This document shows positions 1-21,250 of a stretch of 21,250 nucleotides of DNA, one piece after another. Numbering within the stretch: the stretch's first letter is position 1; each line of letters starts with the position of its first letter. The stretch lies in the IMG/VR virus record IMGVR_UViG_2609459795_000004. One strand, given 5' to 3'. A program made the position numbers and the translations under genes. This DNA is from a virus (lineage: Duplodnaviria > Heunggongvirae > Uroviricota > Caudoviricetes). The notes under the pieces were generated by a model. The model had not been told where the DNA came from. It made no database searches and saw only the letters and a program-made list of their open reading frames with translations.

Positions 1-167
1 CCGTACTCAACGTCCATGCTGTAACGCCCGGCTTCATCCGGATTTTCTGAGGCCAGCGTGTTCACCACCACCGTGGTGCTGTTACGTTTTGCTTTCAGCT
101 GGATTGTGCAGTTCTGTACCGGTTTTCCTGTGCCGTCTTTCAGTACACCTGAAATCTTTACTGCCAT
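1..167 (-). CDS. stf: Side tail fibre protein Stf, first 55 codons only (gene runs off the window start)
   Basis: Minus-strand ATG at 165-167 with an open frame to position 1. My translation MAVKISGVLKDGTGKPVQNCTIQLKAKRNSTTVVVNTLASENPDEAGRYSMDVEY matches the N-terminus of lambda Stf (orf-401) as I recall it. It lies just downstream of lom, as in lambda. Absent from the ORF track because it has no stop in the window. Confidence 0.75.
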   Translation of the reverse strand, partial: MAVKISGVLKDGTGKPVQNCTIQLKAKRNSTTVVVNTLASENPDEAGRYSMDVEY

Positions 168-177
168 ATTCACCCCA

Positions 178-204
178 CAAAAAAGCCCGCCTGAACCGGC
201 GGGC
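178..204 (-). terminator. Rho-independent terminator downstream of lom
   Basis: Top strand has A-run 178-184, then GCCCGCC (185-191), loop TGAACC, GGCGGGC (198-204). On the minus strand this is a 7-bp GC stem followed by a U7 tract, 28 nt after the lom stop. Confidence 0.7.
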
Positions 205-231
205 TGTCATAACACTGTGTTACCTGGCTAA

Positions 232-831
232 TCAGAATTTATAACCGACACCCACGATGAAACCGTCAGTGCGCCAGTCACCACTGCCGGAGCCTTCATA
301 AGCAATATCAATGGCCACGGATTCGGTCGGGTTAAACTGCACGCCAGCCCCCCACGCCAGAGACGTGTTGCTGTGGCGACCGTCATCACTTCCGGTCAGC
401 ACATCGTGCTTTTTCCCCTTGTTGTCAGTTACGCGAAGATAATCCCCGGAGAAAGTCGACACACGGCTGTAAGCCACACCCGCCATCGCATACGCGCTGA
501 ACCATTCATTTACGCGCACAGACGGCCCCGCCATTACGCTGAACCAGCGGTTACGAACGGAATCTTCATGCCAGCGGGTATCGCTGTAACGGGTCAGCTG
601 GCGATTCTTGTCTCCTGCATAGCTGAATGACGTCACCAGCCCCAGTGTGTCCGTAAACTCATAACGGTATTTCACGTTAATCCCGTTCAGATCATCACTG
701 CCGGGGACGTTCGTCGAGGCATGAAGATACCCCGCGCTCAGCGTGGACTGATGTTCAGACGCCCATGCAGGCGCACCGGATACGGCCAGACAAATGGCTG
801 CGGACAAAATTGCTGCACAAACTTTACGCAT
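232..831 (-). CDS. lom: Lom outer-membrane protein (Ail/Lom family beta-barrel)
   Basis: 199-aa ORF with ATG at 829-831 and an upstream GAGG ribosome-binding site. N-terminal signal peptide MRKVCAAILSAAICLAVSGAPAWA, and the protein ends in the aromatic residue typical of outer-membrane beta-barrels (...GVGYKF). Sits between J and stf as in lambda. Confidence 0.88.
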   Translation of the reverse strand: MRKVCAAILSAAICLAVSGAPAWASEHQSTLSAGYLHASTNVPGSDDLNGINVKYRYEFTDTLGLVTSFSYAGDKNRQLTRYSDTRWHEDSVRNRWFSVMAGPSVRVNEWFSAYAMAGVAYSRVSTFSGDYLRVTDNKGKKHDVLTGSDDGRHSNTSLAWGAGVQFNPTESVAIDIAYEGSGSGDWRTDGFIVGVGYKF

Positions 832-855
832 AATTACCTCTCGCTTTTCTGCAAT

Positions 856-879
856 AAAAAAGGCGTCATTCCTGACGCC
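856..879 (-). terminator. Rho-independent terminator downstream of J
   Basis: Top strand A-run 856-861, GGCGTCA (862-868), loop TTCC, TGACGCC (873-879). On the minus strand this is a stem-loop followed by a U6 tract, 23 nt after the J stop and 24 nt before the lom start codon. Confidence 0.65.
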
Positions 880-901
880 CTTTATTGGGGTTATAAATAT
901 T

Positions 902-3900
902 TCAACGAATACTGATGCCGGAAGCGGCTTTTTTGGTCACAATCACCGTACAGTCGGTGATATTGCCTGCCCCCTGATTGCCTTTCTGGAAAATCTTAAA
1001 CTCCAGAGTGACGCTTCCCCTGCCACTCGGCATATCAATAACTGCACTGTAACTACCGGGAATGGCCCCTTTAGTTTCTCTGGATGCGATTAATACGCCG
1101 TTTTTGCGAACTTCAAAACCATAACCCGTGTATCGCGTGCCTCCCGGGTTATTTCCGCTCCCCGGATCGTCATACGCTATACCGTTAAAAATAATGGGCG
1201 GAATAATAATCTGGCGGTCAAAGTTATGATCATCGCTGATGGTGACTGTAACCGTACCGTTTGGTGTTTCCGTGTTACCCCACGTACCGACTTTTTTCGG
1301 GAAGGCTTTTGATACAGCTTTAACGAAATCTCCTCTGACCTGGGTCGCCTCCAGCATGCCCTTAATCGTACAGTTCTGGTTAATCGTGACATTGTTGAGC
1401 GTTCCTGAGTTCGCATTCACACTGCCACTGATATCCGCATTTTTCGCCGTCAGTCTCCCGTCTGATGTCAGGGAAAATGCCGGAGGATTACCGCCGCTGG
1501 TAATGGTGGGGGCCGTCAGGCGTTTCAGGAACACTTCATTCATGAATATCTGATCGCCCTGACCAACAAACATCGGTTTTGTGTTGCCATTTGCAGGATT
1601 AATCATCGCAATCCTGTCTGCCGCCAGCAGCACCTGACTCTGCATGCCGTCGGGGGTGTTCTCAATACCGACACCGATACCCGCAATATAAAGGCGTCCG
1701 TCCTGCATCTGCTGCAGCTTCACAGCCCACATGCTGTTCAGATTATTATTTGTATCAACCTGAACCTTCTGTATCTGCTGAATTGCCGCACTCTGGTCTT
1801 CCAGTTTCTTATTGACGGTCTGCGTGATTTCATTGCTGACATCCTTAATGGACGTCCTGATTTCAGCCAGGTCAGGCGCAAGCTGACCGTTATCAATCTG
1901 CGTCCACAGCTCCTGAGCCAGATGGGTTTTCCCTATCTCGCCTTTGAAAAAATCCAGATAGCCGGATGCATCATCACTCGGCTGACCAACAGCCTCCACG
2001 AATGCCGATTTGCCAACGGTGTTCACACTGCGAACGTAAAAATAATAATCATAGCCCGGCCTGATATTGATACTGGCGGCTATCCAGTACAGCCCCGTGC
2101 CAAGGTAGCGGGCTGTGGTTTCAACCTGCCTGATATCGGTAATCCGCTTTTCCGAGAACCAGAACTCAAACTGTACCGTCGGGTCATAAACGGCAAGATG
2201 CGGCGTGGCGGTTATCTGAAAATAGCCCGGCGTCAGCTCAATCCTCGACGGTGCTGCCGGTGCGGCAATCCGGAACGATACCGACGCCGGATCTCCCTGC
2301 TGCCCCCACGCATTTACCGCCCGGACTGTCAGCCTGTAGTTCCCCAGCGCCAGTTGCGTGAAGCGGTATGTGGTTTCCGTCGTCCGGGCCGTGCTGACCA
2401 GCCGCTCACTGCCGTCGTCCGCTGTTACGGTCAGACGGAGCAGGAAGCTCACGCCCTTCACCACCTTCGGTGTGTCCCAGCGCGCCAGCACCTGATATTC
2501 CCCGCTGTCTGCAGTGACTTCTGCGGTCAGGTGCTGCACCGCTGGCGGCGTGACACCGTTCACCGTGCCACTCTGTTCGCCGTCAAAGTGCGCCCCGTTA
2601 TCCACGATGGCCTCTTTTTCCGGCACATGCTGCACGGCGGTGATGGCATACGTACCGTCATCGTTCTCACGGATACTCACACAGCGGAACAGGCGCTGGC
2701 GCAGCGTCGGCAGCTTCAGCCCCCACACGCTGTATTCGGCAACGCCGTCAGGAACACGGCTCACTTTCACCTTAAGTCCGTCGGTGACGGACTGAACCTC
2801 CACGCTGACCGGATTACCACTTCCGTCAACCAGGCTTATCAGCGTGGTACCGGAGGATGGCAGCGTGATTTCACGGTCGAGCGTCAGCGTCCGGGTCTGG
2901 CTGTTCACCGCCAGCACGCGACCACCGGTGCTGATACCGGCATAGTCATCATCGCAGATTTCAATGACATCGCCCGGTACATGGCGAAGCCCTTCAGCAC
3001 CCACGCTGAAATCCACGGTCTGCGTCTCCAGCAGTTCCGTTTTAATCAGCCACAGCCCGGCGCGGTGTGCCTGCCCCCGGCTGGTACAGCCAAAGGCATC
3101 CATCTTCGTGACATTACGACCGTAACGGGCAATGGCCTGCGTATCTTCAACAAGCTCTGTCGCCGTCTCCCAGCCGTTGTCCGGGTCAATCCAGTTCACC
3201 TCAACGGCATTATGGCGGTCCTTCAGGGCGCTGAAGCTGTAGCGGAACGGCGCGCCATCATCCGGCATCACCACATTACTGCGGTTATAGGTCCACACCT
3301 TATCCGACGGTCGGTCCTGCACGAACGTCAGCGTCTGCCAGTTCCATACCGGCATACAGCGCATCGCCGAGCAGAAATCACTGAGCACATCCCACGCCTT
3401 GCGCTGTGTGGTCAGGTACGCATTACAGGTGATGCGCGGCTCCGTGCCGCCAAAGCCGTCCGGCACTGACTGGTCGCAGTACTGGCCGATGACATACAGC
3501 GCCCATTTGTCCACATCCGCCGCACCAAGACGTTTCCCCATGCCGTAGCGTGGATGGGTCAGCATATCCCACAGACACCAGGCCATGTTATTGCTGTATG
3601 CTGGCTTAAACGTTCCGTCCCAGATACCGCTGTATTGCCGAGTCTGCGGGTTATAGTTCGACGGCACCTGCAGAATACGCCCGCGCAGATGATAATTACG
3701 GCTCACCTGCTGGCTGCCGAACTGCTCCGAATCCACCTGTACGCCGACCAGTGCCGTGTTCGGGTAGCACTGTTTCACATCGATGATTTCGGTGTATGAC
3801 GACCAGAGCGTTTTGTTCTGCAGCTGGTCTGTGGTGCTGTCCGGCGTCATCCTGCGCATCCGGATATTGAACGGGCGCGGCGGCAGGTTACCCACCACCA

Positions 3901-4399
3901 CCGATGCTAGATACTGTGAGGTGGTTTTGCCTTTAATGGTGATGTCTTTTTCCGTCACCCAGCCACCATTACGCTGTATCTGAACCAGCAGGCGGACTTC
4001 CGACGGATTCCGGTCCCCCTTTGAGGTGGTTTCCACCAGTGCCTGCACACCGAAGGTAAAGCGCAGACGGTCGATGTTTGCCGACGTGATGGTCCGGGTA
4101 ATCGGCGTGTCGTACTTCACTTCCGTACCCAGCACCGTCTCGGAGCCGGAGGATTCAAATCCCTCCGGCGGTGTCTGCTCCTGCTCACCGGCCCGGAACA
4201 CCACCGTGACGCCGGATATATTGGTATTCCCCTCACTGTCCAGCACCGGCGTACTGTTCAGCAGCACGCTTTTTAATCCATCCACCGGACCTTCAACCGG
4301 CCCTTCGCTGATGGCATCGATCACACTCAGCAGCTGCGTGGACTTCAGGTTGTCCTTCGCTTCGCGCGGGGTATGCCCCTTACTGCTGCCTTTACCCAT
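902..4399 (-). CDS. J: Tail tip / central tail fibre protein J (host-specificity protein), 1165 aa
   Basis: ATG at 4397-4399 with an upstream GGAG. The N-terminal two thirds ([34 protein letters not shown]...) match lambda gpJ as I recall it. The C-terminal third differs and the protein is 1165 aa against about 1132 aa in lambda. Confidence 0.9.
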
Positions 4400-4410
4400 T
4401 CGTCATGCTC

Positions 4411-4441
4411 CATAAACGATAAAACCGCCCGGAGGCGGTTT
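4411..4441 (-). other. Intergenic stem-loop between I and J (terminator-like, weak U tract)
   Basis: Top strand AAACCGCC (4422-4429), loop CGGA, GGCGGTTT (4434-4441). On the minus strand the stem is followed by UAUCGUUUAU, which is U-rich but interrupted. Confidence 0.4.
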
Positions 4442-4459
4442 CACATAAAACATTTTGCA

Positions 4460-5101
4460 TCAGCGACCAATCACCACAACCTGACCACCATCCCCTTCGT
4501 CTGCCGTGCTGATCTCCTGAGAAACCACGCGTGACCCCACGCGCATTTCACCGTACAGAACCGGCAGAACATTGCCCTGGGCAACCATGTTATCCAGTGA
4601 AGAAAAATAGGTATTCTGTTTGCCGTTATCCGTTGTCTGTGTGCGGGGGGTTTTGGGTTTAGGGGCCAGCATCTGTGCAACACCGCCAAGCGTCATACTG
4701 GCACCGAGAGAAAACAGCAGATTACTCGCCATAATTCCTACCCCCGGCATCCATATAGCAACCGCCATAACAGCCGCCCCCAGCACAGCCTGAAACACAC
4801 CGCCACTTTTGGCTCCTGCCAGACGCGGCACGATATGGATCACGGCACCATTTTCCAGCGGCTCATTAAGACGGGCAGACAATTCGGTTTCACCTGCATC
4901 ACGCCCGGCAATGCGTACCTGGTACCAGCCGTCGCTCAGTTTCTGACGAAATGCCGGGATCTGCATGGCCAGCGCCCGGATGGCTTCGGACCCCGTTTTC
5001 ACTCGAAGGTCGATGCGGCGGCCAAATCGTTGTAAATCCCCGTAAAGGCAGATGCGTGCCATGCCCGGTGACGCCAGAGGGAGTGTGTGCGTCGCTGCCA
5101 T
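4460..5101 (-). CDS. I: Tail tip assembly protein I
   Basis: 213-aa ORF with ATG at 5099-5101 and no in-frame alternative start upstream before a stop. It overlaps the 3' end of K by 103 nt in another frame, the lambda K/I arrangement. Sequence matches my recollection of lambda gpI; I recall lambda gpI as 223 aa, so either my memory or a small indel accounts for the difference. Confidence 0.82.
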   Translation of the reverse strand: MAATHTLPLASPGMARICLYGDLQRFGRRIDLRVKTGSEAIRALAMQIPAFRQKLSDGWYQVRIAGRDAGETELSARLNEPLENGAVIHIVPRLAGAKSGGVFQAVLGAAVMAVAIWMPGVGIMASNLLFSLGASMTLGGVAQMLAPKPKTPRTQTTDNGKQNTYFSSLDNMVAQGNVLPVLYGEMRVGSRVVSQEISTADEGDGGQVVVIGR

Positions 5102-5742
5102 TTGTCGGTGTACCTCTCTCGTTTGCTCAGTTGTTCAGGAATATGGTGCAGCAGCTCGCTGTCACCACAGTAAATGGCGGCATGATTCGGCACCGATGAA
5201 CCAAAACAGCACAGCAGCACATCGCCCGGCTGCGCCGCTGACAACGGCACCTGATACAGCCCTGTGGCCTCCAGATTATCCAGATAGAGATTCTGACCGT
5301 TACGCCACCAGTCATCCCCGCGATGAAAATCCGGCATCTCAATTCCCGCCAGATGGTAAGCGTCCCGGAACAGCGTGTAACAGTCCGTTACCCCGTGCTC
5401 AAAGCGCCGCCCGGTGAGATGCGGCACACAGCGGAACTTATGAATCGTCCCCCGGCAGACCAGCCACCACGGCAAATCACTCTGCACCTGCAGCCGCCGG
5501 TCGGCCTCACTCAGCCAGGGCAGACCACCGGGGTGGCTGTGGACCAGCGCCACAATCTCACCCTGCATTTCTGCCTGCAGCCAGTCTTCCGGCGACATAC
5601 GGAAATACGCCTCCGGCTCACCGGAGATATTCACGCAGGGAAAATATCTTTCCCCCTCCGGCGTGCTTACCACGAAGCCGCACGACTCCGCTGGCGCACA
5701 TCGCCGGGCGTGCGCCAGAATCGCTGATTCTGTCTGTGTCAT
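4999..5742 (-). CDS. K: Tail tip assembly protein K (MPN/JAMM plus NlpC/P60 type), called from the ATG 4 nt after the L stop; lambda's canonical 199-aa form would start at 5598
   Basis: Contains the JAMM-like motif HSHPGGLPWLSEAD and a C-terminal region with the Cys/His pattern of NlpC/P60 peptidases. The frame is open upstream of the canonical Met (MSPEDWLQAE...). ATG at 5740-5742 (MTQTESAIL...) follows the L stop (5747-5749) by 4 nt. The track's 5784 start is a TTG inside L and is unlikely. Confidence 0.78.
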   Translation of the reverse strand: MTQTESAILAHARRCAPAESCGFVVSTPEGERYFPCVNISGEPEAYFRMSPEDWLQAEMQGEIVALVHSHPGGLPWLSEADRRLQVQSDLPWWLVCRGTIHKFRCVPHLTGRRFEHGVTDCYTLFRDAYHLAGIEMPDFHRGDDWWRNGQNLYLDNLEATGLYQVPLSAAQPGDVLLCCFGSSVPNHAAIYCGDSELLHHIPEQLSKRERYTDKWQRRTHSLWRHRAWHASAFTGIYNDLAAASTFE

Positions 5743-5746
5743 GGGT

Positions 5747-6445
5747 TTACTGCGAAAGTTTGTTAATGGAAAGGAAGCCGCCAAAGTTGCCGACGTTATT
5801 GCGGAACTTACAACCGCTCAGGCATTTGCTGCATTTATCCTTCGTGATATCGGACGTTGGCTGGTCATATTCATCCGCGACCGCCGGACCGTGATAACCG
5901 CACTCATCGCCGCGATAGGTCCAGGTGCAGGTGTGGGCCAGCATGATACGTCCCGGAAAAACAGCGCCGTCCGTTTCCGTCGGCGTGGCCAGTACAAAAG
6001 AGGCACTGACCGCGCTCAGTTCGCTGCACTGCTCGATGCGCCAGCGGCTGATCACCTCCTGCTCCGGATCGGCGTAACTGTTTCCGTTGACGAAGTTCAC
6101 CGCATCCAGAAAACGGGCGTAAACCTTACGCCGGACCACCGTTCCGCCGACCAGACTCTGCATATCTTCCGCCATCCAGGTGACCATACCGTACAGGTTA
6201 GAAACCGTCAGCGTGGGGCGCGTACTGGTGCCTTTGCCATTCAGTTCAAAACCGCTCCCCTGAATGGGATACGGCTGATACTGTCGCCCCTGCCAGGTGA
6301 CCGGCTCACCTTTTTCGTTCTGCTCATTACAGAAAAAATAACGTTCTCCACCGACCTCTGTCAGGTCGATTTCCCAGAGCACCACGCTGGCCGACTGCTC
6401 CGCACGGGTGCATTCATTCAGTGTTTCCTGCCGGATATCCTGCAT
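5747..6445 (-). CDS. L: Tail tip assembly protein L
   Basis: 232 aa, the same length as lambda gpL, and the sequence matches my recollection of it (MQDIRQETLNECTRAEQSASVVLWEIDLTEVGGERYFF...). Its start overlaps the M stop. Confidence 0.92.
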   Translation of the reverse strand: MQDIRQETLNECTRAEQSASVVLWEIDLTEVGGERYFFCNEQNEKGEPVTWQGRQYQPYPIQGSGFELNGKGTSTRPTLTVSNLYGMVTWMAEDMQSLVGGTVVRRKVYARFLDAVNFVNGNSYADPEQEVISRWRIEQCSELSAVSASFVLATPTETDGAVFPGRIMLAHTCTWTYRGDECGYHGPAVADEYDQPTSDITKDKCSKCLSGCKFRNNVGNFGGFLSINKLSQ

Positions 6446-6774
6446 CAGTTCACCACCTGTTCAAACTCTGCGCTGAACTCAACACGCAGCATACTGACCC
6501 GCGACGACCATTTTGCGCAGGTCACCTTTATCTGCCGCCACTCATAAGGCGGCGTCCACAGAAAGGATTTCCAGCCCCCGTGCTCTTCCAGAAACGACTC
6601 CAGTACCGTGGCCTCCTCACGGGGGACAGAAAGCGTCACGCTGTACGTTTTCAGGTTGGCATTCAGCCCGGCAGGCGCTCGCTGAGAATAGCCATCACCA
6701 AAGCGCACCTTTCTTACAGAAGGGACCGAAGCCACATCCATACCGGGTTTCACTTTCCAGCGGAAGGTCTTCAT
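6445..6774 (-). CDS. M: Tail tip protein M
   Basis: 109 aa, MKTFRWKVKPGMDVASVPSVRKVRFGDGYSQRAP..., matching lambda gpM in sequence and length. Its start overlaps the H stop by 4 nt. Confidence 0.92.
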   Translation of the reverse strand: MKTFRWKVKPGMDVASVPSVRKVRFGDGYSQRAPAGLNANLKTYSVTLSVPREEATVLESFLEEHGGWKSFLWTPPYEWRQIKVTCAKWSSRVSMLRVEFSAEFEQVVN

Positions 6775-9332
6775 CGTCCACCTCCGGAGAACAGGCCACC
6801 ATCACGCATCTGTGTCTGAATTTCATCACGGGCACCCTTGCGGGCCATGTCATACACCGCCTTCAGAGCAGCCGGACCTATCTGCCCGTTCGTGCCGTCG
6901 TTGTTAATCACCACATGGTTATTCTGCTCAAACGTCCCGGACGCCTGCGACCGGCTGTCTGCCATGCTGCCCGGTGTACCGACATAACCGCCGGTGGCAT
7001 AGCCGCGCATCAGCCGGTAAAGATTCCCCACGCCAATCCGGCTGGTTGCCTCCTTCGTGAAGACAAACTCACCACGGTGAACAATCCCCGCTGGCTCATA
7101 TTTGCCGCCGGTTCCCGTAAATCCTCCGGTTGCAAAATGGAATTTCGCCGCAGCGGCCTGAATGGCTGTACCGCCTGACGCGGATGCGCCGCCACCAACA
7201 GCCCCGCCAATGGCGCTGCCGATACTCCCGACAATCCCCACCATTGCCTGCTTAAGCAGAATTTCTGTCATCATGGACAGCACGGAGCGGGTGAAGCTGC
7301 GCCAGTTCTGTTCACTGCCGGTCAGCATCGCCGCCATATTCTGCGCAATACCATCAAAGGTCTGCGTGGCAGCACTTTTAACCTGCGACATACTGTCCGT
7401 GGCACTCTCTTTCCACTCGCTCCAGCCGGACCTGAGGCCTGCCATCCAGCTCCCGCGAAGCAGGTCTTCAGCCGCCCAGGTCTTTTTCTGCTCTGACATG
7501 ACGTTATTCAGCGCCAGAGGATTATCGCCATACTGTTCCTTCAGGCGCTGTTCCGTGGCTTCCCGTTCTGCCTGCCGGTCAGTCAGCCCCCGGCTTTTCG
7601 CATCAATAGCGGCCCGTTTTGCCCGTTGCTGCTGTGCGAATTTATCCGCCTGCTGCGCCAGCGCGTTCAGGCGCTCCTGATACGTAACCTTGTCGCCAAG
7701 TGCAGCCAACTGGCGTTTATACTCCAGCGTCTCATCTTTATGCGCCAGCAGGGATTTCTCCTGTGCAGACAGCTGGCGACGTTGCGCCGCCTCCTCCAGT
7801 ACCGCGAACTGACTCTCCGCCTTCCACAAATCCCGGCGCTGCTGGCTGATTTTCTCATTTGCTCCGGCATGCTTCTCCAGCGTCCGGAGTTCAGCCTGAA
7901 GCGTCAGCAGGGCAGCATGAGCACTGTCTTCCTGACGATCGCCCGCAGACACCTTCACGCCGGACTGTTTCGGCTTTTTCAGCGTCGCTTCATAGTCCTT
8001 TTTCGCCGCCGCCATCAGCGTGTTGTAATCTGCCTGCAGGATTTTCCCGTCTTTCAGTGCCTTATTCAGTTCTTCCTGACGGGCGGTATATTTCTCCAGC
8101 GGCGTCTGCAGGCGTTCGTAAGCCTTCTGCGTCTCTTCGGTGTATTTCAGCCGTGACGCTTCGGTATCGCTCTGCTGCTGCGCATTTTTGTCCTGTTGAC
8201 TCTGCTGCTCAGCCTTCTTTCGGGCGGCTTCAAGCGCAAGACGGGCCTTTTCACGATCATCCCAGTAACGCGCCCGCGCTTCATCGTTAACAAAATAATC
8301 ATCCTTGCGCAGATTCCAGATGTCGTCTGCTTTCTTAAACGCAGCCTCTGCCTTAATCAGCATCTCCTGCGCGGTATCAGGACGACCAATATCCAGCACC
8401 GCATCCCACATGGATTTGAATGCCCGCGCTGTCCTGTCTGCCCAGGTCTCCAGCGTGCCCATGTTCTCTTTCAGGCGGCGGGTCTGGTCATCAAACCCTT
8501 TCGTTGCGGCCTCGTTCGCCGCCTGCAATGCCCCGGCTTCATCGCCGGAACGCTGCAACTGAGCAACATACGCAATCTGCTCCGCCGTCACGTTATGGAA
8601 CTGGCGTGCCATCGCCGTCAGCCCCGACGTCGGGTCTGTGGTCAGCTTCCCGAAGGCTTCAGCGACCTTGTCCACCTCCACGCCGGATGCAGAGGAGAAA
8701 CGCGCCACACTCTGGCTGATGGACGCAATCTGAGCCTCACCGCTTACCCCCGCCTTAACCAGTGCGCTGAGTGACTCGCTGGTCTGGTTAAACGTCAGCC
8801 CTGCCGCCTGCCCGGCTCTGGACAGGACCAGCATACGATCTGCCGTCAGTCCCGCCTGATTGCCGGAAAGGACCAGCGTTTTGTTGAAATCGGACAGGGT
8901 TGAGTTACCCTGATACCAGGCATACGCCAGCGCACCGGTCGCCACCGCCAGCGAGGTGGCCCCGACCATCGGCAGGGTGATCGCACCGGCAAGCCCCCGG
9001 AACATGGGGATCATCCCGCCGAAGGAGTCCTTAACCTGACCACCCTGTTGCAGCAGGATCAGCCACGGGCTTTGCCCGCCTGCAAGCTGCGTGGCCACGT
9101 CGGTGAACTGTGCAGGCAGCATACGCATGGCGGCTTTATACTGCCCGACGGAAATCCCCGCTTTCTGTGCAGCCAGCGCCTGTCGGCTCAGCGACTGTTC
9201 AACGACTGCCGCTGTTTTTTTCGCATCAGTTTCCGTACCGGAAAAATGACGCCTGACTCTGGCCATCTGCTCGTCAAATCTGGCCGCATCCAGACTTAAA
9301 TCAACGACCAGATCGCCTACCGGTTCAGCCAT
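6771..9332 (-). CDS. H: Tail tape-measure protein H
   Basis: 853 aa, the same length as lambda gpH; matches my recollection along its length (MAEPVGDLVVDLSLDAARFDEQMARVRRHF... ending ...MRDGGLFSGGGR). ATG at 9330-9332. Confidence 0.93.
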   Translation of the reverse strand: MAEPVGDLVVDLSLDAARFDEQMARVRRHFSGTETDAKKTAAVVEQSLSRQALAAQKAGISVGQYKAAMRMLPAQFTDVATQLAGGQSPWLILLQQGGQVKDSFGGMIPMFRGLAGAITLPMVGATSLAVATGALAYAWYQGNSTLSDFNKTLVLSGNQAGLTADRMLVLSRAGQAAGLTFNQTSESLSALVKAGVSGEAQIASISQSVARFSSASGVEVDKVAEAFGKLTTDPTSGLTAMARQFHNVTAEQIAYVAQLQRSGDEAGALQAANEAATKGFDDQTRRLKENMGTLETWADRTARAFKSMWDAVLDIGRPDTAQEMLIKAEAAFKKADDIWNLRKDDYFVNDEARARYWDDREKARLALEAARKKAEQQSQQDKNAQQQSDTEASRLKYTEETQKAYERLQTPLEKYTARQEELNKALKDGKILQADYNTLMAAAKKDYEATLKKPKQSGVKVSAGDRQEDSAHAALLTLQAELRTLEKHAGANEKISQQRRDLWKAESQFAVLEEAAQRRQLSAQEKSLLAHKDETLEYKRQLAALGDKVTYQERLNALAQQADKFAQQQRAKRAAIDAKSRGLTDRQAEREATEQRLKEQYGDNPLALNNVMSEQKKTWAAEDLLRGSWMAGLRSGWSEWKESATDSMSQVKSAATQTFDGIAQNMAAMLTGSEQNWRSFTRSVLSMMTEILLKQAMVGIVGSIGSAIGGAVGGGASASGGTAIQAAAAKFHFATGGFTGTGGKYEPAGIVHRGEFVFTKEATSRIGVGNLYRLMRGYATGGYVGTPGSMADSRSQASGTFEQNNHVVINNDGTNGQIGPAALKAVYDMARKGARDEIQTQMRDGGLFSGGGR

Positions 9333-10163
9333 ACCGGACTCCTCCTGCGATCCCTTCTGATACTGTCATCAGCATTACGTCATCCTCCGTCATGTCCGCC
9401 ACATCCGGGGAAGTAGGGATAACTTCATTCCCGTCCGGGCCAAAACGAACGCCTCCGGCAAGCCCTGCCGCTTTCTGCATCAGCACATCATCTTCAGGCT
9501 CTTCGTCAGCCTCGCGCCGGTTCAGCAGACTGAAATCCAGCGGATGCATCTCCGGATCGCTGAAAAACAGGCTGAGCACGGTGTACGTCAGCCCGGAAAA
9601 GTGCATATCCAGCAGAACATCATGAAAATAATGGGTACTGTAAAAGCGGTGCCAGTCGGCATACTCCGTGGATGACATCCCGGCAAGCATGGCGCGCCAG
9701 TCGGGTCGCCCCATCTCACGCGCCAGTTTCAGGGCAAAACTCAGCTCACCGTCGAACACTTTCCCGCAGAAACAGGCTCTGCAGGCCCGGCGTCCTCTGC
9801 CTGTTCAGGAGCATCATTCACCACAAACTCATACATACCGGACAGCCGGTACACCACGTTTTCAGCATGAGAAATTGCCTCTGTGGGCCAGGTGGTAAGC
9901 ACTTCCTGCTCAATCTGTTTAACGGCTTCATTCATGGAAGGCAGCTTTGTCTTCTTCGGATGGTTATGCCACAGGGACATCGCCACCAGAAACGCGCCGG
10001 TTCTGATGGCGTCTTCCACAGTAAACTTCCGGTTGCTGTCTGACTCCGCCTGTTCTGCCTGCCGTTTCATCAGGGCGAGATGCTCAATACGCTGCAGGGC
10101 TGACAGTTCAGAAAGCGTGACGGTCACACCGTTATGTTCAAATGATTCGGTTTTCAGGAACAT
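9325..10163 (-). CDS. T: Tail assembly chaperone G-T fusion, made by a -1 programmed ribosomal frameshift from the G frame into the T frame
   Basis: The T frame (..GKVFDGELSFALKLAREMGRPDW...) has no ATG of its own near its 5' end and begins inside the 3' end of G. The slippery heptamer G GGA AAG lies at 9765..9759 (minus strand), exactly where the frames overlap. Established for lambda gpG/gpGT. Confidence 0.85.
9741..10163 (-). CDS. G: Tail assembly chaperone G
   Basis: 140 aa, MFLKTESFEHNGVTVTLSELSALQRIEHLALMKRQAEQ..., matching lambda gpG in sequence and length. Starts 16 nt after the V stop. Confidence 0.92.
   Translation of the reverse strand: MFLKTESFEHNGVTVTLSELSALQRIEHLALMKRQAEQAESDSNRKFTVEDAIRTGAFLVAMSLWHNHPKKTKLPSMNEAVKQIEQEVLTTWPTEAISHAENVVYRLSGMYEFVVNDAPEQAEDAGPAEPVSAGKCSTVS
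9759..9765 (-). other. Slippery heptamer GGGAAAG for the G to G-T -1 frameshift
   Basis: Top strand CTTTCCC at 9759-9765, which is GGGAAAG on the minus strand. In the G frame it reads GCG GGA AAG (A-G-K of ...SAGKCSTVS); in the -1 frame it reads GGG AAA GTG TTC ... (G-K-V-F-D-G-E-L). Confidence 0.85.
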
Positions 10164-10178
10164 CGCTGACTCTCCGGA

Positions 10179-10919
10179 TTAACTGGCGGTGACGTTGATT
10201 TCTGCAACCGCAGCAAACTCACCATTACCAGATACGACCGGAATGTTGACCTTGCCTGCAGCAACACCTTTCACGGTGATGGTCATACCACTGACCGACA
10301 CGGTGGCTTTTGTTTTATCCGCAGACACCGCACGGAAGCTCTTGTCGGTTGCGCCCTCCGGCTGGAATGCCACGGTCAGCGTGGTGCTCTGCCCTTTCAC
10401 TACGGAAGCACTGGCGGGTGTCACCGTCATGCCGGTTGTCGCCGTCACAGTGCTGCGATCTTCTGCCATCGACGGACGTCCCACATTGGTGACCTTCACC
10501 GTGCGGGTGATCACTTCCTTCGCCGTCACCGCCTTACCGATACTGCTGACCCAGCCACGGAACACATCGACCGTGCCGTTCGGGAAGCGGATTTTATAGG
10601 CACGGGTATCGCCTTCATTAAACCACGCCAGCAGCGCCTGCTGCCCCTGCTCTCCGGGCATCCACGCCAGCGTGAAGCTGGTATCTCCGGCAGATTTCTG
10701 CCCCTGCCCGGTCGCAGTCCAGTCTGCATCTTCATCATCGAGATAGCTGTCGTCATAGGACTCAGCGGTCAGTTCGCCGGGCGTCAGGTCTTTAACTTTT
10801 GCCAGACGCGACCAGTCAACGTCTGAAAGCGGATTCGCATAAGGGTCACCGCTCCCCTTATAAACCCACAGGGTGGTCCCGGCACCTTTCACCGGCATTG
10901 TAGGATTTGGTACAGGCAT
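10179..10919 (-). CDS. V: Major tail tube protein V
   Basis: Matches lambda gpV from [33 protein letters not shown].... I chose the ATG at 10917-10919, which has a GAGGA ribosome-binding site 5 nt upstream and lies after the U stop; the track's start at 10949 is inside U. The C-terminal Ig-like region (...[18 protein letters not shown]) is present. Confidence 0.9.
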
Positions 10920-10926
10920 AGCGTCC

Positions 10927-11322
10927 TCACATTTCATAGGTAATGACATAAGTCAGATCGGCTGAACTCCACAGGCCCGCATCATCGTCGCGCCGGTAGT
11001 CATAGCCGCTGGCCACCATACTGGTGATCAAATCTGACAGTGCCGGGATATCGCTCATCACCGGATAAATCCGGGACTCCATCCACGCATCCAGCTCTGA
11101 ATCCGGCACCTGAGCAGGCAGGAAAACTTCGATATGCAGCTCCGCCTGCCAGGTATCGCTGTCCAGCTCTTCGCCCGTGTATTCAGCGCCGGTGAGATAA
11201 ACGGCAACTGCCGGAAAATCCGCCTCATCAAAAACAGCGGGGCGACCATCAAAAAACGTCGCCCCGGTGTCATGCTTCTCCAGTGCATCCAGTACGGCTG
11301 CACGGAGTTCAGTATGTTTCAT
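10927..11322 (-). CDS. U: Tail terminator protein U
   Basis: 131 aa, [48 protein letters not shown]..., matching lambda gpU. Its start overlaps the Z stop by 4 nt. Confidence 0.93.
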
Positions 11323-11897
11323 CGCTTTATTACCATCCTCAGTTGATGCTGCAGCGCATAGCCCAGCTCTTTCGGAAGACGCTCACGCCGTATCCGCTCA
11401 ATATTCTGTTTAAACGCCGTGGTCAGCGGCACCGCCATCGGAATTTTCACCACATCAATGGGGTAACGATTTTTCCCGGCCACACGCTGCATAACATGCC
11501 AGCGGCCATTTTTCAGTTGCTGAATAAACGCGCCGGGAATACGACGGTTTCCCACCACAAGCACGCTGCCGCCACCTTTCAGGGATGAACGCTGCCCCTT
11601 TTTACGACGCCTGCGGCGCGAAAGGACAACCCGCGCATTACCCAGCTTGATTAGGGGCAAATCCCCCCGGTTAACTTTGATTCTGGCCTGCGGATTTTTG
11701 ACCGTGGCCCTTTTCAGCCTGGCCCTTTCCTTTACCAGTTTCCGGCGTACCTTTGTCTCACGGGCAACCTGTGACGCCGACTGCGATATCGCGGATGAAG
11801 CAACGCGGTTAATGGCCATTGCGGCGGCACCAGGCACCGCCGTTTTGCTGATACGGCTGAGGTTTTCAACGGCCTGCTCAAGACCTTTTATGGCCAT
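11319..11897 (-). CDS. Z: Tail completion protein Z
   Basis: 192 aa, MAIKGLEQAVENLSRISKTAVPGAAAMAINRVASSAISQ..., matching lambda gpZ in sequence and length. Confidence 0.93.
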   Translation of the reverse strand: MAIKGLEQAVENLSRISKTAVPGAAAMAINRVASSAISQSASQVARETKVRRKLVKERARLKRATVKNPQARIKVNRGDLPLIKLGNARVVLSRRRRRKKGQRSSLKGGGSVLVVGNRRIPGAFIQQLKNGRWHVMQRVAGKNRYPIDVVKIPMAVPLTTAFKQNIERIRRERLPKELGYALQHQLRMVIKR

Positions 11898-11908
11898 ACA
11901 TCCCCCTT

Positions 11909-12262
11909 TCAGCGGCGACGGTTAACGGCAGGCGGTACGCCCCGCCCAAGCCAGAGATGACAGCTTCCACCATCATCCGGCGAAACCCGGTCTATCCAGA
12001 AGTTTTCCTCACCGATGGTCAGCGTGTCTCCACGCCGCAGTTGCCGCACATCATCAGTCCGGACAAACAGGGACGGGCTGGAGCCTTCAACGCGTACGCC
12101 CTGTCCGGCATAGCTGATATTTTCAGGGTCATCAAAAACACCACGTATTACTGCGCCGGACTGCTCACCGGATGTCATGGTGGCTGACGTTCCCATGTAC
12201 CCGCGTATCGTTTCATCGGCGCGGGCAATGGCAGCATCGAACAGGTTATCAAAATCAGCCAC
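11909..12262 (-). CDS. FII: Head-tail joining protein FII
   Basis: 117 aa, MADFDNLFDAAIARADETIRGYMGTSATMTSGEQSGAVIRG..., matching lambda gpFII in sequence and length. Confidence 0.92.
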   Translation of the reverse strand: MADFDNLFDAAIARADETIRGYMGTSATMTSGEQSGAVIRGVFDDPENISYAGQGVRVEGSSPSLFVRTDDVRQLRRGDTLTIGEENFWIDRVSPDDGGSCHLWLGRGVPPAVNRRR

Positions 12263-12273
12263 AGCGCCTCCCG

Positions 12274-12669
12274 TTATTGCATTCTGGCCAGGCCACGTTC
12301 TGTCATTTCGGCTGCCACACCGGCAGAGACACGAAACGCCGTTCCCGGCAGCACAAATGCCACAGGTTCATCCCGCGTGGCGTGAAGTGCATCGGTATGC
12401 AGCGTCACCAGTGCCACAACCGTGACCAGAGCAGCCGTATCAGTCACGGTATCCGTCTGTGCTGATACCACCTCATTTTCATGTCCGGTCAGCGCATTTT
12501 CCGGTCTGAGAGGGGTATCCTGACCGGCAGCGTCATCCGTGTCATCAAGCTCTTCTTCCAGCTCTGCCACACGGAGCGCCAGTTCTTCTTTCGTCCCCGT
12601 CAGGCTGACATCACGGTTCAGTTGCTCACCCAGCGACCGGAGACGGGCAATCAGTTCATCTTTCGTCAT
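12274..12669 (-). CDS. FI: DNA packaging / head assembly protein FI
   Basis: Matches lambda gpFI from MTKDELIARLRSLGEQLNRDVSLTGTKEELALRVAELEEELDD.... I chose the ATG at 12667-12669, which has a GGAGGAG ribosome-binding site just upstream; the track's 12708 start adds 13 unsupported codons. Confidence 0.9.
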   Translation of the reverse strand: MTKDELIARLRSLGEQLNRDVSLTGTKEELALRVAELEEELDDTDDAAGQDTPLRPENALTGHENEVVSAQTDTVTDTAALVTVVALVTLHTDALHATRDEPVAFVLPGTAFRVSAGVAAEMTERGLARMQ

Positions 12670-12710
12670 GGACTCCTCCACAGAGAGAAAATGGCCCCGA
12701 AGGGCCACGA

Positions 12711-13736
12711 TTACGCCAGTTGTACGGACACGAACGCATCAGGGTCAGCCAGCAGCATCAGCGGTGCTGACTGAATCATGGTGAACTCACGCGCCGGATC
12801 ACCGGTGGTCACCCAGTTTTTCGGGTAGCGGGCAGAGGCGTTAATGCCTTCGCGCTGTGCGTCCGCATCCTGAATGCAGCCATAGGTGCGCAGACCGCGT
12901 GCCTGAGTGTTCCCCAGCACCATCGTGTTGTCCGGCAGGAAGTTCTTTTTGACGTCGTTTTCCACGTACTGTCCGGAATACACGACGATCGCCACATCGC
13001 CATACATCCCCTTATAGGACACCGCTTCGCCCAGGTCTTTTACCGCTGTCTCCAGCTCGGAATTAGAGCCGCGACGGGTATCCAGCTTCTCCCTGACGGC
13101 TTTGAAGGAACGGAACAGCGCCCAGCCTTTCGGATCGAACACGATGATATTCACCACACCGCTGGCGTTCAGCGCGTAGGCTTCGATATCGTCGGTCGGG
13201 TCATACGTGGACTTGTCACGCTTGCTCCACTCCGTGCCGCCGGACTGTGTGATGTTGTTCGCCGCACTGCGGCCCATATCCACTTCAACCGGATCGAAGG
13301 CTTCACCGGTCATGGTGTATTTGCCCTTAAGCACGGCAGAAACTGCCTGCATCTCTTCGACCTGAGCAATGGCCAGCTCTTCGTCTCGCATGTTCTGCAT
13401 GATGATGCGACGGCGGCGGTAAGCCGGGTCCGCCAGATTCTGCGGATCTTCATCCGGCAGGCGACGCAGGGTCATCTGCGGATTCACCTCATGCTTCGGC
13501 TTGACATATCCCGGTGTAAATTCAGAGGTGGAGCCGCCACGGGAGCGGATAACCTCACCGGAAACAATCGGCGAAACGTACAGCGCCATGTTTACCAGTC
13601 CCGGAATTTGTGAGAGATAGACTTTCTCCGTGGTGAAGGGATAGCTCTCACGGAAAAAGAGACGCAGAAACAGCGGATCAAACTTAAATTTCTTCTCATT
13701 TGCCGCCAGCAGCTGGGCGGTTGTGTACATCGACAT
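12711..13736 (-). CDS. E: Major capsid protein E
   Basis: Matches lambda gpE (341 aa) from MSMYTTAQLLAANEKKFKFDPLFLRLFFRESYPFTTEKVYLSQIPGL.... Start ATG at 13734-13736; the track's upstream extension (MRLFLRDFF) is not supported. Confidence 0.93.
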   Translation of the reverse strand: MSMYTTAQLLAANEKKFKFDPLFLRLFFRESYPFTTEKVYLSQIPGLVNMALYVSPIVSGEVIRSRGGSTSEFTPGYVKPKHEVNPQMTLRRLPDEDPQNLADPAYRRRRIIMQNMRDEELAIAQVEEMQAVSAVLKGKYTMTGEAFDPVEVDMGRSAANNITQSGGTEWSKRDKSTYDPTDDIEAYALNASGVVNIIVFDPKGWALFRSFKAVREKLDTRRGSNSELETAVKDLGEAVSYKGMYGDVAIVVYSGQYVENDVKKNFLPDNTMVLGNTQARGLRTYGCIQDADAQREGINASARYPKNWVTTGDPAREFTMIQSAPLMLLADPDAFVSVQLA

Positions 13737-13749
13737 AAAAAAATCCCGT

Positions 13750-13770
13750 AAAAAAAGCCGCACAGGCGGC
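13750..13770 (-). other. D-E intergenic stem-loop followed by a U7 tract (terminator-like or mRNA-stabilising hairpin inside the late operon)
   Basis: Top strand A7 (13750-13756), GCCGC (13757-13761), loop ACAG, GCGGC (13766-13770). On the minus strand this is a 5-bp GC stem then UUUUUUU, 21 nt after the D stop and 13 nt before the E start. Confidence 0.5.
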
Positions 13771-13791
13771 CTTTAGTGATGAAGGGTAAGG

Positions 13792-14124
13792 TTAAACGAT
13801 GCTGATTGCCGTTCCGGCAAACGCGGTCCGTTTTTTCGTCTCGTCGCTGGCAGCCTCCGGCCAGAGCACATCCTCATAACGGAACGTGCCGGACTTGTAG
13901 AACGTCAGTGTGGTGCTGGTCTGGTCAGCAGCAACCGCAAGAATGCCAACGGCAGCACCGTCGGTGGTGCCATCCCACGCAACCAGCTTACGGGTGGAGG
14001 TGTTCAGCATCAGCGGGGTCATTGCAGGCGCTTTCGCACTCAATCCGCCGGGCGCGGTTGCGGTATGAGCCGGGTCACTGTTGCCCAGCGGCTGGTAATG
14101 GGTAAAGGTTTCTTTGCTCGTCAT
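13792..14124 (-). CDS. D: Capsid decoration protein D
   Basis: 110 aa from [40 protein letters not shown]..., matching lambda gpD. ATG at 14122-14124 with an AAGGGA ribosome-binding site upstream; the track's start two codons earlier is unlikely. Confidence 0.92.
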
Positions 14125-14133
14125 AAACATCCC

Positions 14134-14739
14134 TTACACTGGTGTGTTCAGCAAATCGTTAACGGCATCAGATGCCGGGTTACCTGCAGCCAGCGGTGCC
14201 GGTGCCCCCTGCATCAGACGATCCAGCGCAGTGTCACTGCGCGCCTGTGCACTCTGTGGTGCAACTGCCAGAATGCGGCGGGCCGTTTCCACGGTCATAC
14301 CGGGGGGTTCGGCCAGCACGCGTGCCTGTTCTTCGCGTCCGTGAGCCTCCTCACAGTTGAGGATCCCCATAATGCGACTGTTTTCTGCCGCAACCGCTGC
14401 GGTGATCTGCGCGTTCACGTCCGGCTGCGCAGCGCTGGCGTTCTCGCCCTCCGTCGCTTGCACCACGCCAGTAACGTCAGCCTGCGAAGCAGTGGCTGAA
14501 ACAGTTGTTGATTGAGTCTCTTTGGTCATTCGCCCTCCTGAGAGACGGGATTTACGTGCATCCAGTGCATCACGCATGACGGTGATCGCATCGGTACTGT
14601 TAACAAGTTCATCAGCCAGTCCGGCATCAATGGCCTCCTGACCGCTGTACACTGCAGCCTCGGTATCCAGCACAGCCTGCACGGACAGGCCGGTATATGC
14701 CGACACCTTCTGTGCAAACATCCGGCGGGTTGCATCCAT
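14134..14739 (-). CDS. nu3: Scaffolding protein Nu3, an in-frame internal start within C
   Basis: Internal ATG at 14737-14739 (MDATRRMFAQKVSAYTGL...) in the C frame, giving a 201-codon product that shares the C stop. This is the nested C/Nu3 arrangement known for lambda. Confidence 0.75.
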   Translation of the reverse strand: MDATRRMFAQKVSAYTGLSVQAVLDTEAAVYSGQEAIDAGLADELVNSTDAITVMRDALDARKSRLSGGRMTKETQSTTVSATASQADVTGVVQATEGENASAAQPDVNAQITAAVAAENSRIMGILNCEEAHGREEQARVLAEPPGMTVETARRILAVAPQSAQARSDTALDRLMQGAPAPLAAGNPASDAVNDLLNTPV

Positions 14740-15433
14740 CCGGGACTGCAGTGTTTCCCGGACATCATCCGGTAGATGGCTGTAGGGGTTGCCATCCACC
14801 TTATGGCTGCCGCTGTAAATCAGCGTGATTTCCACGCCCTGTTTCTCCAGCGCAGCACCGTAATTACTGTGAGCCATCATGACGCCGATGGAGCCTGTCC
14901 GGGCGGTCTGCGTGACCAGACGTCGGGAGGCGGCGCTGGCAAGCAACTGACCTGCACTGCAGTTCATGTCGTTGGCCAGCGCCCATACCGGCTTTATGTC
15001 ACGCACACGGGCGATGATGTCAGCGCAGTCAAATGCCCCTGCCACCATCCCGCCTGGCGTATCCATATCGAGCAGAATGCCGTCCACCATCGGGTCGCTG
15101 GCAGCCTGTTGCAGACGGGCGATAATGCCGTTGTAACCGGTCATCCCCGAATACGGCTGCAGCGCTCGCGTCCGACTGACCAGCGTGCCGGACACCGGCA
15201 GCACGGCGATGCCGTTCATGACCTGATAACTGCGGGCCTGTCGTGGTCCGTCATCATCAACGGATAACGCCAGCGCCGCGGGTGCCTCTCCGGCAGTCAG
15301 GCTGTCGCCGGATACCGCATCCGTCAGGCGGCTGATCCCAAGCTGGCCTGCAAGCGCACAAAAGAAAACCCGCGCATAGGCGGGTTCAAGCATCAGCGGC
15401 TCATTAAAGGCCATACTGGCAATATGCGGGAGA

Positions 15434-15453
<20 letters not shown>
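14134..15453 (-). CDS. C: Capsid assembly protease C (S49/ClpP-like serine protease fused to a scaffold domain), GTG start
   Basis: 439 codons from GTG at 15451-15453 (..TAELRNLPHIASMAFNEPLMLEPAYARVFF...), with a GGAGG ribosome-binding site 7-9 nt upstream. Overlaps the B 3' end by 20 nt as in lambda. The track's longer 484-aa ORF starts inside B. Confidence 0.88.
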
Positions 15454-19134
<3,681 letters not shown>

Positions 19135-19160
<26 letters not shown>

Positions 19161-19680
19161 TCAGCAACCCCGGTATCAGTTCATCCAGCGCGGCTGCTTT
19201 GTTCATGGCTTTGATGATATCCCGTTTCAGGAAATCAACATGTCGGTTTTCCAGTTCCGGAAAACGCCGCTGCACCGACAGGGGGATCCCGTCGAGAATA
19301 CTGGCAATTTCACCTGCGATCCGCGACAGCACGAAAGTACAGAATGCGGTTTCCACCACTTCAGCGGAGTCTCTGGCATTTTTCAGCTCCTGTGCGTCGG
19401 CCTGCGCACGCGTAAGTCGATGGCGTTCGTACTCAATAGTCCCTGGCTGGAGATCTGTCTCGCTGGCCTGCCGCAGTTCTTCAACTTCCCGGCGCAGCTT
19501 TTCGTTCTCAATTTCAGCATCCCTTTCGGCATACCATTTTATGACGGCGGCAGAGTCATAAAGCACCTCATTACCCTTGCCACCGCCTCGCAGAACGGGC
19601 ATTCCCTGTTCCTGCCAGTTCTGAATGGTACGGATACTCGCACCGAAAATGTCAGCCAGCTGCTTTTTGTTGACTTCCAT
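19135..19680 (-). CDS. nu1: Terminase small subunit Nu1
   Basis: 181 aa, MEVNKKQLADIFGASIRTIQNWQEQGMPVLRGGGKGNEVLYDSAAVIKWYAERD..., matching lambda gpNu1, with the N-terminal winged helix-turn-helix that binds cosB. ATG at 19678-19680. Confidence 0.93.
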
Positions 19681-19689
19681 TGTTCATTC

Positions 19690-19857
19690 CACGGACAAAA
19701 ACAGAGAAAGGAAACGACAGAGGCCCAAAAGCTCGCTTTCAGCACCTGTCGTTTCCTTTCTTTTCAGAGGGTATTTTAAATAAAAACATTAAGTTATGAC
19801 GAAGAAGAACGGAAACGCCTTAAACCGGAAAATTTTCATAAATAGCGAAAACCCGCG
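19690..19857 (-). other. cosB, the terminase (gpNu1) binding region with R1, R2 and R3 elements and an intervening AT-rich IHF-type site
   Basis: Three copies of the GGAAACG core sit in the arrangement I recall for lambda R1/R2/R3: AAAGGAAACGACAG (about 19709-19722), its inverse CTGTCGTTTCCTTT (about 19746-19759), and CGGAAACGCC (about 19810-19819). An AT-rich block at about 19775-19800 lies between R2 and R3. The region is the reverse complement of the lambda left-end sequence as I recall it. Confidence 0.8.
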
Positions 19858-19869
19858 AGGTCGCCGCCC
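19858..19869. other. cosN, the 12-nt cohesive-end sequence (terminase nicking site) at the junction of the mature-genome left and right ends
   Basis: Top strand AGGTCGCCGCCC is the reverse complement of GGGCGGCGACCT, the lambda cohesive end. The flanking 19870-19900 (CGTAACCTGTCGGATCGCCGGAAAGGACCCG) is the reverse complement of the lambda right-end terminus as I recall it, which should include cosQ. Confidence 0.85.
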
Positions 19870-20068
19870 CGTAACCTGTCGGATCGCCGGAAAGGACCCG
19901 CAAAATGATAATAATTATCATCTACATGTCACAACGTGCATCTACGCCATCAAACCACGTCAAATAATCAATTATGACGCAGGTATCGTATTAATTGATC
20001 TGCATCAACTTAACGTAAAAACAACTTCAGACAATACAAATCAGTGACACTGAATACAGGGCAACCTC

Positions 20069-20302
20069 ATGTCAACGAAGAACAGAACCCGCAGAACAAC
20101 AACCCGCAACATCCGCTTTCCTAACCAAATGATTGAACAAATTAACATCGCTCTTGATCAAAAAGGGTCCGGGAATTTCTCAGCCTGGGTCATTGAAGCC
20201 TGCCGCCGGAGACTGTGCTCAGAAAAAAGAGTTTCTCCTGAAGCAAACAAAGAAAAGAGTGACATTACTGAATTGCTCAGAAAACAGGTCAGACCAGATT
20301 GA
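20069..20302 (+). CDS. Small basic hypothetical protein (77 aa), possibly a ribbon-helix-helix DNA-binding protein; accessory ORF just right of cos
   Basis: ATG at 20069-20071 with a 77-codon frame. The N-terminus is Arg/Thr-rich (MSTKNRTRRTTTRNIRFPNQMIEQINIALDQKGSGNFSAWVIEACRRRL), with a pattern of a short strand then two helices that suggests an Arc/CopG-like fold. The fold is my inference from the sequence. Weak ribosome-binding site. Confidence 0.5.
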   Translation: MSTKNRTRRTTTRNIRFPNQMIEQINIALDQKGSGNFSAWVIEACRRRLCSEKRVSPEANKEKSDITELLRKQVRPD

Positions 20303-20359
20303 AGCAATTTAGATAATCGTGCAGACTACGCCCCATCATATCACATGGAAGGTACTACA

Positions 20360-20770
20360 ATGGCTCAGGTTGCCATTTTTAAACAAATATTCGATAAAGT
20401 GCGAAATAATTTAAACTATCACTGGTTTTATTCTGAACTAAAACGTCACAATGTCTCACATTACATTTACTATTTAGCCACAGAGAATATTCATCTTGTT
20501 CTTGAAAACGATAATACGGTTTTAATAAAAGGACAGGGTAAGGTTGTAAATGTAAGATTTTCAAAAAATAAATGCCTTATAGAAGCCACCTTAAAAGGAT
20601 TCAAATCAGGAGAGTTATCATTTTACGAATACAGGAAAAATCTTGCTACAGCAGGGGTTTTCAGATGGATTACAAATATCCACGAAAACAAAAGGTATTA
20701 CTATACCTTTGATAATTCATTACTATTTACTGAGAACATTCAGAACACTACACAAATATTTCCGCACTAA
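20360..20770 (+). CDS. AT-rich hypothetical protein (136 aa), resembling the YbcV-type small prophage proteins found near the packaging genes of lambdoid prophages; function unknown
   Basis: ATG at 20360-20362 preceded by GGAAGG with a 7-nt spacer; the track's start at 20345 lacks a ribosome-binding site. The gene is visibly AT-rich and stands out from the GC-rich structural module. [45 protein letters not shown]... resembles E. coli DLP12 YbcV as I recall it. No signal peptide or transmembrane segment. Confidence 0.6.
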
Positions 20771-20848
20771 ATCATAACGTCCGGTTTCTTCCGCGCCAGA
20801 ACCGGACTCGCTGGCATGATGAAATATGTGTACTCGGTAACCCCGGTG

Positions 20849-21250
20849 GTAAGCGTAAAGCCAATGCCGTCTGTAACACCTGCTCCTTGCAGACTAAATT
20901 AGAGCTCCTTCTAAATTAGACGGAGTTCTATTGATGGATAAACCTACAGACTGGCGCTCCGGAACCCGCCGGATATTTTCTAATGAATTTAAACTTCATA
21001 TGGTTGAACTGGCTTCGAAACCAAATGCCAATGTTGCACAACTGGCCCGGGAACATGGCGTTGATAACAACCTGATTTTTAAATGGCTACGCCTCTGGCA
21101 AAGAGAAGGACGTATTTCTCGTAGAATGCCTCCAACTATTGTAGGCCCTACAGTATCACAATCTTTTCCGACCTCTCCGACTCTGGTTCCAGTGGAACTT
21201 ATCGACACCCCGCGCTGTGCTACAGATGCTCCTGCTCCGGAGGCATTATC
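20849..21250 (+). mobile_element. Probable insertion sequence (IS66-family-like), left end only, truncated by the window edge
   Basis: GTAAGCG at 20849-20855 matches the typical start of IS66-family terminal inverted repeats. About 85 bp downstream an ORF begins with an N-terminal helix-turn-helix of the kind found in IS accessory (OrfA/TnpA) proteins. The sharp boundary immediately after the phage accessory gene fits an insertion. Family assignment is from memory. Confidence 0.55.
20934..21250 (+). CDS. IS accessory protein (TnpA/OrfA-like, helix-turn-helix), 3'-truncated by the window end
   Basis: ATG at 20934-20936 and an open frame to the window end (105 codons, no stop): MDKPTDWRSGTRRIFSNEFKLHMVELASKPNANVAQLAREHGVDNNLIFKWLRLWQREGRISRR.... 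The pattern RxFSxEFK ... VAxLARxHGV ... LxxWxR is the N-terminal HTH signature of IS transposase OrfA proteins. Absent from the ORF track because it has no stop in the window. Confidence 0.6.
   Translation, partial: MDKPTDWRSGTRRIFSNEFKLHMVELASKPNANVAQLAREHGVDNNLIFKWLRLWQREGRISRRMPPTIVGPTVSQSFPTSPTLVPVELIDTPRCATDAPAPEAL

Follow-up and report, generated by a model that had tools for sequence, protein, structure and literature searches.

A mosaic tail-tip protein J with a phage 434-type receptor-binding domain in a lambda-family phage or prophage

Gene J and its surroundings

The window analysed here is a stretch of 21,250 nucleotides from a virus of the Caudoviricetes (IMG/VR record IMGVR_UViG_2609459795_000004). 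The longest open reading frame (ORF) in its left part is gene J, assigned from the ORF list and the translation, which encodes a tail-tip attachment or host-specificity protein of 1165 amino acids plus the stop codon (902..4399, minus strand). All six Pfam families of the lambda gpJ domain set are present and in order, each above its curated cut-off: FNIII-A_GpJ (J residues 86-207), the hub family Phage-tail_3 (330-498), Ig_J (610-714), Ig_J_second (716-818), Phage_Tail_Tip (872-1000) and Ig_GpJ_C (1029-1164; E=4e-25). The protein thus belongs with lambda gpJ (Tal/host-specificity protein J).

By ORF order, judged against the annotated regions of PhiR42_1, mEp332 and lambda, J closes the tail operon, with H, M, L, K and I ahead of it and lom and stf behind it, as in lambda. 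The lambda-type late operon upstream of J is complete (Nu1, A, W, B, C/Nu3, D, E, FI, FII, Z, U, V, G, T, H, M, L, K and I), and the window has an ORF to match each late gene from Nu1 to J. The window is the late operon (Nu1 to stf) of a lambda-family phage or prophage, and over its whole 21 kb it shares 96-98% DNA identity with Kati, PhiR42_1, PhiR49_1 and mEp332. Between J and lom, on the coding (minus) strand, lies a terminator-like hairpin followed by a T-run (862..879; GGCGTCAGGAATGACGCC TTTTTTATT). The scanner reports this hairpin on the plus strand only, and the record for phage 434 has a terminator annotated at the equivalent position. The lom gene itself (232..831, minus strand) encodes an Ail/Lom outer-membrane protein of 199 amino acids (Pfam Ail_Lom, E=1e-122) and is an allele of the 434 type.

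Lambda J (NC_001416) has 1132 amino acids and ends in ...VQVMVIKKQALGISVV. The window protein is longer by exactly 33 residues, which agrees with the approximate figure given by an earlier, sequence-only reading of this DNA. Of these additional residues, 28 lie in the alpha-helical shaft and a net five in the receptor-binding domain, and the gain of five is exactly that seen in 434 J, a protein of 1137 amino acids.

The gene is common. Full-length matches (100% of its length, 94.8-97.3% nucleotide identity) occur in mEp332, Kati, PhiR34_1, PhiR42_1, PhiR68_2, phiSTEC1575-Stx2k, ev243, ev099, vB_EcoS-569R4, cdtI, Ayreon and phi458. The 1099 nucleotides at the 3' end of J are found, at a coverage of at least 80%, in 1164 of the 5426 complete E. 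coli genomes, whose annotations call the product gpJ or host specificity protein J. Among these genomes, the closest match to this 3' 1.1 kb is 99.2% identical, and no record is identical. The J protein of mEp332 has the same allele combination, with 98.9% identity over 1165 amino acids, a tip that is 100% identical, and scattered point differences only. The allele combination is therefore already known, being common and present in named phages, and modular exchange of its specificity region has been published.

These relatives also bear on whether the divergent end of the protein, described below, could be that of a decayed, non-functional J in a defective prophage. Many database homologues are indeed partial proteins from fragmented assemblies, as such decay might suggest. 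However, the ORF examined here is intact, all of its gpJ domains exceed the Pfam cut-offs, and the window holds ORFs for all late genes from Nu1 to J. Moreover, this J recurs at 95-99% identity in phages that have been isolated. Given the intact ORF and these isolates, we reject the notion of a defective prophage gene, the probability of which we consider negligible.

Segments of J and the extent of the divergent DNA

Segment identities were taken from a four-way MAFFT alignment of the J proteins of the window, lambda, 434 and mEp332. The N-terminal part (residues 1-814; 1958..4399, minus strand), which holds the hub domains and two FNIII/Ig domains, aligns with lambda J without gaps and is identical at 794 of 814 positions (97.5%). 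It also aligns gap-free with 434 J (98.2% identity) and is 98.6% identical to that of mEp332. The sequence-only reading had described about the first 800 residues as essentially lambda gpJ, and for this structural part the description is accurate. At the nucleotide level, the gene matches lambda at 98-100% identity as far as J nucleotide ~2250 and at 84-90% beyond, within the N-terminal part.

The first strong breakpoint relative to lambda falls at window position ~1955, and from the motif at F817 (window ~1951) onward the protein differs from lambda. The first divergent segment corresponds by position to an alpha-helical shaft module (residues 815-889; 1733..1957, minus strand), which is 98.7% identical to that of mEp332. 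It is only 38% identical to lambda and 40% to 434, as counted over 47 aligned positions, and is longer than either by 28 residues. It fills the interval between the Pfam domains Ig_J_second and Phage_Tail_Tip, which is the position of the AHS of Ge & Wang 2024. In that cryo-EM study, the order of gpJ elements is hub, FNIII-1, FNIII-2, alpha-helical shaft, beta-prism central straight fibre and receptor-binding domain (Ge & Wang 2024, PMC11101478). MAFFT puts the 28 residues that lambda and 434 lack at residues ~836-866 (1802..1894, minus strand), a placement that is approximate and depends on the alignment. When the region was compared with the lambda gpJ structures by phmmer, query residues 36-65 (J residues 836-865) were left unaligned.

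The upper central straight fibre (residues 890-942; 1574..1732, minus strand) is 58.5% identical to both lambda and 434, and 98.1% identical to mEp332. It is followed by a conserved linker in the lower fibre (residues 943-1002; 1394..1573, minus strand), where identity rises to 90% with lambda, 90% with 434 and 100% with mEp332, and which is strongly conserved in 26 aligned homologues. The protein ends in a receptor-binding domain of the phage 434 type (residues 1003-1165; 905..1393, minus strand), which is 42.8% identical to lambda, 96.9% to 434 and 100% to mEp332.

Over residues 834-1165, 53.6% of the aligned positions are identical to lambda, and the alignment has 45 gap columns. The earlier proposal that roughly the last 330 residues differ from lambda is thereby upheld, and the lambda C-terminus on which it drew is the correct one. 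Near-identity to lambda J over the full length, the observation that had been named as fatal to the proposal, is not what the alignment gives, as identity falls after residue 814. The proposal of a replaced receptor-binding C-terminus holds for the tip, but not for a single block of ~330 residues. As judged by alignment, the divergent C-terminus is instead two exchanged modules (residues 815-942 and 1003-1165) on either side of the 90% identical linker. The two modules differ in their closest relatives, with the shaft and upper fibre being unlike 434, which resembles lambda there, and the tip being of the 434 type. The linker is likely to be the recombination joint between them.

Although divergence is found throughout much of the J gene segment originally singled out (902-1900), the limits of the replaced DNA lie outside it. 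The breakpoint at ~1955 is about 55 nucleotides beyond one end, and at the other end the block replaced relative to lambda reaches below 902 into lom. Positions 1-1500 of the window align with 434 in a single alignment at 96.5% identity, which takes in the last part of J, the intergenic hairpin with its T-run at the site of the 434 terminator, the lom allele and the start of stf. In contrast, lambda homology is essentially missing from window position ~1345 to ~359, save for one 59-nucleotide match inside lom, and resumes from ~359 downward. Within positions 1-1500, lambda thus matches only the conserved linker, the 59-nucleotide piece of lom and the DNA from ~359 downward. The first two thirds or so of lom are non-homologous between lambda and the window at the DNA level.

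The 3' third of J is also lower in GC, as had been noted, with values falling from ~0.60 to ~0.50. The further suggestion that this fall fits a mosaic junction does not hold. The drop begins at J nucleotide ~2160 (residue ~720, window ~2240), a point at which identity to lambda is still 100% and at which GC falls in lambda and 434 too. From J nucleotide 2250 to its end, the gene has a GC of 0.498 here, compared with 0.502 for 434 and 0.534 for lambda. Because lambda and 434 drop alike where all three sequences are identical, we rejected the GC drop as a junction marker. It is a common property of the J 3' third in this phage group.

The receptor-binding tip and its probable receptor

The tip is identical to that of 434 J (OL657226) at 158 of 163 positions, with no gaps, the same length and the same pattern of indels relative to lambda. 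The five substitutions, written from window to 434, are N1047D, R1127G, I1136V, Q1138H and G1143R, and DNA identity to 434 is 98-100% over J nucleotides ~2970-3240. Sliding windows seemed to show identity to 434 and mEp332 falling off at the extreme end of J, but this was caused by gap columns, as direct alignment gives five differences from 434 in the tip and none from mEp332. By sequence and by indel pattern, the tip is a member of the 434-type (h434) class of receptor-binding domains. It does not conform to the LamB-type specificity region of lambda (residues 960-1132), from which it is separated by a tip identity of 42.8% and by indels at or near lambda residues 1012, 1043-1049, 1077 and 1107. 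Correlated indels at 1012, 1048-1049, 1077-1078 and 1107 are known to define lineages of J (Maddamsetti et al. 2018). The indels between the window and lambda fall at or near all four of these sites, according to our own residue count on the alignment.

When lambda is given J, the tail-fibre gene, from 434, it binds OmpC, as 434 itself does, and specificity is set by the C-terminus of gpJ (Ge & Wang 2024, PMC11101478). The classical hybrid lambda h434 imm21 has been sequenced (Feiss et al. 2022), and we compared it with both of its parents. The hybrid J matches lambda without any difference up to nucleotide ~2100 and differs hardly at all from 434 after nucleotide 2200. Of the 294 positions at which it departs from lambda, 275 fall within nucleotides 2800-3414. 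Given this concentration at the 3' end of J, the h434 host-range allele corresponds to the J C-terminus that the window shares at 97% amino acid identity. The hybrid also holds 434 DNA downstream of J, and host-range mapping from the hybrid alone is consequently not exclusive to J.

Since the tip is 96.9% identical to that of 434, and since 434 and lambda h434 use OmpC, the window protein most likely binds the porin OmpC and not LamB. The earlier expectation of a receptor other than LamB thus gains support from the 434-type tip, which further points to OmpC as the candidate. Two phages with an identical tip, mEp332 and PhiR34_1, list K-12 MG1655 as their host, and this suggests that the J type is functional on a strain with K-12 OmpC. 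In the literature, we found no adsorption or receptor-knockout data on phages whose J is exactly this one, and no receptor assignment for mEp332, the PhiR phages or Kati.

It is conceivable, though in our estimation unlikely, that the five substitutions shift this 434-like tip to other OmpC variants or to another porin such as OmpF, either in place of K-12 OmpC or in addition to it. Of the substitutions relative to 434, three (I1136V, Q1138H and G1143R) cluster opposite lambda residues ~1097-1104, adjoining the specificity-critical residue 1107, which is one of two that are critical for gaining the use of OmpF. One to four substitutions can be enough for lambda and phi21 to gain an additional porin (Maddamsetti et al. 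2018, among other sources), and a single substitution opens OmpC to phi21. Furthermore, the two natural OmpC-targeting tips A8 and 1A2 do not accept the same subset of 23 OmpC variants (Brödel et al. 2024). Nonetheless, the near-identity of the window tip to that of 434 is unbroken by indels, the MG1655 host listing of the phages with an identical tip is as expected for a 434-like OmpC user, and no specific alternative receptor is indicated.

The nearest solved structures to the window protein are those of lambda gpJ and of the OmpC-targeting A8 gpJ chimera. Lambda gpJ (8IYK, 8XCK, 8XCJ), whose receptor is LamB, shares with the window both the gene neighbourhood and the order of domains, namely hub, two FNIII domains, helical shaft, beta-prism fibre and Ig-like tip. 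The A8 chimera (Brödel et al. 2024; PDB 9wca/9wcb) belongs to the same fold family, targets OmpC and has its exchange point in the conserved linker. However, its tip is 45% identical to the window's, and the solved chimera carries the short lambda shaft. The A8 tip sequence used for this comparison was taken from PDB 9wca.

With an OmpC-type tip of this kind, infection might proceed largely as described for lambda. The trimeric tip would bind OmpC instead of LamB, as in 434 and lambda h434. The signal after binding would be expected to follow the lambda scheme, in which tip opening is followed by fibre twist, shaft flipping and hub opening.

Assortment of shafts and tips

The best 120 database homologues of the last 365 J residues, many of them partial and derived from fragmented assemblies, were scored by segment. 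The combination found in the window, a long shaft with a 434-type tip, recurs in P0002-P0021 among others, and P0007 alone stands for 2965 member sequences. The long shaft is also joined to tips that are 97-100% identical to the A8 gpJ of PDB 9wca (P0099, P0103 and P0106, the last with a tip 100% identical to A8), so that an A8-type tip occurs naturally on a shaft of the window type. Further tips accompany the long shaft in P0001, P0093 and P0100. Conversely, the exact window tip is found on a short lambda/434 shaft in P0074, and a third shaft allele (~60% identical) is combined with 434-type tips in P0046-P0070. The upper fibre mostly co-varies with the shaft among the surveyed alleles, with the exception of P0058/P0059, in which the shaft is 56% and the upper fibre 92% identical. 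From these sequences, shaft and tip modules are seen to assort independently in nature.

This pattern is in keeping with published work. The specificity region of J (lambda residues 960-1132) circulates as an independent evolutionary module, as established from 1207 natural J homologues that include cdtI and Ayreon (Maddamsetti et al. 2018). Engineered gpJ chimeras have been fused at lambda residue 964, which is inside the conserved linker stretch (Brödel et al. 2024).

One pairing is missing. When an artificial fusion protein made of the long shaft and the lambda tip was used as query, no natural J of this type was found in the phage collection, and the best full-length matches (75.6%) were lambda and its derivatives, which have the short shaft. 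We do not take the missing combination as a sign of co-adaptation, because the short shaft works with both tips and because lambda-type tips are mostly those of laboratory derivatives.

An alternative reading takes the longer shaft and upper fibre as the key functional novelty of this protein. They could alter the reach of the fibre past O-antigen or capsule, or the threshold at which ejection is triggered, and could be co-adapted to tips of the OmpC type. The module is a distinct allele with 28 additional residues, located in the element that in lambda flips, and in part refolds, once the receptor is bound. The long shaft also pairs with 434-type, A8-type and other tips, and no phage record joins it to the LamB-type tip of lambda. 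However, the 434-type tip, including the exact window allele, also resides on the short shaft in 434 and P0074, which makes any coupling non-obligatory, and the missing lambda pairing may be a sampling effect given the predominance of laboratory lambda derivatives among records with that tip.

Structure prediction lends little to this idea. A crude scan of a/d heptad positions in the shaft gave no clear continuous coiled-coil register, and with no convincing register we dropped the claim that the insertion adds four extra heptads. An AlphaFold2 monomer model of residues 713-1165, built from a 26-sequence alignment, has a mean pLDDT of 47.7, a value too low to support a fold search and as expected for an intertwined trimer. 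The model has helices at residues ~811-887, with low confidence (pLDDT <50) in this region, and only the beta-rich tip reaches pLDDT values of 55-86. On balance, we think it improbable that the shaft and upper fibre are the principal novelty. Slightly more doubtful still is the particular version in which residues 815-942 form a separately exchangeable length or trigger module whose pairing with OmpC-type tips (434-type and A8-type), as opposed to the LamB-type tip, reflects co-adaptation, be it for reach through polysaccharide or for the mechanical threshold of tail opening on a smaller porin.

The data are explained well, and in our judgment probably correctly, by a natural mosaic J that comprises lambda-like residues 1-814, a longer allele of the shaft and upper fibre, the conserved linker and a 434-type tip predicted to bind OmpC. 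Such a mosaic may have arisen through homologous recombination in conserved stretches, for example that of residues 943-1002. The window J adds one more case to those already published in which the specificity region of J is exchanged as a module. The phage or prophage can be annotated as a probable user of OmpC rather than of LamB, an assignment that bears on its host range, on superinfection, on routes to resistance and on the choice of gpJ parts for engineered lambda delivery particles.

A 434-like block spanning the J tip and lom

A single unbroken 434-like block within window 1-1500 takes in the tip of J, the putative intergenic terminator and approximately two thirds of lom, counted from the start of that gene. 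This block resembles the corresponding part of phage 434 and differs from that of lambda, with homology to lambda returning only from window ~359 downward. The lom gene (window 232-831, minus strand) is a 434-type allele that encodes a protein of 199 aa, whereas the lambda protein has 206 aa.

Between J and lom lies a GC-rich hairpin (window 862-879) that reads AATAAAGGGCGTCAGGAATGACGCCTTTTTTATT on the minus strand and is flanked on both sides by T-runs. The hairpin looks like a bidirectional intrinsic terminator, and a terminator is annotated at the equivalent position in phage 434. The start of stf, the side tail fibre gene, is located at window 1-166 on the minus strand and begins MAVKISGVLKDGTGKPVQNCTIQLKAKRNSTTVVV. 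Only this 5' part is present, as the reading continues past the left edge of the window. The gene is intact in Ur-lambda and frameshifted in laboratory lambda.

Additional observations on J

Several database homologues of the J C-terminus, including the proteins P0024 and P0025, are annotated as fusions in which the partner is an unrelated Pfam domain (terminase, portal, tape measure or ABC transporter). These annotations are probably mis-assemblies or gene-calling artefacts from fragmented prophage contigs.

A 515-aa ORF runs antisense to J within its GC-rich part (window 1922-3469, plus strand). The ORF has no Pfam match and most probably arises from codon bias rather than being a gene.

Plus-strand ORFs near cos

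Beyond Nu1 and cos, small ORFs occupy the plus strand (window 19796-21250). Matches to the window end at ~20808-20848 or at ~20231 in most related phages. Two of the ORFs, one with DUF3950 (window 20069-20302) and one for a DUF1398/YbcV-like protein (window 20345-20770), are oriented opposite to the late operon and resemble cargo genes near cos.

Follow-up and report, generated by a model that had tools for sequence, protein, structure and literature searches.

The window, by which we mean the whole 21,250-nt stretch of viral DNA that was analysed, runs from lom to an IS66-family element, and the early half of the element to which it belongs (attL/attR, repressor, replication, Q, and lysis genes) lies outside these 21 kb. 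Two terminase genes are found on its minus strand: nu1 (19135-19680), which encodes a small subunit of 181 aa (Pfam Phage_Nu1, E = 3.9e-101), and A (17235-19160), which encodes a large subunit of 641 aa, has a GTG start as in lambda, and matches the Pfam families GpA_ATPase and GpA_nuclease. Nu1 is 98.9% identical to its lambda counterpart, from which it differs only by A75T and L132I; it matches lambda throughout residues 1-74, among them the recognition helix (17-24) and the wing (31-39) that are named in PMC9026076, and no change falls in the DNA-binding domain. The large subunit, gpA, is 99.7% identical, with the two differences T151S and D185E. All 21 late proteins from Nu1 to J align to lambda over their full length at 80-100% identity, with neither a frameshift nor a stop in the 19.8 kb that they occupy, and the slippery heptamer of G-T is conserved.

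Several of the late genes depart from lambda over part or all of their length. J (902-4399) encodes 1165 aa versus 1132 aa in lambda; over its first ~780 residues identity stays at 92-100% in each block of 100, and over its last ~370 (especially window ~902-2000) it is only 23-77%, with indels, which suggests that the J C-terminus may form a receptor-binding domain different from the LamB-binding one of lambda. The Lom-like outer-membrane protein (232-831) is 46% identical to lambda Lom among flanking genes at 80-100%, and lom looks like a mosaic replacement. FI (12274-12708; 90% identity to lambda, 1 gap) and I (4460-5101; 80% identity, 10 gaps) have neighbours at 96-100% identity and, on these values, are further small mosaic patches.

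The cos site and its subsites

On the plus strand, positions 19858-19869 read AGGTCGCCGCCC, the reverse complement of the 12-nt cohesive end of lambda, GGGCGGCGACCT, which has no other match in the window when up to one mismatch is allowed. At this stringency a match also arose in 19 of 100 shuffles; the 12-mer is therefore by itself weak evidence, and the surrounding context is decisive. The first-pass annotation had placed an intact cosQ-cosN-cosB junction inside the window and had named alignment to the lambda genome ends as the check; we aligned the reverse complement of 19570-20370 to NC_001416 positions 48003-48502 joined to 1-300. The segment aligns to lambda cos on the minus strand, and the joined-end alignment bears out the junction, whose placement had been exact. 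Lambda bp 1-137, which comprise the left end, I2, R3, I1, and R2, are identical in the window without a gap or mismatch; one 1-bp gap in the window follows at lambda 138 and one substitution, T145G, at lambda 145 (window 19726), after which identity resumes and continues through the nu1 start to nu1 codon 37. On the other side of the cohesive end, lambda 48158-48502 corresponds to window 19870-20214 with 13 substitutions and no indels over 345 bp (96% identity), and similarity to lambda ceases above window 20214, i.e., to the left of lambda 48158. Since the two lambda ends are joined inside the window at 19858-19869, the sequence is not an end-to-end read of linear virion DNA, a point that had also been made from the sequence at first reading and that is true by construction.

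The cosQ heptamer, GGGTCCT (19893-19899, minus strand), corresponds to lambda 48473-48479, coordinates that we take to be those of Wieczorek and Feiss 2001, and is unchanged in the alignment; the nearest substitutions, at lambda 48471 and 48486, both fall outside the heptamer, and with no indel between cosQ and cosN the lambda distance is kept. A literature search for the sequence of the cosQ heptamer returned nothing relevant; cosQ is described as a highly conserved site of 7 bp (PMC4669245). The nicking site cosN (approximately 19853-19874, to which no strand is assigned) contains the 12-nt cohesive end and is identical to lambda, its extent of ~22 bp and two-fold symmetry being those given in PMC4856287. 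From the ends of NC_001416, nicks are predicted between 19869 and 19870 on the minus strand and between 19857 and 19858 on the plus strand. Between cosN and cosB lies I2 (19820-19852, minus strand), an A/T-rich segment with an intrinsic bend that is identical to lambda bp 18-50, the rough extent assigned to it, together with its role, in PMC4856287.

Within cosB, the critical TerS-binding site R3 (19805-19820, minus strand) reads AGGCGTTTCCGTTCTT and is identical to lambda bp 50-65, the position reported for R3 in the same work that describes an identical 16-mer shared by R2 and R1 (PMC9026076). The spacing from cosN to R3 is that of lambda in the alignment, and a deletion of even 3 bp from this interval is severely defective (PMC9026076). 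The I1 segment, with the IHF site (19762-19804, minus strand), is identical to lambda bp 66-108 and was placed in the window by this identity and by its published location between R3 and R2 (PMC4669245). R2 (19746-19761, plus strand; lambda 109-124) is the exact 16-mer CTGTCGTTTCCTTTCT, inverted relative to R3 and R1, and is followed by an R2-R1 spacer (19721-19745, minus strand) that holds T145G and the apparent 1-bp deletion relative to position 138 of NC_001416. R1 (19705-19720, minus strand; NC_001416 151-166) is an accessory TerS site (PMC4669245) and is again an exact 16-mer, such that R1 and R2 are exact 16-bp inverted copies of each other. At up to three mismatches the R 16-mer has three matches in the window, namely R1, R2, and a three-mismatch site at 8320-8335, and no shuffle reached three matches. 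The order R3-I1-R2-R1 with R2 inverted, by which lambda packaging specificity is recognised, is thus present in full.

The functional cos cassette spans lambda 48446-182, or 238 bp (PMC4856287), and its equivalent in the window, 19689-19926, contains five real substitutions, none of which falls in cosQ, cosN, I2, R3, I1, R2, or R1. Of these, the four that lie toward cosQ (within lambda 48446-48502) all recur in the phages Chlobot and PhiR11_1, which suggests that they would be compatible with a working cos. The site is an ordinary uncut lambda-type cos beside its terminase genes, correctly recognised at first reading and already known. The same reading had held that the packaging apparatus looks functional, and our comparison agrees: the cos subsites, the cosN-R3 spacing, the DNA-binding domain of Nu1, and gpA are identical or nearly identical to those of lambda, and on this likeness the apparatus looks functional and cos would be competent for cleavage.

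The nu1 spacing and the T145G allele

The nu1 ATG at window 19680 falls at lambda-equivalent position 190, versus 191 in NC_001416. Small indels in the cosB spacer had been suspected in the first-pass annotation, together with a nu1 start one base off the lambda position; the one-base offset stands relative to NC_001416, but the indels reduce to a single gap that is a peculiarity of the reference. The G at lambda 138 is missing as well from three further lambda records (DE3, PV340536.1, and KT232076.1), from Chlobot and PhiR11_1, and from a prophage of E. coli MB56, and because other lambda records and relatives lack it, the 1-bp gap is a quirk of NC_001416 and not of the window. In DE3, PV340536.1, and KT232076.1, cos and the nu1 start are as far apart as in the window.

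The gap at lambda 138 falls at window 19733/19734, and the window also carries an extra G after lambda 14266 (window ~5610). With this G, gene K (window 4999-5742) encodes 247 aa versus the 199 aa annotated in NC_001416, and 247 aa is also the length given to K by PGAP annotation in prophages. The two single-base discrepancies compensate each other, and positions counted on NC_001416 from bp 138 to ~14266 are shifted by one. Published corrections to the lambda sequence presumably list exactly these changes, at 138 and 14266; a literature search for documentation of the two discrepancies found nothing, and the point rests on the sequence comparisons.

In the left arm of cos, no base other than T145G (window 19726) sets the window apart from other lambda-type sequences. 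The exact 60-mer that carries T145G was found in 7 of the 3708 E. coli records (complete genomes) that hold the block, which makes it a rare allele. A search for the exact allele across one genome per species gave no matches, and the same search with an N at that base recovered Escherichia coli, E. albertii, and many unrelated taxa. It is very improbable that T145G or the nearby IS66-family element alters packaging or late-gene expression in such a way that the locus would represent a natural cos/late-operon variant with a changed packaging efficiency.

The right-end flank and the relatives of the window

The right-end homology to lambda (19870-20214, minus strand; lambda 48158-48502) is identical to Chlobot and PhiR11_1 up to window 19957, the stretch that was compared. 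The first gene on the right-end side, which belongs to the flank and not to cos, is a DUF3950 (YlcI/YnfO family) gene of 77 aa (20069-20302, plus strand; Pfam DUF3950, E = 5.4e-21), and YlcI/YnfO is annotated at the same place in E. coli prophages. A mosaic breakpoint with lambda lies within this ORF at 20215 (lambda 48157/48158), after approximately codon 48, such that of the two parts only the N-terminal one resembles lambda; the lambda ORF is unannotated in NC_001416. A DUF1398 gene (20345-20770), identified by its Pfam match, lies beyond it. An 83-aa ORF (19796-20047) spans cosN, and several deposited phage genomes list its equivalent as a "hypothetical protein" (Chlobot CDS0083, PhiR11_1); it has no Pfam match, and we rejected it as a gene, because cleavage at cos would cut the ORF in two, and consider an annotation artefact very likely. 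Rfam gave no matches anywhere in the window.

The left end of the IS66-family element occupies 20849-21250, beginning 980 bp from cosN; its terminal repeat starts with GTAAGCG, and it contains a tnpA-like ORF (HTH_Tnp_1) that opens at 20934 and runs off the window, and is 99.5% identical to an element annotated as ISEc47-family in E. coli 602354. No ORF of at least 40 aa spans 20778-20927, and the insertion appears to be intergenic, downstream of the DUF1398 gene; judging by relatives, it would sit between that gene and the lysis genes. The position of the element corresponds to the interior of lambda's late transcription unit, and the element lengthens the genome to be packaged, for which the limits in lambda are roughly 38-52 kb. 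An IS66-family insertion at the equivalent of 20849 was absent in the relatives inspected. The IS stretch itself matched 2044 places on chromosomes and 215 on plasmids, and the copy that was examined is chromosomal.

Of 5426 complete E. coli genomes, 3693 (68%) contain the cosB block, in up to five copies each, and where copies were examined they were always inside integrated lambdoid prophages. Lambdoid phages match the window as a whole with a coverage of up to 97% and an identity of ~97-98%, and 3029 of the 5426 complete E. coli genomes match it at a coverage of at least 80%; among complete E. coli assemblies, none of which gives an identical match, the best reach ~97-98% identity over 20.8 kb. 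In three chromosomes that were inspected, cos is internal and the order is lysis genes, cos, nu1, and head and tail genes to J; the order int-xis...cI...Q is complete in the prophage of WP2-W18-CRE-03, and in the other two the early region is seen in part. An internal position of cos is expected in any prophage, since att lies mid-genome in lambda biology.

Among the closest relatives around cos are the phages Chlobot (PP925838.1), which was isolated from puddle water, and PhiR11_1 (PV340547.1), recorded with E. coli K-12 MG1655 as its host, together with the DLP12-like lambdoid prophages of E. coli chromosomes, such as those of MB56 and WP2-W18-CRE-03. These are 99.5-99.7% identical to the window over 19500-20100, are identical on the cosQ side, and share the order A, nu1, cos, YlcI-like gene, DUF1398, but have an A instead of a C at the equivalent of window 19726; the DLP12-like chromosomal prophages match the window at ~97% over 20.8 kb. 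Lambda has an identical cohesive end, cosN, cosQ, I2, R3, I1, R2, and R1, but its right arm carries lambdap79, lambdap78, and bor where the window has the DUF3950 C-terminus, DUF1398, and the IS66-family element. Phage 21, N15, and phage-inducible chromosomal islands (PICIs) share the lambda-like 12-nt cohesive end, the cosQ/cosN layout, and a downstream terS or rpp (PMC4669245, PMC9026076). They differ from the window on the cosB side: phage 21 in its R sequences and TerS recognition helix, N15 in having a single R site and no IHF site, and PICIs in having an rpp gene and no phage cosB. The window belongs to the lambda specificity group because it contains lambda's own R sites and Nu1 helix. 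Assemblies of unrelated bacteria, among them Kitasatospora, Bradyrhizobium, Paenibacillus, Pseudomonas, Shewanella, and a cyanobacterium, also contain the lambda-type R2-R1 block; a length of ~48.4-48.5 kb or a coverage of ~1x in several of the contigs concerned points to contamination by lambda control DNA and not to real prophages.

Source of the junction and its place in packaging

Taken from sequence comparison, the junction is very probably the uncut cos of a lambda-like temperate phage with lambda packaging specificity, carried on the minus strand and most likely part of a prophage in an Escherichia chromosome. A chromosomal prophage is favoured because an IS66-family element starts at 20849. 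An integrated prophage was among the sources named in the first-pass annotation and emerges as the likeliest of them, given relatives that are integrated in the order int...cI...Q...lysis...cos...nu1...J and the IS66-family element 980 bp away.

Such a prophage might have kept an intact cos and yet be cryptic or defective, in which case the site would never be cut by its own phage and would persist as a relic or as a target for the terminase of a co-resident lambdoid phage. We consider this unlikely, although it is the most probable of the alternatives: the IS66-family insertion lies 980 bp from cosN within the lambda-equivalent late transcription unit, E. coli genomes hold up to five copies of the cosB block, many lambdoid prophages are riddled with IS elements and pseudogenes, and the early half beyond the window could be where a defect lies. 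The 21 full-length late genes in 19.8 kb, without a frameshift or stop, argue against advanced decay, however, and terminase genes less than 1.2% diverged from lambda and an IS that appears to be intergenic, downstream of a DUF1398 gene that ends at 20770, also speak against a cryptic element. It is less probable again that the window derives not from an integrated prophage but from replicating or concatemeric DNA, or from a free phage record or circular assembly whose start point is arbitrary. Many records of lambdoid phages hold cos internally (at ~44.4 of 46.5 kb in Chlobot and at ~20 kb in the PhiR series), and one, PhiR70_1, lists a transposase (InsG); yet among the phage records listed none covers the window beyond 20848, the best reaching 97% coverage, and the IS stretch matches mostly chromosomes and partly plasmids, with a chromosomal location for the copy examined. 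The IS makes a free-phage origin less likely, and the window has no decisive marker either way.

There is next to no chance that the cos copy lies outside a phage proper, whether in a PICI, in a fragment of a cosmid vector, or in contaminating lambda control DNA, even though PICIs carry lambda-like cosQ and cosN (PMC6739421, PMC9026076) and lambda control DNA contaminates unrelated bacterial assemblies. We rejected a PICI on the presence of R3, R2, and R1 and on a downstream gene that is nu1 (Phage_Nu1) and not rpp, a cosmid fragment on the 19.8 kb of contiguous late genes, and lambda itself or contamination on a divergence of ~2-3%, a different J C-terminus, and differences in lom and in the genes beyond 20215.

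For an uncut cos in a lambda-like prophage, packaging would be expected to follow the mechanism established for lambda (PMC4669245, PMC4856287, PMC9026076). The anchored gpA would nick cosN at positions 12 bases apart (minus strand, 19869/19870; plus strand, 19857/19858), and the terminase would stay on the nu1-side (cosB) end and dock on the portal. DNA would then be pumped into the prohead toward lower coordinates, i.e., through nu1, A, the head genes, and the tail genes and onward, until the following cos of the concatemer is reached, where cosQ (19893-19899), cosN, and I2 would direct the terminating cut.

The cos site fixes the orientation of the prophage and the phase of its genome, a result of little weight beyond annotation, and the termini of its virions are predicted at 19857/19858 and 19869/19870. 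As a member of the lambda specificity group, the element could exchange cos-bearing DNA with lambda-specific phages or act as a helper, and it could be exploited by cos-type PICIs.

Follow-up and report, generated by a model that had tools for sequence, protein, structure and literature searches.

Insertion sequences of the IS66 family have inverted repeats that start with GTAAGCG, and the classic members encode TnpA and TnpB together with a DDE transposase (PMC12888890). ISEc43, an element of this family, is bordered by 8-bp direct repeats (PMC6531882). Here we analyze the left end of an ISEc43-type element that adjoins the accessory genes of a lambda-type prophage in a 21,250-nucleotide stretch of DNA, referred to below as the window, from the IMG/VR virus record IMGVR_UViG_2609459795_000004 (Caudoviricetes). 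In phage lambda, the late transcript starts at pR', passes through S, R, and Rz, and continues through the accessory region and cos into Nu1-A...J under Q antitermination, and the Q-modified polymerase ignores terminators. It is in the accessory region, between cos and the place where the lysis genes are found in relatives, that the window leaves phage DNA and enters the insertion sequence.

The host prophage and its accessory genes

In the window lies the half of a lambda-type prophage that encodes morphogenesis; its late genes are read from the minus strand. The lom gene (232-831, minus strand; Ail_Lom) is a full-length outer-membrane accessory gene and appears intact, as does J (902-4399, minus strand), which encodes a tail-tip protein of 1164 amino acids with a lambda-type C-terminal receptor-binding domain. 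The open reading frames (ORFs) after J correspond in size and order to I, K, L, M, H, T, G, V, U, Z, FII, FI, E, D, C, B, W, A (17235-19160, minus strand), and Nu1 (19135-19680, minus strand) in relatives whose gene functions were assigned with Pfam. The exact 12-nt lambda cohesive end, GGGCGGCGACCT, is found on the minus strand at 19858-19869. This cosN lies about 180 bp upstream of Nu1, the same as in lambda, and about 980 bp from the insertion sequence. Thus, the locus has the Nu1-A-W-B-C-D-E...J-lom order, cosN upstream of Nu1, and accessory genes across cos that are found in lambda-type phages. Positions 1 to 20848 share 97 to 98% identity with the isolated phages Kati, PhiR42_1, PhiR49_1, and mEp332, and with prophages in more than 3000 complete Escherichia coli genomes.

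Three ORFs are found on the plus strand around and beyond cos. The ORF spanning cosN (19796-20047, 83 amino acids) matches phrog_9395, a PHROG of unknown function that probably groups spurious ORF calls made across cos. It is followed by a YlcI/YnfO-family (DUF3950) accessory gene at 20069-20302 (PF13132, E value of 5e-21) and by a DUF1398 (YbcV/YdfO-like) accessory gene at 20360-20770 (PF07166, E value of 3e-43; alternative ATG at 20345), both of which are annotated by PGAP in relatives. As the original prediction had it, the latter gene is AT rich and stops at 20770: its GC content is 31%, compared with 57% in the late region, and its TAA codon occupies 20768-20770. The DUF1398/YbcV family is labeled "head protein" in PHROGs (phrog_413) and "putative envelope protein" in lambda records. 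The gene is AT rich, stands apart from the head operon, and is read from the other strand; these two labels look like unsupported annotation carried forward.

The IS66-family element and its junction with phage DNA

At 20849 the homology switches from phage to a multicopy element. The last phage-matched base is 20848 in all alignments with phages and prophages, and the motif GTAAGCG starts at the next base. Matches to the multicopy element in other contexts start between 20842 and 20849; the bases before 20849 are chance extension, and in an alignment of three independent contexts the common sequence starts exactly at GTAAGCG. The uninterrupted relative L002 (NZ_CP147038) reads ...GGTAACCCCGGTG and then TGCATCGTTTTTGATT, whereas the window reads ...GGTAACCCCGGTG and then GTAAGCGTAAAGCC. 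In a shorter view of the junction, ACCCCGGTG is followed by TGCATCG in the relative versus GTAAGCG in the window. This confirms the observation of an insertion sequence end abutting the phage accessory region, with a GTAAGCG-initiated terminus at 20849. The junction itself had no counterpart in the collections searched. Its exact 31-base pattern gave no match in GTDB (one genome per species), IMG/VR, or the JGI metagenomes, and megablast gave no match spanning it in 5426 complete E. coli genomes or in GenBank phages. Among prophages with the identical DUF1398 protein or the terminase large-subunit variant, none has this element at the window's site.

Positions 20849 to 21250 (plus strand) belong to an ISEc43-type insertion sequence of the IS66 family and represent its left 402 bp. 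They are identical at 401 of 402 bases to a complete copy in E. coli 214-4 (L013 3505-6045, corresponding to NZ_CP025840.1 2114256-2116796), with the sole mismatch at 21171. The complete copy is sited inside pstS, is 2541 bp long, contains tnpA, tnpB, and tnpC only, and is flanked by an 8-bp duplication, GATGGGAG. Its ends read GTAAGCGT...ACGCTTAC and thus begin and finish with GTAAGCG...CGCTTAC, the right terminus being ...GACGCTTAC. In the window, the left terminal inverted repeat spans 20849-20873 (plus strand; inner limit approximate). It starts with GTAAGCGT, the left end GTAAGCGTAAAGCC opening with the GTAAGCG typical of IS66 elements. The right end of the complete copy, ...ACGCTTAC, is an imperfect inverse of this repeat in which the first 8 bases are identical.

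The proteins encoded downstream in near-identical complete copies are those of an IS66 element. TnpB matches PF05717 (E value of 3e-36) and scores above the cutoff of NF033819; TnpC matches PF03050 (E value of 8e-96) as well as zf-IS66, LZ_Tnp_IS66, and the C-terminal element, and scores above the cutoff of NF033517. PGAP names the latter protein "IS66-like element ISEc43 family transposase," and the name ISEc43 is taken here from this PGAP family label rather than from direct comparison with the ISfinder reference. The element was found at 2259 places, many of them partial matches, in 1638 of the 5426 complete E. coli genomes, with up to 23 per genome. The copies share 95 to 99.5% identity with the window and are located on both chromosomes and plasmids. 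Their flanks are unrelated, with IS256 and IS4 elements, pstS, and a phosphotriesterase-related gene among them. Within E. coli, this element is mobile and occurs in multiple copies.

From an ATG at 20934, an ORF of 105 codons can be read without a break to the window end (20934-21250, plus strand). We assign it, from Pfam and sequence identity, as the 5' part (105 of 144 codons) of tnpA, which encodes the IS66-family helix-turn-helix (HTH) accessory protein. It scores 42 bits with Pfam HTH_Tnp_1 (cutoff of 24 bits; E value of 1e-10) and is identical at 104 of 105 residues to WP_001309734.1, which precedes the IS66 genes tnpB and tnpC in L001 and in complete copies such as L013 and is 144 amino acids long at full length. 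The best NCBIfam matches are two IS66 TnpA models, both of which score under their curated cutoffs (62 bits versus a cutoff of 150 and 59 to 68 bits versus a cutoff of 74). The family assignment therefore rests on the identity to copies bearing tnpB and tnpC and not on the hidden Markov models alone. At 21171 the window has A instead of the G of the reference copies, which gives Thr in place of Ala at TnpA residue 80, a position in the linker that follows the HTH. Taken together, the match to complete copies with tnpA, tnpB, and tnpC and the published descriptions of IS66 elements show that the original prediction was correct in calling both an insertion sequence terminus and an OrfA-like HTH protein starting at 20934.

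The leader between the inverted repeat and tnpA is 85 bp long. It contains two 10-bp direct repeats, CTAAATTAGA, at 20894-20903 and 20911-20920 (plus strand), 17 bp apart. Folding of 20849-20940 gives a leader hairpin with a z score of -3.4, and 0 of 200 shuffles were as stable. The direct repeats sit within this hairpin, in which the GGAG that precedes the tnpA ATG is paired. The hairpin may provide translational shielding against read-through transcripts, or the repeats may serve as TnpA binding sites.

The spacer at the insertion site and other insertions in it

The 78 bp between the DUF1398 gene and the element (20771-20848) are native phage spacer. They belong to the intergenic region 3' of the gene, which the element interrupts, and make up its left part. 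Except for one single-nucleotide polymorphism (SNP; T for C at 20834), the segment is identical in about 20 uninterrupted prophages (L002 to L012 and L015 to L023 were compared), and it can be aligned with lambda. It contains an 8-bp inverted repeat, GTCCGGTT at 20779-20786 and AACCGGAC at 20800-20807, enclosing a 13-nt loop. The repeat had been noticed in the original prediction, where the 78 bp were thought to be a possible remnant of the interrupted sequence. The repeat is indeed present. The remnant interpretation, whether as part of an interrupted gene or as an insertion sequence end, was rejected because the segment is identical in the uninterrupted relatives.

When the 78 bp are shuffled, a perfect inverted repeat of this kind arises in only 1.6% of cases. 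The repeat is kept in all uninterrupted relatives, with a modified form in lambda. Taken over its whole length, the 78-bp segment is no more stably folded than its shuffled versions (z scores of -0.25 and -0.68). The lambda hairpin at the same position differs by one-sided changes and a bulge and thus offers no clean covariation. An intrinsic terminator was rejected, as the scan made no call, a T-run is absent, and the folding energy of the segment is ordinary. The inverted repeat is a phage feature unrelated to the insertion sequence, and our best guess is that it forms a 3' stem-loop in the transcript of the DUF1398 accessory gene.

PGAP annotates nothing at the insertion position in relatives. 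In the gene calls of some relatives, an ORF that starts with ATGATG at 20816 is listed as a "hypothetical protein" of 54 amino acids. It is the sole ORF crossing the insertion point; in the window it is cut after codon 11 and runs into the insertion sequence as a 28-codon fusion (20816-20902). In three relatives (L005, L006, and L011), the frame of the 54-aa ORF is broken by a stop codon, the differences between relatives are mostly nonsynonymous, and a search for Pfam and PHROG family matches gave none. Disruption of a small gene was rejected on these grounds; with stops in three relatives and no family match, the ORF is treated as noncoding. The insertion point is most likely noncoding.

The last 8 bp of phage DNA, CCCCGGTG (20841-20848), are the predicted target site, by analogy with the 8-bp duplications of complete copies. 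By the same analogy, a second CCCCGGTG would be expected past the right end of the element, followed by TGCATCGTTTTTGATTATTCC, the rest of the spacer. In relatives, the spacer runs on for 0.2 to 0.5 kb. Beyond it come a variable accessory gene and then, on the late strand, Rz, R, and S. The accessory gene is bor in lambda and PhiR26_1, and GIY-YIG, KilA-N, or Rha in others; in yet others there is none and Rz follows directly. A lysis cassette and bor-type genes are thus the normal content of this region, as had been anticipated: lambda has the DUF1398 homologue, spacer, bor, Rz, R, and S, and the relatives are similar.

Three other prophages carry ISCro1-type IS66 elements in the spacer, located 74, 109, and 413 bp after the DUF1398 gene, compared with 78 bp in the window. 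The +74 insertion is in strain 64EVA (L014, CP138399; ~8310-8325) and has an 8-bp duplication, GTAACCCC; the +109 insertion is in APEC17 (L025, CP178203; ~4735) and has the 8-bp duplication TTATTCCC. The +413 insertion, in enterotoxigenic E. coli (ETEC) O25:H16 F5505-C1 (L024, CP024257; ~5039), has no duplication, its flanks being CATCAGTC versus CTCAGTTC, and is common to several ETEC O25 strains. Rz, R, and S are intact beyond the insertion sequence in all three. IS66-family elements have therefore reached the spacer independently at least four times, and two different elements are inserted only 4 bp apart.

We consider it possible, but rather doubtful, that GGTAACCCCGGTG is a preferred landing site of IS66-family transposases, with some feature of the local sequence or structure guiding the choice of target. 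About 35 bp separate the site from the conserved hairpin before it, the site is similar to the CCGGTTAC end of ISCro1, and two further ISCro1 insertions are found within 0.35 kb of the pair that is 4 bp apart. Otherwise, the region may be dispensable and simply tolerate insertions. To our knowledge, the target choice of IS66 elements is poorly characterized; if the preference is true, the recurrent hits in this spacer would be a small natural data set on it.

Other insertion sequences occur in a sister prophage with an identical terminase protein (ETEC-2265, L018, CP023346), which has an IS21-type element between Rz and the DUF1398 gene and an ISCro1-type IS66 element splitting the minor tail gene Z (the coordinates given for its two elements are 5573-7374 and 17546-20161). 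Prophages of this kind accumulate insertion sequences, and some of the copies are clearly inactivating.

Origin of the junction and comparison with known systems

We judge it very probable that an ISEc43-type IS66 element transposed into a noncoding spacer of a lambda-type prophage. The visible 402 bp (20849-21250) would then comprise the left inverted repeat, the 85-bp leader, and the first 105 tnpA codons of the transposed element. Judging from complete copies, the element would continue through tnpA, tnpB, and the DDE transposase gene tnpC to a length of 2541 bp and end with CGCTTAC. From established knowledge of the family, TnpC together with TnpA and TnpB would cut at the GTAAGCG ends and make a staggered 8-bp cut in the target. 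The point of insertion would be 78 bp downstream of the DUF1398 gene, in the spacer between cos/Nu1 on one side and the bor/accessory/Rz-R-S region on the other.

Among the other explanations, the one that deserves most attention, though we think it unlikely, is that the insertion sequence marks a rearrangement breakpoint. Deletion, inversion, or recombination between copies would then have eliminated the lysis and early regions or moved them elsewhere, leaving a truncated, defective prophage. The window ends 402 bp into the element with its right side unseen, and the element reaches at least 20 copies in some genomes, which would provide substrates for recombination. The missing 8-bp duplication in the ETEC O25:H16 prophage (CATCAGTC versus CTCAGTTC) points to a secondary rearrangement there, and IS66 elements in the spacer can thus accompany rearrangements. 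However, all structural genes and cosN are intact across 20.8 kb of phage DNA, and in all three analogues Rz, R, and S are retained on the far side of the element. The window's copy is, moreover, only 1 of 402 bases off active copies, which suggests a recent event. Slightly less likely still is that only a fragment is present, a truncated or nested nonfunctional remnant, for example one split by another insertion sequence. Such cases exist, as in L001 the tnpC of the same element is split by a second IS66-family element, and many of the 2259 places in E. coli are partial matches. The visible 402 bp, however, are near-identical to intact copies; in them the terminus is intact and the tnpA frame is open.

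We give very little weight to the idea that the junction is an assembly artifact, with a contig misjoined or collapsed at the repeated insertion sequence. It is true that the window stops within a multicopy repeat, a typical break of short-read assemblies, and that the junction has no second occurrence in the collections searched. The switch, however, falls exactly at the biological terminus GTAAGCG, where a chimeric join would fall only by coincidence, and a true insertion read into the element gives exactly such a pattern. We speculate that the sequence may stop here as the contig breaks in the repeated element. The least probable of all is a cargo-carrying derivative ("tIS66") that brought a passenger gene into the prophage, which the original prediction had raised as a possibility. 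Some IS66 members do carry passenger genes downstream of tnpC (PMC12888890). Against this, copies that match the visible part at 99.7% identity have a length of 2541 bp and no genes other than tnpA, tnpB, and tnpC.

Under the favored explanation, simple transposition into the spacer, the consequences for the phage would be modest. No conserved phage gene would be broken, and the element would lie in the region crossed by the Q-antiterminated late transcript, in antisense orientation to it. As the Q-modified polymerase ignores terminators, strong polarity from the insertion is not expected. The insertion would add about 2.5 kb to a genome of roughly 45 to 48 kb, which would bring it near the lambda packaging ceiling rather than clearly over it. 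With no conserved gene broken, the prophage is probably still complete, and the insertion is probably recent and close to neutral. The proposal that late or lysis functions were disrupted and the prophage made defective found no support, as cosN and every ORF for head, tail, and terminase proteins are intact within the window and the three analogues keep the lysis cassette. Within the window there is no sign that the prophage is defective; the lysis genes are located beyond the window end. The earlier interpretation is thus partly supported, being right about the identity and location of the insertion sequence and unsupported on gene disruption, remnant, and cargo.

The event appears to be an ordinary, recent, strain-specific insertion of a well-known element in a dispensable spacer. 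It matters little beyond annotation, where its message is that the late region of this prophage is not visibly damaged. As a strain-specific IS66/ISEc43-type insertion, it could act as an epidemiological marker.

Compared with ISEc43, the window's element has the same GTAAGCG terminus and leader, with 401 of 402 bases and 104 of 105 TnpA residues identical over the visible part. It differs by the SNP at 21171 (TnpA A80T) and by an insertion site that is absent from the collections searched. The ISCro1-type insertions belong to the same family and occupy the same spacer, that of 64EVA being only 4 bp from the window's site. In contrast to the window's element, however, they are about 2.7 kb long, only 64 to 76% identical to it in patches, and encode a TnpA of 173 to 225 amino acids and a TnpC of 523 amino acids. 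They are also in the opposite orientation, with the tnpC end adjoining the DUF1398 gene. The right-end region of lambda has the same succession of Nu1, cos, small ORFs, DUF1398 homologue, spacer, bor, and Rz-R-S, with a spacer and hairpin that can be aligned with those described here, but its identity in this segment is about 84% and it has no insertion sequence at this position.
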